Source: a virus (Duplodnaviria; Caudoviricetes). From it: a DNA stretch of 64,000 nucleotides. How positions within the stretch are numbered: the first letter of the stretch is position 1; every line of letters begins with the position of its first letter. The position numbers were made by a program, and so were the translations under genes. Where the stretch lies: the IMG/VR virus record IMGVR_UViG_3300031951_000008, one strand, 5' to 3'. Under the pieces are notes generated by a model. The model saw only the letters and a program-made list of their open reading frames with translations. It had not been told where the DNA came from and ran no database searches. This document shows positions 1-64,000 of the stretch, piece after piece.

Positions 1-1
1 T

Positions 2-1135
2 GCACGTAACTTCAAAAGGCAACGATTTTACAATCCTACGACTGGCACATTTGATGAAAGATATTCGCCGTTAATACAGGAAGATGATATCTTCTTACCA
101 CGTCGCCCAGACGGGTCAGGTCCAGACATAGATGTCTTGCCTGGTGCAGAGAATCTGGACCAGATCGCCGATATTGAATACTTCAAGAAGAAGATGATAG
201 CCCCTATGAAGATACCATTCGCGAGAGTGGGAATTGGAGAGGGCGGTGGAGAGTCCAGCGAGAAATCGTTATCTCAATCGCATGCTGAATTTGCTAAGGC
301 TGTGCAGTGGATACAGAGAGAAGTCGCAACAGGCTTAACCAAAATAGCCATTATCCATCTAGCATTAAGAGGATACAGAACAGAAGATTTAAGAGGCTTT
401 GAACTTGCCCTGACAGCCACTTCTGCTATGGAAGAGCTGTACAGGATCGAAACCTGGCAAACAAGAGTTGGTGTGATGGCAGATCTAAAGGAACTTGGAT
501 GGTTCCCCAAAGAATGGATCGTCACACACTTTACTGATCTTTCGCCAGATGAGATCGAAGAACTGGAGGAGATGGAAGGTATAGCCAACACTCCAGATGA
601 GCAGCAAGGGCAGATAGGTGGTGCACCATCTGGTGGATTGGGAGGAATGGGTGGTCTGCCTCCAGATATCGAAGAAAATGACGAAGAAGCAGAAGCACCG
701 CAGGCAGAAGCCGAACCTATGCCTGGAGCAGCCATGGAGGGATTAGACTTAAGCTCTAGATCAGAGTTATTGCTTGAGATGAAGAATGCTGATAATAGAC
801 AACAACGACAACGAATTTTGAAGCGTTGGGCTGATAGACTCGGCAGACTTGCTGAAAGCAGAGAATTTAGTTCAGGATTCGACCATATATTAGAATCGAA
901 GGAATTAGATGGATTATCGAGGAAAGAACAAGTATCTCATGAATCCGGCACTATATTAGAATCTATCACTGACCCAAACTTAGATGGTGATAATATATTG
1001 GTTCGATGGTCAGTAGATAAGAAATTACGCGATGAGACAATTAAAGAAACATATGATCTGTTGGTCGGCGAAGAACTTGATGTCGGCGATGATATTGAGG
1101 AAATCCAAGAAGAGGATTTGCCGATTAAAGACTGA
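2..1135 (+). CDS. gp20: Portal vertex protein, T4 gp20-like (C-terminal part; 5' end outside window)
   Basis: Frame is open from position 2 and reads ...EDDIFLPRRPDGSGPDIDVLPGAENLDQIADIEYFKKKM..., matching the gp20 'EDFWLPRREGG.GTEI.TLPGG.NLG...DV.YF.KKL' block. It lies upstream of the protease and capsid genes and has an acidic tail with LAES/ILES motifs. Confidence 0.9.
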   Translation, partial: ARNFKRQRFYNPTTGTFDERYSPLIQEDDIFLPRRPDGSGPDIDVLPGAENLDQIADIEYFKKKMIAPMKIPFARVGIGEGGGESSEKSLSQSHAEFAKAVQWIQREVATGLTKIAIIHLALRGYRTEDLRGFELALTATSAMEELYRIETWQTRVGVMADLKELGWFPKEWIVTHFTDLSPDEIEELEEMEGIANTPDEQQGQIGGAPSGGLGGMGGLPPDIEENDEEAEAPQAEAEPMPGAAMEGLDLSSRSELLLEMKNADNRQQRQRILKRWADRLGRLAESREFSSGFDHILESKELDGLSRKEQVSHESGTILESITDPNLDGDNILVRWSVDKKLRDETIKETYDLLVGEELDVGDDIEEIQEEDLPIKD

Positions 1136-1154
1136 AGCAGATATTATGTTCGTT

Positions 1155-1162
1155 CAAAATTA
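1155..1162 (+). promoter_or_regulatory. Candidate late-promoter motif CAAAnnTA (CAAAATTA)
   Basis: Intergenic, upstream of the 984-aa core-like gene; the same motif recurs before other virion genes. Confidence 0.45.
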
Positions 1163-1242
1163 GACGTAGTCATCTAAAACGTAATTCATATGATAGAAAT
1201 TAATCTATCTGAAGAAAGCGTGATACTAGGAGTTAAAGAAGC

Positions 1243-4197
1243 ATGCCAAAGCCGGTGAAAATCGATAGTCGTAAGTTTTTGAGTGCCATCAATGAGTCTG
1301 CACAAGCGAATGTGGCACTTTATGAAGAAAAGGTTAGCCAGCTAGGACGCAGTGCCGGTAAAAGCTGGAAGCTGGCTTCTTTAAACAACAAGAGTTTGTA
1401 TATTGAAGACTCTCAAAGCAACACTTATTACGTTGCAGACCATAGCAAAGAACATGGTAAGGTAACAATCACGAATATTAGACCGCTCCAGATCGTTGAA
1501 GGCGAGAAAGAGGGCCTGTTCGCAGAGAACTGCTTAAAGCTAGTGCAAGCTATTTCTGAGAACGATCAAAAAGGAATGCAGACCGTATTCGATCGGATGA
1601 AAGCCCAGAGATTTTCTTCGCGAGCAGTGCCTCATTCAGGATCTGTAAAATGCAAGGATGGGGTTCTACGTAAGATTAATATTGTCCCAGAGAGTGCTAC
1701 ATTCACTGAAAGTGAAAGACGCAAGTTAATTTCGACGATTGTTGAAAGCTTGTCGGACAATGTGATCGTAGAGAACGGCAACATCGTAGGTGGCACATTT
1801 AACGACGGCGAACCGATCAAGCTTCCAGTGACCAAGTGGGCATCAAGGAAACTTGTAGCCAAGCGGATGTTAGAATCTGCAAAGAACGCATACTGGTCAG
1901 AAGGATTCCAAAAGAGAATCTACGATATCTCACGGTTAGTCGCTGAGTCGAAAATCGAACAAGCTGTACATGCCGTTGCTCCATTCTTGGACGAAATGGA
2001 AGAGTTTACTCTTTTAAACCAGAACCAATGGCAGGAATTGGTGGAAAACGCATTAGCTGCAAATGCTGTTTTCAATCAACAGCTATGCGAAGACACAGCG
2101 ACTTTGATGTTCAAGACGAACATGCGAATTAGCCGCGAGAAGATCGTGAAAGAATGGCGTAACATTGCTGTGAAGACAGAACACCCTGTTTTAGCGGAAA
2201 ATGTGAGCGTTCTGGCTGATTCGCGCAATTTTGAGTCTTCCTATCAGAAGTTTTTATCTCTGATCTTTGAAGCCGTATCGAACAGAGAAATAACCGCAGA
2301 AGCTCTAGCTACTACTTTAGAAGTTTTGAAGAACAAGACTCCTAAAATTAAAGAGTCTCATGATTTGTCCAGTAAGCTTGACAACTTGGTAGCACGCTTG
2401 AAAGATTCGAACTTAGATGATGCTGCGATCTACGAAGCAGAAGACTTAATAGCGACAATCCAAGAAGAGCTAACAGCTAACGACTCACTCCAAGATTTTG
2501 ATCAGATGCCCGGATTGGGCGGAGGCGATGCTGGGTTAGATGTAGAGGCAGGTAGCGGAACACCGGTAATCAACATTAACTCTCCACTCATTCAGATCGG
2601 TGGAAGCAGCTCGGCAAGTGGCGATCAAGGTGAAGATGATCTTAGCGATCTAGATATGGGCGAAGAGATGCCAAGCGAGGAGGAAAGCTTGGATGACTTA
2701 CTTGGCGCAGCCCCAACGCAAGCACCTGCCGCTCCTGCTGCTGCACCAGCACAGGCCCCAGCTGCTCCTGCAGCCGCCCCCGCTTTTGAAAGCAGACTCA
2801 AAGGCCGTGCTGTGAATGAGTCTCGTCCGGTTCATTATGAGATGAAAGACGAAAATGACGATGACATGCCAGGTGAGGAAGAAGAGATTGAAGAATCCAA
2901 TGATCCATATTCTTACAATGGTGGCTCTGTTGTCGAGCATACCTTGTTAAATGACTATGGTTCTCCTGTGATATCAGACAGAGCAGACTTGGCTAAGATC
3001 ACCAACGTCATGAGAAGATTAGCTGTCACAAGAAGACTTACTGGTGAGATGCTAGAGCACAATCTGCCAAGCATGGCTGAAGCGAGTATCAAAGCATTAG
3101 GCATCAGACTTCATGAATCGAAGATGCCGAGAGCTATTGAACAAGCAATCGAGTTGTTCAATGAAGAATCAGGAAAGAATCCTTTCCCTGGGGCTGCACC
3201 GCCTTTCGGCAAGAAGTCTTCTGTTGATAATGATGGCGACGGCAAGTTCAACTGGGAAGATGAAGATGAGAGCGAAGACGATAGCGAAGATGAAGGAATG
3301 GCTGAAGAGCAATACCATAAGCCAAGCATTCCACAGAGAGGATACAAGAAAGCTAGCGTTCAACAGTTAGAAGAGGGTATAGCTTGGGGGACTTCTCAAG
3401 CAGATGCTGTACTCGGTGAGTATCGTGGTGTCCCATTCATCTTCGACCATGGTGGAGATAATCAAGCATTATCACCAGTAATCTTGAGTGAAGATGGATC
3501 GGTCGAAATTCCAATTCCAGCTAATCTGGTGGAGAGTGCTTTCGCTGCTGCTAATATGGCCAGTGGATCAGGAGAAGCATTCTGTCAATGGCTTGGCGGT
3601 TCGATCGAGCAACTGCGTCCTATTACTGACGACGAGGATTTGTCGATCAGTGAGGCGATGGCAAAGATTACTACTGGCCCAGATGGGTCGATATCAGTCG
3701 AAGTTTCAGATGACGTTGAAGTCAATGAGCTTGGGGACGATATGGACGATATGGACGATATGGGCGATATGGAAGATGAGGGAGAATCAGAAGCAGAATT
3801 TGACTTAGACAATGACGGTGAAACCGATGTAGAAGTCGAAATGGACGACGAAATGCAGCCAGTTGATGCAGTGGATGTCTCAGTGGTAGATTCAGAAGCT
3901 GGCGACGAAGATGAGATGCCAGATTTTGACGATGAAGAGTCCATGGATGATGACGGCTCAGATGAGTCAGAGGACTTCGGCGACGAATCTGATGAAGACG
4001 AAGGCTTGGCAGAGGACAATGATATCACTGATCCAAAGAGTGCTAAGTACGCGAAGCACACGAAGGAGAACTTGCGTGATATGCCGACACCAAAGCTCCC
4101 AAAGAAGTCAGATGACCAACTAGACAAACTCGGACCGACGCTTAAAAACGACGACGGTTCGGGCACGAAACCACCAGTAGCAAGGAAGGGCAGCTAG
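1243..4197 (+). CDS. Large acidic prohead core / internal head protein (putative)
   Basis: Occupies the T4 gp67/gp68 position between portal and protease. It has a very D/E-rich C-terminal half and many I/L/V-x-E-S motifs (AINES, AVNES, RLHES). Confidence 0.6.
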   Translation: MPKPVKIDSRKFLSAINESAQANVALYEEKVSQLGRSAGKSWKLASLNNKSLYIEDSQSNTYYVADHSKEHGKVTITNIRPLQIVEGEKEGLFAENCLKLVQAISENDQKGMQTVFDRMKAQRFSSRAVPHSGSVKCKDGVLRKINIVPESATFTESERRKLISTIVESLSDNVIVENGNIVGGTFNDGEPIKLPVTKWASRKLVAKRMLESAKNAYWSEGFQKRIYDISRLVAESKIEQAVHAVAPFLDEMEEFTLLNQNQWQELVENALAANAVFNQQLCEDTATLMFKTNMRISREKIVKEWRNIAVKTEHPVLAENVSVLADSRNFESSYQKFLSLIFEAVSNREITAEALATTLEVLKNKTPKIKESHDLSSKLDNLVARLKDSNLDDAAIYEAEDLIATIQEELTANDSLQDFDQMPGLGGGDAGLDVEAGSGTPVININSPLIQIGGSSSASGDQGEDDLSDLDMGEEMPSEEESLDDLLGAAPTQAPAAPAAAPAQAPAAPAAAPAFESRLKGRAVNESRPVHYEMKDENDDDMPGEEEEIEESNDPYSYNGGSVVEHTLLNDYGSPVISDRADLAKITNVMRRLAVTRRLTGEMLEHNLPSMAEASIKALGIRLHESKMPRAIEQAIELFNEESGKNPFPGAAPPFGKKSSVDNDGDGKFNWEDEDESEDDSEDEGMAEEQYHKPSIPQRGYKKASVQQLEEGIAWGTSQADAVLGEYRGVPFIFDHGGDNQALSPVILSEDGSVEIPIPANLVESAFAAANMASGSGEAFCQWLGGSIEQLRPITDDEDLSISEAMAKITTGPDGSISVEVSDDVEVNELGDDMDDMDDMGDMEDEGESEAEFDLDNDGETDVEVEMDDEMQPVDAVDVSVVDSEAGDEDEMPDFDDEESMDDDGSDESEDFGDESDEDEGLAEDNDITDPKSAKYAKHTKENLRDMPTPKLPKKSDDQLDKLGPTLKNDDGSGTKPPVARKGS

Positions 4198-4198
4198 C

Positions 4199-4981
4199 AT
4201 GCTACCAAGTCGCAGTGCTTATATTGGTAATGGGATGATTATCGATAGGAAACTGATAGCAGAAACTGGTGTAATACCAGTAGGTCTACAGCTGATTACA
4301 GATACCTTCCCATTCCAAGTCATCGATAAAAAAGAAACGGTGACAGAAGATGTAAATGGTCGAGAAGTACCGGTGATGAGAGTTACCGGCCTTTTCCAAA
4401 TGGGCGATAAGGAAAATGCTAACCAGCGTTTTTACTCTACCAAAGATGTTTTAGCTCCGGCTGTACAAAGCATCCAAGAAGATGTAAGTGGTAGGGCGGT
4501 GATGGGCGAGTATGATCACCCCGCCGATGCTAAGATCCACTTAGATCGCGTAAGTCATCTCATAACGAAAATATGGATGGATGGACGCAAGGTCTTTGGA
4601 GAAGCTGAGATCTTACACAAGTTACCACTAGGTGCATGCCTTAGAGGACTATTCGAGCATAAAGTTCGAGTCGGTATCTCTTCTAGAGGCGTTGGTGACA
4701 TGGAGGTAGCTGAAAACCACGGGCAACAGATCTACCGCGTCATGCCAGGCTATGCTTTCGTTACTTGGGACGCAGTAGCAGAACCATCGGTTAGCGGAGC
4801 TATCCTTAATATTCAAGAAGGTCTGAACAGACGCTTGAATCCCATTAAGAAGTTACGGAATCAATTTACGCCAGAGACTTATAACAACTTGGTAGTAGAA
4901 GAAATAAACGACTACTTCGGGTTGAATAAGAGAGGCCCAAAATCAGGTTTGAATACTAGAAGCTTGCGAACGCGTAGCTAA
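4199..4981 (+). CDS. gp21: Prohead maturation protease, T4 gp21-like
   Basis: Motifs GLFQ..D.EN.NQRFY, GEYDHP, RVSHLI, VGISSRGVG, WDAVAEPS. Confidence 0.93.
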   Translation: MLPSRSAYIGNGMIIDRKLIAETGVIPVGLQLITDTFPFQVIDKKETVTEDVNGREVPVMRVTGLFQMGDKENANQRFYSTKDVLAPAVQSIQEDVSGRAVMGEYDHPADAKIHLDRVSHLITKIWMDGRKVFGEAEILHKLPLGACLRGLFEHKVRVGISSRGVGDMEVAENHGQQIYRVMPGYAFVTWDAVAEPSVSGAILNIQEGLNRRLNPIKKLRNQFTPETYNNLVVEEINDYFGLNKRGPKSGLNTRSLRTRS

Positions 4982-4992
4982 TATTATTCGTG

Positions 4993-5000
4993 CAAAAATA
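4993..5000 (+). promoter_or_regulatory. Candidate late-promoter motif CAAAnnTA (CAAAAATA)
   Basis: In the 42-nt gap upstream of the scaffold/capsid genes. Confidence 0.5.
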
Positions 5001-5023
5001 ATTTCAGCAGTTCCAGGAGCAAT

Positions 5024-5728
5024 TTGACTATGAAAATCAAGAACCTTTTAGTTAAGGCAGGCTGTAACCCAGAGTTGGTTGACAGCATTGTTGAGTCTTT
5101 GGAAACTTACAAAGCATCTGTCAGAGATGAATTTGAAGCAGATTTCAAGGCTCGGATTGAGCAGGCAAAGAAAGTCTGCCTGGAAGAAACTGAAGCATAC
5201 AAGAGAACACTCGCGAAGCGAGTGCAGACCTTTTGTGAGACGAAAACTGCTGCTGTTGAAGCAAGCGTTGCTAAGCAGTCGGCCCTTAATGAGTCTGAAG
5301 CAGCCTCCAAGCTACGCCAGTTAAGCAATATGCTTAGCGGCTATGCAATGAATGGTGCTGATAATGGACAAATTACAGCCGCGTTGGGTAAAGAAAAACG
5401 CAGAAGCCAGCAGTTGAGCGAAGAGAAGAGTAAGGCGATTGAAGTCGCTAACCGTCAAACCGAAATTGCCAAAAAGGCTCTTAAGGAAAACCGACGTTTA
5501 GCTACTGAGTTAGCGAACGCTAAGAAGCAAATTGCAGAGGGTGTAGTACCTCAACGCAATTCTACGCGGATCGACGAGAGCCGCAAGCCTGCTTCGACCC
5601 CACGCACTCACCGCCCAACGCTTCTTGAGAATCAGGATCGGAGAGCTAAACCGGCACAGCCAACCGCTCTTAATAAGCGGACTGGCATTTCGGCCATTGC
5701 TGAAACAATGGACACTGACCTGATCTAA
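5024..5728 (+). CDS. Prohead scaffold protein (gp22-like)
   Basis: Helical, coiled-coil-like composition; directly upstream of the major capsid gene; LNES/IDES/LLEN motifs. Confidence 0.75.
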   Translation: MTMKIKNLLVKAGCNPELVDSIVESLETYKASVRDEFEADFKARIEQAKKVCLEETEAYKRTLAKRVQTFCETKTAAVEASVAKQSALNESEAASKLRQLSNMLSGYAMNGADNGQITAALGKEKRRSQQLSEEKSKAIEVANRQTEIAKKALKENRRLATELANAKKQIAEGVVPQRNSTRIDESRKPASTPRTHRPTLLENQDRRAKPAQPTALNKRTGISAIAETMDTDLI

Positions 5729-5779
5729 TAGTAGATCGATTGTCGAACCAACAAAACCCAACGCCAGGAGAAACTGAAA

Positions 5780-7381
5780 ATGGCTTTACGTTCAAGAATG
5801 GTACAACGCGGTGGTCGGCACCTCGTTGAGAGCACCAATGCAAGACGACCTATTAACGAAGTCGTCGATCCACACGCTGCAAGCGTTATGCGGGAGTCGA
5901 AGAAGAACGGCCTCGTTAAAAAGTGGTCCCCAGTTCTGCAGAAATGCCAAGAAGTCACGCCAGGTAAATTTGGCTTGATGGCGGCAATTCTGGAGAACCA
6001 GTACAACCACAACAGCCCAACCAATCGTTCGATCATTCTCGAAGATCAAACGACCACTGCGAACATTGCTGACTTCACCCGATTCGCCTTGCCTCTGATT
6101 CGCAAGTCGTATCCGAAGCTCATCGCTGATAACCTTGTCGGTGTCCAGCCAATGAGCCAACCAGCCAGCTTGATTTTCTACATTCGATACCGATACGCTT
6201 TGACCAAGGGTCAAACTGTTGCTGGTACTCAAATCATGCGTCAGAACACGGCTCAAGGATATGCTCGCCAAAACGGTTGGGCACTTGATCCGTACTACTC
6301 GTCGCAAGAAGTCCGTGGCGAAGACGCTACGATCGTCGGCGGCACAGTAGTTAGTGCTACTCTCGCACACCGACCTGTATTGGCCGGTACCGTGATGGTC
6401 GAGGTTTTTGCTAGCGAAGCAGATGCCAGCCCAAGCTGCGACGATGCTGAACCATGCTTGCGAGTTACTTTCGATGCCAACGGCGATGCCGACAACGTCA
6501 TCATCGGCGATTGCACCGATTTTACCTCCACGATCTCGGTAGACGTTTCGACCCCAGGTGCGACAGCTTTCAACCACACCACCGGTGCAGTACAGATCAG
6601 CCTTGACGGCGGATCGTTCCCAGTTGGAGCTGTTGCTCGCGTCAATTACGACTATGACCTCGAAGCGAATCCTTTCCAGCCAGAGGTGACTCTGAGCATC
6701 GATAGCGATTCTGTCGCAGCGATTACCAGAAAGCTCAAGACTTCTTGGTCGCTTGAAGCCGCTCAAGATCTCAAGGCCGTCCACAACATCGACGCTGAAA
6801 GCACGCTGACCGATCTGATGGCTGATGAAATGGTCGCCGAAATCGACCGGGAAATCATCAATGACCTCATCATCGCTGCTGCTATCCGTGCTAACCACAA
6901 CTTTGCGACTGCTGCTGGTGCCTCGGTTAACTTCACCGACCGCAACATCGCCCTGATGTACAAGGCACTGGAAGTCGCGAATATCATCCACAGAACCACC
7001 CTCCGTGGTCCTGCGAACTGGATGGTTATGTCATCCGACATCTGCTCGAAGTTCGAACAGCTTAACGACTTCCGAGCATCCGATGCTTTCACGACTGAAG
7101 GCGTTGATGTCGGGATTATGAACGTTGGTACGATCCAAGGCAAGATGAAGATCTACAAAGATCCTCTCTTCCCGAACTGCAAGATTTTGATGGGCTTCAA
7201 GGGATCTAGCGTTTTGGATGCTGGTTACTTCTACGCACCATACATTCCATTGCTCTCGACCCCAACCGTTCTCGATCCGAACAGCTACACTCCGTCTAAG
7301 GGTATCATGACCCGATACGGCAAGAAGCTCATTGAAGACGGTGGTCTTTACTACGCGACGATCAACGTCAGCAACCTGTAA
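5780..7381 (+). CDS. gp23: Major capsid protein, T4 gp23-like
   Basis: Motifs LVKKWSPVL, AAILENQ, LVGVQPMSQPASLIF, AITRKLK..WSLEAAQDLKAVH..DAE..L, EIDREII, GYFYAPYIPL, GIMTRYG. Confidence 0.97.
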   Translation: MALRSRMVQRGGRHLVESTNARRPINEVVDPHAASVMRESKKNGLVKKWSPVLQKCQEVTPGKFGLMAAILENQYNHNSPTNRSIILEDQTTTANIADFTRFALPLIRKSYPKLIADNLVGVQPMSQPASLIFYIRYRYALTKGQTVAGTQIMRQNTAQGYARQNGWALDPYYSSQEVRGEDATIVGGTVVSATLAHRPVLAGTVMVEVFASEADASPSCDDAEPCLRVTFDANGDADNVIIGDCTDFTSTISVDVSTPGATAFNHTTGAVQISLDGGSFPVGAVARVNYDYDLEANPFQPEVTLSIDSDSVAAITRKLKTSWSLEAAQDLKAVHNIDAESTLTDLMADEMVAEIDREIINDLIIAAAIRANHNFATAAGASVNFTDRNIALMYKALEVANIIHRTTLRGPANWMVMSSDICSKFEQLNDFRASDAFTTEGVDVGIMNVGTIQGKMKIYKDPLFPNCKILMGFKGSSVLDAGYFYAPYIPLLSTPTVLDPNSYTPSKGIMTRYGKKLIEDGGLYYATINVSNL

Positions 7382-7414
7382 GCTGTTGATATTCGACTAA
7401 GCTACTTAGAAATT

Positions 7415-7446
7415 AAGAAAGCCGATCAGAGATGGTCGGCTTTCTT
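7415..7446 (+). terminator. Intrinsic terminator after capsid gene
   Basis: AAGAAAGCCGATCA-GAGA-TGGTCGGCTTTCTT hairpin with T-rich end. Confidence 0.8.
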
Positions 7447-7487
7447 CGTATTATGATGTTGGGCACGATAATAAATAACCAACATGT

Positions 7488-7940
7488 GTGTATTGTCGTA
7501 GCATGGAAAATGCTATACTCGATTACTTACGTAATAACCTCAAGCTCGATCGTCAAGACTTAATTGCTGTAGTGACAACAGGTTCTTCTGCTGAAAAGCG
7601 ATACTATGCTCTAAGTGATCAGATAGACTTCCATAGATCAGAGGCTTGTCGGCATGAAAACGGCAATGGGATTCTTATTGAATTGTATTACACAAAAATA
7701 GCAAATTCTTGTCTTGCTAATGCTATCGTCCCAGATTATGACAAACGTATCGGTAACTTCATTACTATTCAAGTTACCTTAGACTTCGTCAAGATAACTC
7801 ATTATGAAGACACTTGGTTTAGCGATCAAGCGTTTCCAACGGGATTAGAGCCTCCATTCCCGGCGACTGAGTATATTTGTATTCATGATCAACAGGTATT
7901 AGATAAGATAATTAAGAAAGTATTAGGATTTTTAAGATAG
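7488..7940 (+). CDS. Hypothetical protein
   Basis: 150-aa ORF filling the gap; start may be the downstream ATG (MENAIL). Confidence 0.55.
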   Translation: MYCRSMENAILDYLRNNLKLDRQDLIAVVTTGSSAEKRYYALSDQIDFHRSEACRHENGNGILIELYYTKIANSCLANAIVPDYDKRIGNFITIQVTLDFVKITHYEDTWFSDQAFPTGLEPPFPATEYICIHDQQVLDKIIKKVLGFLR

Positions 7941-7952
7941 CTGCGATATTCA

Positions 7953-9281
7953 TTATACGTGTTCTTGCCAGGTGACGGCCCCAACAGCATCGTCGTTGTT
8001 GTTGGTAGCAATTGCTGCTAAACACCAGATATCAGAGATGCCTGATATTGATCTACCGAGCTGTTGGCTAAAGTCAACATCCGTACTGCTCACGCTAGCC
8101 GTGCCACCCTTATTCGAGCCAACAAATATTCCTTGGTCTAAAATATGGCCACCACTTAGTGCTGATGCAGAAATATCATATTCAACAGAACTCGTAGAGC
8201 CAGCAGAGGTCCAATTGGGGTCTGTCAACGTTGGATTGAGAATTAGCCTATATCCAAACGCAGCTTGCTGTAAACCGTAAATGTCAAATTTTGTAGGAAC
8301 TACGATGCTATCTATATTTGATGATTTTAATCTTAAGCATACCAAAGGAGTATAATCTAACTGGCTTAAGTTTTTACCAGAGAGACTGGTTCCTATTGCC
8401 CTGCTGATGCTGCGATTGGCATAGCCACCTTCAGATATGACCGTAGAACAAATGGCCTTCATCGAACCAGATGCCCCCGATGACGAAATTTCATATCTGA
8501 CTGGTAAGCATGCAGTGGTCATGTAGACTTTATCGAGTATATTCGCATGATGGAATGTATGACATATAATGAAATTGCCATCAATAACAAAGCCAGACCG
8601 CACATCGCCCACGCCTAGCCACTCGACATCGCACCACCAGATCTGTGCTTTGCTAAGATCAAGGTTTATACCGCTTGGCCCATTCCCGTCGAGGCGGTCT
8701 CCATTCCAATTAGATCTCGAAACTTTTTCTGATGAGTCGTCGACAATTCCGCTAGTATACTTCCGGATAACTAAGTTAATAGTGGTGCCGTCTAATTCTA
8801 GGTATACACCATTTTGTGCACCGAAGTAACCTACTCTCTGCCTAAGATTAGCAGTCGGTGCGTTAAATACAAAAGTAGCTAGCACAAGAAGGCTCTTGCC
8901 GGGTTGATAAGCAAATACTTGCTTGCTTTGGCGGGTAACAGAGTCACCACTACCTGTAACTGTCATTTGGACTGAGCATTCGTTAGGAAGAAATATAGAA
9001 GTTGCAGATCCTATATCGACTTGATCCCATGCCAGCACATCTTCACCGTATCTCAAAGCCCCGTCCCATAGTGTAAATGGCTGGCTAACTCTTAGTCTAC
9101 AAAACGCATCAGTAGCAGCAGGGCCAAATTTGATAATAGGACTATTTGAGACTGATATGCTACCATCAACTGTAATGCTACTGCCGCCATCGGAGACCGG
9201 TATTGGGTTACCTTCGTCATTCGCGATTTCTACTTCATTTGTGACAGTAACTTCTTTAATATATGTCATATTATGTTCCAC
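7953..9281 (-). CDS. Putative virion structural protein
   Basis: Motifs DAFCRLRVSQPFTLWD, YQPGKS, RQRVGYF, WNGD.LDG.GPSG, EWLGVG.VR.GF, YMTTACLPVRYEI, typical of a widespread phage virion protein family. Confidence 0.7.
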   Translation of the reverse strand: MEHNMTYIKEVTVTNEVEIANDEGNPIPVSDGGSSITVDGSISVSNSPIIKFGPAATDAFCRLRVSQPFTLWDGALRYGEDVLAWDQVDIGSATSIFLPNECSVQMTVTGSGDSVTRQSKQVFAYQPGKSLLVLATFVFNAPTANLRQRVGYFGAQNGVYLELDGTTINLVIRKYTSGIVDDSSEKVSRSNWNGDRLDGNGPSGINLDLSKAQIWWCDVEWLGVGDVRSGFVIDGNFIICHTFHHANILDKVYMTTACLPVRYEISSSGASGSMKAICSTVISEGGYANRSISRAIGTSLSGKNLSQLDYTPLVCLRLKSSNIDSIVVPTKFDIYGLQQAAFGYRLILNPTLTDPNWTSAGSTSSVEYDISASALSGGHILDQGIFVGSNKGGTASVSSTDVDFSQQLGRSISGISDIWCLAAIATNNNDDAVGAVTWQEHV

Positions 9282-9856
9282 TCCGTACCATCGTAAACCA
9301 TAGCGAATGATTCTCTTGCTTTGACTGTTGGGTTTACTTCGCTATCAACAGTAGCCAAGATTGTGACCGTTTCTGACGGCGTTGAGTTTTTTACAACTAC
9401 CCGATATCCTGCAGAAGGTTCAGCTGGTAGTGTGACATTTAGAGTGTCTTTGCAGACCACTATAGTGGGGTTGTGAACGACGGTATAATCATCAGTTACG
9501 ACTACTAGTTGTTCGCCTACACCACCAGTGACGCTTATAACACCTTCTGCGACATCGATGCCTGTGCCTATCTTTACCTTGCCATATACTGTTTTTGAAG
9601 TATAGGGTATAAAGTCCATAAAATGGTCTTCAATATAGGAAATACGCTTACCTGTTAACCAGTCAATAAAGTCCTGTAATTTATCGCTAATGACTACTTC
9701 ATTGATGAGCTGATCGAGTTTGTCTCTAGGAATATCGACATCTAGCTGGTTATCCTTGAGATTTATTAAAAATTCCCACGTTGTGTCATCTGTATAAGCT
9801 ACTCTTGAAATAAGAGCATGCAATATGAGGCTGCGTATATTGTTCATAAGATTCAC
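9266..9856 (-). CDS. Hypothetical protein with fibre-like C-terminus
   Basis: C-terminal G.VKIG.GI.V..GVISV and VTLPA...G..V.VKN...YDGTEWNII segments resemble phage fibre modules. Confidence 0.55.
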   Translation of the reverse strand: MNLMNNIRSLILHALISRVAYTDDTTWEFLINLKDNQLDVDIPRDKLDQLINEVVISDKLQDFIDWLTGKRISYIEDHFMDFIPYTSKTVYGKVKIGTGIDVAEGVISVTGGVGEQLVVVTDDYTVVHNPTIVVCKDTLNVTLPAEPSAGYRVVVKNSTPSETVTILATVDSEVNPTVKARESFAMVYDGTEWNII

Positions 9857-9865
9857 CGTTTAAAG

Positions 9866-9873
9866 TATATTTG
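9866..9873 (-). promoter_or_regulatory. Candidate late-promoter motif CAAAnnTA (CAAATATA on minus strand)
   Basis: Divergent intergenic region, upstream of the leftward structural genes. Confidence 0.45.
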
Positions 9874-9884
9874 TTGTAGGAGAT

Positions 9885-9892
9885 CAAAAATA
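9885..9892 (+). promoter_or_regulatory. Candidate late-promoter motif CAAAnnTA (CAAAAATA)
   Basis: 20 nt upstream of the 9913 start, followed by an AAGGAG ribosome-binding site. Confidence 0.5.
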
Positions 9893-9912
9893 GTAAAATA
9901 AGGAGTAATGAG

Positions 9913-10122
9913 ATGCCTTGGAGTGTTGTTAAATCAGGTAGCGGTTATAAAGTTCGCAATAAGGACACCGGCAAGACATATAGTAAGAAGTCTATGACAA
10001 AGGAAAAGGCCAATCGACAACTACGTGCTCTATATGCGAACGTTAAAGAGAGCCGCAGTCATTTCGATAAGTTGTTGCAAGAAGCATTGGGCAAATTGGA
10101 TGCAGACAGGACAAGTGATTGA
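9913..10122 (+). CDS. Small basic protein, possible head cargo
   Basis: MPWSVVKSGSGYKVRNK..G..YSKK.MTKEKANRQLRALYA, then VKES and LLQEA motifs; strong RBS. Confidence 0.7.
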   Translation: MPWSVVKSGSGYKVRNKDTGKTYSKKSMTKEKANRQLRALYANVKESRSHFDKLLQEALGKLDADRTSD

Positions 10123-10585
10123 GAATTTTAGATTGGTTTTAGAGAATCCTCCTAATAATAGTAATAGTATAGCCAGGAGGACTAGATGTAATGTGTACAT
10201 TCTAAGTGATATCTTACTGACACCTGAGCTATGTGAAAGGCATCGCGGTAAAGTATTCGTTTTTGCTGATAACTCTGAAAGATGGGGCAAAGCTGGACAA
10301 GCTATAATCCGTGATTGTCCTAACAGCTTTGGTATAAGGACTAAAGTAAGCCCTAGAGTTTATGTAACCGACCAAATGTTCGAGAAATATTGTTCTTGGG
10401 TCAAGGACGACTTAGAGACGCTATTGCAGATGAATCATTTTAGGGATGTAGTATTGCATGCGTCAGGATATGGTAATGGATTGGCCGATATGCCTAAAAG
10501 AGCACCGAAGTGTTATGAGTATTTGAACTTAGCATTGAATAAGTTTTGTGGTGGCAATTACTTCGATATTCACGCCACAAGCTAA
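10115..10585 (+). CDS. Conserved phage hypothetical protein (VFVF.DN...G..GQA.IR family)
   Basis: VFVFADNSERWGKAGQAIIRDCPNSFGIRTK and GYGNGLA; GTG start at 10115 chosen instead of the overlapping 10025 start. Confidence 0.65.
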   Translation: MIENFRLVLENPPNNSNSIARRTRCNVYILSDILLTPELCERHRGKVFVFADNSERWGKAGQAIIRDCPNSFGIRTKVSPRVYVTDQMFEKYCSWVKDDLETLLQMNHFRDVVLHASGYGNGLADMPKRAPKCYEYLNLALNKFCGGNYFDIHATS

Positions 10586-10667
10586 ACGACCACATGTTAT
10601 CAGAATGAGCCTCTAATAATTAGTGTCGTGTTGGGCCATCAACATGATTTGTATAAGGAGCTATGTA

Positions 10668-11213
10668 ATGAGCAGTTGGAAATGGATTTGTGCAGCGATG
10701 TTAAGCTGCTTGTCTGTCGGTTCGGCCTTTTCGCAGGACTGCGTTAATGGTCTGTGTTCGCTGGAGAGGATCAGCCGTGTTGAAAGAATCGACACATCAG
10801 GGATCGTACTTGCCCCTGGCGAAGTGTTGGTCTCCGTGAATGGTGTACCAGTAAACCAAACCGGACCTGTCCGACAGGTAGTGGGTGAGGCGATGGCCGT
10901 AACGGGATCGGTGGTCACTGGTACAGTCCAGGCTGTTGGGCACGTTTTTGGAGCTATCGGAGGCAGAGCAGTCAACCGCGATCCAGTAGCTTATGAGCAC
11001 GCATTACGTGAGGCACAGATCTTAGCTTCTCGCAGAATGCATGGCCATCCACTTGGCGTGGCCCCTGGGTGTTCATACTCTGGTACTGGTACATCGTTTA
11101 GCTCAAATTCGCCCAACCATTGCTACATGAACTTGGGAGAAGATCGGCTCGTAGCGAGGGCATTTGTGCAAGGAGCGGACGGTAAATATTACTGGTCAGC
11201 ACACTACCGCTAA
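10668..11213 (+). CDS. Secreted Cys-containing protein with degenerate CAP/SCP-like C-terminus
   Basis: AAGGAG RBS; signal-peptide-like MSSWKWICAAMLSCLSVGSAFSQ followed by DCVNGLC; C-terminal HPLG...GADGKYYWSAHYR. Confidence 0.65.
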   Translation: MSSWKWICAAMLSCLSVGSAFSQDCVNGLCSLERISRVERIDTSGIVLAPGEVLVSVNGVPVNQTGPVRQVVGEAMAVTGSVVTGTVQAVGHVFGAIGGRAVNRDPVAYEHALREAQILASRRMHGHPLGVAPGCSYSGTGTSFSSNSPNHCYMNLGEDRLVARAFVQGADGKYYWSAHYR

Positions 11214-11219
11214 CGTAAA

Positions 11220-11254
11220 AAGTGGCGGCGGCTGGGCAAAAACAGTCGCCACTT
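11220..11254 (+). other. GC-rich hairpin (terminator or processing site) ahead of the RNA cluster
   Basis: AAGTGGCG pairs with CGCCACTT, with inner GCTG/CAGT. Confidence 0.5.
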
Positions 11255-11256
11255 AG

Positions 11257-11338
11257 GAATACTGTGTAGATACAAGGCTGAGTCAGTTCAACGGTTCGAA
11301 GACCTGACAAGACGGCCATCAGCAAAATCGCGGTATTC
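11257..11338 (+). ncRNA. Unassigned structured RNA candidate
   Basis: Nested helices GAATACTGTG/CGCGGTATTC, GCTGA/TCAGC, GTCAG/CTGAC, GGT/ACC; non-coding and directly upstream of the tRNA-like genes. Confidence 0.45.
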
Positions 11339-11342
11339 AGTA

Positions 11343-11413
11343 AGGGTCGTAGCTCAGACGGCAGAGCGGAGAATATATTTCTCAGGACGATGGTTCGACT
11401 CCATCCGATCTTT
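11343..11413 (+). ncRNA. tRNA-like RNA / pseudo-tRNA with 5-nt anticodon loop
   Basis: Acceptor AGGGTCG/CGATCTT, D arm GCTC/GAGC, T arm GATGG-TTCGACT-CCATC; anticodon arm GAGAA-TATAT-TTCTC has only a 5-nt loop. Confidence 0.7.
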
Positions 11414-11419
11414 GTAATA

Positions 11420-11504
11420 GGGGCTGTGGCGGAACAGGCATACGCAACAGACTTAAAATTTGTCGGGAGTTAATCCCATGTGGGTTCGAATCCCATCAGC
11501 CCCA
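11420..11504 (+). tRNA. tRNA-Leu (anticodon TAA)
   Basis: Acceptor GGGGCTG/CAGCCCC, anticodon arm ACAGA-CTTAAAA-TTTGT, long variable arm GGGA..TCCC, T arm GTGGG-TTCGAAT-CCCAT; CCA not encoded. Confidence 0.92.
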
Positions 11505-11520
11505 TTGCTGAGTAAAAATT

Positions 11521-11910
11521 ATGACACAAGTAGATTGGGACCAATTCAAAAACGGCTGGGCGACAGGCTCAATGACATGCCGGAAGTGTGGCAAGATATT
11601 CGAAGGAGTCAGATTTAGGTATTCATGTCACGACAAAGTCGAAGGCGAGTGGCCTGAGTGCTGTGGTGATTCAGCTAAATTTAATAACGACTGGCATCCT
11701 GATAACAACGTTGATCTGCAGACTTGCACAGATATAGAAAAGTGTGAAGATTGCGGTACAGTTAAGATAGAACAAATTCGACAAGGTGGACTTTGGTCAA
11801 TAGTGTGTAACTGTAGGTCGGTTACATCAGCAACGCCGCTGGGATGTAGGCGGAAGTGGGAAGCCAAGCAAAATGCTATACGGTTCGATAGGTCCACAGA
11901 GCAGTTTTGA
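11521..11910 (+). CDS. Hypothetical Cys-rich (Zn-ribbon-like) protein
   Basis: CRKC, ECC, CEDC, CNC pairs. Confidence 0.6.
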   Translation: MTQVDWDQFKNGWATGSMTCRKCGKIFEGVRFRYSCHDKVEGEWPECCGDSAKFNNDWHPDNNVDLQTCTDIEKCEDCGTVKIEQIRQGGLWSIVCNCRSVTSATPLGCRRKWEAKQNAIRFDRSTEQF

Positions 11911-12242
11911 AGGAACGCCGAAGAGTGTCTGAAACTACTTTTGTTAATGGCGGTAAGGTATTACTACAATTTGTTGAGACTAAATGGAATGGCAGCCGAT
12001 GGCAGTTGGCCCATCTTCTTGGGTGGCCTGAAAGCAAGTTATCTAAGATATTAAATTCTATATATACTTGCAGTTACCAAGATTTCTGTGCCGTTGTTAC
12101 CGCAGTAAAAGGAGAAGACCCAATGATCATTGCGGACATGCTAGCCAGAGTTTATATGATGGATATCAGTATGGTCTGCGGAGATATGCCGTTATTTTGG
12201 AGCATATTACTTAACAAACTTAATAGTAATACTGGTCGTTGA
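11907..12242 (+). CDS. Hypothetical protein, possible HTH
   Basis: SRWQLAHLLGWPESKLSKILN resembles an XRE-type helix-turn-helix. Confidence 0.45.
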   Translation: MKERRRVSETTFVNGGKVLLQFVETKWNGSRWQLAHLLGWPESKLSKILNSIYTCSYQDFCAVVTAVKGEDPMIIADMLARVYMMDISMVCGDMPLFWSILLNKLNSNTGR

Positions 12243-12613
12243 TGCAAACGCTTCGAAAGGCAGTATGCCAAGATATGGAAGATCGGTTCAGTTCTGAGAC
12301 TATTGAGATATCTTTTGGGTATCTAGCTGACGCACTACCATATTGCATCACGGTTGAGTCTACAAATGCAAGTTGTCCAAGGTGCTTCTCTCAGCACGCA
12401 GGCAACAGAATCATACTATGCGAAGTGATCTTTCATGAAGATCTTACACTGAGTCTGGCTGTCTTTAATAATAAATCGCAAGTAGCCAAGCACATAAAGC
12501 AAGTGAGCAGGTACGATATAACAGATCCTGATGCATACCTAAGTTTATGCGATATATTATCTGGAATTATCAAATCATGGGATGGCTGCGGCAAGTTCTG
12601 CAACTACCAATGA
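12239..12613 (+). CDS. Hypothetical protein
   Basis: Coupled (4-nt overlap) to the upstream ORF. Confidence 0.55.
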   Translation: MMQTLRKAVCQDMEDRFSSETIEISFGYLADALPYCITVESTNASCPRCFSQHAGNRIILCEVIFHEDLTLSLAVFNNKSQVAKHIKQVSRYDITDPDAYLSLCDILSGIIKSWDGCGKFCNYQ

Positions 12614-13741
12614 CTAATAACAGTATCTAATGCGACCATAAGGCGTAATGTTGGATATGAGTCCCTTTATAGTCTGCTTGAGATGTACTTTGTCTTTAGT
12701 ACTGTAGCTTAAAACATTAGGCTTATTTGGCTTTGGTACTATCGGTAGTGGACCTTCTACCATCATTTTGTGAGCTTTAGGGGCGTAGTTAGAGACGCAC
12801 TCAAATTGTGATGTAGCATGTGTTAGGAAGATGATCTCATACGCTAACTGATCTTTAGCCCTCTGAGATAAACTATTATCAATTAACTGAAGTAAATCAG
12901 TATACTCGTCAATAAAATCTGAGGTCACAATAATCGGGGATAAGTTGATGTGCACCTCGAACCCTTTTTCGACTAAATCGTTAACAGCCGCGAGTCTGCT
13001 TGTGATAGTAGCAGTGTTTATCTCTAGCGCCTTTCTGTGATGTTCGGGCATGAGAGAAAGACGTATTCTGTGGTGAGAAGGCCGCTTGATGTCGCTTAAG
13101 AAACGGTTGAACTGTGATGACTTAGTGGCGAAAGATGTTTTAACGCCAGGAATCAATGAGACTTGATTCATAATATCAATAATGTGCCCACTATATCCTG
13201 CGTGTGACGTTAACTGGTTGTCAAGTACACAGTCACTATCGCATCCAAGATCAAATGTGATGTTGTTACAATGGTTATTGTCTCTATGTTTTTCAAAGTC
13301 TTTTTTGGCAACGGCTAGCATCTTTTCACGCCAGGCCTGCTCGCTATTGATAGTTTGCTTAATCATTTCTACGACATTAAAGGCATCATCATATAGTTTC
13401 AGAAAGTTATTAGGAAAGTGACGCTCAGTATAGCAGTAAGTACAACCGAACCCACAGCCTTGCGAGATCATTAGTCCAGGCAAGAAGTCTGTAGAATTGC
13501 CGTTAGGATCAGGCTTCCATTTAGCTTCTCTGTGCAGAAGAGCAGCTTTAGTCTTCTTCTCTCTAAAGTGCTCAGATGGCCTGTGGTCAGATAAACCATA
13601 CATGCTATTGTATGATTCTGTATTATGTTTAATAAGTACTATCTCTGCAGATGGGTGGGCTGCAGTGATATGATTATACAATTCTGTTTCGATTGACTTA
13701 GAATTAACATAGATTGTATTTGGGTGAATTAGTGCTTCCAT
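12614..13741 (-). CDS. splB: Spore photoproduct lyase family radical SAM protein
   Basis: PNGNSTDF...GCGFGCTYCY (CxxxCxxC), SFATK, RIRLSLMP, RLAAVNDLVEKGFEVHINLSPII, EIIFLTH. Confidence 0.8.
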   Translation of the reverse strand: MEALIHPNTIYVNSKSIETELYNHITAAHPSAEIVLIKHNTESYNSMYGLSDHRPSEHFREKKTKAALLHREAKWKPDPNGNSTDFLPGLMISQGCGFGCTYCYTERHFPNNFLKLYDDAFNVVEMIKQTINSEQAWREKMLAVAKKDFEKHRDNNHCNNITFDLGCDSDCVLDNQLTSHAGYSGHIIDIMNQVSLIPGVKTSFATKSSQFNRFLSDIKRPSHHRIRLSLMPEHHRKALEINTATITSRLAAVNDLVEKGFEVHINLSPIIVTSDFIDEYTDLLQLIDNSLSQRAKDQLAYEIIFLTHATSQFECVSNYAPKAHKMMVEGPLPIVPKPNKPNVLSYSTKDKVHLKQTIKGLISNITPYGRIRYCY

Positions 13742-13749
13742 GAAGCATC

Positions 13750-13803
13750 TGTGGCAGGTTTGGGTTTAACAGCGAATTCGCGTCTTACCCAACACCTGCC
13801 ACA
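13750..13803. promoter_or_regulatory. Long inverted repeat between divergent genes
   Basis: TGTGGCAGGT/ACCTGCCACA plus TTGGGT/ACCCAA; lies 8 nt from the lyase start and 12 nt from the 13816 start. Confidence 0.6.
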
Positions 13804-13815
13804 AAAAGATACAGT

Positions 13816-14073
13816 ATGGGAAAGTTCAAGCCAAATCAGATAACTGCTATATTTGTTATGCTGTGTAGCTTCCTATACGTAGCATACGACTTTATCGCAT
13901 TTAGCTTATGGGGTGGTGAGGCGACTATCAGTTATGTATTTAATAGCTACGCATGGAGTCATCCTGTGGGGCTATTTTTAACAGCTTTTGTTTGTGGTGG
14001 TTTGACCGTCCACTTTTTAAGGTGGGCTCCTTTAGAGAGACAAGTTAATGATAATAGGGACGAAAAACAATAG
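13816..14073 (+). CDS. Small membrane protein
   Basis: Two hydrophobic segments. Confidence 0.65.
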   Translation: MGKFKPNQITAIFVMLCSFLYVAYDFIAFSLWGGEATISYVFNSYAWSHPVGLFLTAFVCGGLTVHFLRWAPLERQVNDNRDEKQ

Positions 14074-14503
14074 TCTAGTCGCAGTAGAAGCTATAAAGCA
14101 ATGTGGAGATGGTTTAGACACGCTACTAAAGCGATTTGCTGATAAGTCTACGATTAATGCCCATTTAATCACACATGAAGTGCACTTTCTGACGGATAGT
14201 GTAGCGAAGAGCAAGTCACACTTGTTTCTCGCTTCTCCAGGTGCGGTAGTGTTGGTGCATGCTGTGGTTGGCATAAATGCTGCGGCTATAAATTTAAACC
14301 CAAACCAAGAGATCTTTATAGACCATTTAGGCAAGAAGGTATATGAGCGACTATCTGCTACTAAATTAAATTACACGAGCCAAGGTGGCCAGAAGGCTAA
14401 TCGAGGAGTTAGAGTAAGGATTAATAACAAGCTGATATATTTTCTTCGTGAATTGCCTGGTCAATATGAGGCATTCGCTGATGTTTTTGCAGTACTAGTA
14501 TAA
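14048..14503 (+). CDS. Hypothetical protein
   Basis: 151-aa ORF followed by a terminator. Confidence 0.55.
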   Translation: MIIGTKNNSLVAVEAIKQCGDGLDTLLKRFADKSTINAHLITHEVHFLTDSVAKSKSHLFLASPGAVVLVHAVVGINAAAINLNPNQEIFIDHLGKKVYERLSATKLNYTSQGGQKANRGVRVRINNKLIYFLRELPGQYEAFADVFAVLV

Positions 14504-14509
14504 TAAAAA

Positions 14510-14533
14510 GTTGCCCTCATTTCTGAGGGCAAC
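14510..14533. terminator. Intrinsic terminator (T-tract on minus strand, probably bidirectional)
   Basis: GTTGCCCTCA-TTTC-TGAGGGCAAC preceded by AAAAA on the plus strand. Confidence 0.75.
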
Positions 14534-14866
14534 AGCGCACATATAGCGGGATTCACGCTAATCCCATTTATTAAGCGTCTTGTCCTGGATGACTCAAGTG
14601 ACTCTCCGGTACTTGGAATGATATTTATTTGACTAAGATGCCAGCTTGCTTGTTGTTACAAGTGATGCTCTTTTTTAGAGCTTTCAAGGTTTGACCATCT
14701 TTTTAAGGAGAGAGCCAAGCAACACTAGCCAATCTCCATATCATTACCGACAGCGAATCAGCCAGCCTATACTACCGACCGATCTAGCTTCGACAACACA
14801 TCATAAGCGAGGGGCATTTGTCTATTCAATTGATTTGTGCAGAGGTATAGCAGGATCATTAAGGCC

Positions 14867-15439
14867 TTACCATGCTTCTTTTTTGCCGCCGTCATAAGGT
14901 TTAGCAAGCTTGTTATTAATTAATAATTGGCCTAAATTATAGCCATCAACTATAACATCTGCATCTAGTCTGAAGTATTTGTCACGTTTGATGTTCTTTA
15001 GTTCTATAACACTACTACTGGCGAGTGTTTGAGTCACAAATCGTTTAGCATTTTCAGCTAACTTTTTGATGCCAGGGTCTTTAGAATCGATTTCAGGTGT
15101 GTCTACCCCATTGATTCTTATCGGCATAGCTGTGCCTATAACGGGTGGCCAGTCTTTAATGTCAACGGTAAGAGTGTCACCATCGTATACTCGTACGACT
15201 CTTTGTATTATTACTTTGTATTGTTGAGTAGGTTTTTTGGCGGCTTGAGGTACTATCTCAATCTTTGATGGTTTGCCGATGTTTTTATTAAGTACTAGAT
15301 ATAATAGATAAAATACGAAGACGATAATAAATAGGGTGAAAAACGATTTAGGCATCTTAAAGAACGTAGGGATAATAGGTCGCCTTTTATCACTGCCTGT
15401 ATTGTGTCTTCTGTTCAAAATTCTTCTTATCAGCCGCAT
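14867..15439 (-). CDS. Thermonuclease (SNase) family protein with N-terminal membrane anchor
   Basis: RVYDGDTL, IRINGVDTPE, RDKYFRLDADV.VDG; hydrophobic segment near the N-terminus. Confidence 0.88.
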   Translation of the reverse strand: MRLIRRILNRRHNTGSDKRRPIIPTFFKMPKSFFTLFIIVFVFYLLYLVLNKNIGKPSKIEIVPQAAKKPTQQYKVIIQRVVRVYDGDTLTVDIKDWPPVIGTAMPIRINGVDTPEIDSKDPGIKKLAENAKRFVTQTLASSSVIELKNIKRDKYFRLDADVIVDGYNLGQLLINNKLAKPYDGGKKEAW

Positions 15440-16151
15440 CGAATCTCTCCATCATAGCACTCACTAACTTGTGTCGTACTATATCTTTTAATGTAAATGT
15501 GAAAGTACCAATGCCTGTTAGGCCTTTGAGATTTTCAAGTATAGACTGAAGACCACTGTCTGGTATGTCTGCTTGTGTTGTATCACCACATATAATTATC
15601 TTACTGCCATTGCCAAAACGGCTAAGATATAGCTTTAATTGCTTGTATGTGCAGTTTTGGGCTTCATCTAATATATGTATACTATCTTCAAAGGTAACGC
15701 CACGCATATAAGCTAATGGTTTTGTGACGATCTCTATGTGCCCCTTACCTATCTTAGTAGCGCAATTATCAATAGGCTCCATGAACGGTGCTACCTTATC
15801 CTTGATTTCTCCAGGCAGCCAACCTAAGTGTTCATGTGCTTCTACTAGAGGCCGAGTTATAACGATCTTTTCATATTGCTTAAGCTTAGATGCTTGTATA
15901 GCATAGGCTGTGGCGATATGCGTCTTCGCTGTACCTGCTGGACCGACTAAAAAAGTTATCAGATTATTTTTAATGGTATCCCAGGCTTTTTGTTGAGCTT
16001 GGTTCTTTGGACGGAATCTTTGATCTACTAGATCTTGCTTTGGTGCTTCTGCCCGCGACTTTGGTGCTTCTGCCCGCGACTTGGAATTGCGTGGTGCTTG
16101 ACTACGTGGTCTTGGTTTAGAATTACGTTTAGACATTTTGGCTACTAGCAA
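15390..16151 (-). CDS. phoH: PhoH-like ATPase
   Basis: GPAGTAKT, ITRPLVE, LGWLPG, PLAYMRGVTF, ILDEAQN, GDTTQAD, DIVRH. Confidence 0.93.
   Translation of the reverse strand: MLVAKMSKRNSKPRPRSQAPRNSKSRAEAPKSRAEAPKQDLVDQRFRPKNQAQQKAWDTIKNNLITFLVGPAGTAKTHIATAYAIQASKLKQYEKIVITRPLVEAHEHLGWLPGEIKDKVAPFMEPIDNCATKIGKGHIEIVTKPLAYMRGVTFEDSIHILDEAQNCTYKQLKLYLSRFGNGSKIIICGDTTQADIPDSGLQSILENLKGLTGIGTFTFTLKDIVRHKLVSAMMERFDAADKKNFEQKTQYRQ
16038..16082. repeat. 21-bp tandem duplication inside phoH (SRAEAPK x2)
   Basis: CTTTGGTGCTTCTGCCCGCGA repeated twice. Confidence 0.8.
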
Positions 16152-16196
16152 GTCGAGTTTAGTTTATAACTAATTTATATTTTAGATCGTAAATAA

Positions 16197-17147
16197 TTGG
16201 TAGGATTGAGAATTATTCTAGAGGGCATGATGAGCAAAAGAATAACTGTTGTGCTGATGGGCAGCCGAGGCTATATCGGATCACATATTTTGCAAGGGCT
16301 TAAAGCTCGTTCTAGCAGTTATGCAGACATCAAAATTTGTGATAGGGCCGAAGGCTTATCAGAGTTATTGTCTAGTATACCTTTTAATAGTGCCGTACTA
16401 CCGTGTGGCAGCGATAAAGTATATGTAATTAATTGCATTGGATACGTCGGCAAGCCAAATGTAGATGCATGTGAAGACAATAAAGAAGTTTGTTATAATA
16501 CGAATGTCGTTCTTCCCTTAAAATTAGCAGAGATATGTAGGAGGGCTAGTGAGTCTCCGCGATTGAAGGTAGTATATGGACATGTGTCTTCCGGTTGCAT
16601 CTACCAAGGCACTAACAATGGTGCTGGGTTTAAGGAAAGTGATGAGCCCAACTTCACATTTACCACCGGTGGAAGCTATTATAGTGGTTGTAAAGCTGAG
16701 GCTGAAAAACTATTGACACCTTATGCAGAGAAGTATGTTTGGCGAATTAGAATTCCTTTTGATAATGTAGACGGGGACCGAAATTATATAACTAAATTAA
16801 TGAAGTATAGTAAATTGCTAGAAGTCGACAACTCTATATCATTCCTACCAGATGTTGTAGACTCGATATTAGATTGTTGCGGTGAACGGCATATTGAGTA
16901 CGGAACTTATAATTTAACCAATTCAGATAGTGTCAAAGCGAGCCAGATTATAGCGTTGTTAGAAAAGCACAATATGGTAGATGCGAAGAAATACAATTAT
17001 CTATCAGAAGACGATTTTAGGCCATTAGTGCGTGCACCTCGGTCTAGCTGCGTTCTGGACAATAGCAAGGCTATCGAAGCTGGTTTGCCCTTAGGATCTG
17101 CTTTGGCGAGACTCGAATGGAGTATTAAAAATTGGAAAAAATCTTAG
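16197..17147 (+). CDS. rmlD: dTDP-4-dehydrorhamnose reductase-like, NRS/ER (3,5-epimerase/4-reductase) subtype
   Basis: GSRGYIG, INCIGYVGKPNVDACE, HVSSGCIY, SYYSGCKAEAE, RIRIPF, RNYITKL. Confidence 0.8.
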   Translation: MVGLRIILEGMMSKRITVVLMGSRGYIGSHILQGLKARSSSYADIKICDRAEGLSELLSSIPFNSAVLPCGSDKVYVINCIGYVGKPNVDACEDNKEVCYNTNVVLPLKLAEICRRASESPRLKVVYGHVSSGCIYQGTNNGAGFKESDEPNFTFTTGGSYYSGCKAEAEKLLTPYAEKYVWRIRIPFDNVDGDRNYITKLMKYSKLLEVDNSISFLPDVVDSILDCCGERHIEYGTYNLTNSDSVKASQIIALLEKHNMVDAKKYNYLSEDDFRPLVRAPRSSCVLDNSKAIEAGLPLGSALARLEWSIKNWKKS

Positions 17148-18061
17148 TAACTGGCGGTGCGGGCTTTATAGGCAGTAATTTTGTCAAACTATATCAGAAT
17201 GATTATGATATAGTCGTTGTTGACAATCTCACGTACGCTTCTAATCTGCCTTATCTAAAGCAGTTCAAGCATACGTTTATAAAGGGAGACGTTAGAGACT
17301 ATGAGTTTATTCATGATGTAATATTATGTAATAAGCCTAGTGTAATTGTAAATTATGCTGCTGAAACCCATGTCGATAATTCAATTAGAGACCCTATGTC
17401 GTTTGCACAGACAAATGTGTTTGGTTTATGTAATATAGTAGAGACAATGAGACTACATGATCTCGAAACAAGGTTGATACATATTTCTACCGATGAGGTA
17501 TATGGCTCTACAAGGGATGGCTTGTTTAGTGAGTCTTCTAATATATCGCCTAGTTCTCCGTACTCGGCTACTAAAGCTGCGTCAGACCATATAGCGTTGG
17601 CTTATCATCGCACATACGGTCTGGATATAATCGTTACCAATTGCACAAATAACTACGGACCTAACCAACATAAAGAAAAGCTGATTCCCACTATAATACG
17701 CAATATGCTAGAGTCCAAACCAATTCCGGTTTACGGCGATGGTCAGAACGTCAGAGATTGGATACATGTTGATGATCACAACTACGCAATTAGATTATTA
17801 ATAGATAAAGGTGAAAAAGGACATAGGTATAATATTGGCTGTGACAATCAAGTGTCTAATATAAGACTTGTAGAAAAAGTGTGCGACTATGTACAAGAGG
17901 TAGCAGGTATACAACGGTCTGAAATTAGGTACGTGGAAGACCGTAAGGGTCACGACTTTAGGTATGCGGTCGATAGCAGTAAACTTCGATCATTAGGATG
18001 GATGCCTAGATACAATTTTGATCGAGGCCTTCGAGAAACAGTAGAGTGGTATTGCAGATGA
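17132..18061 (+). CDS. rmlB: dTDP-glucose 4,6-dehydratase
   Basis: LVTGGAGFIGSNF, AAETHVDNSI, HISTDEVYGS, PSSPYSATKA, TNCTNNYGP, RDWIHVDDH, DRKGHDFRYA. Confidence 0.95.
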   Translation: MEKILVTGGAGFIGSNFVKLYQNDYDIVVVDNLTYASNLPYLKQFKHTFIKGDVRDYEFIHDVILCNKPSVIVNYAAETHVDNSIRDPMSFAQTNVFGLCNIVETMRLHDLETRLIHISTDEVYGSTRDGLFSESSNISPSSPYSATKAASDHIALAYHRTYGLDIIVTNCTNNYGPNQHKEKLIPTIIRNMLESKPIPVYGDGQNVRDWIHVDDHNYAIRLLIDKGEKGHRYNIGCDNQVSNIRLVEKVCDYVQEVAGIQRSEIRYVEDRKGHDFRYAVDSSKLRSLGWMPRYNFDRGLRETVEWYCR

Positions 18062-18837
18062 CTGTTAAAGGAATCATATTAGCTGGCGGCTCCAGCACAA
18101 GGTTGAGCCCTCTTACTAAAGCTATAAACAAGCAAGCTTTGCCTGTTTATAATAAGCCGATGATATACTACCCGTTGTCTACGTTGATAGATGCCGGGAT
18201 CACAGATATTTTAATAATATCAACCAAGGATGGAGTCGATGTGATATCAAGAATGCTAGGTGATGGAGGTGATTATGCCTTAAAGCTCAGCTACAAGGTG
18301 CAAAACAAGCCAAATGGGATCGCAGAAGCTTTCATTATAGGCGAAGAGCACATAGGAGGCGATGATGTGGCACTGATATTAGGAGATAATATATTCTACG
18401 GTAGCAATATGCCTAGAGTTTTACGCAGTGCTATAACAAAGATGCAGAAGTTTGGTGCCTGTATCTTCGCTTATCCGATGCGAGACCCAAGGAGATATGG
18501 TGTTGTAGAACTTAAAGACGGCATTGCTGTGAGCATCGAAGAGAAACCTGCACATCCCAAGTCTAAATTTGTAATACCTGGTCTATATTTTTATAATAAT
18601 AGAGTCGTAGAGATTGCTAAGACTTTGAAGCCTTCAAGCAGAGGTGAGCTAGAAATTACAGATGTGAGCTTAGCGTATATGTACGACAATGAGTTAGCGG
18701 CTATACAGCTAGATACGGGTTACATGTGGCTAGACATGGGTACATTCGAATCATTGCTCGATGCGAGTAATTTTGTTAAAGCAGTAGAAGAGAGACATGG
18801 AATAGATATAGCCGATATAGCTAGGCTAAAGTATTAA
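18046..18837 (+). CDS. rmlA: Glucose-1-phosphate thymidylyltransferase
   Basis: GIILAGGSSTRLSPLT..INKQALPVYNKPMIYYPL, GIAEAF, LILGDN, EEKP, RGELEITD, WLDMGT. Confidence 0.95.
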   Translation: MVLQMTVKGIILAGGSSTRLSPLTKAINKQALPVYNKPMIYYPLSTLIDAGITDILIISTKDGVDVISRMLGDGGDYALKLSYKVQNKPNGIAEAFIIGEEHIGGDDVALILGDNIFYGSNMPRVLRSAITKMQKFGACIFAYPMRDPRRYGVVELKDGIAVSIEEKPAHPKSKFVIPGLYFYNNRVVEIAKTLKPSSRGELEITDVSLAYMYDNELAAIQLDTGYMWLDMGTFESLLDASNFVKAVEERHGIDIADIARLKY

Positions 18838-18843
18838 ATTTAT

Positions 18844-19104
18844 ATGAAGAAAGAACGCAGAATAGTAACTACTCCACATGGCGATATAAGAGTGGTTCGA
18901 CATAATACTATCGCCATTACTTTGGTCAGGACACGAAGGTCAATTAGATATCATAATATTAATTATGAAGCAAAAGCAGTAGCTCACATAGAGCATCAAA
19001 AAATTCCTAAGAGTCTACTGGTGGTTAAGTCTAATTGTGCAGGCTGGGGTGATCCAATAGCTACATATGATTTACGCGGTTGCGAGATACATTTGAAAGG
19101 ATAA
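18844..19104 (+). CDS. Hypothetical protein
   Basis: 86-aa ORF between rmlA and the polymerase gene. Confidence 0.5.
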   Translation: MKKERRIVTTPHGDIRVVRHNTIAITLVRTRRSIRYHNINYEAKAVAHIEHQKIPKSLLVVKSNCAGWGDPIATYDLRGCEIHLKG

Positions 19105-20831
19105 TCTTGAACTATACTTTACAAGACTTGGTCGATAATTTTAAAAGACCCCTTCCAAAAAAACAAGAGTATAAGCAGAGACTTATCAGAGAACTCAAGC
19201 TAATTAAAGACAGAGGGTTCGTTAAAGTCTTCATACAAGTGAAGACGATATTAGATCTAACAATAGATATACCGCATGTTATTAGAGGATCTGCGGGTAG
19301 CTCTTTAGTATGCTACTTGATGGGTATTACCGATATTGACCCTATATTGTACAATATATCATTAGCTAGGTTTATGCATGAAGAAAGAGCAGATAATCCT
19401 GATATAGATATAGATTTCCCATATAATAGAAGAACTGAGGTCTTTAATAGGATTTACAAGCATTTCGGAAAGCATCGCGTGGCAAGGATATCTAATCACT
19501 TATACTATAGGGCTAAGTCGGCAATACGTGAAGCGGTGAGAATGCATGGCTACCGGAAGCAGTATGGTAAACATGATGACTTAGTGGACATATTAGGTGA
19601 GGAGCTAACACTAAAGGTAGTAGACACAGCTAGGGATTTATATAAAACCTTCAGGGGATACTCATTACATTGTGGTGGCATTGTCATTTTTGATGATAAG
19701 ATACCCAATAATCTCATATTAAAAGGCAACCAGATTAGGCTCAATAAGGACGAAGTAGAAGAAGCTGGATTTATAAAGATTGATATACTGTCTAATAGAG
19801 CTTTAGCACAATTAGCGGATCTAGACCTAAAAAAGCTTAACAGTTACCCTGAAGAGGACGAGTTAACAAGCCAGTTATTGTCAACAGGCAACAATATGGG
19901 AATCACTATTGCTGAGTCACCAGCAATGCGTAAAATATTCACTTCGATGAAGCCAAAGAATCGCAGTGATGTGGCGTTTGCCCTAGCTTTATTGAGGCCA
20001 GCAGCGGCAGCAGATGGGAACAAGGATAAGATATTAAACGGCCATGACCCGGTTTTGGTGTTCGATGATGATGCTATAGATAGATTTAGAGACATGATAG
20101 GGTGCACAGAAGCCGAGGCCGATAACTACAGAAGAGCATTTGCTAAGAATAAACAAGACAAGATAGAAGAGCTTATGTCTAGGCTCGAAAACGATGAAGA
20201 TAGGAAGCTTGTAGCCGACAATTTTAAGCGTTTAAGTTTATATTCTTTCTGTAAATCACATGCCATATCTTACGGGCAGTTGGTTTGGGCTTTAGCTTAT
20301 CAAAAGGCCAGAAGACCAAAAGATTTTTGGCTGACCGCTCTTAATCATTGCGAATCAATGTATCACAAATGGGTGTTTTTCAGACACGCTGTCGCCGCTG
20401 GGCTTAATATTACTTTAGGCAAAGCACCATGGCGTTTAGAAAATAGCACGATCATTTGTGATGACACTGAATACTCAGAAGGATACAGAGAGGACTTTTA
20501 CAAATTTGGTTATTGGATTACACCTGAATTTATACCAAACTGCTATTATATAGAAGAGGTAGTTGGTGATAAGGTTTATGTTAAGTTCAGGGGTTTAATA
20601 GCCACGTATAGGAAATATACAGGCGAAAGGCAGAAAAAAGATGGTGGCAGTGCGCAGTATAAGGTAATGTTTGTCACATTAGGATACGACAATGATAAGA
20701 TGCTTGATATAGTTATCCACGGTAGGCCTGCCATCGGTAAGTATCATATCATAGAAGGAGAAGGCATTAAAAAGTCTTGGTGCAATTCATCACATATACA
20801 GGTGGTCAGATATAAGATGTCTAAGGTATAG
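19080..20831 (+). CDS. dnaE: Compact DNA polymerase III alpha (DnaE-like) lacking the PHP domain
   Basis: RGSAGSSLVCY.MGITDIDP, RFM..ER...PDIDIDF, HCGGIVI, KIDILSNRAL, YSFCKSHAISY. Confidence 0.85.
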   Translation: MRDTFERIILNYTLQDLVDNFKRPLPKKQEYKQRLIRELKLIKDRGFVKVFIQVKTILDLTIDIPHVIRGSAGSSLVCYLMGITDIDPILYNISLARFMHEERADNPDIDIDFPYNRRTEVFNRIYKHFGKHRVARISNHLYYRAKSAIREAVRMHGYRKQYGKHDDLVDILGEELTLKVVDTARDLYKTFRGYSLHCGGIVIFDDKIPNNLILKGNQIRLNKDEVEEAGFIKIDILSNRALAQLADLDLKKLNSYPEEDELTSQLLSTGNNMGITIAESPAMRKIFTSMKPKNRSDVAFALALLRPAAAADGNKDKILNGHDPVLVFDDDAIDRFRDMIGCTEAEADNYRRAFAKNKQDKIEELMSRLENDEDRKLVADNFKRLSLYSFCKSHAISYGQLVWALAYQKARRPKDFWLTALNHCESMYHKWVFFRHAVAAGLNITLGKAPWRLENSTIICDDTEYSEGYREDFYKFGYWITPEFIPNCYYIEEVVGDKVYVKFRGLIATYRKYTGERQKKDGGSAQYKVMFVTLGYDNDKMLDIVIHGRPAIGKYHIIEGEGIKKSWCNSSHIQVVRYKMSKV

Positions 20832-20840
20832 AATTTACGT

Positions 20841-20848
20841 CAAAACTA
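20841..20848 (+). promoter_or_regulatory. Candidate late-promoter motif CAAAnnTA (CAAAACTA)
   Basis: Intergenic, upstream of the Q/V-rich secreted protein gene. Confidence 0.4.
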
Positions 20849-20900
20849 TTATGGTTAAATGTTTTGGTTTACTCTAGATCTCACAAAATGGAGCTATGCT

Positions 20901-21284
20901 ATGAAGAGATTTATGTTAGCAGCAGTTGCGGTATTCGTTATGGCCCACCAAGCCAGTGCTACAAACCAACAATTTGTGCAAGTACCACAGAAAGTTGTTG
21001 TACAGAATGCACCGGTTGTGCAGAGACAAGTTGTGCGACAAAGAACAGTTCCCGTTGTACAGCGTCAGGTAGTACGGCAGGTAACACCCGTTGTGCAGCA
21101 AAAGGTGGTACAACAACGTGTAGTACAACAATTAGTGCCTGTTCAACAGGTACAACAGGTACAACAAGTTCAGCAAGTTCAACATGTGGCTGCACCAGTT
21201 ATTCAGGCTGTACCAGTTTACCAAGCAGTTCCAATGCAATTGCAATTTCAGCTGGTTCCGCAAGCAGTAAGTGGCTGCAATTAA
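20901..21284 (+). CDS. Secreted Gln/Val-rich low-complexity protein
   Basis: Signal-like MKRFMLAAVAVFVMAHQASA, then VQQ/VQR repeats; GGAG upstream of the ATG at 20901. Confidence 0.7.
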   Translation: MKRFMLAAVAVFVMAHQASATNQQFVQVPQKVVVQNAPVVQRQVVRQRTVPVVQRQVVRQVTPVVQQKVVQQRVVQQLVPVQQVQQVQQVQQVQHVAAPVIQAVPVYQAVPMQLQFQLVPQAVSGCN

Positions 21285-21308
21285 AAAGTAATTGTTGCTA
21301 TAATATAT

Positions 21309-21338
21309 AAGGGTGGCGGGAATTATCCCGCCACTCTT
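21309..21338 (+). terminator. Intrinsic terminator-like hairpin
   Basis: AAGGGTGGCGGGA-ATTA-TCCCGCCACTCTT. Confidence 0.7.
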
Positions 21339-21356
21339 GTAGTAGAATTTAAAGCA

Positions 21357-22277
21357 GTGAGTGAAGCTATGCTGGGATCATTAAACAGAAAGTCTTGCCT
21401 TGAAGAGGCTTTAGATGCGGTTTTCAATGGTCCAATAAGTGAGTGTACTTCAGTCGGAATCTCAATAAAGAATAAGCTACTATTAGCTAAGAACAGAGAC
21501 AGGACTTATAATCCTACGATTAAGATTGTAAGAGAAATAATTGACGGCACTGAAGTAATATATATGTATGATATAGATACTGATTACTCTGAGGGCATGA
21601 ACGAGCACGGAATAGGCATCGTCAACACAACCCTACAAGGAAAGGAAGACGAGAAAGAGTTAAAGATCACGACAAAGCACAAAAAACTTAGTGCAGATGG
21701 GCACAAAATAAGGAAAGCGTTGAGTCTAAAGAGTGTAGACAAGATAGTTGATGTGCTTGATCTGTATAAGAGAGGACTCGGAGGGCATACGACGGTTGCA
21801 CATAATGGAGGATATACGTGCATTGAGAAGATTAAGATGGGCAAGCCTAAAATAAGTGAGTTTACGAAAAAAGATGTAATAGTAAGAACTAATCACGGTT
21901 TAGCTTATCCAGATCAAGGATATCAGCATGGCGAAGATAGAGATTCGTCTATCTCTAGAGCGTTTTATGCTACTAAAGAAGCTAAGAATGCGAAAGATCC
22001 AGATGATCTACTATCAAGGATGAGGACGCACCATGGCATAGCTGGATATCTAGAACCTTATCGAACTAATTACAAGGTCTGGACTTCTTCACAGATAATG
22101 CTAAATCTGACCGATTTAGAAATGACATTTGTAGTTGACGAGAATACTAAATTTTTGGGTATAGAAAACAGATTGCCGATAGGATATAAGCCAAAATTAA
22201 AGCTTAAATTGCATAAGCTGGACACTGAATATAAAGTCTCTAGCATTGATGAAGTAGAAGCTATACCACATGTTTAG
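21357..22277 (+). CDS. Cys-nucleophile Ntn hydrolase (peptidase C45 / choloylglycine hydrolase-like)
   Basis: CTSVG....LLAKNRDR, SEGMNEHGIGIVN, VRTNHG, SR.....A, TSSQIMLN; putative nucleophile Cys30. Confidence 0.72.
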   Translation: MSEAMLGSLNRKSCLEEALDAVFNGPISECTSVGISIKNKLLLAKNRDRTYNPTIKIVREIIDGTEVIYMYDIDTDYSEGMNEHGIGIVNTTLQGKEDEKELKITTKHKKLSADGHKIRKALSLKSVDKIVDVLDLYKRGLGGHTTVAHNGGYTCIEKIKMGKPKISEFTKKDVIVRTNHGLAYPDQGYQHGEDRDSSISRAFYATKEAKNAKDPDDLLSRMRTHHGIAGYLEPYRTNYKVWTSSQIMLNLTDLEMTFVVDENTKFLGIENRLPIGYKPKLKLKLHKLDTEYKVSSIDEVEAIPHV

Positions 22278-22516
22278 GTTAGGCCTTGACTTATCTTCTT
22301 GATTTTATCTGCGTGAAGCTTGGTACAGCTTGTGACTCTTACAAACCAGCCTTGCTTGGTAAGTACATGGTCATTAGCGTCCTGCTCGGCTTCTTCAGTT
22401 GCTTGCGATTTTTTGTTCGCTCTGTAAGTAACAGCGGTTGTGATCATTCCATCTTGAACATCAATATTCATCCTACGGTTATGGAAATATATTACTTCAA
22501 AGTGCCAATCGTGCAT
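22274..22516 (-). CDS. Hypothetical protein
   Basis: 80-aa ORF converging on the Ntn hydrolase gene. Confidence 0.5.
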   Translation of the reverse strand: MHDWHFEVIYFHNRRMNIDVQDGMITTAVTYRANKKSQATEEAEQDANDHVLTKQGWFVRVTSCTKLHADKIKKISQGLT

Positions 22517-22598
22517 TTAGTCGCCTTTATTTGTACGTGTGTACAAATTATTTTTGGAATTGTTGTTGATTAACACAAGTAGTATTACAGGAGCAAAA

Positions 22599-22802
22599 AT
22601 GGCTAGGCTGGATTATAATGAGCTACCTACTGAAATAAAGGCAGCGTATACTAGTAAGGAGGTGCACAAAATAGTCAAGCCTTGCCAGACGAGCATTGCT
22701 GTCCATTTAAAGACGCACGATAAGCATATCTGGCAAAAATCCGGTAAGGCTTGGCACAAACAAGCATTGGAGACACAGCAAGAAGATGTTCGTGATATAT
22801 AA
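22599..22802 (+). CDS. Hypothetical protein
   Basis: AGGAG RBS before the ATG at 22599. Confidence 0.6.
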   Translation: MARLDYNELPTEIKAAYTSKEVHKIVKPCQTSIAVHLKTHDKHIWQKSGKAWHKQALETQQEDVRDI

Positions 22803-22968
22803 TCGTATAACCGGCCTGTATTTTAAGAACTACGAATGGGTTGACAAGTCTCAGTTTGCTGAGCAGTTGACTTATCCCCGCGCGTCAGAGATATTGGATT
22901 CTTTGATACTGCAAGTAAGCAAGGGTTGGATCAAGGGCGATTACGTTATACAAGAATATGAAAAATAA
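22786..22968 (+). CDS. Hypothetical protein
   Basis: Short ORF coupled to its neighbours. Confidence 0.5.
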   Translation: MFVIYNRITGLYFKNYEWVDKSQFAEQLTYPRASEILDSLILQVSKGWIKGDYVIQEYEK

Positions 22969-23347
22969 CAATAAGAAGGTTTATTCGACTGCTGATCTTT
23001 TGAATTATCTCTGCAGATATCTAAAGCAGATAACGACTAAAGACGGCGAAGTGATAATGTTATCATCGCTAAATTTACCACTTGCTGTAGAGTTTCATAT
23101 GTTGAGCCAAAAGACAAAGCTACTGGCTTTTCTTGAGATGCTTAATGTGAGAGAATTTTACAAGGCTGGAGAAGAGCCTCCAGATTATAGAGCTTTCACC
23201 GCAAGCTGCTGGCTAAACACTCTATGCCGGTATACGAAGGCTAATGAGCAAAGCCTGCAGTCGTTGAGAGGTATACTAGAGTCAACTCAACTTGACTTGG
23301 ATACAGTTGGTTGGAGTCCGGAAGATATATTATTCGATGTAACATAA
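22958..23347 (+). CDS. Hypothetical protein
   Basis: 129-aa ORF in a co-oriented run. Confidence 0.55.
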   Translation: MKNNNKKVYSTADLLNYLCRYLKQITTKDGEVIMLSSLNLPLAVEFHMLSQKTKLLAFLEMLNVREFYKAGEEPPDYRAFTASCWLNTLCRYTKANEQSLQSLRGILESTQLDLDTVGWSPEDILFDVT

Positions 23348-23399
23348 TGCGATCAGATAATAACATACACGTTTACTTGTTATAGAGCGAATATAAAGT

Positions 23400-23816
23400 A
23401 TGAAAGACGCGAATTTGGAATATATAGATCTCGATCAAGGATATGACGAGAGCCCAAAGGTTTACAAGATCACCTATAAGGTATACGGCATTAATTCTGC
23501 TAATGTTGAATTTATCATCTTACATGAAAAGAATGCTCATGTCGTAGGAGTAGACGTAGCAGATATTAAAGAAGAACTTAAGAAAGAGCATATAAATAGT
23601 GAATTTAATTATTATATTGATAACGAGCTTTATCATGCGATAGGCACAAAACTAGTGGTTTTGAGCGTAGTGTTGTTAGGCCAGCTAGTTGGTGTTACCG
23701 ATAAGTGTCTGGAGATAATCAATAATGAAGTAGACCCTAGTGATTATGACCCAGACGACGACTCTGCAAACGGGACAGATGGTGATGGCATTGAGTCATC
23801 CGACAAGAGTAATTAA
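23400..23816 (+). CDS. Hypothetical protein, acidic tail
   Basis: 138-aa ORF. Confidence 0.6.
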   Translation: MKDANLEYIDLDQGYDESPKVYKITYKVYGINSANVEFIILHEKNAHVVGVDVADIKEELKKEHINSEFNYYIDNELYHAIGTKLVVLSVVLLGQLVGVTDKCLEIINNEVDPSDYDPDDDSANGTDGDGIESSDKSN

Positions 23817-23887
23817 TGTGGGAATGCCCTCCCTTAACTTGCTAAGCTGATACGGGCATTTATCAGCCAAATGATGAGGATTTAGGC

Positions 23888-24352
23888 ATGAAGAATTTAG
23901 TAATGGCCGCATTAGTGTTGGCCGCTTCGGCAGCTCAGTTGCTTGCTGGAGAAAGTGTTTGTTGCGAGACACAGCGTTGCACACCAGTACGCAGTTTACT
24001 GTCTGCTAGCGTTGAATTAGCAGCAAAAGCAGTGGCGGTACCGTTGAAGGTAGCGGCGGCTCCAGTCAAGGCGTTGCATAATTGCTGCGAGAAGACTGCT
24101 TGCCATCCTGCTCCTGTAGCTTGCCCACCTGCTCCTGTAGCTTGCCAACCTGCTCCTGTAGCTTGCCCACCTGCTCCTGTAGCTTGCGAGAGTGCATATG
24201 CAAAGGAGCGATGTGCACCAGTGAAGAAGCTGCTGAAGCACGCTAAAGCTAAGTGTGAAGCAAGAAAATCTCAACGGGCAGTGCAGTGTACTTGCATTCC
24301 ATTGTGTGAGCCAGTTGTCGTAGAGCAAGTCAAAAAGCCCTGCGGCTGTTAA
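23888..24352 (+). CDS. Secreted Cys/Pro-rich protein with CxPAPVA repeats
   Basis: Signal-like MKNLVMAALVLAASAAQLLAG; CC pairs; four CxPAPVA units; ends PCGC. Confidence 0.72.
   Translation: MKNLVMAALVLAASAAQLLAGESVCCETQRCTPVRSLLSASVELAAKAVAVPLKVAAAPVKALHNCCEKTACHPAPVACPPAPVACQPAPVACPPAPVACESAYAKERCAPVKKLLKHAKAKCEARKSQRAVQCTCIPLCEPVVVEQVKKPCGC
24098..24187 (+). repeat. 21-bp coding tandem repeat x4.3
   Basis: GCTTGCCnnCCTGCTCCTGTA units, in frame within 23888..24352. Confidence 0.88.
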
Positions 24353-24417
24353 AAACACGTCGGTGCTCCAGGCTTGTTGGGCAGCGAATTAAAAACTCAA
24401 CAAGTCATACCACGCGT

Positions 24418-24449
24418 AATGGCTGTGCGTTCAACGACGCACAGCCATT
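24418..24449. terminator. Bidirectional intrinsic terminator between convergent genes
   Basis: AATGGCTGTGCGT...ACGCACAGCCATT followed by TTT. Confidence 0.8.
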
Positions 24450-24455
24450 TTTATA

Positions 24456-25019
24456 TCATCGAAAGTTGCTAGATTTCCAGATCCTAGTGCGATCAAATGT
24501 CATGAAATCAATGCAAGCCTCGTTCACAGCGTCCATCACTCCGGGATGGCGTGAGCAATAATCATGCCCAATCATAAAGCCATGATTATTTAGTTTACGG
24601 CTCCAAATTTCAATATCTGCTTTACATTCTGCATATTCATGGCAGGCATCGATATAAATGACATCGGAGCTTCTTGCTTCAACTGCTGCTTGTACACTTG
24701 GCTTGTATATTTCAATAATTGTGATATCTGGCTTGTGTATTTTGATCTGTTCTAAGGTTAGGCTTAAAACCTTTTTGCCATATTCAGGTGAAGGAAACGT
24801 GCCATATTCCGATAGATCATCAACAATGGTAATGGTAGCGTTCTTGCCTAGAGCAAGTGATGCGACGAATAATGACTTTCCGCAGAAGACACCAACTTCT
24901 GTGTAGGAATTCTTACCATAGCAAGAATCGTAAATAATTCCGAGTTCGGTAGGCCAGCAGTTGCCTGGTATAAGATAAGACTTGCTAATGATCGTATTAC
25001 GAGGCTCAAAAGGTATCAT
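24456..25019 (-). CDS. Class I SAM-dependent methyltransferase (Methyltransf_24-like)
   Basis: EVGVFCGKS, IYIDACHEY....DI..W...L...G.MIGHDY. Confidence 0.82.
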   Translation of the reverse strand: MIPFEPRNTIISKSYLIPGNCWPTELGIIYDSCYGKNSYTEVGVFCGKSLFVASLALGKNATITIVDDLSEYGTFPSPEYGKKVLSLTLEQIKIHKPDITIIEIYKPSVQAAVEARSSDVIYIDACHEYAECKADIEIWSRKLNNHGFMIGHDYCSRHPGVMDAVNEACIDFMTFDRTRIWKSSNFR

Positions 25020-26099
25020 ATGAATTGCCTGTTTAGAGGTGAGAAGATCATGCCGACATTTAGCGGCATCAAAGCATTTGAATGTTTTAACGATAAGGTA
25101 TCTACTAAACTCTGTACACTAGAGGAGAAAGGCAGCGAAGCTATAGCTAGGTGTGCTACTTGTAACCAAAGGACAGAGTTTCATGATCCTATTACGTTTG
25201 ACGACAAGTGGCAATATATTAAGACCTCTAAGCTTGTAGAAGACAGTCTCAGATTGGCTAATCAGATTCCGAGTGACTGCTCTGGAATAATAGGAGTGGC
25301 TAGATCAGGAATATTGCCTGCGACAGTTATTTCCACGCATTTGCAATTACCATTGTATACGGTTCATGCAAGAGATAGGCTCTTTATAGAAGAAATTAAG
25401 TCACAGTCATTACAACGAGGATTAGACTACAGAACGATTAAACCTAAAGACGGACCTAAGGTAATAATAGACGATACAGTTCACGGAGGTGGCAGCTTTG
25501 GAGTTATCAAAAGCCTGGCTATAGAAAATTATAAATATGCTGCAGTATATGTCAGGCCAAACAAGACGAGTGCTGTTGACTATTATGTAGAAACATTGAA
25601 TTCACCTCACTTTTTGGAATGGAATATGTTCAATAACAGTTATGTTTGTGGTGGGCCTGAGTATAGCCCTTTCTACGGAGGAATAGCTTTCGATTTTGAT
25701 GGGATACTATGCAAAGACCCGGAGGCTGGTGTAGACAGAGGAGACCCAAATAAATGGATTATGGAGCTTCAGCCTACGCATATCCGCCCATTGCACTATA
25801 AGATACCACTAATTATAACCAATAGGCTTGAATCATGGCGTGAACCAACCGTGAAATGGCTTAATAAGTACTCGATTAATTATGATAAAATAGAAATGTA
25901 TCAGAAGTCGCTAGATGAACGTGATGCTAATTTTATGCAAGCCGTGATTGAGCATAAGGCCGATAAATTCAAGAGATCTGATTGTTACTTGATGGTAGAA
26001 TCAGACCCCCAACAGGCTCAGCTAATACATCAATATTCACAAAAACCAGTCTTATGTCCCGCAGAGGGTAAGTTTTACATGACTTCCTTCAAGTCATGA
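25020..26099 (+). CDS. Phosphoribosyltransferase-like plus HAD-phosphatase-like fusion protein
   Basis: IIGVARSGILPA and VIIDDTVHGGGS (type I PRTase); AFDFDGILC, IITNRLE, VESD..QA (HAD). Confidence 0.7.
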   Translation: MNCLFRGEKIMPTFSGIKAFECFNDKVSTKLCTLEEKGSEAIARCATCNQRTEFHDPITFDDKWQYIKTSKLVEDSLRLANQIPSDCSGIIGVARSGILPATVISTHLQLPLYTVHARDRLFIEEIKSQSLQRGLDYRTIKPKDGPKVIIDDTVHGGGSFGVIKSLAIENYKYAAVYVRPNKTSAVDYYVETLNSPHFLEWNMFNNSYVCGGPEYSPFYGGIAFDFDGILCKDPEAGVDRGDPNKWIMELQPTHIRPLHYKIPLIITNRLESWREPTVKWLNKYSINYDKIEMYQKSLDERDANFMQAVIEHKADKFKRSDCYLMVESDPQQAQLIHQYSQKPVLCPAEGKFYMTSFKS

Positions 26100-26494
26100 T
26101 CTTGATACTTAATCGGATGGTGTATATCATCATCAATATATCCAGCTAGAGATTCAACCATCCCTGTATGCTCATGGATGAATGATATGACACTAGACCC
26201 TTTATGTTGAATCTCAACCACATGGATTCTGCTTGTGGCTCCTACACCCTCTCTCATAGTAGTACGCAGTCTATAGATAATCTTGTCACCAGGCATAACG
26301 TATGCTGTAAAGACTGTTTTCTCTTCGTCTGGTATGCCAAGACAGAATCTTCTGATTCCGTTTTTGTCAAGATCTTTAAAATTAGGACTACTAGCTTGGT
26401 GCTTAACCGTGTTATCCTCGTAGAACGCTATCCACATGTATTTGATCGGGAAATCTTCGCTGCTTGCACTATAATCGTTAACTATTTTCGTCAT
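26075..26494 (-). CDS. Hypothetical protein
   Basis: 139-aa ORF. Confidence 0.55.
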   Translation of the reverse strand: MTKIVNDYSASSEDFPIKYMWIAFYEDNTVKHQASSPNFKDLDKNGIRRFCLGIPDEEKTVFTAYVMPGDKIIYRLRTTMREGVGATSRIHVVEIQHKGSSVISFIHEHTGMVESLAGYIDDDIHHPIKYQDHDLKEVM

Positions 26495-27077
26495 GAAATT
26501 GATACCTTCAGTTGAAGAACATTTTAAAGAACTACGGTCAATGACCGAAGGTGCAGACCAAGTTCTAATTTCGACATATGGTATTTACGCCGGTATTACT
26601 CATTATGGTCAAGACCTGAACGGTCAAAGTTCAAAGTATACGGCATACGCCAAAGAATTTTTAGATAGCTTAATTGGCGTTAGTAAAGTTAATATTGTCG
26701 TAGGTCTTTATCCATATTCGAGCTGCAAGGGAACGGTCCGATGTGTCTACTGTGAATCACGATATGTTAGAGGCTTGCTACGGCTGTCTAGTCATAAAGA
26801 CCACTTTAGTAGCTTCAAATGGCGAGTCAAGCCAAATAATCATCTAAAATCTGTTCTGGCTATTAAAGACAACTCGTTTGAAGGCATAGTCGGCGGTAGG
26901 AATCTCAGTGATTCTAATTGGAATGATCTCACTTTTCGATTAGAGCCTGAAGATGCTAAAGAAGTATTCAAAATGGTTATCCCTATTTGGAAAGAGGCAG
27001 AAGACTTAACAGATGATATATTAAATAGTCTTTTGGATCGGTACGAAATATCAAAGCATTCGATGGAATTAGTATGA
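26493..27077 (+). CDS. Phospholipase D-superfamily (single HKD-like) protein, probable nuclease
   Basis: NHLKSVLAIKDNSFEGIVGGRNLSDS = HxK...G..N motif. Confidence 0.6.
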   Translation: MKLIPSVEEHFKELRSMTEGADQVLISTYGIYAGITHYGQDLNGQSSKYTAYAKEFLDSLIGVSKVNIVVGLYPYSSCKGTVRCVYCESRYVRGLLRLSSHKDHFSSFKWRVKPNNHLKSVLAIKDNSFEGIVGGRNLSDSNWNDLTFRLEPEDAKEVFKMVIPIWKEAEDLTDDILNSLLDRYEISKHSMELV

Positions 27078-28204
27078 AAAAACTACCGCTTGCGGCTGCG
27101 TTACGGCCCAAAACCATAGATGAAGTAATAGGCCAAGACCATCTTACGGACAAAGGTATGCCTCTTCGCCAAATGTTAGAGAAAGGCTTGTTTAAGAGTG
27201 CGATAATATGGGGACCGCCTGGTACCGGGAAGACATCTCTTGTGACCGCTCTTGCGTCTCAGAGTGGCTCAAGCTATATAAAGCTTAATGCTACCGAAGC
27301 TACGATAAAAGACTTAAGGAAGGTCATTTCTGAAGCTGCCGCTAGAGATAGCCATACTTTTGTATTCGTAGACGAGATCCACAGGTGGAACAAATCTCAA
27401 CAAGACACAATGCTGCCTTCAGTCGAAGACGGCACGATAACATTGTTTGGTGCTACCACAGAAAATCCGAGATTTGCGGTCAATAGCACCATATTATCTC
27501 GGTGTATTATCATGGAGGCCAAGCCATTAAATGCAAAAAGTGCATCGCAATTAATGCTTAAGGTTAAGGATTATTACAAAGAACATGGCAAAATTGTAAA
27601 GATCCAACAAGATGCCGCCAAAACAATTATTAATCGTAGTAGTGGAGATGCTAGAAAGTTAATCACAGCACTAGAAACGTGCATTGAGATCTTATCCGAC
27701 GACGGTAATGTAACACTAGACATGGTCAATATAGCTATTCCAGATAAGCATCTAGTATTCGATGCGACCGGCAACGACCATTATGATCTAGCTCACTGTT
27801 ATCAAGAAGCAATTCAAAACTCGGATGGTGATTCAGCGATTTATTGGTTAGCTAAATGGCTGAGTTCAGGAGAAGATCCTGCTTACATTTGTAGAAGAAT
27901 GCTTATTACTGCATTTGAGGATTGTGCTGCTAATCCTCATGCCGTTACTACTACCATGGCTGCGTGTTATACCGTAGAGAAGACTGGTATGCCTGAATGC
28001 ATGATACCAATGGCCTTAGCAACCTGTGTTATGGCCCAAAGCGAAAGGAGCAAGTATGCATACTTCGCTATCAAAGAGGCTATGTCTGATGTGGCTAATA
28101 ACGCGACTGTCCATGTTCCGCCTGCTTTAAGGGCTGGCACGAGAGGTTATGTTAAGGCTATTAATAAGGTATATATAAAGAATTATGACGACTATGCTGA
28201 GTGA
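27074..28204 (+). CDS. rarA: Replication-associated recombination protein A (RarA/MgsA AAA+)
   Basis: PLAAALRPKTIDEVIGQDHL, WGPPGTGKTS, FVDEIHRWNKSQQD, GATTENP.F.VN..ILSR, GDARK, GEDPAYICRR. Confidence 0.92.
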   Translation: MKKLPLAAALRPKTIDEVIGQDHLTDKGMPLRQMLEKGLFKSAIIWGPPGTGKTSLVTALASQSGSSYIKLNATEATIKDLRKVISEAAARDSHTFVFVDEIHRWNKSQQDTMLPSVEDGTITLFGATTENPRFAVNSTILSRCIIMEAKPLNAKSASQLMLKVKDYYKEHGKIVKIQQDAAKTIINRSSGDARKLITALETCIEILSDDGNVTLDMVNIAIPDKHLVFDATGNDHYDLAHCYQEAIQNSDGDSAIYWLAKWLSSGEDPAYICRRMLITAFEDCAANPHAVTTTMAACYTVEKTGMPECMIPMALATCVMAQSERSKYAYFAIKEAMSDVANNATVHVPPALRAGTRGYVKAINKVYIKNYDDYAE

Positions 28205-28664
28205 TATATTTACTAATATATGTGATCAACATGGTGCTAGCTATATTGATCTTTCTCCTATGCTTCAAGCATCCGACCAATTATCTATAATGCTTACATA
28301 TGATACCGTCAAATGCGGGTCACATTTACGATTTAACTATTACGCACATTGGGTGTTAGATAATTTCAAAGCTAGTATATGTTATTATGGCTTGACACCC
28401 GTACGTAGTGTATCGCAGGCCATAACCAGCTGCCCATTCTATGTTGAGACACATCACGAATATGTATGCTGTAAATCCGTTTATATTGATTGTATGGCGA
28501 TTGATAGCATTGAACATATTATATCACGCCTAAGTGCCAGAACCACGATTGAGGATCATGTATCGCTGGGAAATACTAAGGTCCAATATATATTTAAAAT
28601 AATAGATAGGTATAAAAATAAGCATAAACCATTCATCACCTCAATACACACCTCAATAAAGTAA
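28185..28664 (+). CDS. Hypothetical protein
   Basis: 159-aa ORF. Confidence 0.5.
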   Translation: MTTMLSDIFTNICDQHGASYIDLSPMLQASDQLSIMLTYDTVKCGSHLRFNYYAHWVLDNFKASICYYGLTPVRSVSQAITSCPFYVETHHEYVCCKSVYIDCMAIDSIEHIISRLSARTTIEDHVSLGNTKVQYIFKIIDRYKNKHKPFITSIHTSIK

Positions 28665-28681
28665 AGCATATAACGAGACAG

Positions 28682-29242
28682 TTATAAGTGCTGTCCTATG
28701 ATCATTTTATTGTGCCTAATAGTAGGCCGGTGCTTCATAAGGTTATTTATATAGATAAAATCGCTATACTTAGTCTTATTAGTGGGCCATGCCTCTTTCA
28801 AAGCCAGATCTCTCTTTACACAGATGCACATTGTGTCTATATCGCCCATTGTCGGTTCATCATATATTGGTATTACCATGTCTAAATGATAAGTACGACA
28901 TATACCAATATCGTTATCTAGAGCCGTGGTGTAAAGGGCAGCAATAGCATGGTTATAATATATATTATCATCATCCCAAAATACCACATATTGTCCTGTA
29001 GCAGATTTGAGGCCTAAGTTACGGGCTACGCAACCATAATCATAGTGTGGCTTTGATCGTATGATAGTAGCATTGGCTAGTATCGGAGATTGGACCATTC
29101 TAAATGGTACTTGGTTATACGATTCTTGTATTATAATTAGCTCGATAGCCAACCCGTTATGTGATTGGCTTTGTATCTGATTTAAAAGTTGTGCTAGCTT
29201 TTTAGGGCTGTTAGTAGGAGATATTATTGATATATCGATCAT
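28682..29242 (-). CDS. GT-A fold glycosyltransferase (GT2-like)
   Basis: ISIISPT, ARNLGLKSATGQYVVFWDDDN. Confidence 0.8.
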   Translation of the reverse strand: MIDISIISPTNSPKKLAQLLNQIQSQSHNGLAIELIIIQESYNQVPFRMVQSPILANATIIRSKPHYDYGCVARNLGLKSATGQYVVFWDDDNIYYNHAIAALYTTALDNDIGICRTYHLDMVIPIYDEPTMGDIDTMCICVKRDLALKEAWPTNKTKYSDFIYINNLMKHRPTIRHNKMIIGQHL

Positions 29243-30069
29243 TTGCTTAATATATAATCAATACTGTGGATATTCATAATTTTCTTAGCTTCAACGGGTA
29301 CCGGCCAGATGTTTTTAATGATGATTTGTTCGATAGCGGGTTTAAAGTATATTACTTTACGATTTATATGCTGTGTGATTATGCTAAGACCGGCTTGGTG
29401 AATCCATTCAGCATATGTTGCTAGCGGTGTTATAACCTTATTGTTTATACAAGGTTTTACAGCAACTTGATCGCTTTCGCTATTATAACCATTATGATAT
29501 ATTTCGCTAAGCACATGGGCGTAAGCTAAGTTCATGCCAATACTGCTTTGAAATCCTCCGTTGGGCGAAGACCAAGGTCTAAATCGAACATATAGCTTTC
29601 CGCCTTTGTTAAGTCTATTTGTCAGGGCGGCTAGTGTAGCTGGGGCATCTCCAGTTAGTTCTAGGCTCTCATTAGCGATTATAAGGTCATAATCGGTATC
29701 GGTATCTTGTAGACTATCACAGATTCGCAGATTTTTATTATAGCCAGGCTCAGGCTTACAACCTTGATAAACAATATGATAAGCGTCTGCTGGTATGTGA
29801 GCTATCAGCGAGCTTTTGTTGAATGTGTCAGTAATGAATTCTAGAGCTTTTGACACATGCCCGAATTGGTGAGGTATTGCAAATGTGTAGTTGGCCAATG
29901 GCAGCTTATTTAGCTCAATACTGTCAAGAAAGTGTAATTTATTACAAATAGACACAGGAGCAGATACCGGTGTCTGTAGATTAGCAGTTTTAAGCAATTT
30001 AGAGACTTTAGAGCAAGCGTCGGCTAGCTCGGCTAAGGCATTACTTAATTCGTTATATTCCATTTTCAA
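29239..30069 (-). CDS. Degenerate class I methyltransferase-like protein
   Basis: YDLIIANESLE...L...L..GGKLYVRF.PW.SPNGG motif; the SAM-binding glycine loop is not evident. Confidence 0.5.
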   Translation of the reverse strand: MKMEYNELSNALAELADACSKVSKLLKTANLQTPVSAPVSICNKLHFLDSIELNKLPLANYTFAIPHQFGHVSKALEFITDTFNKSSLIAHIPADAYHIVYQGCKPEPGYNKNLRICDSLQDTDTDYDLIIANESLELTGDAPATLAALTNRLNKGGKLYVRFRPWSSPNGGFQSSIGMNLAYAHVLSEIYHNGYNSESDQVAVKPCINNKVITPLATYAEWIHQAGLSIITQHINRKVIYFKPAIEQIIIKNIWPVPVEAKKIMNIHSIDYILSK

Positions 30070-31219
30070 CTACTATAAAGCTAATTAGATAACCCGGTAA
30101 ACTAGACCTTAATCGAGCACGATTTTGTTGTGGCACAATTTGCGTAGTGAATAAACGCAAAAAGTAGCCATGCGTCTCGACGCGAACGATAGTATCTACG
30201 TGGTCTAGAATAGCCTGTCGTCTTTCATTACTCTCAATTGGTGTAACACTCCTATCACGTGACCTGCTAACTTCAAACTCTCTATAATACCTACCACATT
30301 CACACAGTTTAAAATCACTGGATATGTTACAATAGTCGCCATTCCAATAATTATAAAACGGATAAGCGACAGAGTAATAGTCGTAGCTAAATAGTTTGCT
30401 ATCCACGCATTCGGCCCAGCTTAGACCATCTAAAAGATGCCTTGTTTGGTGTTTGCACGTGATAAAGGTCACACCTCCGTCCCAGCATCTCATGTGATCA
30501 CACCAATAGTCTGCTAAACCGAGTGTTACATATTGGTCCAGATCAGATTGATATGCTTTCGAGTTTGTGTTGCTGAGCAGCCGACAAATGGGGGCAGTGA
30601 TATTCAACAGCTTGTAGTTATATAGCAGTGATGCTGTTGTTTGACCATTACATAATATTAGATCTATGCTGTTTGATTGTAAGAAATTAAGTATTGTTTG
30701 ATAATACTGGTAATAATTACACATATATAGATTGTTCGCATGTGCTTTATAGATTGTAGCGGTGCTACCCAAGCCGTGTGATTCGACTGGGTTATTAGAT
30801 TGGTGCTTGGTAATAGTTGGTTTGTCTTTCTCTATGCTGCTAAGCGTCAGATCGAGTATTGAAGCATCTTTGGGGATGTTAAATTCGTCGCAAATCAATT
30901 TATAATGACATTTTGACTCTATCTTATGGTATGTGTCTAGCCATATGCAGTATTCGAACGGTGGACCGGTGGTGCCAGTGGTTCTGTTAACAAATGAGGC
31001 AAACTTAGGATTAACCTCAGATTTAATATTGCTCTTATCGTTAGGTTCTAAGCTAGCGGCCATACTGCTGAGATGTCGCTTACAATAATCTCTTACAGAT
31101 ACTATTAGGTTCGGTTCGTAATAATTTAGCAGGTGGGCTTGATTAACAAAGGCAAGCAGGAACTGAATATAGTCATCTTGGTATTTAATTAAACTAGACG
31201 GGTCTTCCTGTAGAAGCAT
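30053..31219 (-). CDS. Phenylacetate-CoA ligase / CapK-like adenylate-forming protein
   Basis: RTTGTTGPPF (TSGxTG-like), YPFYNYWNGD, LCECGR. Confidence 0.6.
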   Translation of the reverse strand: MLLQEDPSSLIKYQDDYIQFLLAFVNQAHLLNYYEPNLIVSVRDYCKRHLSSMAASLEPNDKSNIKSEVNPKFASFVNRTTGTTGPPFEYCIWLDTYHKIESKCHYKLICDEFNIPKDASILDLTLSSIEKDKPTITKHQSNNPVESHGLGSTATIYKAHANNLYMCNYYQYYQTILNFLQSNSIDLILCNGQTTASLLYNYKLLNITAPICRLLSNTNSKAYQSDLDQYVTLGLADYWCDHMRCWDGGVTFITCKHQTRHLLDGLSWAECVDSKLFSYDYYSVAYPFYNYWNGDYCNISSDFKLCECGRYYREFEVSRSRDRSVTPIESNERRQAILDHVDTIVRVETHGYFLRLFTTQIVPQQNRARLRSSLPGYLISFIVVENGI

Positions 31220-31415
31220 TTATGCCAATTATCTCTCCATCGAAGAGGCCGTTGCGTATATTGCCAATTTCTGGGTAGCTGTCATTCAGCTTATGCCATG
31301 AATTGTCTTTATTTAGCCATTCGTAATAATAGATACTAGCTGCTGTGTTAGGAACGAGTGACTGTTCTGTAGGTGTTTTTCCACCATCTTGAGAATCTAT
31401 TGGCAATAAATGCAT
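31194..31415 (-). CDS. Hypothetical protein
   Basis: 73-aa ORF coupled to the downstream gene. Confidence 0.45.
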   Translation of the reverse strand: MHLLPIDSQDGGKTPTEQSLVPNTAASIYYYEWLNKDNSWHKLNDSYPEIGNIRNGLFDGEIIGINASTGRPV

Positions 31416-31958
31416 GACAAGATATCCGATTTAGAGGCTTTGTACGCTTTAGATGATTATTTTGTTATAGATCCTTCTAATCCAAATTTGCCAGATTTAC
31501 TACGTAAGTCTTTGCGAACTTGTCTTTTAGGCGATTATAATAGACCTATAACTTTGATAATATTTACTACCACTGAATTGGACAATCCAATATCAGAGCC
31601 CATAGGGATGTATTTCAAGAACGGTAATAGGAGGTACTACTGGCGTGATAAACATTGGGCAGAGTATGATATTTCGCATATTTCTCGCAGTCTTAAAAGT
31701 CTTTATTTGATATCCTCTGATTATCAAGCTATACTTAACAACCAATCTGACTTAGGCAACTTAAAAGAGTGTCCGTCGTCTATAACAAAATATCCTGGAC
31801 CAGCACCTAACTCATTGCCTTATTCACAGCAATTAGGTACATTTTATAAGAGATATGAGAGTATATCAAAAACAGCTTATGTCCCAGATGGTTCTGTAGG
31901 TAGCAGCAAATTCAAATGTTTTGCTAGGGCGTTACTGCAAGCTCCAAGTGACTGGTGA
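31410..31958 (+). CDS. Hypothetical protein
   Basis: 182-aa ORF. Confidence 0.55.
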   Translation: MHDKISDLEALYALDDYFVIDPSNPNLPDLLRKSLRTCLLGDYNRPITLIIFTTTELDNPISEPIGMYFKNGNRRYYWRDKHWAEYDISHISRSLKSLYLISSDYQAILNNQSDLGNLKECPSSITKYPGPAPNSLPYSQQLGTFYKRYESISKTAYVPDGSVGSSKFKCFARALLQAPSDW

Positions 31959-32005
31959 TATTCACGCCTCTTAAAAGGTCTGCCACAAAATTTTGAGGTT
32001 CACTT

Positions 32006-32419
32006 ATGCAACGATTGAAAGCCGATGTCGGAATTACTAGCCTTAACGGTTTGAGCCAGAGCCAGATTGTTCATAAGCTTTGGTATTACAGCTTAGAGAA
32101 CGTAGAGCAAGTTATTTTCACTGATAGACACTCTGTGCAGAGGATCGGATATTTGGTGGAAATGAAATCTATTCCTACCGAAATGTGCTTAGAGCCTGAT
32201 ATTGACGTAGCTGCCTTAGTTGCCAAAGTCGATTTGGAAGGTGATCTTGGAAAGGCTGAATCCAATGTTTTTTACTGGAATGAAAGATTTTGGATGCGGG
32301 CCTTTACAATCGCCCCTGTGGGTAAGCATGGTATTGCTTACTACAAAAATCACAGATATCTGCTCTATGAAGTAGGTGTTGACGACCACAAAAAAGTGTT
32401 AGGTTCATTAGTCTCTTGA
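32006..32419 (+). CDS. Hypothetical protein
   Basis: GAGG RBS; 137 aa. Confidence 0.6.
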   Translation: MQRLKADVGITSLNGLSQSQIVHKLWYYSLENVEQVIFTDRHSVQRIGYLVEMKSIPTEMCLEPDIDVAALVAKVDLEGDLGKAESNVFYWNERFWMRAFTIAPVGKHGIAYYKNHRYLLYEVGVDDHKKVLGSLVS

Positions 32420-32434
32420 TAAGGATATTATAAT

Positions 32435-33808
32435 ATGGCCAAAATTAAGGCTATCAAGCAAGCAATTGAAGTTTGTATGAAGACCAGGGCAACTCCATTT
32501 ATTTGGGGCCACCGTGGGATCGGAAAATCGAGTATTGTCAAACAAATCGCTGCTGAACAGGGCATCGGATTTATCGATCTGCGGTGTTCTCAGTTAGAGG
32601 CATCTGATATTCGTGGGCTTCCCGATAAGTCCTACGGCGAAGGCGAGGGATCACAGGATTCTAAATGCACCAAGCAAACAGCTTACAGCCGCACTGTTTA
32701 TCTTCCACCTGCTGATATGCCAATTGGCGACTTAGAGGATGCAGAGATTATGGCTCAGTTAGGCGACTATCCAAAGGATGGTGACTGGAAAGGCGATTTG
32801 CAAGCCGAGAGGATTTTCGATCGCAAATGGAGGGCTATGCAGCCCCGGTTTAAGCGAGGTATCCTTTTCTTAGACGAACTTAATAGAGCAGCCGACGATG
32901 TTCTCCAAGCTTGCTTCCAATTGGTTCTTGACAGAGCAGTTGGTCAATATACCCTACCTCCTGGGTGGGCTGTGGTGGCGGCAGGTAACTTCCAAGAAGG
33001 CTACCTCACTAACGGTTTTAATGACCCAGCATTCCTCGATCGGTTCGTCCATATGACACTCAGCACCGGCGAGGATACTCTCGAAGAATGGATCGACTAC
33101 ATTACTGCTGTGCATGGCAACAATGCTTCTTCTATTATCGAATTCGCTTCACAAAATACGAAGCACCTTGACGGCGATATCGCAGGCGACCTTGGATTCA
33201 CGATTCAGCCGTCAAGACGATCATGGGAGCAGGTAATCAAAGCTGAGAAAGTAATGCGAGAGATTGGGTCGTCACAAACTGTTCGATTGTTGATCCTTTC
33301 AGGCTTGATTGGCCAAGAACTAGCATTTGCCTACATCAATTACGATTGCCCCGTCAAGCCTAAAGATGTCATCAACAACGGTGTAAAGGCTTACATGAAA
33401 GAACTCGAATCATTACAACGCAACCAGCTTATCGGCCTAATGTGGGGTTTGGTCAGCTTTTGTAAGGACAAAATCGAAGACGATAAGGTCGGCGAGACTT
33501 GCCTTGATTTTGCGGAATACATGATCCCCAAGACTGCAGACAAAGACGTAATCGTAGCGTTTTGCCGAGCCCTTGTCGGTGCCAACGCGGACAACAACGA
33601 CGCTCAAACGTTGGCGGCCACTATTACCAATCCACAGCTCGCTAAGCTTATCGCCAACTACAGAGCGAAGACTGGTGTCGTCAGCAAGAACTTCGTCGAT
33701 CGCTTGGCGGCCAGACCGGCCTTGCAAGAAATCTTGTCTAAGACTGCTTGGGGTGATCCAAGCAATGAGCCTCTGACTACGAAGGGCAAAAAGAAAACTA
33801 AGGCTTAA
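32435..33808 (+). CDS. MoxR-like AAA+ ATPase
   Basis: WGHRGIGKS, IDLRCSQLEASDIRGLP, ILFLDELNRA, VVAAGN, AFLDRF, PSRRSWE. Confidence 0.85.
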   Translation: MAKIKAIKQAIEVCMKTRATPFIWGHRGIGKSSIVKQIAAEQGIGFIDLRCSQLEASDIRGLPDKSYGEGEGSQDSKCTKQTAYSRTVYLPPADMPIGDLEDAEIMAQLGDYPKDGDWKGDLQAERIFDRKWRAMQPRFKRGILFLDELNRAADDVLQACFQLVLDRAVGQYTLPPGWAVVAAGNFQEGYLTNGFNDPAFLDRFVHMTLSTGEDTLEEWIDYITAVHGNNASSIIEFASQNTKHLDGDIAGDLGFTIQPSRRSWEQVIKAEKVMREIGSSQTVRLLILSGLIGQELAFAYINYDCPVKPKDVINNGVKAYMKELESLQRNQLIGLMWGLVSFCKDKIEDDKVGETCLDFAEYMIPKTADKDVIVAFCRALVGANADNNDAQTLAATITNPQLAKLIANYRAKTGVVSKNFVDRLAARPALQEILSKTAWGDPSNEPLTTKGKKKTKA

Positions 33809-33813
33809 ATGAA

Positions 33814-33883
33814 TGGTCGGAAGTCGGAGGTATTAGACAGGGTGACAAGCCTAGATTCGCAGGTTCGATTCCTGCCCGGCCAT
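33814..33883 (+). ncRNA. tRNA-like RNA / pseudo-tRNA with collapsed anticodon arm (GAC-like loop)
   Basis: Acceptor TGGTCGG/CCGGCCA, T arm GCAGG-TTCGATT-CCTGC, D stem GTC/GAC; anticodon arm is only AGG/CCT around GTGACAAG. Confidence 0.62.
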
Positions 33884-33910
33884 TTACTTCTATTACAAGG
33901 AATTTAAATT

Positions 33911-35095
33911 ATGTCTGATAAGCTAACAACTGCTAGATGCCGATTAATGATGCGTGAGCCATGGTATGGGCAATTCGCCCTACGCATGAGCTGGATTCCT
34001 TCTGATATGCCGTGGCTAGAAGAAGAACGCAGGACAATGGGCGTAAGGGTTATGTCTAGTGGCAATGTAGAATGTATCTTCTATCCGCCATTTGTGGAAC
34101 GTTTATCCTTGCCTGAGATTTTTGCGGTAGTTCAGCATGAGATTCAGCATATAGTCCGTTTACACTGCTTGCGAAGACACGACAGACATCCAGAGGCCTG
34201 GAACGTCGCGGCAGATATGACTGTGAACGGCACTAAGGATAGCCCAAGGATTGGTTACAAAGACACGAGCAATGGCTCCGGGGCATTAATCATACCAGAT
34301 AAGGATAAACTTGTCTGGATTCCAAAAGATTGGCCATCAGATGCAACTGCAGATTATTTCTATGATCGCTTAATGAAGGACGCTATAACAATTAACGTCT
34401 ATGGCACCGTTTTGGATGATCACTCAGTTTGGCAACAATCTGATGCTTCACCAGATGAAGCAAGGCAGATCGTAAAAAGCTTAGTCGATCAAGCAACGGC
34501 ATCAGCAAGAGGGCATGTTCCCGGTGACTTATCAGAAGCTATACAAAAACTAGGCAAGCCAATCGTTAGATGGAGGGAATTGTTAAAACAATACCTTGGA
34601 CGATACGTTGGTAACAAGAGAGACACTTATTCGCGACGCAATCGTCGCAACGATAGCTTCGGAGTACCAGGGATTAGCCATCATTCGGCTGCAAACATCA
34701 ATGTTATCGTCGACACATCCGGGTCCATTTCTACTGATGACTTGCAGCAATTCTTTGGCGAAATAGAAGCAATTAGCCACAGAGCTAAGACGATGGTCCT
34801 CCAATGGGATCATGGTTTTCAGAGTTATACGAAATATCGAAGAGGCGACTGGAAAAGCTTCAAGGTTAAGGGTCGTGGTGGCACTGATATGGCTGCTCCT
34901 ATGAGGTGGCTAAAAGAGAACATGAAAGTCGCAGATGTTCAGATAATGCTTACTGACGGAATGTGCAACTATCTGCCGAAGAAAGAGGTTAACTTTCCGG
35001 CTATTACGGTGCTGACACAGCCGCTGCCTACCGGACAGAAGAATGGCTATTACGCAGCTATTCCAGAGTATGGCCACGTTTTGTCGCTTAAGTAG
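33911..35095 (+). CDS. VWA-domain metallopeptidase-like protein (DUF2201-type), partner of the AAA ATPase
   Basis: HEIQH (HExxH), WNVAAD..VN, MIDAS DTSGS, GRGGTD, MLTDG. Confidence 0.85.
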   Translation: MSDKLTTARCRLMMREPWYGQFALRMSWIPSDMPWLEEERRTMGVRVMSSGNVECIFYPPFVERLSLPEIFAVVQHEIQHIVRLHCLRRHDRHPEAWNVAADMTVNGTKDSPRIGYKDTSNGSGALIIPDKDKLVWIPKDWPSDATADYFYDRLMKDAITINVYGTVLDDHSVWQQSDASPDEARQIVKSLVDQATASARGHVPGDLSEAIQKLGKPIVRWRELLKQYLGRYVGNKRDTYSRRNRRNDSFGVPGISHHSAANINVIVDTSGSISTDDLQQFFGEIEAISHRAKTMVLQWDHGFQSYTKYRRGDWKSFKVKGRGGTDMAAPMRWLKENMKVADVQIMLTDGMCNYLPKKEVNFPAITVLTQPLPTGQKNGYYAAIPEYGHVLSLK

Positions 35096-35160
35096 CTTTG
35101 TATTAATTATCAGGCTGTCTGGCAAATTTCTGATAGGTAACACTTATTAGGAACAAGCAA

Positions 35161-35358
35161 ATGGCAGACAAAAATAAAACAGCTTTCGAGGTCGATGGTC
35201 GTATTACTCTTTTGCTCGACCAAGATTTGGCTAATCATCTTGGTGATCTGATTCTGAGTACAGACACCAAGAATCCTGCTCTGCTCGCTATAGGCCATAA
35301 GTTAAAAGCCGAAGCTATCTCTAAGCAGCGTAAGAAGCCAGAAGACCAGAACATTTAA
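35161..35358 (+). CDS. Hypothetical protein
   Basis: 65-aa ORF, AGGA upstream. Confidence 0.5.
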   Translation: MADKNKTAFEVDGRITLLLDQDLANHLGDLILSTDTKNPALLAIGHKLKAEAISKQRKKPEDQNI

Positions 35359-35364
35359 TACTAT

Positions 35365-35372
35365 CAAATATA
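35365..35372 (+). promoter_or_regulatory. Candidate late-promoter motif CAAAnnTA (CAAATATA)
   Basis: 4 nt upstream of the ATG at 35377, at the head of the fibre block (possible leaderless start). Confidence 0.45.
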
Positions 35373-35376
35373 CTTT

Positions 35377-35898
35377 ATGAGAACCATATATGATGCTAGT
35401 TTTACCGGCTTAGACATATCTGACACAGTAGAATTATTAGAATTTGCTGTGCCCGATCAGAATATGTCTGTAATATCTATGATTAGTTTAAATAATCTGT
35501 GCGGTGAAGTAGGCGAATATGATTCTAAACTATATATAGATAACCACTTAGCTGTACCTGATCGAAAAGTATTAAATGCCTCTGGCAATACTTCGATTTC
35601 TCTTCAGAGCAGAGATATATCGATATATCAGGGTGCAGTTGTAAAGATCACGTTAAAGGGCTTAGTGGCAGACACTAACGTCGGTGGCCGATTGTTACTT
35701 TTAGATTCTAGCGTGTTTACGTTACAGGAGCTAGAATCTCTAATAAATGAGATTACACCGCAGCTCATTAGCCAAGTAGTAGCGGCTGTAAAGGGTATTA
35801 ATATTACAGTTAAACCAGAGACTAAGTTACTAGGTCCTTGTAAGGAGCCTATTGTACCGTCAGTGAAAGTACTTAATCAGTGTTCTGGCTCTCGATAA
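35377..35898 (+). CDS. Hypothetical protein, probably structural
   Basis: First gene of the fibre block. Confidence 0.55.
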   Translation: MRTIYDASFTGLDISDTVELLEFAVPDQNMSVISMISLNNLCGEVGEYDSKLYIDNHLAVPDRKVLNASGNTSISLQSRDISIYQGAVVKITLKGLVADTNVGGRLLLLDSSVFTLQELESLINEITPQLISQVVAAVKGINITVKPETKLLGPCKEPIVPSVKVLNQCSGSR

Positions 35899-35910
35899 CA
35901 CTTTATGACA

Positions 35911-35918
35911 CAAACATA
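35911..35918 (+). promoter_or_regulatory. Candidate late-promoter motif CAAAnnTA (CAAACATA)
   Basis: Intergenic, upstream of 35951; GAGG RBS downstream. Confidence 0.45.
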
Positions 35919-35950
35919 TGATAGATCTTTTTCAATAGAGGAAGTATATC

Positions 35951-36451
35951 ATGATTATTAGTGTTATTAAGTCTTTAGACTACAAAGATAAAACTGCCGA
36001 ACAGATATATAGTATTTTAAACGATAAAAATATAGATTATACAGACACAAACTTCTGGACTTGGGCAGGTGTTGCAGATGTTATCGGCAATCAAGGTGCA
36101 GAATGCTTAAGAATAGCACTATCAGAAGGTGGGATGGGCTGGGCGATACATCAATTGGGAGGTAAGGGTCTCATACTTAGTAGGCAGGACATACAGCAAG
36201 TTTTGTATAGCTTACACAATCATGGTATACCTGGGATGGAATTGCTAGCGTCAGCGGTGAAGCGGAAAAGATCCATATTGGAAGATAAGGGCATAGTAGT
36301 GACTCTTGCTGAGGTAAAGGAAGCGTTAAATTACATTAATCTTCAAGATTATAGGGATCTCAAGATAGACCAAGCACAAGATCGCCTGTATAATTATAAG
36401 CTTAATATGAACACCTGGGATGGTAACCCAGACACAGAACCGAAGTTGTAA
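35951..36451 (+). CDS. Hypothetical protein (fibre-associated)
   Basis: 166-aa ORF in the structural block. Confidence 0.55.
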   Translation: MIISVIKSLDYKDKTAEQIYSILNDKNIDYTDTNFWTWAGVADVIGNQGAECLRIALSEGGMGWAIHQLGGKGLILSRQDIQQVLYSLHNHGIPGMELLASAVKRKRSILEDKGIVVTLAEVKEALNYINLQDYRDLKIDQAQDRLYNYKLNMNTWDGNPDTEPKL

Positions 36452-36493
36452 TTAGAAGATAGATAGTATCAATAGCTTTATAAGGATCAAGGT

Positions 36494-39139
36494 ATGGCTC
36501 TACTAAAATCAATAGCATCTGGTAACTTCACATCTGCTTCAACGTGGGCCGTTTGCACAGCAGTTAATGATGGTACTGCTACTTCGGCTATTGGGTCATT
36601 GACTACGTATACTCTAACTTCTGCTAGTACCTATTCTTCTACAATTACTGGAAATGCGACTGGAGTTCTACTGAAAATCGCCACTAGACCCTCTACAACA
36701 GGAACGGTAACTGCTGCGTTAGCAAACAATGCGGGTACTATACTTGCAGAATGTACTATGAATGTTACGGATGTAGCAGGTAGTAGCTTACCAACAACTG
36801 GAACTACATCACAATATGGCCATTGGGTATTCTTTAAATTTAATACTCCTGTAGCTATAACTAGCGGAACCTTTTACCGGATCGGATTCAGGACTAGCGT
36901 TGCTTCTACGTTAAGTTTTAATAGAAACAGTTCCAGTGCCGGAGTCCATGCTAGCGCTATTGTTACAGATGTAACACAGGCACCAGCCGCTACTGATAGA
37001 CTAATAATAGTGGGTGACAATGTAGCTGATGCTGTATCTCCTGGGTCTGTAGCAGGCACCAAGGTATCCTATACTGTCACTATGGACAACACAACAACTA
37101 CTCAATTCGGCGACGGTGGTGCTGCTACCCTTCTTGGCATACCTTATTGGAGTTTGTATGTTGGCGATAACGCCACACTAGCCTACGGTAATAATGCAGC
37201 AACAAACTACAATTTAAGAGTGCGGGGTAATGTAGCAGTCGGTGCCGGTGGTGACCTTTATAAGGGCACTTTTACAATGGGTACGGTCGCCGACCCAATA
37301 CCAAGAGATAGTACAGCGACTCTTGAAATTGATAATGCTGCAGCTGGAAGCCACGTTCTTTCTATACAAGGTGGTGTTTTTATAGCTCAAGGTTTGAGCA
37401 GGACAATCGGGAAAGATGTTGATAGGTGCTTGTTAAATGCCGATGCTGCGGCTGGTGCGACTTCTTTAACAGTAGACACGGATACAGGATGGTTAAATGG
37501 AGATCAGATATATATCAGCCAAACTAACAGATCAGCTACTTTGTCTGCTGAAACTAGAACCCTTAATCTAGATGCTACAGCCACCAGTTTGTCAATCACT
37601 CCAAGTCTAACTGCAGCTAGAGAAGGTAATTCTACTATACAAGCTTCTATAGCTCTACTTACTAGAAATGTTGTTATAACGGGAGTCACTAATCAGTTTT
37701 ATGCTTATGTTGTTGGAGCTGGCAGTGTTGTAGATTGTGACTGGGTTAGGTTTAATTTATGCGGGACGGGCACGACTGGTAGGCAGGGCATTTATCTAGA
37801 TGGAAATTCTGCCTTGCTTTCATTCGATCGTTGTATTTTTAGTAATGTATTTAACGGATTGATTTGGTCTACAGCAAATGGCGGAGCCGGGATAACCAAT
37901 TGCATAGTAGCTAGTTGTACAGGCACAGGTATCGTAGCTCAAACTCTAACAGGCATCTCTACTACGATAACTAACCTTTGGTTAATATCTCTATCTGGCG
38001 GTATTGCCATGCGTGACATATTTCCTATCAGTGATATAAGGATTGCCGGGGCTAGTTCCTACGGAATAAGCTTTTCAACATTAGCCACACAGCTAACGTC
38101 TACTGTCACCTTAAGTAATATTGTAATTCATTCTACTCTAAATGGCATACAAGGACAGCTTGCACAAGATATCGACAGGGTTATATTAAGCAATTTACAG
38201 ATACAAAGGTGTACCAGTTCTGGATTTAATATCCAAGCTGCGACTGGTTTTATAGTTGATAACTTTAGAATATGGGGTAATAGTGCCAGAAATATTTATA
38301 ATACCAGTGGTTGCGGAATATGCTATTTCAGAAATGGGTACATAGCTTCACAGGCAGTCAATACTACTATTGCTGGCATAGAGTGGAACACCATAACACA
38401 AGGAGTACTTGTATTTGAGGATTGTCAATTTGGAACAGGTTTTACGGGCGCACAAGCACATACTGGGCAAGACATTTATTTTCCTAACCCTACTTCGGGC
38501 GTTGTCATTTTAAGAAATTGTGTATTAGGAAGTACACCAGAGGTCAGCACTCCAATCTATAACAACGGATATATTATTTCTGAGAATCACGATCAAGTAG
38601 CAGGTGCAAAAAGGGTATATCTTAAAAGGGGAAGAATCGATACTGATACGGCTATTATAAGAAGCGGTAGCCGTTCTTTACGCTTAATACCTAATAGTTT
38701 AGGTACTAAGCTAGAGTATATCTTTGCTAAGAGTGCAGTGGCTTCTGGTACTACTCCAACGATAGGGATTTATGTAAGAAAGAGTGTAGTAGGTGACGGA
38801 GCCGCCTATAACGGAAATCAGCCCAGGCTGATAATACGCCGCAATATATTAGTAGGAATCACAACAGACACTGTAATAGCCACAGCAACGAATGCAGCTA
38901 ATGGTGCATGGGAGCTATTGAGTGGTTCATTGCCTACGTTAACTGGGAATGGCATAGTAGAAATAGAATTGGATTGCGATGGTACTACTGGGTGGGTTAA
39001 TATAGATGATTTCCAAGCACCACCAGCATTAAACACTAAAAGCTTCGAATTTGGTGACGACACCGTGGGGATTACAGCTATTGGAGACAATTCTTACGGC
39101 GGTACCACCTTGATAGGAAAATCTACTTTAATAGGATAA
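36494..39139 (+). CDS. Tail fibre/spike-like protein with G8-like and parallel beta-helix regions
   Basis: T/G/A/S-rich; IASGNFTSASTW; GDQIYISQT..AETRT; LLTRNVVITG; repeated GI.. beta-helix coils. Confidence 0.7.
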   Translation: MALLKSIASGNFTSASTWAVCTAVNDGTATSAIGSLTTYTLTSASTYSSTITGNATGVLLKIATRPSTTGTVTAALANNAGTILAECTMNVTDVAGSSLPTTGTTSQYGHWVFFKFNTPVAITSGTFYRIGFRTSVASTLSFNRNSSSAGVHASAIVTDVTQAPAATDRLIIVGDNVADAVSPGSVAGTKVSYTVTMDNTTTTQFGDGGAATLLGIPYWSLYVGDNATLAYGNNAATNYNLRVRGNVAVGAGGDLYKGTFTMGTVADPIPRDSTATLEIDNAAAGSHVLSIQGGVFIAQGLSRTIGKDVDRCLLNADAAAGATSLTVDTDTGWLNGDQIYISQTNRSATLSAETRTLNLDATATSLSITPSLTAAREGNSTIQASIALLTRNVVITGVTNQFYAYVVGAGSVVDCDWVRFNLCGTGTTGRQGIYLDGNSALLSFDRCIFSNVFNGLIWSTANGGAGITNCIVASCTGTGIVAQTLTGISTTITNLWLISLSGGIAMRDIFPISDIRIAGASSYGISFSTLATQLTSTVTLSNIVIHSTLNGIQGQLAQDIDRVILSNLQIQRCTSSGFNIQAATGFIVDNFRIWGNSARNIYNTSGCGICYFRNGYIASQAVNTTIAGIEWNTITQGVLVFEDCQFGTGFTGAQAHTGQDIYFPNPTSGVVILRNCVLGSTPEVSTPIYNNGYIISENHDQVAGAKRVYLKRGRIDTDTAIIRSGSRSLRLIPNSLGTKLEYIFAKSAVASGTTPTIGIYVRKSVVGDGAAYNGNQPRLIIRRNILVGITTDTVIATATNAANGAWELLSGSLPTLTGNGIVEIELDCDGTTGWVNIDDFQAPPALNTKSFEFGDDTVGITAIGDNSYGGTTLIGKSTLIG

Positions 39140-39142
39140 ATC

Positions 39143-39685
39143 ATGATAGGTAATTTTAAAGTAGGCAGCACAATTAGATACCGCTTTAACACTAGGAAGC
39201 TTGATGGGAATCTAACCAGCTTCGACGGTTCGCCAGCTATAAGCATATATAAAAATTCTACTACTGAGACTACTGCTGGTGTCGTGTTGAACACCAATTA
39301 TGATGGAAGGACCGGCTTCCATGAAGTGGTTATTGATACTTCATCAGATAATGTTTTTTACGTAGCAGGCCAGGATTATGACTTAGTCGTAACATCTGGC
39401 ACGGTAGATTCGATCTCGGTCGTAGGTGAGAAGTTAGAATTTTTCTGCCTTGAAAACAGATTTTTAAATAGCACACTAAGCGAGATAGGCCAAGGCAACC
39501 CACCAGCGAGTTCTAACTTAGTCGACATGGTCAGGTATTTGTACAAAGCTTGGAGAAATAAAAAAACTCAAACTGCTACTCAGTATTCTTTGTACGCAGA
39601 TGACGGTACAACTATCGATCAAAAGTCGACAACTAGCGACGATGGCACAACCACTACTATAGGAGAAATAGGAACGGGGCCATAA
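39143..39685 (+). CDS. Putative structural protein
   Basis: TAGVVLNTNYDGRTGFHEVVID; C-terminal YADDGTT....T.SDDGTTTT motif typical of fibre-associated phage proteins. Confidence 0.6.
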   Translation: MIGNFKVGSTIRYRFNTRKLDGNLTSFDGSPAISIYKNSTTETTAGVVLNTNYDGRTGFHEVVIDTSSDNVFYVAGQDYDLVVTSGTVDSISVVGEKLEFFCLENRFLNSTLSEIGQGNPPASSNLVDMVRYLYKAWRNKKTQTATQYSLYADDGTTIDQKSTTSDDGTTTTIGEIGTGP

Positions 39686-39705
39686 TTATTTAAAGGATTT
39701 GGATT

Positions 39706-40917
39706 TTGAGTTTAAATACGCAACAGAAAAGAGGGAGTGCGATACATATCGGATTCCCTGGCCGGACTTGGATTCAGGTCCCACAGGGGGTGTCGACTAA
39801 GCAAAGCCGCCTCTCTTTTGTTGGCTATGCGTCTGTCGGTGGCGGCAATGTTATATTATCTACAACAGATGCTAAGTTATACTTACTGGCTTACCAGTTG
39901 CAGACCGCAGATTCACTTTTACGTAGTACAACAATATTAACAAGTGCTACAGATTCGTTACTGCAAAGTAGTAACGAAATTTATCAATCTACTGATACAC
40001 TATTGGTACAGACTAATAGTAGCACATATACTACTGACTCTAGTTTAAAGAGTCTTAACAGTGCAGTACAATCGACAGATACTTTGCTTGTCAAGAACTT
40101 TAGCACTTCGCACTCAACAGATATATCTGTTTCTAGTGCCAGTTTTGCCAGTACGACCACTGACACATTATTAAAAGGGTCAGTAGCCAATCAACAATAT
40201 GTAGACGCTTTACTTAAACGGACTAGTGTAAGGTCACATACGACTAATTCTTTATTGAGAACGACCGTTGACAAGAGCTTAAGCACTGATTCATTGCTTA
40301 AATTGAAGACTGTTATACAACAAACTACGTCTAGTTTGCTTAAGGCCACATTTGTACCATACCAAAGCATTAGCTCTTTGCTAAAAAGAACTAGTACGAA
40401 AACAACGACTGCTGACTCTTTATTAAGATCCACTTTTATTAAACAACATGCAGTAGATTCTTTGCTTAAAGCGAGGAATGTTGTTAGTAATTATTCACAA
40501 TCGAGGTTAAAAGGCCAGCTCGATCTTGTAAATTACACTAACGCTCTTTTGAGGCTGAATAGTGTTCAGGCACTGACTACTAACGCTTTGTTAAAGCAGG
40601 CCAAGCAATCTAGCCATTACACCTCTAGCTGGCTTAAGCTGACTAGTACACGCACAGCTAAGACCGATTCTAGGCTGAAGTCTACTAATGAGAAGCAGCA
40701 GACTACAGGTGCCCTTTTAAAATCAACTAACACAGAGGTTCAGCAAGCTAATGCATTGCTACGAGGAAGGTTTACAAATGCCCATAATACTGTTGCTAGA
40801 TTAAAGTCTACATTTATAGTTAATCATAGCACTAACGCATACTTAATGCCGGATGCGTTAAATGGTATCTATACAGAGTCGACTTTCGATGCTGATATAT
40901 GGTGTTCAGTATATTAA
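39706..40917 (+). CDS. Fibre-like protein with about 24 tandem 14-aa repeats
   Basis: Period-14 x-(S/T)-(T/A)-(D/N)-(S/A/T)-L-L-(K/R) repeats from about aa 52 to 387. Confidence 0.7.
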   Translation: MSLNTQQKRGSAIHIGFPGRTWIQVPQGVSTKQSRLSFVGYASVGGGNVILSTTDAKLYLLAYQLQTADSLLRSTTILTSATDSLLQSSNEIYQSTDTLLVQTNSSTYTTDSSLKSLNSAVQSTDTLLVKNFSTSHSTDISVSSASFASTTTDTLLKGSVANQQYVDALLKRTSVRSHTTNSLLRTTVDKSLSTDSLLKLKTVIQQTTSSLLKATFVPYQSISSLLKRTSTKTTTADSLLRSTFIKQHAVDSLLKARNVVSNYSQSRLKGQLDLVNYTNALLRLNSVQALTTNALLKQAKQSSHYTSSWLKLTSTRTAKTDSRLKSTNEKQQTTGALLKSTNTEVQQANALLRGRFTNAHNTVARLKSTFIVNHSTNAYLMPDALNGIYTESTFDADIWCSVY

Positions 40918-42404
40918 AATTGAACATCAAGATCTCTGAACGAGCATACACCGGTTTGACCTAATGCGGAGTAATCTCCTAAGGTACCGCGTTTATTAGT
41001 CTTGCCTATCAACAAAGTTGTCGGATTGCCTGATAGAACTGATGTTGGCACGGTGATAACAGTCGTCCAAACGCCATCTCCCATTATTTCTCCGACATAA
41101 GTATTGTTCTCTCTTTTTATTCTTAGAATATACTCTTTGTTTGGCATAACTCTACCAATACCTGTAGTTTCTTTGCCATTAAGTGTAGCCGCGTAAGTAT
41201 TCTTACGTCTTAGGTTTATCTTAAGGTTACGGTCAGCGGGCCATAAGACCGACATTCCCGGTCCCCATGATAGCCCTTGGTCGGTGCCGGTGTTTACGGT
41301 AACTCTGATAGACTTAAACGAGCCTATATTACGTTGTATAACGCAATAGGCATTCGCCGGAGAATTGATTTCTATAGAATCTGGCTTAGTAGCAATTCTT
41401 CCGTGTACGGTAGCGGTCTGCCATTTTCCATCATCTAGCTCAAATGAAGGATTAAGCGACGCACCAGGATTATACAAGCTCAACCCATATCTATTGACAA
41501 CGGTGGATATGGGGTTTGCTATTGTCACCTTATCCGATCCGGCGAAAAGCAATGCTACAGCGTTCATATTCATATCTAGTATTAAGCTGCCTGAGTCTCC
41601 GCCGTCACTCATGCTAGTCAGAACAACACAATTATTAAACCTAGCTGGCCCGAAGTCGTATCCGATTGTGAAAGTAGCACTCAAGCCGATGATACGACCA
41701 GTAGTATATCCTGTTGTTCGACCTACTTTTTGTACGGGGGTGTTGACCGCTGGTGTCGCAAAGCCAGCTAGTGGCCTATTGATAGTCGGATATAATAGAT
41801 TAACCATCCCTGAACTGATGAATGATTCATGGATGCGGGCAATGGCTGAATCTTGGACGTTGCCGTCAGCATTCAATTTAACATAATCTTTGAGTGTTGC
41901 GAAATATGGTGAATTACTAGGGGATTGATTCCAACCCGTGAATTCCATATTCCCACGGCTATCGAGGGTACCAGGCTGATATATGACATCGCCTATCTTT
42001 GCAGCGTTTTCATTGGCTAGGACGTGATTGTTACTTAAGACTACTGGATGCTTATCTTTGTCGAGGAAAATGCCACCTATCGTCCCTGCTGTAACACTTC
42101 TGTGGCTGCAGCTATAACCTGGCTGTATTGGCCGGATCTTGCTAGTATAGCCCTGTTTAACTATGTCGCCTACTTCTATAACGTCGGTCGGAATGCCATC
42201 AATTCGATCTGGTATCAATTCAGACGCAGAGAATTTACCGATAACGTTAGCTTTGGTAGATTTCTTCTGCACGAACACAAGTATAGCTGGTGAATCGGTT
42301 GGCTTACCATCAACCCATTTGTGTCCTACACCAATGCCGTTGACGGATTTGAGACCAATAAATTGTTCAGTAACTGATTCTTTAACAGCTAATACATCAT
42401 CCAT
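40914..42404 (-). CDS. Nal1-like trypsin-fold serine protease with extra C-terminal domain
   Basis: N-terminal GIGVGHK..DGKPT...I.VFV.KK; AGTIGG, LSNNHVLA (His), DSAIA (Asp), VQKVGRTTGYTTG, GGDSGS (Ser). Confidence 0.82.
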   Translation of the reverse strand: MDDVLAVKESVTEQFIGLKSVNGIGVGHKWVDGKPTDSPAILVFVQKKSTKANVIGKFSASELIPDRIDGIPTDVIEVGDIVKQGYTSKIRPIQPGYSCSHRSVTAGTIGGIFLDKDKHPVVLSNNHVLANENAAKIGDVIYQPGTLDSRGNMEFTGWNQSPSNSPYFATLKDYVKLNADGNVQDSAIARIHESFISSGMVNLLYPTINRPLAGFATPAVNTPVQKVGRTTGYTTGRIIGLSATFTIGYDFGPARFNNCVVLTSMSDGGDSGSLILDMNMNAVALLFAGSDKVTIANPISTVVNRYGLSLYNPGASLNPSFELDDGKWQTATVHGRIATKPDSIEINSPANAYCVIQRNIGSFKSIRVTVNTGTDQGLSWGPGMSVLWPADRNLKINLRRKNTYAATLNGKETTGIGRVMPNKEYILRIKRENNTYVGEIMGDGVWTTVITVPTSVLSGNPTTLLIGKTNKRGTLGDYSALGQTGVCSFRDLDVQF

Positions 42405-42429
42405 ATTTCATCTCCTTAGATAACTAAGA

Positions 42430-42437
42430 TAATTTTG
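42430..42437 (-). promoter_or_regulatory. Candidate late-promoter motif CAAAnnTA (CAAAATTA on minus strand)
   Basis: Upstream of the protease gene and its AAGGAG RBS. Confidence 0.45.
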
Positions 42438-42452
42438 ATTATCTATAGGGTT

Positions 42453-42460
42453 CAAATCTA
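42453..42460 (+). promoter_or_regulatory. Candidate late-promoter motif CAAAnnTA (CAAATCTA)
   Basis: Upstream of the collagen-containing structural gene 42486. Confidence 0.45.
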
Positions 42461-42485
42461 TTTTAGTACATAAGAAAGCAATATT

Positions 42486-44072
42486 ATGGAATGCGGCAAT
42501 AGCACAATATTACCTAATGGAATATGCGCCCTTTTACCCTCAATACCGGTAGATGGCCAGGTCTTTATAGACAGCGAGCTGGTAAAATGGGTTTACAATG
42601 CTCAAAGCGACCTATGGGAAAGGTCCGGGACTGCGACTACCGTACCACTTGCTACAGATCAGTCTGTTGGCTATATGTCTTATACAGATAAAAACCTGCT
42701 AGACAGTATACCAGCGGTTCCTGGTGGTTTCGGCATCATAACCGATACTAAGCTATTATTACAAAGCGACACTAACCCAGACGGTGTAATAAGTGGCGAT
42801 ATTAAACTAGTAAGCGACAGCATTGACATATCGTGTGTAGATGAAAGCGACGAAGCAATCAATTACACACCTACTACCCTTGGTTGCCCATCCGCGATCG
42901 GAGAATCAAGACTACCAGGGTTACAATTCAGGCTCAGTGACAAGTTCATAAAAACTCTAATAGTAAATCTTCCAGGCAATATAGGCCGAAAGGGCGATAA
43001 GGGGGATAAAGGAGAGCAAGGAGAACCGGGATTTGCAGGCGGACCAGCAGGGCGGCCAGGCAATCCAGGAGTGAGCATTGATTATACAGATAGTTTGAGT
43101 GGCACTTACTACAACGATATTGATGGAGTTACAGATACCGCTATAGTCAACTTGGAAATAGTCGACGACGGCTCTGGATGTAAACTCGTTGTGTCCAAGT
43201 CTAAGCTGAATGTGTCAAATGCCCAAGTTGCCGATAAAGTCATAGCATCTCCGATTTCCAGAACAGTTAGTTTTGCCAGTGCTGGCGATTGTCCAACTGG
43301 CTTGAAAGAGTTTAGTCTTGCTAAGGTCGGTAGCGATGACGCACCAGTAAATGTTAGCTTAGTAAGGCTACCTAACGGCTCTGATAGAGCTACGGAGCCT
43401 GTTAGCTTTAATCCGACATATACACTAAGCGAATATGTTAACAGCATAGTTAGCGAATACCGTAAGCTGTTAGAAAGTGTCGATGAAGCCTACGGCAAAG
43501 AGGCAAAAGAATATGTTGAGAATATTGATTCAAAAGCACGTCAGATATTAAGCAATTTAGCCGGTGATCTGGCTAGTTGTGAGTTTAATCTGCCTGCAGT
43601 AGAGTACTGTATAACATTTAGAGGGTGCGATCAACCAGCCCAACCACCAGAGCCTCCCCAGCCTCCACAACCACCTACGCCCCCAGAGCCGCCTACGCCT
43701 CCTTCTACGGACTGTGCGTTCAAACTTAATCCATATGTTAACGGAGCAACGTCTAATACTAAGAGCATGTTAGAAGGCTCTGTGCTACAATTCGAATTAA
43801 GCGGTACCGGAGGCGGGTGCGGCCCATTTGACAGTAGCAATTGGACTTGGACAATAGAACCCGGAGTCGATTCTCCTGTTAGTTCCGCAGACTTTAAGCA
43901 GATGTCTGGCACTTTCAAGGTCACGAATGGTAAAGGATATTTTACCATTGAAGCTTTATTAGATACGCTTTTAGAGCCTACAGAGACTTTTAACGTAGTA
44001 TGTGCTCTTCCAAGAACCGCTGCGACTGCATCTTACGGTCCCATGAAGCTAACTGGTATTGCAGGGCCTTGA
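42486..44072 (+). CDS. Structural/fibre protein with collagen-like segment and Pro-rich linker
   Basis: LAT...GYMS..D..LLD motif; GNIGRKGDKGDKGEQGEPG; QPPEPPQPPQPPTPP linker; C-terminal Calx-beta/Ig-like segment (DTLLEPTETF). Confidence 0.65.
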   Translation: MECGNSTILPNGICALLPSIPVDGQVFIDSELVKWVYNAQSDLWERSGTATTVPLATDQSVGYMSYTDKNLLDSIPAVPGGFGIITDTKLLLQSDTNPDGVISGDIKLVSDSIDISCVDESDEAINYTPTTLGCPSAIGESRLPGLQFRLSDKFIKTLIVNLPGNIGRKGDKGDKGEQGEPGFAGGPAGRPGNPGVSIDYTDSLSGTYYNDIDGVTDTAIVNLEIVDDGSGCKLVVSKSKLNVSNAQVADKVIASPISRTVSFASAGDCPTGLKEFSLAKVGSDDAPVNVSLVRLPNGSDRATEPVSFNPTYTLSEYVNSIVSEYRKLLESVDEAYGKEAKEYVENIDSKARQILSNLAGDLASCEFNLPAVEYCITFRGCDQPAQPPEPPQPPQPPTPPEPPTPPSTDCAFKLNPYVNGATSNTKSMLEGSVLQFELSGTGGGCGPFDSSNWTWTIEPGVDSPVSSADFKQMSGTFKVTNGKGYFTIEALLDTLLEPTETFNVVCALPRTAATASYGPMKLTGIAGP

Positions 44073-44078
44073 AAGTAA

Positions 44079-46154
44079 ATGACAGATAACCTATTTCCCG
44101 AAAATCCGACGCATGGGATGATCTTCGAACAGAAGAATGGAGTTTTATACCAGTATGATGCTACAATCAAATCATGGTTAAAGCTGGCAAGCGATAATTT
44201 AAAAATGTCTCTGGCAACATCGGTCAGTGACGGGGCAATGTCGGCCCAAGACTTGCAAAAACTTAATCGATTAGTCTTTCCAGTTCCACAATCATCTGTA
44301 GCTGGTAATAATTGTATATCGCCTTTTACTAACGGCGTAATCCAACTACGAAGTGGAGATAGCTTTCTAAGTGTGGAGGCTAATTCTAAGCTATCTAATA
44401 TAGATCAATATGGAGACTATATTGAAAAATCTTTCAAATCGCAAATACATCAGCATACTTATCTGATCGACTTCGGTTTGGATGTAAGATCACTAATAAG
44501 CGAATTGGAGAAGAGAGGGCAGATAAAGTTAGAAGGCTCACGAGGGCCTACTGGCGACGAGGGCGAACCAGGAGACCCTGGCGTTAATAATATAATTTCA
44601 GGCCCACAAGGTACCAAGGGGGTATCTGGTTCTGCACCTGCGTGTGGTTTAACTATAGAGACGGAACCGATAGATACTCAACCGATCACTGGCTTAAACA
44701 GAGCTTTAGTCGATGTTCGTGTGGTTCCTGATACTGTAAAAGCAAATCAATATAGTATTGTATTTGATAGGCAAATCGTCGGTAAGCCGGATGCCAGTGC
44801 AAGTCAATTCAATTTAAAACAGATACCTAGTACTTGGGTGTTAGCTGTTGGTGTAGCTGCGGACACTGCTATTGTTGAGCCGGTGAAGGTCGAAGCCTCG
44901 ACTGTCGATTGCGGGTTACCAGGCGTAACGCCCCCGACTAGCACATCTCTCAGCTATAGTTTGTACTACCTAGATATGCAGCCGATAATGGATAGTATTC
45001 ACAGTCAATTTATTGATGAACTGAGCGCATTGAAGAAAAGCTACGAGAAGGCTGTGTTAGACTGGCTCCAGAAAATGTCGGACCTGTTTGATGAGCAAAA
45101 GAGAGCATTATGTTGTGCATTAGAAAGATGCATATCTCTCACTAAAAACGATGCGTTACGGCAGCATATGGAGTCTGTAGCGGCTGCGGCTGTTGGTAAG
45201 GCTAAAATTAAGCTGCATAACCGCGACAGTGCCGAATCTGTTGAGATATCAAGCACTAGATTATTGACTAAGATAGACGCAGAAGATCTGTGCGAGAATG
45301 GCCCAGAATTCCCCCAAGATCCTGCAGAAGCGGCGAGAGCATCGGCTGCAGTTCAGAAAGCAAGTATATCAGACAATAATGTGTCTATAATCACCGTCAA
45401 GGTCGATCCGCTTTTGAATTCTAACTTATCTTCTGCTGTTAAAGTGTCAATACCTGAAGGACGGTACGTAGCGACTATTTTGAATACTGATGCAATGGTT
45501 AATGGCAAGCATAGAGCCAATGTAAGAATTCAGCATATAACAGGCGGGAGTTTAAGTATTACTTCATTTATGGATAAGGGATCTTATGAGAGATCATATG
45601 AAGCACAGGCCGCCTACAGGGGTTTGACTATAGAATTTAACCACGATGGAGGCCCTGTTGATTTATTCTTACCTTCATTCCAGTCTCAGGAAACTTCTGG
45701 CAACATTATCGTTCAGTTGGCTAAGGTCAATAAGAAGAATATTATATCGAAGCCTAAGACCGATACTCCACTAGATTCGGGCGCATGCTCAATGCCTGCA
45801 TCACAGCTTGCTTGGTACGAAAAATCGTGGCAAGAAGGCAAGGCCTGTGGCTGTGTCGTTAAACTAAATGGGCAAGATTATATAGTAGTAAAGAGATCGA
45901 TTGATCCCGATGATAGCTGTGGCGGTCGTGAGACTTTACGCTCAGAATGCATGCAGAGGTTCACGGTCGATAATGTACCACCAGCAATCGCATGGCCTAC
46001 TTTTGATGGCGAGAACTTTATTGCTAAGCCTAGAGGCCAAGCTTATTTTGTGCACGACCCAGACTTGAACAAGGTCATATTAGATAAAATAAGTACTGGC
46101 GAAGCTACACAGCTTAAAGGCACATTTAACATTATATTGTTTCCGACAGTATGA
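44079..46154 (+). CDS. Structural/fibre protein, paralogue of 42486
   Basis: FPENPTHGMIF, LATSVSDGAMSAQDLQKL, GPTGDEGEPGDPG; same domain order as the upstream gene. Confidence 0.65.
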   Translation: MTDNLFPENPTHGMIFEQKNGVLYQYDATIKSWLKLASDNLKMSLATSVSDGAMSAQDLQKLNRLVFPVPQSSVAGNNCISPFTNGVIQLRSGDSFLSVEANSKLSNIDQYGDYIEKSFKSQIHQHTYLIDFGLDVRSLISELEKRGQIKLEGSRGPTGDEGEPGDPGVNNIISGPQGTKGVSGSAPACGLTIETEPIDTQPITGLNRALVDVRVVPDTVKANQYSIVFDRQIVGKPDASASQFNLKQIPSTWVLAVGVAADTAIVEPVKVEASTVDCGLPGVTPPTSTSLSYSLYYLDMQPIMDSIHSQFIDELSALKKSYEKAVLDWLQKMSDLFDEQKRALCCALERCISLTKNDALRQHMESVAAAAVGKAKIKLHNRDSAESVEISSTRLLTKIDAEDLCENGPEFPQDPAEAARASAAVQKASISDNNVSIITVKVDPLLNSNLSSAVKVSIPEGRYVATILNTDAMVNGKHRANVRIQHITGGSLSITSFMDKGSYERSYEAQAAYRGLTIEFNHDGGPVDLFLPSFQSQETSGNIIVQLAKVNKKNIISKPKTDTPLDSGACSMPASQLAWYEKSWQEGKACGCVVKLNGQDYIVVKRSIDPDDSCGGRETLRSECMQRFTVDNVPPAIAWPTFDGENFIAKPRGQAYFVHDPDLNKVILDKISTGEATQLKGTFNIILFPTV

Positions 46155-46663
46155 AGCTGAAAGTCGACCAATTCTGCTCTCTCGCTACTTCCCCCTCATG
46201 GCAGGCATGGCTATATAGATATAATCCAGAAATATACGCAGATTTTATACAGAAGATAAAATTAAATAATAGCTGTACGCGTAATAAAGAATACATGACG
46301 GATGTTCTTACTAAGATCAATCAAGTAGGAGGTGGAGACGACTTATGTGACTTCTTGCTTAATCATTACCCTTATGTGATTGATGGAATAGATTTCACCG
46401 CAGTGAAGCCTAACAGGCCAGTTTTCGAGTATTATAACCCAGATATTTTAACATTCCCAAGACGGATCATTTTTACAGGTAGTAACCTGAAGAGACAAGT
46501 AAATTCTTTTGTTATAGATAAAATAAAATATGACAGCATCATAGTAGATGGTGTAGCGTATGTAGAATATCTGACGAGCGAAGATAAAGGTATCATAGAT
46601 TCTATCCCAAGTGAAAATTGGCAAATTGCCTCTTATCGGCTCGCAGGTTTGGAAAGAATATGA
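46151..46663 (+). CDS. Hypothetical protein
   Basis: 170-aa ORF coupled to its neighbours. Confidence 0.55.
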   Translation: MKLKVDQFCSLATSPSWQAWLYRYNPEIYADFIQKIKLNNSCTRNKEYMTDVLTKINQVGGGDDLCDFLLNHYPYVIDGIDFTAVKPNRPVFEYYNPDILTFPRRIIFTGSNLKRQVNSFVIDKIKYDSIIVDGVAYVEYLTSEDKGIIDSIPSENWQIASYRLAGLERI

Positions 46664-49650
46664 AAAAGCGTAAACTTGAAAAAATGCCAGTAATTAAGCC
46701 TGAAGAGGGTGAAATAGAGAGGCATAACGCATATACGAGGCTAAACCCAAAGGGCCACAAGGAATTCGTTACAAGCGATGAAGAGACTCTAAATGAGTTA
46801 TATCTAGACGATTTGCTAGGTATAAATTTGAACGAATATATGGACATGGGCGAGAGCACACCCGCTATATCCTTTGAGCAACCTATGAGTACAAGGAACA
46901 GTAATCTAAGATTCACTCCTAGACTAACTGGTTCTCCAAATGAAGCTATAAGATCTAATGGCGATTCGCTTACAAATATGCGAGGTCCAACAAAGCTAGC
47001 TGCTGACTCTCCTGAGGATCAAAGGGCAAAGAGCAATCTGAAAGCTAATGCATTTAGAGGCTCGAAATACAAAGGTAATATATCTGGAAACAAAAATATT
47101 GTTAGCTACGGTGGTGACAATATTGATTATGGGGCCACTCATAACGAATGCGTTACGAGCACTGCTGGTATTGCGATAAATCCGTCTTTTGCCACATACG
47201 ATCAGCTCAGAGAGATCGGCAGAGAGATCGGTAAAAAGACGGGTAAGAAAAAGTCAAGAAGGAAACTTTCGGAGAACATTATGAATGACATCGATAGACT
47301 GCTGAACGAGTGGCAACCAGAATTCAAGGCCGGGGAATATGACCCAGGCGATTACAAGATGCCAAGTCCTACCGGCAATGGGGTCGCTAAGAAAGGCCTC
47401 AAAAAGGATAATACCGGTGCAAGAGACACCGAAATCAAGCACAGCGGCAAACCTTGGCCAAGGAAGCATAACGAAACAGCAGCCATGTGCGATGTTGAAG
47501 AAAGCGGCGTGGAAACTAAACCTCAAGGCTCACACGTTAGCAAGCATGCAAAAGCTGACGATGGAATCCAAACAGAATTAGGCCATAATTGGCCAAATCC
47601 TCCCAAGCATAGTGGTGGTGGCGTTGGCGAGCCAGTTTCTGGAACGCGTTACACCGATGGTGGTGTCCTTAAAGGCACAGCACCTAGCGATGGTAGCAAC
47701 CAAGGAGCCAAGGCAAAACTCCCATCTAGCGGACCAATCACTGGCACTAAAGGCCCTCAGCTAGGCCAGATGGAATGGTCGCCGGAAAAGGTAGGCCAGT
47801 TGCTCGGCGAAGGCCTGAATATCCAAGACCTGTTCGATGACTTTGTACGACATGGCAATTTGGCACAAGTCGACCTCGAATCTTTCCAACAACTATGTGA
47901 TGCACATGGTGCTGGCGTTACCTTAGATGAGAATTCTCTGCTTACGCTTATGGATAACAACGCCGAGTTCTTGTTTGAGGGAATGGAAGACTCTTACGGT
48001 GCTTACTGGCGTTATGAGCCACTGTCTGAAGCTAAAAAAAAGTGTAGGACATGTAATTGCTCGCCATGTGAGTGCGAAGGCGGTTGCATGGAAGAGTCAG
48101 TAGTCTCCGAGATGCAGATCGAGCCGGAAGAAGACTACATAGCTAGAACAGGTGGTCTGGATGATGACGACATGGAATCTGAGAGAGCCGCTCAACAGCT
48201 GAATCAAGAAGATGAAGACGAATTTGGTAGTAGGATGATGGATCAAGGTTATCTGGACGATGACTCTGAATATGATGAAGATGACCATGATCACCAATTC
48301 GGAGGAGGGCGGTTCGGCGGTGAAGATGTAGAGCTACAATGCCCTACTTGCATGTACATGGGCATGGAGGAAGAATGTCCTCAGTGTGGTAGCGAGATGA
48401 TGTCGAGCGAGGGCGATATTCCAGACGACTCTGGAGAGTGGGACGAAGATTACCTCGATCAAGGAGACGGGTCTGAGCCACAAGGCGTAGGAAACGAATA
48501 TGACTATAAGAATGGAATCGGCCCATACCACGAGTTCTCGGCAGCAGGTGAGATGTCTGATGATGAATACGAAAAACGAACAGGCCGAGTAAGAGGTATG
48601 GAAGAATCGATTCAAAGATTCAACAGGTATGCTAAAAACATACTTGAGAATAGATCCCTAAGTCGACAGGCAGTGACAGTTGCATTGAATCGATGCTGGA
48701 AGACTAATGCAAGTCGTATAAATCCTAAATCGCTGAATGAAGGCGTTGTGAAAACCCTACAACGAATTCAGCAAACATTCCCAGGATTTAGGCCGATTAT
48801 AGTCACAGAAAGCTCCGCGATGGACGCAGCGACGGGCAAACCGATTTCTAGCTCGACGCTTAAGCAGTCACCAGACCTAGCAGACCAGCCTAGTCCTGAT
48901 GACATACAAACGCATGGTGACAAGAGCCTTCTGGGCAAGGCACAGAAGAACAATTTGGACGGCACACCTATCATGAAGGGCACTGAGAAGGGCTTAAGTG
49001 GTACCGGTAGCGTTAGCGAGAGTGTGCAACGTAACCTTAACACGATGCGTAACAACGTCTCTAAGCTGTCACAAGCCATTAAGTTTGCGATAGCAGAATC
49101 AGCTAAGAATGTTAAGGGTGCAACCGTCACGCTACAGATATTAGTCCGTGAAGGTCAGCATGTGAATGCTACACCGAAGCGGGCTACTTTAACAGAGTCT
49201 GTGACGGATCTCGAAGAAATCCTTCAGCTTCATTCAGAGTCTGACGTGAGCGTGACGGCACAGTTTAAGGACAGATCTGGGGCGATAATCTTCAAGGCTG
49301 ATATGCCCTTGGCAACGATCGCTCCGAGAGGTCCGCTGGTTTCAGAAGGGAAAGCTTTGTTCAGGTTCCGTAAGAATGCTGAGTTATTTGCTGAAAATTG
49401 CACTAAGACTGGTGCAGTAGCAAAACTAGTAGGGCATAATTGGGGCCATGCAGTACAAGCTAAAGTAAGCTTCGAAAGTGCTAGCAAAGCCTTCTCGACT
49501 ATTTCGGAAAAGAAATGGCTTAAGGGTGCGGTAAACCCAGAACATAAAGGATACTGCACGCCCATGACAAAGTCTACTTGCACACCGAAGCGAAAGGCTT
49601 TGGCCAAGAGATTTAAGAAGGGTGGCGATCTTTACTCCGGTAATGAATAA
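46618..49650 (+). CDS. Very large low-complexity protein, putative internal head protein
   Basis: More than a dozen hydrophobic-x-E-(S/A/G/N) motifs, acidic tracts, CxxC...CxxC ribbon, C-terminal KGYCTPMTK.TCTP.RKALAKRFKK; true start probably the ATG at 46640. Confidence 0.6.
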   Translation: MANCLLSARRFGKNMKKRKLEKMPVIKPEEGEIERHNAYTRLNPKGHKEFVTSDEETLNELYLDDLLGINLNEYMDMGESTPAISFEQPMSTRNSNLRFTPRLTGSPNEAIRSNGDSLTNMRGPTKLAADSPEDQRAKSNLKANAFRGSKYKGNISGNKNIVSYGGDNIDYGATHNECVTSTAGIAINPSFATYDQLREIGREIGKKTGKKKSRRKLSENIMNDIDRLLNEWQPEFKAGEYDPGDYKMPSPTGNGVAKKGLKKDNTGARDTEIKHSGKPWPRKHNETAAMCDVEESGVETKPQGSHVSKHAKADDGIQTELGHNWPNPPKHSGGGVGEPVSGTRYTDGGVLKGTAPSDGSNQGAKAKLPSSGPITGTKGPQLGQMEWSPEKVGQLLGEGLNIQDLFDDFVRHGNLAQVDLESFQQLCDAHGAGVTLDENSLLTLMDNNAEFLFEGMEDSYGAYWRYEPLSEAKKKCRTCNCSPCECEGGCMEESVVSEMQIEPEEDYIARTGGLDDDDMESERAAQQLNQEDEDEFGSRMMDQGYLDDDSEYDEDDHDHQFGGGRFGGEDVELQCPTCMYMGMEEECPQCGSEMMSSEGDIPDDSGEWDEDYLDQGDGSEPQGVGNEYDYKNGIGPYHEFSAAGEMSDDEYEKRTGRVRGMEESIQRFNRYAKNILENRSLSRQAVTVALNRCWKTNASRINPKSLNEGVVKTLQRIQQTFPGFRPIIVTESSAMDAATGKPISSSTLKQSPDLADQPSPDDIQTHGDKSLLGKAQKNNLDGTPIMKGTEKGLSGTGSVSESVQRNLNTMRNNVSKLSQAIKFAIAESAKNVKGATVTLQILVREGQHVNATPKRATLTESVTDLEEILQLHSESDVSVTAQFKDRSGAIIFKADMPLATIAPRGPLVSEGKALFRFRKNAELFAENCTKTGAVAKLVGHNWGHAVQAKVSFESASKAFSTISEKKWLKGAVNPEHKGYCTPMTKSTCTPKRKALAKRFKKGGDLYSGNE

Positions 49651-49671
49651 GCACACTATCTGTAAAACACG

Positions 49672-49701
49672 AATGCCCCAGTAAAACATATCTGGGGCAT
49701 T
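49672..49701 (+). terminator. Intrinsic terminator
   Basis: AATGCCCCAG...CTGGGGCATT followed by TT. Confidence 0.7.
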
Positions 49702-49738
49702 TTCGTAGAAGTCGATTCATCGCAATAAGGGTCTAAAT

Positions 49739-50401
49739 ATGGCAGAGTTAAGCACTGGTTTTTGGTTCGCGGCTTTAGCCTTAGGCTTAGCAGCTTTATA
49801 TTGTGCGTCAACCGAAAGCCTACTGTTTATGACCATCATCACAATCATAGCCGCAGTAGGCTTAAGCTATACATTCCCTCTAGCCGTTTTCATCTGGAAT
49901 AACCCATTAATATTACTTGCTGGTGTGCTGGTGTATGTGGTTATCGGCACCGGTTGGGCGTTTTTCAAATGGTACTTGTATATTAGAGAACGCATTAGCC
50001 TGAGGAATGCTAAGATAGAAGAGCGTGTCCAAGAGCTTAAGGACAAAAAAGAGCCAGACTTAGTTCGTACTACTATTAAGGAATTTATAAATAATGGCTT
50101 TAACAAGAAGCCAGACGACTATCTGGGTGAGATAGTCGAGCCATACTGGTCCAAAGTTAGAAGGCACGAAGGTATCGAATACGTAAAGGACATACCATAT
50201 CAATTTAAACAACCGCTCATCGCTGATAACAAGGAGCGATTTACTACTTGGCTTATATTCTGGCCTTTTTCTGTCGCCGTATTTTGCCTATACGACTCTG
50301 CCAAGGCTGCTTGGCAGCTAGTTCAACGTACAGCTACATCGATTTATCATTATTGTGCGAAACGGTTGCAAGCGGTTTCAGATAAACTATGGCGAGATTA
50401 A
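49739..50401 (+). CDS. Membrane protein
   Basis: Several N-terminal hydrophobic helices and W..FWP near the C-terminus. Confidence 0.7.
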   Translation: MAELSTGFWFAALALGLAALYCASTESLLFMTIITIIAAVGLSYTFPLAVFIWNNPLILLAGVLVYVVIGTGWAFFKWYLYIRERISLRNAKIEERVQELKDKKEPDLVRTTIKEFINNGFNKKPDDYLGEIVEPYWSKVRRHEGIEYVKDIPYQFKQPLIADNKERFTTWLIFWPFSVAVFCLYDSAKAAWQLVQRTATSIYHYCAKRLQAVSDKLWRD

Positions 50402-50402
50402 T

Positions 50403-50705
50403 ATGCTACGTAGTGAGACTCTTTTAGAATTATTCAATATCAGGCATAAAGTATCTGATATTGTTATTCAAACGGTATGCGAATATCTAGAAGAGTATGG
50501 CATTGTTACTAACTTAATTGAAAACTTTGATATGTTCATTTACTTGACCATATCAAAAGATGGGAGTGAAGGCCGTATAGTCATCGATAGGATGAATAAG
50601 CAGTTCATACTAGAAGTGACCGGATTTATACCAACGAGGGGTGGGTTGCCCGCTATTGTAGAAGCTTTCACTTGCTACGCTAAGACAATGATTATTGCTG
50701 AGTAA
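50403..50705 (+). CDS. Hypothetical protein
   Basis: ATG at 50403 just after the upstream stop. Confidence 0.55.
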   Translation: MLRSETLLELFNIRHKVSDIVIQTVCEYLEEYGIVTNLIENFDMFIYLTISKDGSEGRIVIDRMNKQFILEVTGFIPTRGGLPAIVEAFTCYAKTMIIAE

Positions 50706-50728
50706 TTATAATAAGGAGACTTATTATA

Positions 50729-51112
50729 ATGGATCAGATTCCGAAGATTGGCGTAGAGTACGACGAAGACATTGACAGGTATGAACTGATCTTAGATGAT
50801 CACATATCGACTCTTAACCCATCTGAGTATGGTGCCGAAGGGCCAATAATCGATCCGAAGGACTATTTTATAACTTCAGGCGATGCGGTCGAAAAATCCA
50901 AAGCACTGTGTAAGCGGGTACACGATATTGTCAGGGAAACAGCAGATAGCCCAAATGCACCATATAAGCAAGCCGTTGCTTTCTTGCTGAGTCAGTGCGA
51001 AGGACTCAGAGACAATCTCATCAAGGCTAGAGGCAAAAACATCTTCCTAGAGACAGAATGGGACTTGCATCGATTGTATTGTATACCAAAGAACCCAAGA
51101 GCAAGAGAGTAA
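50729..51112 (+). CDS. Hypothetical protein
   Basis: AAGGAG RBS. Confidence 0.6.
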   Translation: MDQIPKIGVEYDEDIDRYELILDDHISTLNPSEYGAEGPIIDPKDYFITSGDAVEKSKALCKRVHDIVRETADSPNAPYKQAVAFLLSQCEGLRDNLIKARGKNIFLETEWDLHRLYCIPKNPRARE

Positions 51113-51113
51113 T

Positions 51114-51794
51114 ATGCCATTTTTCATTTTCGAAGGTAGCGACGGTGCCGGTAAGTCTACGATTATAGAAAAAGTCCGTAAGCATTTAGAACGGCATTCA
51201 CCGCGAAATGCAGACAAGATACTCTGCACAAAATCTCCTGGTGCGACCCCATTGGGTCAGCATATACGTAAATTAGTGAAGCACACGAGTGAAATAAATC
51301 CTCTTATTCAAATAGACGATCTTTCAAGACAAGTCTTATTTATGGTGGACACAATCAATTTCACTCGTACGATGCTGATTCCCGCCCTCGATGCGGGCAA
51401 AATCGTGCTCTTAGATCGTAGCAGCTTTATCAGCTCCATGATATACGGCACAAATGAAGGGGTGGCTATCGAAGAGATCAGGTCCATGTTTAATTTGATA
51501 CAGACACCTAAAGCTGATAAATGCTTTATTATCACTTGTGACCCCGAAGTAGCACTTGGTAGAATGCTTAAACGTCGAGGGTCCGTTAGTGAGGCTGCAG
51601 ATCATTATGACGATAAGCCATTAGAATTCGCAAAAAGCATTGTCAATTCTTATAGAAGCATCCATGACTATCCTCCAGATATCGCATATAAAATAGTAGA
51701 TCAGCCAAACTTAGTATCGTTTGTTTCTACTAACAGGTCAGCCGATAGTATAGCTGACGCTATTACATCGACAATATTGCCTTTATTGCCTTAA
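51114..51794 (+). CDS. tmk: Thymidylate kinase
   Basis: FIFEGSDGAGKSTII, SPGATPLGQHIR, LFMVD, VLLDRSS.SS..YG. Confidence 0.88.
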   Translation: MPFFIFEGSDGAGKSTIIEKVRKHLERHSPRNADKILCTKSPGATPLGQHIRKLVKHTSEINPLIQIDDLSRQVLFMVDTINFTRTMLIPALDAGKIVLLDRSSFISSMIYGTNEGVAIEEIRSMFNLIQTPKADKCFIITCDPEVALGRMLKRRGSVSEAADHYDDKPLEFAKSIVNSYRSIHDYPPDIAYKIVDQPNLVSFVSTNRSADSIADAITSTILPLLP

Positions 51795-52116
51795 TAAATC
51801 TTAGTAATCTATTTTGCTTTTGTTCCGGTAAGGCCTTTTGTTCTATATTGGACATTCTGCAAGACGCTTTATATAATGCCTTACTGACAGTACTGGCTTC
51901 TACGACCTGTATAAGATGCTTAGTTCGTAGTGTCGTAGCAAGTTCGATAAATGTATAAGCCTTCATGTAGCCTTCAACGTATTGTAGAGAATCAGGGCCA
52001 GAATACGACTGGCCTTTAAGTTGAATCCCTTTGTAGTACCAATAACGAGGTGCCTTTTGAGCGACTTTCGGGCTTTCAGTATACCGCGTATCGATCTTGA
52101 AATTAGACATATTCAC
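51763..52116 (-). CDS. Hypothetical protein, antisense between tmk and dut
   Basis: 117-aa ORF overlapping both neighbours; start uncertain. Confidence 0.4.
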   Translation of the reverse strand: MNMSNFKIDTRYTESPKVAQKAPRYWYYKGIQLKGQSYSGPDSLQYVEGYMKAYTFIELATTLRTKHLIQVVEASTVSKALYKASCRMSNIEQKALPEQKQNRLLRFIKAIKAILSM

Positions 52117-52515
52117 CCTGATGCTATCACACCCACCAAAGCTAGGCCTACCGACGCTGGATATGATATATACGCCGTTGAAGATATCGAGCTGCCCCCC
52201 GCGACATCGACGTACGTCAAGACCGGTGTTCAGATATCGGCCCCGCCCGGCTATTATTTTACTATCGATGGAAGGTCGAGTATGTGGAGTAAAGGAGTAG
52301 TTCCAGACAGAGGGATCATCGATTCAACATACACTGGCGAGTTGCTTGTAGCATTATACAATCGTAACATTACAGCATATCACGTCAAGAAAGGCGATCG
52401 GATTGCTCAAATCTTATTACATAGGCAATTAGACGCTAATTTCAATGTCGTCGAACAATTCAGTAGTCTTTACAACAGTCGCGGCACAGATGGCTTCGGC
52501 AGCACCGGGAGGTAG
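52021..52515 (+). CDS. dut: Trimeric dUTPase
   Basis: AGYDIYA, GRSS, GIIDSTYTGEL, GDRIAQI, RGTDGFGSTG; true start probably downstream of 52021. Confidence 0.93.
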   Translation: MNPFVVPITRCLLSDFRAFSIPRIDLEIRHIHPDAITPTKARPTDAGYDIYAVEDIELPPATSTYVKTGVQISAPPGYYFTIDGRSSMWSKGVVPDRGIIDSTYTGELLVALYNRNITAYHVKKGDRIAQILLHRQLDANFNVVEQFSSLYNSRGTDGFGSTGR

Positions 52516-52517
52516 GC

Positions 52518-52817
52518 ATGTACCAGTTAGGGTGGGTAACAACTTATGGTAAAATAGTCATAAGTAAAGACGAAGGAATAATGTTGGAAGGTGTCTACTA
52601 CGGTGGCTCCAGTAATGATAAGACGGGTGCAGAAGAGCTAGCTAGGAATTGTGTGAACACTATTAAAGGTGCCACAATAATGCCTAGAATAGCCGAAGTT
52701 ACCGAGCCTAACCAACTAATTGGGCTTCTTCTTGATTGTGCCGATTGGATGGAAAAGACGGTTCAAAGCATGAAAGAAGCAGACGCTGTTATATCTAAAG
52801 CTAGCAAGAAACGTTAG
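52518..52817 (+). CDS. Hypothetical protein
   Basis: GGAGG RBS. Confidence 0.65.
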   Translation: MYQLGWVTTYGKIVISKDEGIMLEGVYYGGSSNDKTGAEELARNCVNTIKGATIMPRIAEVTEPNQLIGLLLDCADWMEKTVQSMKEADAVISKASKKR

Positions 52818-52819
52818 CT

Positions 52820-53044
52820 ATGAGTCCAGATTTTGACTCCGATTTCGATTTAAAATTTAAACGTGATTATCCAGTGATCACGTTGGTGGTAAATCTTTTA
52901 AGTATCCCTATTTTATATCTAATCGTCTTATTGACAGCGATTTTCAATCTCGCCTGCTTGATTATCTTCAGCTTTGTAATGTTTAGTATAATATATATCT
53001 TATGTCTATTTATAGATTATATAATGATGTTAGTTGCTAATTAG
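52820..53044 (+). CDS. Small hydrophobic membrane protein
   Basis: Long Leu/Ile/Phe stretch. Confidence 0.5.
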   Translation: MSPDFDSDFDLKFKRDYPVITLVVNLLSIPILYLIVLLTAIFNLACLIIFSFVMFSIIYILCLFIDYIMMLVAN

Positions 53045-53088
53045 CTTCTAGCAGGCCTTCCTTTGCCTTCTTTTAAATTCAAGCTACA

Positions 53089-53517
53089 TTAGGCCGTTGT
53101 ATTATCAGTCCTTGTTTCTTGTTCAAGAGAGGCCAAAGGAAGAGGCTCTTTGGATATCGTGATGGTGCCTGTTCCTGCAAGCCCACAACACTGGTGGCCC
53201 GGATTGCAGCAACATTTTATATCTGGCTCAATGTATCTAATAGTCGCTGTACCCTCGTGGTCAGTATATCCTGTTATTTTTCTATCATCGATTTCGATAT
53301 CGTATTTAAAGTTATGTGCTGCTCTGCCTCTATACCATACACTTATTACCGTCTCCCATCCCATGATCCCACCAGCCGGTACTGGTTGCTTCATACCTAG
53401 CATAGGCACTGTCCGCATGGCATTGTACACTTTTATGCGATAGTCGATATCGCCATACTCGGCAAGAATGTAACGGTGCTTCGCTAAAGCCACGGTTTTA
53501 GAAGGGGGAGTCGTCAT
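53089..53517 (-). CDS. Hypothetical protein
   Basis: Coupled to the kinase gene; CCC..HQCC cluster. Confidence 0.55.
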   Translation of the reverse strand: MTTPPSKTVALAKHRYILAEYGDIDYRIKVYNAMRTVPMLGMKQPVPAGGIMGWETVISVWYRGRAAHNFKYDIEIDDRKITGYTDHEGTATIRYIEPDIKCCCNPGHQCCGLAGTGTITISKEPLPLASLEQETRTDNTTA

Positions 53518-54304
53518 ATGCCTTACTTACGGCGGCAGGAACGCGACGCTTTCGTATGCGTTTGCGTCTTTTAAGTTGACCACCCTTTACTAGCTCAGGC
53601 TCGTCGTAATAATATGAATCATTATACATCTCCCGATTTGCCCGCTCCTGAGCATATGGAGTGGAGCCTTCCCACAATGGGTCTATTAAAACCAATTGTC
53701 CATTGGCTCTATACATCAAATTATTTTCATGTAGATCTAATACACCAGGAATATTATTTTGTTTTAGCAAGTATAGACCTTCTGCTACATTCCGAATATT
53801 AGGATCTTTTAGTCGACGCTCTACCAGAGCGAATGTTTCTGACATCGAATCTACGTCAGATATAGTCGACTTCCCACTAATGCTTTGAAAAATTAGGTCT
53901 ATGTATTTATCTAAGAAATTAACCGTTCGGCGGTGATCATCCCAATCTTTTGGCTCATACAATCTCTCGATTCGAGCGACATAGACCTTAGACCATCTTA
54001 GAGTTCTAGTCCATCTTGGGACTACCGATTTAGGTGGGCCGTAAATTTTAGGGAAGGACACATGAGGATGAGAATATGCGAATCTAATGAATTTTAGGTA
54101 AATGTCGTCTTGTGGGAATAATTTTATCACATATGGCCAATCAGGATGATATAATACTTGTCCATACCTTCCTTCGCCTAGAAGCTGTCCGCCGTCAGCT
54201 TCAAACTTGTCGACTAGCTTCCACCATGTAAGATGATCATTAGCCGGATCAGACAAAAGGTCTTTTGGAGCCCCAAAGCCCTCTATGATGTATGACAGTT
54301 TCAT
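53498..54304 (-). CDS. Ser/Thr protein kinase, T7 gp0.7 catalytic-domain-like
   Basis: LLGEGRYGQV glycine loop, HP..P.VIK(61), FPKIY, D190-LHENN-LM catalytic loop, LID208P. Confidence 0.8.
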   Translation of the reverse strand: MKLSYIIEGFGAPKDLLSDPANDHLTWWKLVDKFEADGGQLLGEGRYGQVLYHPDWPYVIKLFPQDDIYLKFIRFAYSHPHVSFPKIYGPPKSVVPRWTRTLRWSKVYVARIERLYEPKDWDDHRRTVNFLDKYIDLIFQSISGKSTISDVDSMSETFALVERRLKDPNIRNVAEGLYLLKQNNIPGVLDLHENNLMYRANGQLVLIDPLWEGSTPYAQERANREMYNDSYYYDEPELVKGGQLKRRKRIRKRRVPAAVSKAYDDSPF

Positions 54305-56814
54305 TATGTCACTTCTAGCTGACCGTACGAAAATTCAGAGAACAATGATATCTGAGTTCTTACGTCCATTCTTCGTACAGTTGCGCCAGGCCAAAGTCTC
54401 GCACCGAACTTACCGAATGATCTATTTGGATCGTAGTCGATTGGGAAGTAAGGAGTTTGTACATTGACAGGTGTTGGAAGGCTCGCACTCAGAACAGAAC
54501 TAGGTGGGACGAGGAGCTGGTTCCACCAGATCCACAGTTGACTTTCTCTTACCATTATTTCTAAACGATTCCAATATTCGCTCTGAGACCCACCTATCTG
54601 AGCACCACCGTCGTAGACGACAAACCCTTCTGGTGTAGCAGAAGGCTGAGAGCCTATACCAGAGTAAGTGCCAGCTTGTGAGTAGATTCCGCTCACAGCA
54701 TATCCTGGAGCGAGACCACGGACAAAGTCGTCGACATCATCGAGTACGTCCTCTTCATAAGGCAGAGACATGTCCAAATGGCCGACTTTGAACTGGACAT
54801 CAACTACCTGCGAAGATTCGTTATATGAAAATTCTGCTCTTACGATAGTAGCTGAATATTCTTGGTGTAGTAATTCGACAATGTCTCCTACTTCACCAGG
54901 ATAGGGCAAGTTGTTACTTACTCCTCCGATTAGTACGATGGTGTCACAGCCACCGGGCAGATTTGGCGGGTTTGTGAAGTCAGTTATGTCCGAACCACCT
55001 AACCCTGTCCCTTGTGTCTCTTGTAAAGAGGTCGGGAACATTAGTTTACGCTTGTAATTATAGATAACATTTTGATTGCTATAAGGATACAAGCATCTTA
55101 AGGCACCAAATTGCGGAAGATCGTGGAAATGTGCACCGCAAACTCTCACGTAATGGCTGCCGTCTTTCAGAATACCTTTACCTATCACTCTCAGGTATTT
55201 AGTAGTAGTTTCATCAATAGGTGCCCTAATTAAGATATCGTACGGCGTAAAGTTAGAGCTAGACGGGCGACCGATATCTAGCCTCAGCTTAGCGTTGCAC
55301 AGATTCTTACGATTCCATAAGTATACCGGTCTCTCACTAAAGTCGGTCGGAGCCTCTGTAGAGGCTACTACCTTAAGGCCGGGCAGATCTGTATCGATAA
55401 TCGCTCTATGCTGGAGGCTTATATCTGCCTCTTCTGTACCGCCAGTTGAAGCCACGTCGTAGCTCAACAATGGATCATCATATCCGGTCAGCCCCCACAA
55501 TGTTTGACTAAATTCCCTGATAGCTGAGACCTGTTCTGCGCTGGTTTTGTCTTCGCTTCCAGCCCCCGGCGGCAGTTCTTCTCTCGCTATATCGACATCA
55601 CCAAACTGAGTCTGGCCTACCCACGTCCAAACGTGGTTTGGATTGAGTGTCGGCTTCTTAGAGAAATAATATCGCAGTATGGGTTGCCCTGATACTTCAG
55701 CGATCTTGAAGAACCATAGCTCCACTAGAGAGCCAATAGGCAGTAGGTCTATTGAAGCATCTAAGATCAGTGATTGAGGATTCGCCCCTGTAGATGGATT
55801 TTCTGGGTTAATATATTGCCATACGTTTTTAGCTGAGAATGGATCGCCAACAGCAGCATTCTTATCGACATTCCATTCCCGACAAGTATAGAGATTTGTA
55901 GAGAGGATAGAGCTAGTATAATCGACAATCACGGCCATCTTCTTAGATATTAAATGGCCTTTATACAACAGGCTGCCGAGCATGTTGGAGTTAGGCTCCA
56001 TGCTCAGGTCAAAGCGTGTTAAATTACCATCTGCGTCTTTGCCTGTAAACCAAACATTCTCTACTTTGCCGCCAGCACCTGGGGACATGGCCCAACCGAT
56101 TTCGGTTTGTAAGCTATTGAGTTGATTCCTTTTAAGTACGACTTCAAATTCGGCAGTGCCAGGAGCTATCGTGTCATCATACCTTTTAAATATAAGTGAC
56201 GGATACTTGCCCTTATTATTAAGAGTCGCACTTGGGTTGTTTGGGTCGGCTATAGTTGTCTCAGGGAACAGATGGATTTTAAGCTCCCCATAGGCATTAA
56301 CACCAGGAAGCTTACCACCGCACGATGGTGGTCGTATACTAGCAATATCTGTCTCGTCTTGAATCCAGTATATCTGAGTGCATTCTTCGCATGCACAATT
56401 TAGTGGGATTGGACTATCGACGGTAAACCTGACTACGTTACCAATCCGTTCTAAGCTGATAAACTCGGTTCCGGCAGCAAGGATTATGTCACCTTGCATC
56501 CAGCCACCGTCGTCTGGGAATCCTGCTCCTTGAAATCCTAACACTCCTAGCCTTGTTTGCAGTAAGGCATCAAGTTTGCATTTGTCATCAGGTGCCATTA
56601 GTCCAGGCGTTTCGCAAGTAGCAGATGGTATTGGGTCTTCTGCTATGTGAGAATGGCCGTGAAAACTGGGGAAGATAACCTGAGATTCCTTGAAGTACAA
56701 AGCTCTCTGTTGTTCATCATAGGAATAACCTGAGGTTATTCTATTAGGGCCTTCTACTTGAATAAACTGACCGTCCAAAAGGACTTGATGCTGCGGTATT
56801 TTGGTTATAGCCAT
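54304..56814 (-). CDS. Large structural protein (fibre/baseplate-like)
   Basis: HGHSH..DPIPSATCETPGLMAPDDKCKLD motif shared with 42486/44079; beta-rich body. Confidence 0.6.
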   Translation of the reverse strand: MAITKIPQHQVLLDGQFIQVEGPNRITSGYSYDEQQRALYFKESQVIFPSFHGHSHIAEDPIPSATCETPGLMAPDDKCKLDALLQTRLGVLGFQGAGFPDDGGWMQGDIILAAGTEFISLERIGNVVRFTVDSPIPLNCACEECTQIYWIQDETDIASIRPPSCGGKLPGVNAYGELKIHLFPETTIADPNNPSATLNNKGKYPSLIFKRYDDTIAPGTAEFEVVLKRNQLNSLQTEIGWAMSPGAGGKVENVWFTGKDADGNLTRFDLSMEPNSNMLGSLLYKGHLISKKMAVIVDYTSSILSTNLYTCREWNVDKNAAVGDPFSAKNVWQYINPENPSTGANPQSLILDASIDLLPIGSLVELWFFKIAEVSGQPILRYYFSKKPTLNPNHVWTWVGQTQFGDVDIAREELPPGAGSEDKTSAEQVSAIREFSQTLWGLTGYDDPLLSYDVASTGGTEEADISLQHRAIIDTDLPGLKVVASTEAPTDFSERPVYLWNRKNLCNAKLRLDIGRPSSSNFTPYDILIRAPIDETTTKYLRVIGKGILKDGSHYVRVCGAHFHDLPQFGALRCLYPYSNQNVIYNYKRKLMFPTSLQETQGTGLGGSDITDFTNPPNLPGGCDTIVLIGGVSNNLPYPGEVGDIVELLHQEYSATIVRAEFSYNESSQVVDVQFKVGHLDMSLPYEEDVLDDVDDFVRGLAPGYAVSGIYSQAGTYSGIGSQPSATPEGFVVYDGGAQIGGSQSEYWNRLEIMVRESQLWIWWNQLLVPPSSVLSASLPTPVNVQTPYFPIDYDPNRSFGKFGARLWPGATVRRMDVRTQISLFSEFSYGQLEVT

Positions 56815-56874
56815 TTTTTCGCCCTGAAAGAAGATTTGTTATTTAAGATTTGAATTCACGGATATATAGTTTAG

Positions 56875-58476
56875 CTACCATATAAAGAAATAGTTAGGTT
56901 CTTGAAAATAATTGGTAACTACTTTCGCTATATGTTTGGGTTCATATTTCTGCCTATAATTGTCTTTAAGAGCAGCAGGCACTAACACTATTATAGTTTT
57001 AGCACAATGCCTATATTCGAGTGCGTCTAGAATCTTAAGCTCTACATAGTCATATCTAAAATCGTGGTCATATATTACTGCGTCGACCTTTCCATTGAAT
57101 GCTTCATAATTAAGGCCAATAAAGCTGTCGAACCCTAGGTCTACGGCTTTGTTAAATCTTCTATCATCAAGATGAACATAAGTACAGCCAGCGAGAGATG
57201 CAGCAATGGCCCGTGCCCCAGTCCCAGTATGCAAGTCTAATATTTTGCCCTTTATGTTAAGTCTTTGAAATAAGTATCTGTATGTCGACGGATTAGGAGT
57301 TTTAAATGTGAACCTATGATGGTTTCGTCTTGTTATAGCTTTTACTAAGTGGTGATAATCGAATGGATTGCTTGAGCCTATCATGTCTCTAATGACTGAG
57401 AAGCATACATCTGGTTTCTTTAATACTCTGTCATATATTTCCGACATGTCGAAAAAATGCTGCATAATATACCGACCAGGAGCTTTTGCTATACTCGCCA
57501 TGAAGCAGCCTTCTTTTATATAATCCTTCTCCCTCGTCTTTTTCAATAGCTCTAAATCTTCTTGTATAACATTATCTGGAAATAGTGGCCAAATATATCC
57601 TCGCTTATTTAGCATATAATTATATTGATGTACCGCTAAATCACGTTCCAGCTTTGTCGCATTGTTCAAATCCTTTCTAGGAATCATTATATGTGCTGGA
57701 TAGGGGTTATGACCCGTAAGATCAGCGTATTGCTCTATTATAGGTGGTACATTGTTTATCTTCCAGTCATCCAAAGACATAGCTGAAAATCTATAAACAG
57801 CGACTTGGTTATCCTTAAAAGTAACAGCAACCTGGGCCTTGGTGATTTTTATACTTTTGACGTGTGGATGGTCTCTCAGCTTCTTCAGGGCTACCTTGTA
57901 GTTAAATGACAACTGCCGCTTAGTATTATGCTTTAGATATCTCACCCTTTTCGGGATATTAAACTTAACTAGCCAATCAGAGAATTTGGAATTGGATATG
58001 CCAGCTAATTTAGCACATTGCCTCTCCGTGAGACCTAGTTCTACATAGTGCTTATGACACCACGCCTTAGTACAATTCGGGTTTTTAGACTTATTGCCGA
58101 ATTTAGGCACTCCAAGCTTTCTCAATATTCTGTGTATCAAAACGTGAGAAATTCCAACTGCTCTTTGAACCGCCTTTACTCCATAACGCTGTGTATTTTC
58201 CGTCAGCCACTCTTTAGTTCTCCAATTAGCAGGGACTTCACCGATTTCTTGTTTAATGGAAATAGGCCTTTTCTTGGTCTTTGGCCTATTGCCCTCTATG
58301 CCAGCCAATTTTCGTAGCTTACGGACTGAAGCTGTCGACATACCGATAACCATTGCATGATCTGCTACTGACAAGTATGAGTGAGATTCAAACCATTTCC
58401 GCAGACTAGCTGGGTCTTTTTTGTTTACACGTTCGAACTGTTTACGCAGTCGCGAGTATTCTGAATCAATTATCAT
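56875..58476 (-). CDS. Multi-HTH protein fused to a degenerate SAM methyltransferase-like domain
   Basis: Three HTH-like segments in the N-terminal third; C-terminal ILDLHTGTGARAIAA (motif I) but YDHDF instead of DPPY/SPPY. Confidence 0.55.
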   Translation of the reverse strand: MIIDSEYSRLRKQFERVNKKDPASLRKWFESHSYLSVADHAMVIGMSTASVRKLRKLAGIEGNRPKTKKRPISIKQEIGEVPANWRTKEWLTENTQRYGVKAVQRAVGISHVLIHRILRKLGVPKFGNKSKNPNCTKAWCHKHYVELGLTERQCAKLAGISNSKFSDWLVKFNIPKRVRYLKHNTKRQLSFNYKVALKKLRDHPHVKSIKITKAQVAVTFKDNQVAVYRFSAMSLDDWKINNVPPIIEQYADLTGHNPYPAHIMIPRKDLNNATKLERDLAVHQYNYMLNKRGYIWPLFPDNVIQEDLELLKKTREKDYIKEGCFMASIAKAPGRYIMQHFFDMSEIYDRVLKKPDVCFSVIRDMIGSSNPFDYHHLVKAITRRNHHRFTFKTPNPSTYRYLFQRLNIKGKILDLHTGTGARAIAASLAGCTYVHLDDRRFNKAVDLGFDSFIGLNYEAFNGKVDAVIYDHDFRYDYVELKILDALEYRHCAKTIIVLVPAALKDNYRQKYEPKHIAKVVTNYFQEPNYFFIW

Positions 58477-58484
58477 TGTAAGTA

Positions 58485-59555
58485 TTAACAGTGAATGAGG
58501 CTGACGGACTCAGTTATGTATCTTCCCAGCCTCGGCGAGTAGTATGTTATTACTGATTCTTCTAATTCTTCGTCTGTAGTGTTAATAGATATTGGTTCTT
58601 GCGGTGCTAGTTCTTCTTGTGGTGGCAATTGTTGTGCTGATTGTGATGGTTGTACTGGTGCTTGTGGCTCTAGTAATTTATCTTCATCGGGGGCTTTAGG
58701 ACGCATTAATTCTTGTTGGTTCTCTCGCCTTTCTTGCTCGAAGTCTCTTCTATTAGACGTTTTTTGCTGAGCTAGTGGCGGGGCGGCTTCTTTTCCTTTA
58801 TCAGCTTGGATTTCTGGGCCAATCTGATCTGGTGGTAGTTCTGGTGCCAGGCCAGGTACCTGTCGCCTTCTCAAGTCTTTAGCAGCTTTAACAAGAGGGA
58901 CATCTTCTCGACGTTCTACACCAGATGTAGAGTTATCATATTCAGCATCTTGCTTTTCTTTGTTAGCCATTTGCATTTCGGGAGAGTTAGGATCTGCGGC
59001 TGGAGCTTGCTGTAATTTTTGAACAGTATCATCTAACTCCTGCCTCATTTGCTGAAGATCCTGAGGATACTTGGGTTGTGCGTCCTGCGTTCTTTGATCC
59101 TTCGACTTGAACATGCTACTTATCTTATTCTTTACCCAATCCTTAGCGGTCTTCATTATACCATACTTAGGATACATTACATCCGTATCAACGCCACGTA
59201 TATAGGCAGCGTTGTAGGTTCTATAATAATTAGCGAATATATCCGGCAGTAATCTCTTACCCAAATGATAGCGTCGATATAAATTGCCAGCAGCCATAAT
59301 CTTAGGCAGTTCTTTGGCTAACTCTGTATATTGCTTTTGGGTGAGATAATTAAGGTTAATTCCGCCGACAAGATTATTTCTGGTGGTCGGATGGCGATAT
59401 GCCCCTAATAGTAGAATATCAGGATTTGGGTCATTGTTGAAGTTACTGTAATCGAACTTCCATCTCGGACCCTCTCCGTCCTCACAGAGGACTACCTCGG
59501 CTAGTATCTCTCTAGCTTCATTTAAAGAGATGGTAACAAGGTCTTCGTATTTCAT
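58485..59555 (-). CDS. DNA end protector (T4 gp2)-like protein with Q/P-rich tail
   Basis: F.Y...D..P.ILLL....GGINLNYL....YYRTY...I pattern; SLNEA/ILAE motifs at the N-terminus and LEES/ITES at the C-terminus. Confidence 0.5.
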   Translation of the reverse strand: MKYEDLVTISLNEAREILAEVVLCEDGEGPRWKFDYSNFNNDPNPDILLLGAYRHPTTRNNLVGGINLNYLTQKQYTELAKELPKIMAAGNLYRRYHLGKRLLPDIFANYYRTYNAAYIRGVDTDVMYPKYGIMKTAKDWVKNKISSMFKSKDQRTQDAQPKYPQDLQQMRQELDDTVQKLQQAPAADPNSPEMQMANKEKQDAEYDNSTSGVERREDVPLVKAAKDLRRRQVPGLAPELPPDQIGPEIQADKGKEAAPPLAQQKTSNRRDFEQERRENQQELMRPKAPDEDKLLEPQAPVQPSQSAQQLPPQEELAPQEPISINTTDEELEESVITYYSPRLGRYITESVSLIHC

Positions 59556-62035
59556 ATGCTACGAATTATAGCCGCATTTTTCAAAACTAGCTGCCTAGAT
59601 TCGTTGATGCTCTTTGGCCGCTTAATTGAAACGAGATAGTCATTGCCTGCGAAGTGGTTATCTTCGCAAGCTATTTGTGCTGCTATATTTACATATGGTA
59701 TAGCATCGTGTGAGAATTCAAGTACGGCTTCCCGACCTTCTGTCTGTAGTATGCCCATACCATTGGCAGTATTAATGAATGAGTGCAAAGCTGCTTCCGT
59801 AGGCATAGTCAAGATTGCTTTAATTGGCTTTCTTGAGAATGGTATTCGTATGTCGTACCGTCTTCTGCATTCGTTAAGTGCTCTATCGAGCCTCGCAGCA
59901 ATGAGACGCGATGCGTTCTGTAGAAGCATAAAGTCTACCGCGTCCATTGACTCTAATATCGGTAACTCTTTGGCTAAGTAACTCTCAGCAAATCCCTCGG
60001 CTTTAAATCGATTTAAGTTGCTGGTAGCCGCAGCTATTCTGAGCTTCATCAAGCCGTTCAAGTATGCAGTGCTGACTGCCTTGTTTGAAATGGCTGTATC
60101 AGTTTTCTTAGAGATATCGACTTCCTTGCCGGTTCTCTTGTCGATGTACGTAGACTTCATACCAGGTGCTTCAGCTTTGGCGGACCTAGCAGTCTGGATG
60201 CCTAACTGTTCGAATTCCTTTACTTCCGCAGTCATTTCGTCCTGAATCTCTTTGGGATGCATCTGTGGATAATCACGCCGAGTCCATATAGAGTGCCAAA
60301 GTTCTCCGGATGGTGTTGGCTCGATCTCAGGGTCTTCGTTGGGAGACCACCAGCCAACAGCATCTCTAGGCTTGGATAGATTAGATCTTGTAACGCCCTT
60401 ACCAGGATATTGGCTTGCGATCTTACCTAAATGCCGCAATACGAAACGGAATTCATTAGCCGACATCGGGCCGCCTATCTTGGCAATACCAGATTGTTGC
60501 CATGGCTGCGATTCTGCTGCCGTGGGCTTCCTGGTCTCAGCCCCTAAATCTAGAGCTATTTGATTAAGCTTAGGCGATTTGGCGATGATGCCGGATAAAT
60601 TGTAATTCAATGCGATCTGCAGCAAAACATTAAGCCGGTCAGCTGCTTCTCGTCCTGCTAGTGTGAATTCTACTTCGGAGTCTTCGTCGGCTTGAGTGAA
60701 GTATTTGCTCTCTAATGATCGACCAGACTTCGCTTCAACGTCTTGCTTATTACCCAGATCGTCTTCTACATCGAGGCTACTAACACCCTTTGTTAGATTG
60801 ACGGCTCTAGTTTCGCCTTCGTAGGAGCCACTTCCCAACCATTCAGGAGCATCTGGGAAAGTCTTTTTGGTTTTTGCCCAGACAAACTGGCCTGGACTGG
60901 CTTCAGTCCATCGGTAGTATGCAACGTTCTTTCTCGATCCAGTAGATACAGCCTGTCCTAGGCCTGTTGAAGCACCTCTGATCGGGGTTTCTTCTAACTC
61001 GATCTCATCCTGTAGCTGGCGTATACGGGCCTGAGTAGCTTCAATCCTATCCTGGTTTCCACTCTCTAGTGCGTCGGCATAATCCATCGCAATAGCGTAG
61101 ACACGACTTGAGTATTGCTCGAAAGGATTGTCCGGATGCTTATCATAGCTCTTCTTGGTTCGGAAGGGTCCTTTAATTTGATCCGCTATCGCTCTGGCTT
61201 GAACTGGTTTTTTAACGGCTAGCAAAGCATCTAAGCCTTTTAATCCTGTCTTTTGCGATTTTCCACCAATAGTTTGTGTCGCCTCACCGCCTTTTGCCTT
61301 TATGCCTGCTATTGATCCGCCGATGCCGTGTTCTATAGCACCGGCAATATTTCGTGTAACGAAGGATATAAACGCCGACCTGGATTCGTCTACGCCAGGC
61401 TGCATCATCTTTGATAACTCGATCGCTCCATTTTGATAGAGGTCATTTATAAATTGGTTATCGTTACCTCGGCCATATTTTCCGGCAATTTTCTTAGCGA
61501 TGCGGTACAATGGTGCTCCACCCATACTCCCGGCTTTAGGACTGCGGGGATTGGGCTTGTTAGAATATAAAGCATTCATATCACCAGCATAAGCTATTGC
61601 TACCTCGTCTTGCGTCCATTGAGGAGCCGCTCCACCGGGCTGATAACCTGGAGGTGGGGGGTATCCACCTCTGCTCGTCCAGGGCTTAGTCTCATACTTA
61701 GGACTAGCTGTCAGTGGCCCAATGGTATGGAAAAGAACATCTTCAGCATACTGTCTATCGTAACCAGGAGCGTACGGGTCTTTCCAATTTGCACCTGGTA
61801 CAAATGAGGCACCTGGTTTTCTCTTCGCAGTAGGAGTGCTCGTTTGTGACGTAGTAGCAGATGGACCAGCTGCGGCTGGTTCTTCTTCTACTTGATCAGT
61901 CGACTGTTTCGTTTGGTCTTCTGATTCATCGTCATAGATATCAGAAAAATCTACGTTCAATGCTTCATTGATACCGCTAACACGTCTTAATTTCTGTTCT
62001 AAAATCGAATCTAGTGAACCAATAAAACTTTTCAT
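59552..62035 (-). CDS. Insertion-expanded sigma-70-family RNA polymerase sigma factor
   Basis: aa140-156 WTQDEVAIAYAGDMNAL (r1.2/2.1); aa198-238 DLYQNGAIELSKMM...FISFVTRNIAGAIEHGI aligns without gaps to RpoD DLIQEGNIGLMKAV...FSTYATWWIRQAITRSI; SSLDVEDDLG (r3.2); MSANEFRFVLRHLG (r4.1); MHPKEIQDEM and ISNKAVSTAYLNGLMKLR (r4.2). Confidence 0.75.
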   Translation of the reverse strand: MKSFIGSLDSILEQKLRRVSGINEALNVDFSDIYDDESEDQTKQSTDQVEEEPAAAGPSATTSQTSTPTAKRKPGASFVPGANWKDPYAPGYDRQYAEDVLFHTIGPLTASPKYETKPWTSRGGYPPPPGYQPGGAAPQWTQDEVAIAYAGDMNALYSNKPNPRSPKAGSMGGAPLYRIAKKIAGKYGRGNDNQFINDLYQNGAIELSKMMQPGVDESRSAFISFVTRNIAGAIEHGIGGSIAGIKAKGGEATQTIGGKSQKTGLKGLDALLAVKKPVQARAIADQIKGPFRTKKSYDKHPDNPFEQYSSRVYAIAMDYADALESGNQDRIEATQARIRQLQDEIELEETPIRGASTGLGQAVSTGSRKNVAYYRWTEASPGQFVWAKTKKTFPDAPEWLGSGSYEGETRAVNLTKGVSSLDVEDDLGNKQDVEAKSGRSLESKYFTQADEDSEVEFTLAGREAADRLNVLLQIALNYNLSGIIAKSPKLNQIALDLGAETRKPTAAESQPWQQSGIAKIGGPMSANEFRFVLRHLGKIASQYPGKGVTRSNLSKPRDAVGWWSPNEDPEIEPTPSGELWHSIWTRRDYPQMHPKEIQDEMTAEVKEFEQLGIQTARSAKAEAPGMKSTYIDKRTGKEVDISKKTDTAISNKAVSTAYLNGLMKLRIAAATSNLNRFKAEGFAESYLAKELPILESMDAVDFMLLQNASRLIAARLDRALNECRRRYDIRIPFSRKPIKAILTMPTEAALHSFINTANGMGILQTEGREAVLEFSHDAIPYVNIAAQIACEDNHFAGNDYLVSIKRPKSINESRQLVLKNAAIIRSI

Positions 62036-62057
62036 TGTTATCTCCCTTGTTATATAA

Positions 62058-62065
62058 TAAATTTG
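62058..62065 (-). promoter_or_regulatory. Candidate late-promoter motif CAAAnnTA (CAAATTTA on minus strand)
   Basis: In the 38-nt gap upstream of the sigma-like gene, before its AAGGGAG RBS. Confidence 0.5.
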
Positions 62066-62073
62066 CAGTGGTA

Positions 62074-62727
62074 TTAATGCATCAAATATTTGGCTATGAT
62101 GGCTTCCTCTTCTTCATCTACTGATGACTTGAGGATAGTGTTCTTTGGACCTTTGATGGCTTTGATAACTAACTTAGGACAATTAACTATCGATACAGCC
62201 ATGTTGTTGTGACTAAATTTTTGGATAAGACTTAGTTCTTCATTTTTATCTATATTGTCGTAGTCAATTCCGTTTGGCCTGATAAACATGCATGTGTCAT
62301 ATACAGCTACACCTCTGACCTGATAAGTAGCGTTTCCGGTAATATGACTATACTGAAGAGTTTTTCCCAACATGACCATACTAGCTGGTTCTGCTGCCAT
62401 AGCCTTAGCAAGAGTGCTTAAATAATGAGGCTCGTAATGATAATCAAGTCTGAATTGAGCTATAATTTGCCCGTTCGCGTGAGATAATCCAAAATTTCTA
62501 GCAGTGCCAGCAGGTAGGAAGATCGGTGTATCAATAAGAATGACGTTAGCCTTGGCCGCTATGTTTAGTGTACTAGCTTCATGCTGTGTTGGCCGGTTGT
62601 TGACAATGATCAACTCTTTATAATCATAATCTTGCGATTCAAATCCCTCAATCGCTTTTAATAGCCCGTTATAATCGTTGCCTTTATATATCAGTACACA
62701 TGAGATAAGAGGAATGTCTTGAGTCAT
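62074..62727 (-). CDS. GT2-like glycosyltransferase
   Basis: PLISCVL, QDYDYKELIIVNN, GTARNFGLSHANGQIIAQF. Confidence 0.7.
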   Translation of the reverse strand: MTQDIPLISCVLIYKGNDYNGLLKAIEGFESQDYDYKELIIVNNRPTQHEASTLNIAAKANVILIDTPIFLPAGTARNFGLSHANGQIIAQFRLDYHYEPHYLSTLAKAMAAEPASMVMLGKTLQYSHITGNATYQVRGVAVYDTCMFIRPNGIDYDNIDKNEELSLIQKFSHNNMAVSIVNCPKLVIKAIKGPKNTILKSSVDEEEEAIIAKYLMH

Positions 62728-63638
62728 TAGCTTCCTATATAGTCTAGACCACTGGAAATAGCTTTCCAGGCTTCTGAGAATTGAGACACCTCTTTTAATG
62801 TCCCATTATTGTATGATCTTTGTATGTATTCTGACAGCTTAGCGAACCATGGTAACCATTCATCTCTATGTTGTATAGCAGCATCATTGGCTGTCTTGGC
62901 CGCTGAAATTATTTCTGCAACATCGGTAAATTTACCGCTATCGATTTGTGTAGCTATGCTTTTAAATGCGGCGGCTAGTTTTTGTGCGTCTAACTTAATA
63001 TCTTCTTCTTGATTAGTTTCTGTTCTGATAACCAAGTTAGTCCATTCGGCGACAGATTTAGCAAGACCCTCTAATGGCACTGACGGGTTCGTGGGAATAG
63101 GCGGATTAGGCTCTGCTGGCGTTGTAGGTTCAGTAGGATTGGGGTTTATCGGTGTAACAGGCTCATCGGGCCTTCCAACGCTGACTATGACACTCTGAGT
63201 GCTAGACCTCTGTACAACATCGATTATTTTATCATTGTCCTTAACTGTATAAACAAATGATGTCGTAAGGATAACTGTATAATTTGCTGGTGCGGTCCCT
63301 GTTCCAAAAATCGCCCTTGTACCATCAGGCCAAACAAGCAAGTCTCTCTTAGGCAATATTGTCCAGGCGTAGGATATTGAGTGCAAATTGCTGGTCTTAG
63401 TGTCGACGGTCGTATTTAAGACGACTAATTCACCAATATCGATCGGCTTTTCAGCACCCGTGATATTGATCGTTGGTGTTTGGGCCTCAAATGCCGTTAT
63501 GCTGCTAGGTTGGTTTTGCTTTTGTGTGAACCCATTGAATTTCGAATTAGGATTAATCAAATCGAAATTCTGAGCCAAAGCGGACTGTGCCAATGCTGCG
63601 GCACACACCAAAATAAATGCTGCTCTGTACACTGGCAC
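62727..63638 (-). CDS. Secreted protein with Ig/PKD-like N-domain, Pro-rich linker and helical C-domain
   Basis: Signal-like MPVYRAAFILVCAAALAQSALA; SYAWTI; PVTPINPNPTEPTTP; W.PWF...AWKAISSGL. Confidence 0.7.
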   Translation of the reverse strand: MPVYRAAFILVCAAALAQSALAQNFDLINPNSKFNGFTQKQNQPSSITAFEAQTPTINITGAEKPIDIGELVVLNTTVDTKTSNLHSISYAWTILPKRDLLVWPDGTRAIFGTGTAPANYTVILTTSFVYTVKDNDKIIDVVQRSSTQSVIVSVGRPDEPVTPINPNPTEPTTPAEPNPPIPTNPSVPLEGLAKSVAEWTNLVIRTETNQEEDIKLDAQKLAAAFKSIATQIDSGKFTDVAEIISAAKTANDAAIQHRDEWLPWFAKLSEYIQRSYNNGTLKEVSQFSEAWKAISSGLDYIGS

Positions 63639-63678
63639 AATCTCCTTGACTTATGGATCAATAACTTAAGATCTTGGT

Positions 63679-64000
63679 TTAGAGAGCTTGGGTGAGCAAG
63701 TACTCTAGCAACTTCTCGGCGGCGAACTTTAGGATCGCCTTCCAGTCGATAATAGCTTGTGCAGAAACTCCATCTGCTTGAGCTAACACTTTTTCCATCT
63801 CGGCGAGAGGATCACAGACACTTTGAGCGGAAGCACAATTTCCACCGCAGCAAGTCTCCGGAGCCGATTGGCTGGAAAGGTTGAAGCTAGTCTCGCCAAG
63901 CAAACGACTTTGTGCGTATCCTTGTACAACCCAGAGGTCATGGGCGAATTCGGCTTTTTTACTAGCAATCTCTCCGCTGCGTGCGATATTGATGACATTA
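63679..64000 (-). CDS. Hypothetical protein (5' end outside window)
   Basis: Frame of 63679..63903 stays open to the window end: ...AEFAHDLWVVQGYAQSRLLG...IDWKAILKFAAEKLL. Confidence 0.65.
   Translation of the reverse strand, partial: NVINIARSGEIASKKAEFAHDLWVVQGYAQSRLLGETSFNLSSQSAPETCCGGNCASAQSVCDPLAEMEKVLAQADGVSAQAIIDWKAILKFAAEKLLEYLLTQAL

Follow-up and report, generated by a model that had tools for sequence, protein, structure and literature searches.

The locus considered here lies on a 64,000-nt stretch of DNA (the window) from a giant phage that is uncultured and has a head of the T4 type, and it raises the question of whether a sigma factor could be carried inside a virus particle. 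An earlier note, made from the sequence alone, had read the 827-aa product of the locus, P0001, as a sigma-70 factor that is made late, packed in the head, trimmed at both ends and injected; the ORF is as described there (Table 1). Homologs of P0001 fall into 75 clusters, all without annotation; the phage contigs that carry them reach 408 kb, each genome has a single copy, and no relatives were found among 50,697 isolated phages. Two parts of the protein have a narrow distribution: an acidic spacer such as that of P0001 is present in only a few homologs, and the ferredoxin-like domain of the tail is confined to the three closest ones.

Table 1. Features of the locus and of its presumed processing enzyme (positions in the window; a slash within a motif marks the candidate cut)
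Feature	Position	Strand	Basis or remark
CAAATTTA, CAAAnnTA virion-gene (late) promoter-like motif	62058..62065	(-)	30 nt before ATG
GGGAG ribosome-binding site	62042..62046	(-)	read from sequence
827-aa ORF P0001, divergent sigma-70 family protein	59552..62035	(-)	ORF read from sequence
N-terminal leader, aa 1-24, with ILE13/Q and INE24/A: candidate capsid-targeting sequence and protease sites	61964..62035	(-)	
Acidic low-complexity spacer, aa 25-80	61796..61963	(-)	alignment A1; pLDDT about 30-50
Sigma region 1.2-like block and sigma-2 domain (regions 2.1-2.4 = aa 175-237)	61298..61792	(-)	fold matches, hhalign
Conserved helical insertion and linker, aa 247-365 (DNPF..., GASTGxGQA blocks)	60941..61297	(-)	alignment A1, structure model
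Region 3.2-like segment, aa 417-443 (S-L-D ... acidic run)	60707..60787	(-)	family HMM vs RpoS region 3.2, per-sequence E 0.006, weak
Sigma-4-like domain, aa 455-671	60023..60673	(-)	fold level; model pLDDT 85; conserved insertion aa 543-589, variable insertion about aa 612-650
FAE684/S and ILE695/S, candidate C-terminal protease sites	59948..59992	(-)	conserved
C-terminal tail	59621..59944	(-)	conserved helix aa 698-723, then ferredoxin-like alpha/beta domain aa 735-805
356-aa translationally coupled gene, remote relative of T4 gp2 DNA end protector	58485..59555	(-)	ATGA overlap
gp21-type prohead protease, presumed processing enzyme	4199..4981	(+)	Pfam Peptidase_S77 7.1e-16; phrog_207 1e-39

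Direct searches do not name the protein: P0001 matched nothing in Pfam or PHROG, even at E 10, the family profile found no sigma chain in the PDB by sequence, and Foldseek gave no match. The likeness to sigma factors comes from profile alignments and from a fold search against 48,161 chains. Residues 175-237 align with regions 2.1-2.4 of E. coli RpoD (383-451) at 30% identity (hhalign E 1e-3), the stretch from 2.2 to 2.4 being gap-free as the earlier note had claimed, and region 2 matches a profile of six sigma sequences with an hhalign E of 7e-4. The model contains a sigma-2 fold with the 2.2 core-binding helix, and the fold search placed four sigma region-2 structures in the top 50 chains, with Z-scores of 6.2-7.1, which are middling for helical folds: SigB (Z 7.1, rmsd 3.1, 84 residues aligned), an RpoS fragment (Z 6.9, rmsd 3.2, 89 residues), sigma70 (Z 6.5, rmsd 1.8, 71 residues, 27% identity) and sigma32 (Z 6.2, rmsd 4.2, 100 residues). 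Region 2.2 is the best conserved part of P0001, and its invariant N202, G203 and L207 keep the sigma pattern. P0091, a distant ortholog in the corresponding genomic position, does exceed the cut-off that Pfam sets for Sigma70_r2 (5.9e-8, 32.8 bits for a cut-off of 24), so that P0001 is tied to this family via an intermediate and not by a match of its own.

Further along the protein, the family HMM finds two matches in RpoS, one at region 2 and one at region 3.2, and a third in a phage sigma, where region 4 begins (4.1); all three are weak, and they follow one another in the correct order. By sequence, the best local hhalign match in region 4 is the start of that region, with a non-significant E of 0.44, while Sigma70_r4_2 is matched at 4e-4 by one of 68 family members and at E 0.013 by the distant homolog P0088. 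By fold, about 15 of the top 50 of the 48,161 chains retrieved with the C-terminal model are sigma region-4 domains (Z 3.8-5.0), the majority of them from ECF sigma factors; Taq sigma-A 356-437 aligns over 82 residues (Z 5.0, rmsd 2.5) and SigR over 65 (Z 4.1, rmsd 2.0). These Z values are low because insertions split the helices, one conserved (about aa 541-593) and one variable (about aa 612-650). The sigma-4 domain is kept across the family together with its putative recognition helix, predicted at aa 648-670. The earlier note had all sigma-70 blocks in order with large insertions between them: the order is borne out, weakly, by the HMM at regions 2, 3.2 and 4.1, region 4 being recognized at fold level only, and insertions are indeed seen between regions 2 and 3.2 (aa 247-365, for which no sigma counterpart was identified) and within region 4 (about aa 541-593). 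The profile and structure searches suggested there gave a divided answer, the fold search matching sigma-2 and sigma-4 while Foldseek and direct Pfam searches came back empty. Naming the protein a sigma is supported by two separate domains that each retrieve sigma structures, by the right order and by the Pfam match of P0091, and we have little doubt that P0001 is truly homologous to sigma-70, though very divergent and enlarged by big insertions.

The residues that open promoters have changed. In the profile alignment W433 and W434 of RpoD correspond to R228 and N229, and Q437 to G232, replacements that the earlier note had listed, together with a putative one of R584/E585/R588 by N/K/S that comes from alignment by eye; R228-N229 is nearly invariant across the family, which therefore misses the promoter-melting aromatics of region 2.3. 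The tryptophan pair is likewise missing from ECF-type sigma factors, which nonetheless initiate, so that it is not required for membership of the sigma-70 family. Because of the R-N replacement, however, it is uncertain whether proteins of this family would form open complexes in the normal way. A promoter specificity other than that of sigma70 may be read from the substituted residues only.

Complex modelling with beta', one of the checks proposed in the earlier note, agrees with a core-binding role. With E. coli beta' as a stand-in for the host subunit, the modelled complex scored 0.76, compared with 0.00 for the best of three controls; this mark is attained by 58 of 80 solved complexes and by 2 of 110 mismatched pairs. 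Three model runs had at least 87% of contacts in common, with a partner pLDDT of at least 84, and the predicted interface puts aa 194-212 (region 2.2) against the beta' clamp helices (beta' 271-298). Since sigma-beta' complexes have already been solved, the model indicates likeness to these rather than proof of binding. As for the polymerase itself, the RNA polymerase beta subunit (PF00562) was sought in two complete relatives, one of 408 kb and the other of 354 kb, and not found, but the polymerase subunits of jumbo phages diverge strongly. Complete relatives do encode sigma factors of the ordinary kind, one or two of them, with lengths of 257-336 aa. Both the T4-type head and these ordinary sigmas are in keeping with group 2 of the jumbo phages, which lacks a polymerase (PMC7824862).

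When would P0001 be made? The earlier note had seen upstream of the gene the same CAAAnnTA motif as at head and fibre genes, and this was confirmed: CAAATTTA is of the class that also precedes scaffold and fibre genes. The motif lies 24-40 nt ahead of the gene in five phages, namely in the window and at the orthologs in L001-L004. In a complete relative, G001, CAAAnnTA shows a 7-12-fold enrichment in the interval 20-49 nt upstream of gene starts, and the genes behind it include those of the tail sheath, tail tube, fibre proteins and the scaffold ortholog. Judged from the motif, the 827-aa gene very likely belongs to the virion (late) promoter class; co-expression with head genes is inferred from the CAAAnnTA that it shares with scaffold, sheath, tube and fibre genes.

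The ends of the protein carry the (I/L)-x-E type motifs that the earlier note had listed, at E13, E24, E684, E695, E722 and E812, the last two being LNE722/C and INE812/S. A single (I/L)-x-E near the N-terminus is common, occurring in 17 of 73 window ORFs (23%), and is not significant alone; the signal of the leader is its conservation across the family. All 59 homologs examined (52/52 close, 7/7 distant) have (I/L/F)-x-E after a short leader of 13-31 residues, with the Glu at residue 13-19 in close homologs and 16-31 in distant ones, and the T4 IPI leader, which ends ITE19/A, has a matching layout. At the other end E684 is kept in 65 of 69 aligned homologs and E695 in 53 of 59, with L, I, M or F two residues before the Glu. 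The earlier note had asked whether homologs keep these tags while the insertions vary: leader, E684 and E695 are kept, and of the two insertions in region 4 that at about aa 612-650 is variable and that at aa 543-589 conserved. Residues past E695 are conserved, which is unexpected of a discarded propeptide. A gp21-type protease is also encoded in all four related records, and the capsid protein has ILE88/D directly before its Gp23 domain. The parallel that had been drawn with trimming of T4 Alt is backed by the literature, since Alt loses propeptides at both ends (PMC9026906), and the capsid-targeting sequence is portable (PMC9026906, PMC3012670). We think it somewhat more likely than not that P0001 is head-targeted and trimmed, and its packaging is plausible.

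The neighbouring gene points the same way. In T4, gp2 belongs to the virion and enters the host together with the DNA. The coupling of P0001 to a gp2-like end protector, also claimed earlier, is confirmed by the ATGA overlap with the downstream gene and by a phrog_429 (T4 gp2 family) match: in three of four related records the gp2-like gene is the sole such match (E 1.5e-4 to 7.5e-4), and the protein aligns with T4 gp2 at a BLASTP E of 7e-4. It has a conserved leader of its own, (I/L)-x-E/DGEGPRW, and the pair is retained even beside the distant P0091.

Of the earlier proposal, then, the divergent sigma, the late class, the conserved leader and Glu sites, the gp21-type protease and the gp2 coupling stand; a place in the virion, cleavage, ejection into the host and promoter-specific initiation with the host core are putative steps. 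The sequence of events would be as follows. P0001 would be transcribed with the virion genes from the CAAAnnTA promoter and made as a precursor whose leader of 13-24 residues addresses it to the prohead, as does the T4 capsid-targeting sequence. A gp21-type protease would remove the leader after ILE13 or INE24, and the C-terminal tail would probably be removed after E684 or E695, in the manner of T4 Alt, which is cut at either end. The mature protein, of roughly 660 residues, would enter the next host with the DNA and the gp2-like end protector, bind the host core polymerase and direct it to phage promoters before any phage protein is synthesized. A late-made, packaged, trimmed and ejected sigma factor is the best explanation as a whole, to be held tentatively, as it falls a little short of being probable; that P0001 acts as an initiating sigma after ejection is possible and somewhat doubtful. 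More doubtful is the fuller version, a virion-delivered pro-sigma kept inactive by its tails, matured in the prohead and ejected, with which the host core would read phage early promoters from the first minute.

Could P0001 instead be a phage sigma that stays in the infected cell, its N-terminal helix and Glu sites serving regulation or folding rather than head targeting? It might even be a late sigma that reads CAAAnnTA as a stand-in for gp55 and reinforces its own expression: its sigma homology is supported, (I/L)-x-E is a short motif, the 827-aa gene itself lies behind CAAAnnTA, and a gp55-type late sigma was not detected in the two complete relatives. However, a late sigma whose only promoter is itself late would have difficulty getting started, and the one or two ordinary sigma factors of the relatives could serve the late genes. 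The canonical phage sigmas of the relatives have no N-terminal leader, but all 59 P0001 homologs examined carry one at a fixed distance, and the coupling to a relative of a gene whose T4 product travels with the DNA also speaks against a purely intracellular role, which we regard as unlikely. Another possibility, quite unlikely in our view, is that the protein is packaged and ejected as a decoy, occupying via region 2.2 the sigma site of the host core so that host transcription is shut off or re-routed while no promoter is opened. Leader and late promoter would serve it equally well, the best conserved region is the one that in the model docks on the beta' clamp helices, and the melting residues W433/W434 have become R-N; but a conserved sigma-4 domain with a putative recognition helix would be superfluous for a pure decoy, and the ECF-type sigmas initiate without the tryptophan pair.

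The conserved pairing with a gp2 relative, the large conserved insertions without sigma counterpart, and the leader and Glu sites would also suit a head-internal DNA-binding or structural descendant of a sigma, which packs or escorts the DNA ends with gp2 and has no polymerase role. This is very unlikely, as helix 2.2 should then have lost its sigma pattern, whereas N202, G203 and L207 are kept and the helix docks in the model on beta' (controls 0.00). Finally, the sigma likeness might be a chance match of helical segments; the empty Pfam, PHROG, PDB-sequence and Foldseek searches fit this, and at Z-scores such as those of P0001 (up to 7.1 for sigma-2 and 5.0 for sigma-4) helical bundles can match by chance. 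It is nevertheless hardly credible that chance would make two separate domains each retrieve sigma structures specifically, put the blocks in the correct order, lift P0091 above the Sigma70_r2 threshold and, in the predicted complex, place the correct helix on the correct beta' residues.

Comparison with known systems helps to situate the virion-delivered sigma. Like the bacterial sigma-70 family (RpoD/RpoS; group 3-4, ECF), P0001 has in the same order a 1.2-like block, regions 2.1-2.4, a 3.2-like acidic linker and a four-helix sigma-4 with helix-turn-helix; unlike it, P0001 has conserved insertions in region 1.2, between regions 2 and 3.2 and in region 4, reaching 827 aa, and is flanked by a leader at the N-terminus and a tail at the C-terminus that bear sites of the protease type. 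It further differs by R-N in place of W433/W434 and by falling below every Pfam threshold. Highly divergent sigma-like specificity factors are also encoded by other phages (T4 gp55, phiKZ gp68, AR9 gp226), but gp55, which matches phrog_234 at 2.9e-69 whereas P0001 does not match it, has 185 aa and a sigma-2-like part only, without the sigma-4 domain, and gp68 and gp226 serve phage-encoded polymerases, apparently absent from the P0001 phages according to the PF00562 search in two relatives. With T4 Alt and IPI-III, P0001 would share, as far as can be read from sequence, a short leader ending (I/L)-x-E, a gp21-type protease in the genome and late expression, and with Alt in particular the candidate cuts at both ends and a proposed takeover of host transcription at time zero; in sequence P0001 is unrelated to them, and the candidate cargo is a sigma rather than an ADP-ribosyltransferase or an anti-restriction protein. 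In mechanism, though in nothing more, the sporulation factors pro-sigma-E and pro-sigma-K of Bacillus offer a parallel: they are likewise precursor sigmas matured by a dedicated protease at a morphogenetic step, but they are cellular, with an N-terminal pro-sequence only and membrane proteases, whereas here a capsid protease would cut both ends. That the P0001 precursor is inactive is a guess.

In the known cases, phages start transcription via host sigma-70 promoters, sometimes with injected modifiers (T4 Alt), or inject a complete RNA polymerase (N4, phiKZ). As with the N4 and phiKZ-type vRNAP, P0001 would bring in with the DNA the means of transcribing non-host promoters, but as the specificity subunit only, with the host core borrowed, instead of a whole polymerase. 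If true, this would be a cheaper third strategy for starting phage transcription, and it would explain how polymerase-less giant phages can have early promoters unlike those of the host. P0001 may be the first sigma factor to be recognized as virion cargo; reviews up to 2026 (PMC7824862, PMC13282480) and full-text literature searches yielded no account of a sigma that is packaged in or delivered by virions. Naming about 75 unannotated clusters as sigma would improve the annotation of many metagenomic phages, and, in phages with T4-type heads, the leader could be used as a portable tag for loading proteins into the head.

A candidate target for the virion-delivered sigma is offered by G001, in which a bipartite promoter, TTAAC-N15/16-GCAACA, is present in 55 copies. 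One of these precedes the operon that holds an ordinary phage sigma, so that, if the proposal is true, a sigma cascade would be seeded from the particle.

P0001, the divergent ORF studied here, is very probably a homolog of the sigma-70 family, a judgement that draws on several independent lines: fold, profile, an ortholog, the order of the conserved blocks and docking. In a fold comparison against 48,161 representative chains, residues ~90-360 of its full-length AlphaFold model (pLDDT 67) matched four sigma region-2 structures: SigB (Z 7.1, rmsd 3.1, 84 aligned residues), an RpoS fragment spanning regions 1.2-2 (Z 6.9, rmsd 3.2, 89 aligned), sigma70 (Z 6.5, rmsd 1.8, 71 aligned, 27% identity) and sigma32 (Z 6.2, rmsd 4.2, 100 aligned). 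Profile alignment bears out two claims of the earlier note about this part of the protein: aa 176-246 align with E. coli RpoD 383-451 at 30% identity, gap-free from region 2.2 to region 2.4, and the tryptophan pair which primary sigmas use for promoter opening is replaced by R-N. A profile of six sigma sequences matches the P0001 family in the same columns (E 7e-4). Pfam's own threshold for Sigma70_r2 is passed by a distant homolog, P0091 (5.9e-8). This is the positional ortholog of P0001, because the gene that follows and overlaps it is orthologous to the one downstream of P0001 (43% identity, E 2e-34, to the gp2 relative described below). P0001 itself stays under every curated threshold. The other searches were blank: P0001 had no Pfam match at E 10 and one stray PHROG match only (E 0.12), the family profile retrieved no sigma chain from the PDB sequences, and Foldseek against the PDB returned nothing at E <=0.001 with either the full-length or the C-terminal model.

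For region 4, in which the putative recognition helix spans aa 648-670, a separate model of the C-terminal half was built from 68 sequences (pLDDT 85, pTM 0.81). Of the top 50 matches in the fold comparison, ~15 are sigma region-4 domains, among them those of Taq sigma-A, SigL, SigB, CnrH, SigD and SigR as well as SigW, SigK, SigH, WhiG and RpoE, at Z scores of only 3.8-5.0, because the ~65-80 aligned residues are scattered across 220 residues. Region 4 was not significant by hhalign (E 0.45 against RpoS, 0.44 against a small sigma profile), a Pfam scan of the 68 C-terminal halves found helix-turn-helix families in just one, and a small home-made region-4 HMM gave weak matches only, recurring at the LTxxExRxxxRxFG block. 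From the N- to the C-terminus, the family HMM matches RpoS region 2, RpoS region 3.2 and a phage sigma at the start of region 4, which is the correct sigma order. In modelling with a bacterial polymerase subunit, proposed earlier as a check, the predicted complex with E. coli beta' 230-345 scored 0.76 (best of three controls, 0.00). Of solved complexes, 58 of 80 attain this mark, as against 2 of 110 mismatched pairs; here it speaks for likeness and not for binding, because sigma-beta' complexes have already been solved. The runs had at least 87% of contacts in common, with a partner pLDDT of at least 84, and the modelled interface joins beta' 271-298 to aa 194-212, the region 2.2 helix.

The phage is one with a T4-type head module (see the table). 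The P0001 gene has GGGAG as its ribosome-binding site, and its end shares an ATGA with the next gene. The product of the latter is a remote relative of the T4 DNA end protector gp2 (BLASTP E 7e-4), and in three of four relatives its ortholog alone matches the T4 gp2 family, so that the coupling to a gp2-like gene claimed in the earlier note is upheld. Homologs of P0001 form 75 metagenome clusters; the phage contigs that carry them reach 408 kb, and each genome has a single copy. Megablast and tblastn searches of 50,697 records of isolated phages found no match to P0001, to the gp2 relative or to the 836-aa neighbour. This neighbour is 66-71% identical across phages, where the proteins around it are only 30-50% identical; it belongs to no Pfam or PHROG family, and an Atlas search gave only weak tail-fibre-like leads.

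Features of the window and their coordinates
Feature	Coordinates	Strand	Remarks
Portal gene			Portal_T4; head module
984-aa protein	1243-4197	+	between portal and protease genes
Prohead protease, gp21-type	4199-4981	+	Peptidase_S77, 7.1e-16; head module
Scaffold-like gene			head module
Capsid protein, Gp23-type			4.9e-79; head module
Two adjacent tRNA genes	11342-11504	+	
Inverted repeat	13742-13815		between divergent genes
268-aa protein	53498-54304	-	phrog_15752, E 1.7e-9
836-aa protein	54304-56814	-	
gp2 relative	58485-59555	-	356 aa
P0001 ORF	59552-62035	-	827 codons
Ferredoxin-like domain of P0001	59621-59833	-	aa 735-805
Acidic spacer of P0001	61796-61963	-	aa 25-80

As to timing, CAAATTTA, a copy of the motif CAAAnnTA, lies 30 nt ahead of the P0001 ATG. 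The motif is found 24-40 nt ahead of P0001 orthologs in four phages, although protein identity is only 30-39% there and the intergenic DNA around the motif is otherwise unrelated. That it also precedes head and fibre genes, as had been noted, holds both in the window, where it stands ahead of the scaffold gene and of a divergent pair of fibre genes, and in the complete relative G001. Over 400 kb of the latter, it is present 10 times at 20-29 nt ahead of gene starts, 17 times at 30-39 nt and 8 times at 40-49 nt, for an expectation of 1.45 per bin, and the genes behind it include those of the tail sheath (1.9e-81), the tail tube (3.2e-25), fibre-like proteins, the scaffold ortholog, the 836-aa neighbour and the sigma-like protein. 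Judged from these positions, CAAAnnTA marks a virion-gene promoter class, hence most likely a late one, to which the P0001 gene would most likely belong.

A short amphipathic leader that ends in (I/L/F)-x-E opens all 52 homologs with the conserved DRQxxED block (Glu at residue 13-19), and the same is true of all seven distant homologs (Glu at 16-31); T4 IPI has the same layout, its leader ending ITE19-A. In P0001, the candidate N-terminal cleavage sites are E13 and E24. A single (I/L)-x-E motif has little meaning, since 17 of the 73 window ORFs carry one near the N-terminus, but the presence of the leader in every lineage, within an otherwise poorly conserved segment, indicates selection. At the other end, 65 of 69 aligned homologs retain E684 (L/I/M/F-x-E-S) and 53 of 59 retain E695 (P-I/L-L-E); the prediction that homologs would retain terminal x-x-E tags was therefore correct for both termini. 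The protease of the window probably has a T4-like specificity, as the capsid protein carries ILE88-D directly ahead of its Gp23 domain, and a gp21-type protease is found in all four relatives. In T4, the capsid-targeting sequence is portable and Alt is trimmed at both ends (PMC3012670, PMC9026906), and an Asp in place of the Glu prevents cleavage (PMC9026906). The helix following E695 is conserved, which speaks against the tail simply being discarded, and our guess is that it has a role before cleavage, e.g. in keeping the precursor inactive.

Two further segments of P0001 are of limited distribution. A strongly acidic disordered spacer after the leader, shared with few homologs, is reminiscent of region 1.1 of primary sigmas, which is acidic and mimics DNA. 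Beyond the candidate C-terminal cleavage sites, a ferredoxin-like alpha/beta domain, restricted to P0001 and its two closest homologs, matches ACT/CutA-like and peptidase dimerisation domains (Z 7-8).

Other proteins could share the same route. The gp2 relative has its own conserved leader, ending in (I/L)-x-E directly ahead of an invariant DGEGPRW block, and may on this evidence be processed by the head protease as well; we know of no such processing for T4 gp2. The 268-aa protein, from the same minus-strand gene run, matches the family of T7 gp0.7-type protein kinases, which are host-transcription modifiers; with its N-terminus MKLSYIIE-G, it may likewise be delivered and act in host takeover. 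The 984-aa protein, without known family, occupies the position of T4's small core proteins. Its leader carries INE18-S and its sequence contains (I/L)-x-E at 22 sites, which makes it a candidate for a giant protein of the head core or of ejection.

A sigma made only with virion proteins is most simply explained as meant for the next cell. Another possibility is a late sigma that is not packaged, because no gp55 homolog was found: searches of four relatives with the single T4 gp55 sequence and phrog_234 gave no clear gp55. A packaged decoy blocking host polymerase would fit the loss of the tryptophan pair, and a sigma-derived protein escorting the DNA would fit the pairing with the gp2 relative. 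It is unlikely that the sigma resemblance arose by chance, given two domains, their correct order and a Pfam-positive ortholog. P0001 as a phiKZ gp68-type subunit was set aside because PF00562 found no polymerase beta subunit in two complete relatives (408 and 354 kb). Both have ordinary sigma factors, 257-336 aa long, that lack the leader. This combination is typical of the group 2 of jumbo phages, whose transcription depends on host polymerase (PMC7824862).

Regarding the promoters that a delivered sigma might serve, G001 contains 55 copies of a bipartite promoter-like element, TTAAC-N15/16-GCAACA, 50 of them on one strand, versus 1.35 in shuffles. These copies lie mostly at 183-255 kb and mostly before an array of small ORFs, and one is located 37 nt ahead of a five-gene run ending in an ordinary 290-aa phage sigma. 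This position might fit a cascade seeded by a delivered sigma, but the window has no copy of the element, nor any comparable repeated dyad. The bipartite element is often trailed by a conserved hairpin ending in ATTCCCCCA. A scan of 9.8-29.8 kb for sigma-70-type promoters was not informative (69 sites versus 59.5 ± 8.2 in shuffles). A full-text literature search, jumbo-phage reviews included, found no virion-delivered sigma factor; the parts, the sigma-70 family and T4-type head cargo, are already known, and it is their combination that is new.

Elsewhere in the window, the two tRNA genes were called as tRNA-Tyr, with the unusual anticodon ATA (A at position 34), and tRNA-Leu(TAA). The long inverted repeat, CTGTGGCAGGT ... 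ACCTGCCACAG, is centred on GAATTC and may serve as an operator or as a bidirectional terminator.
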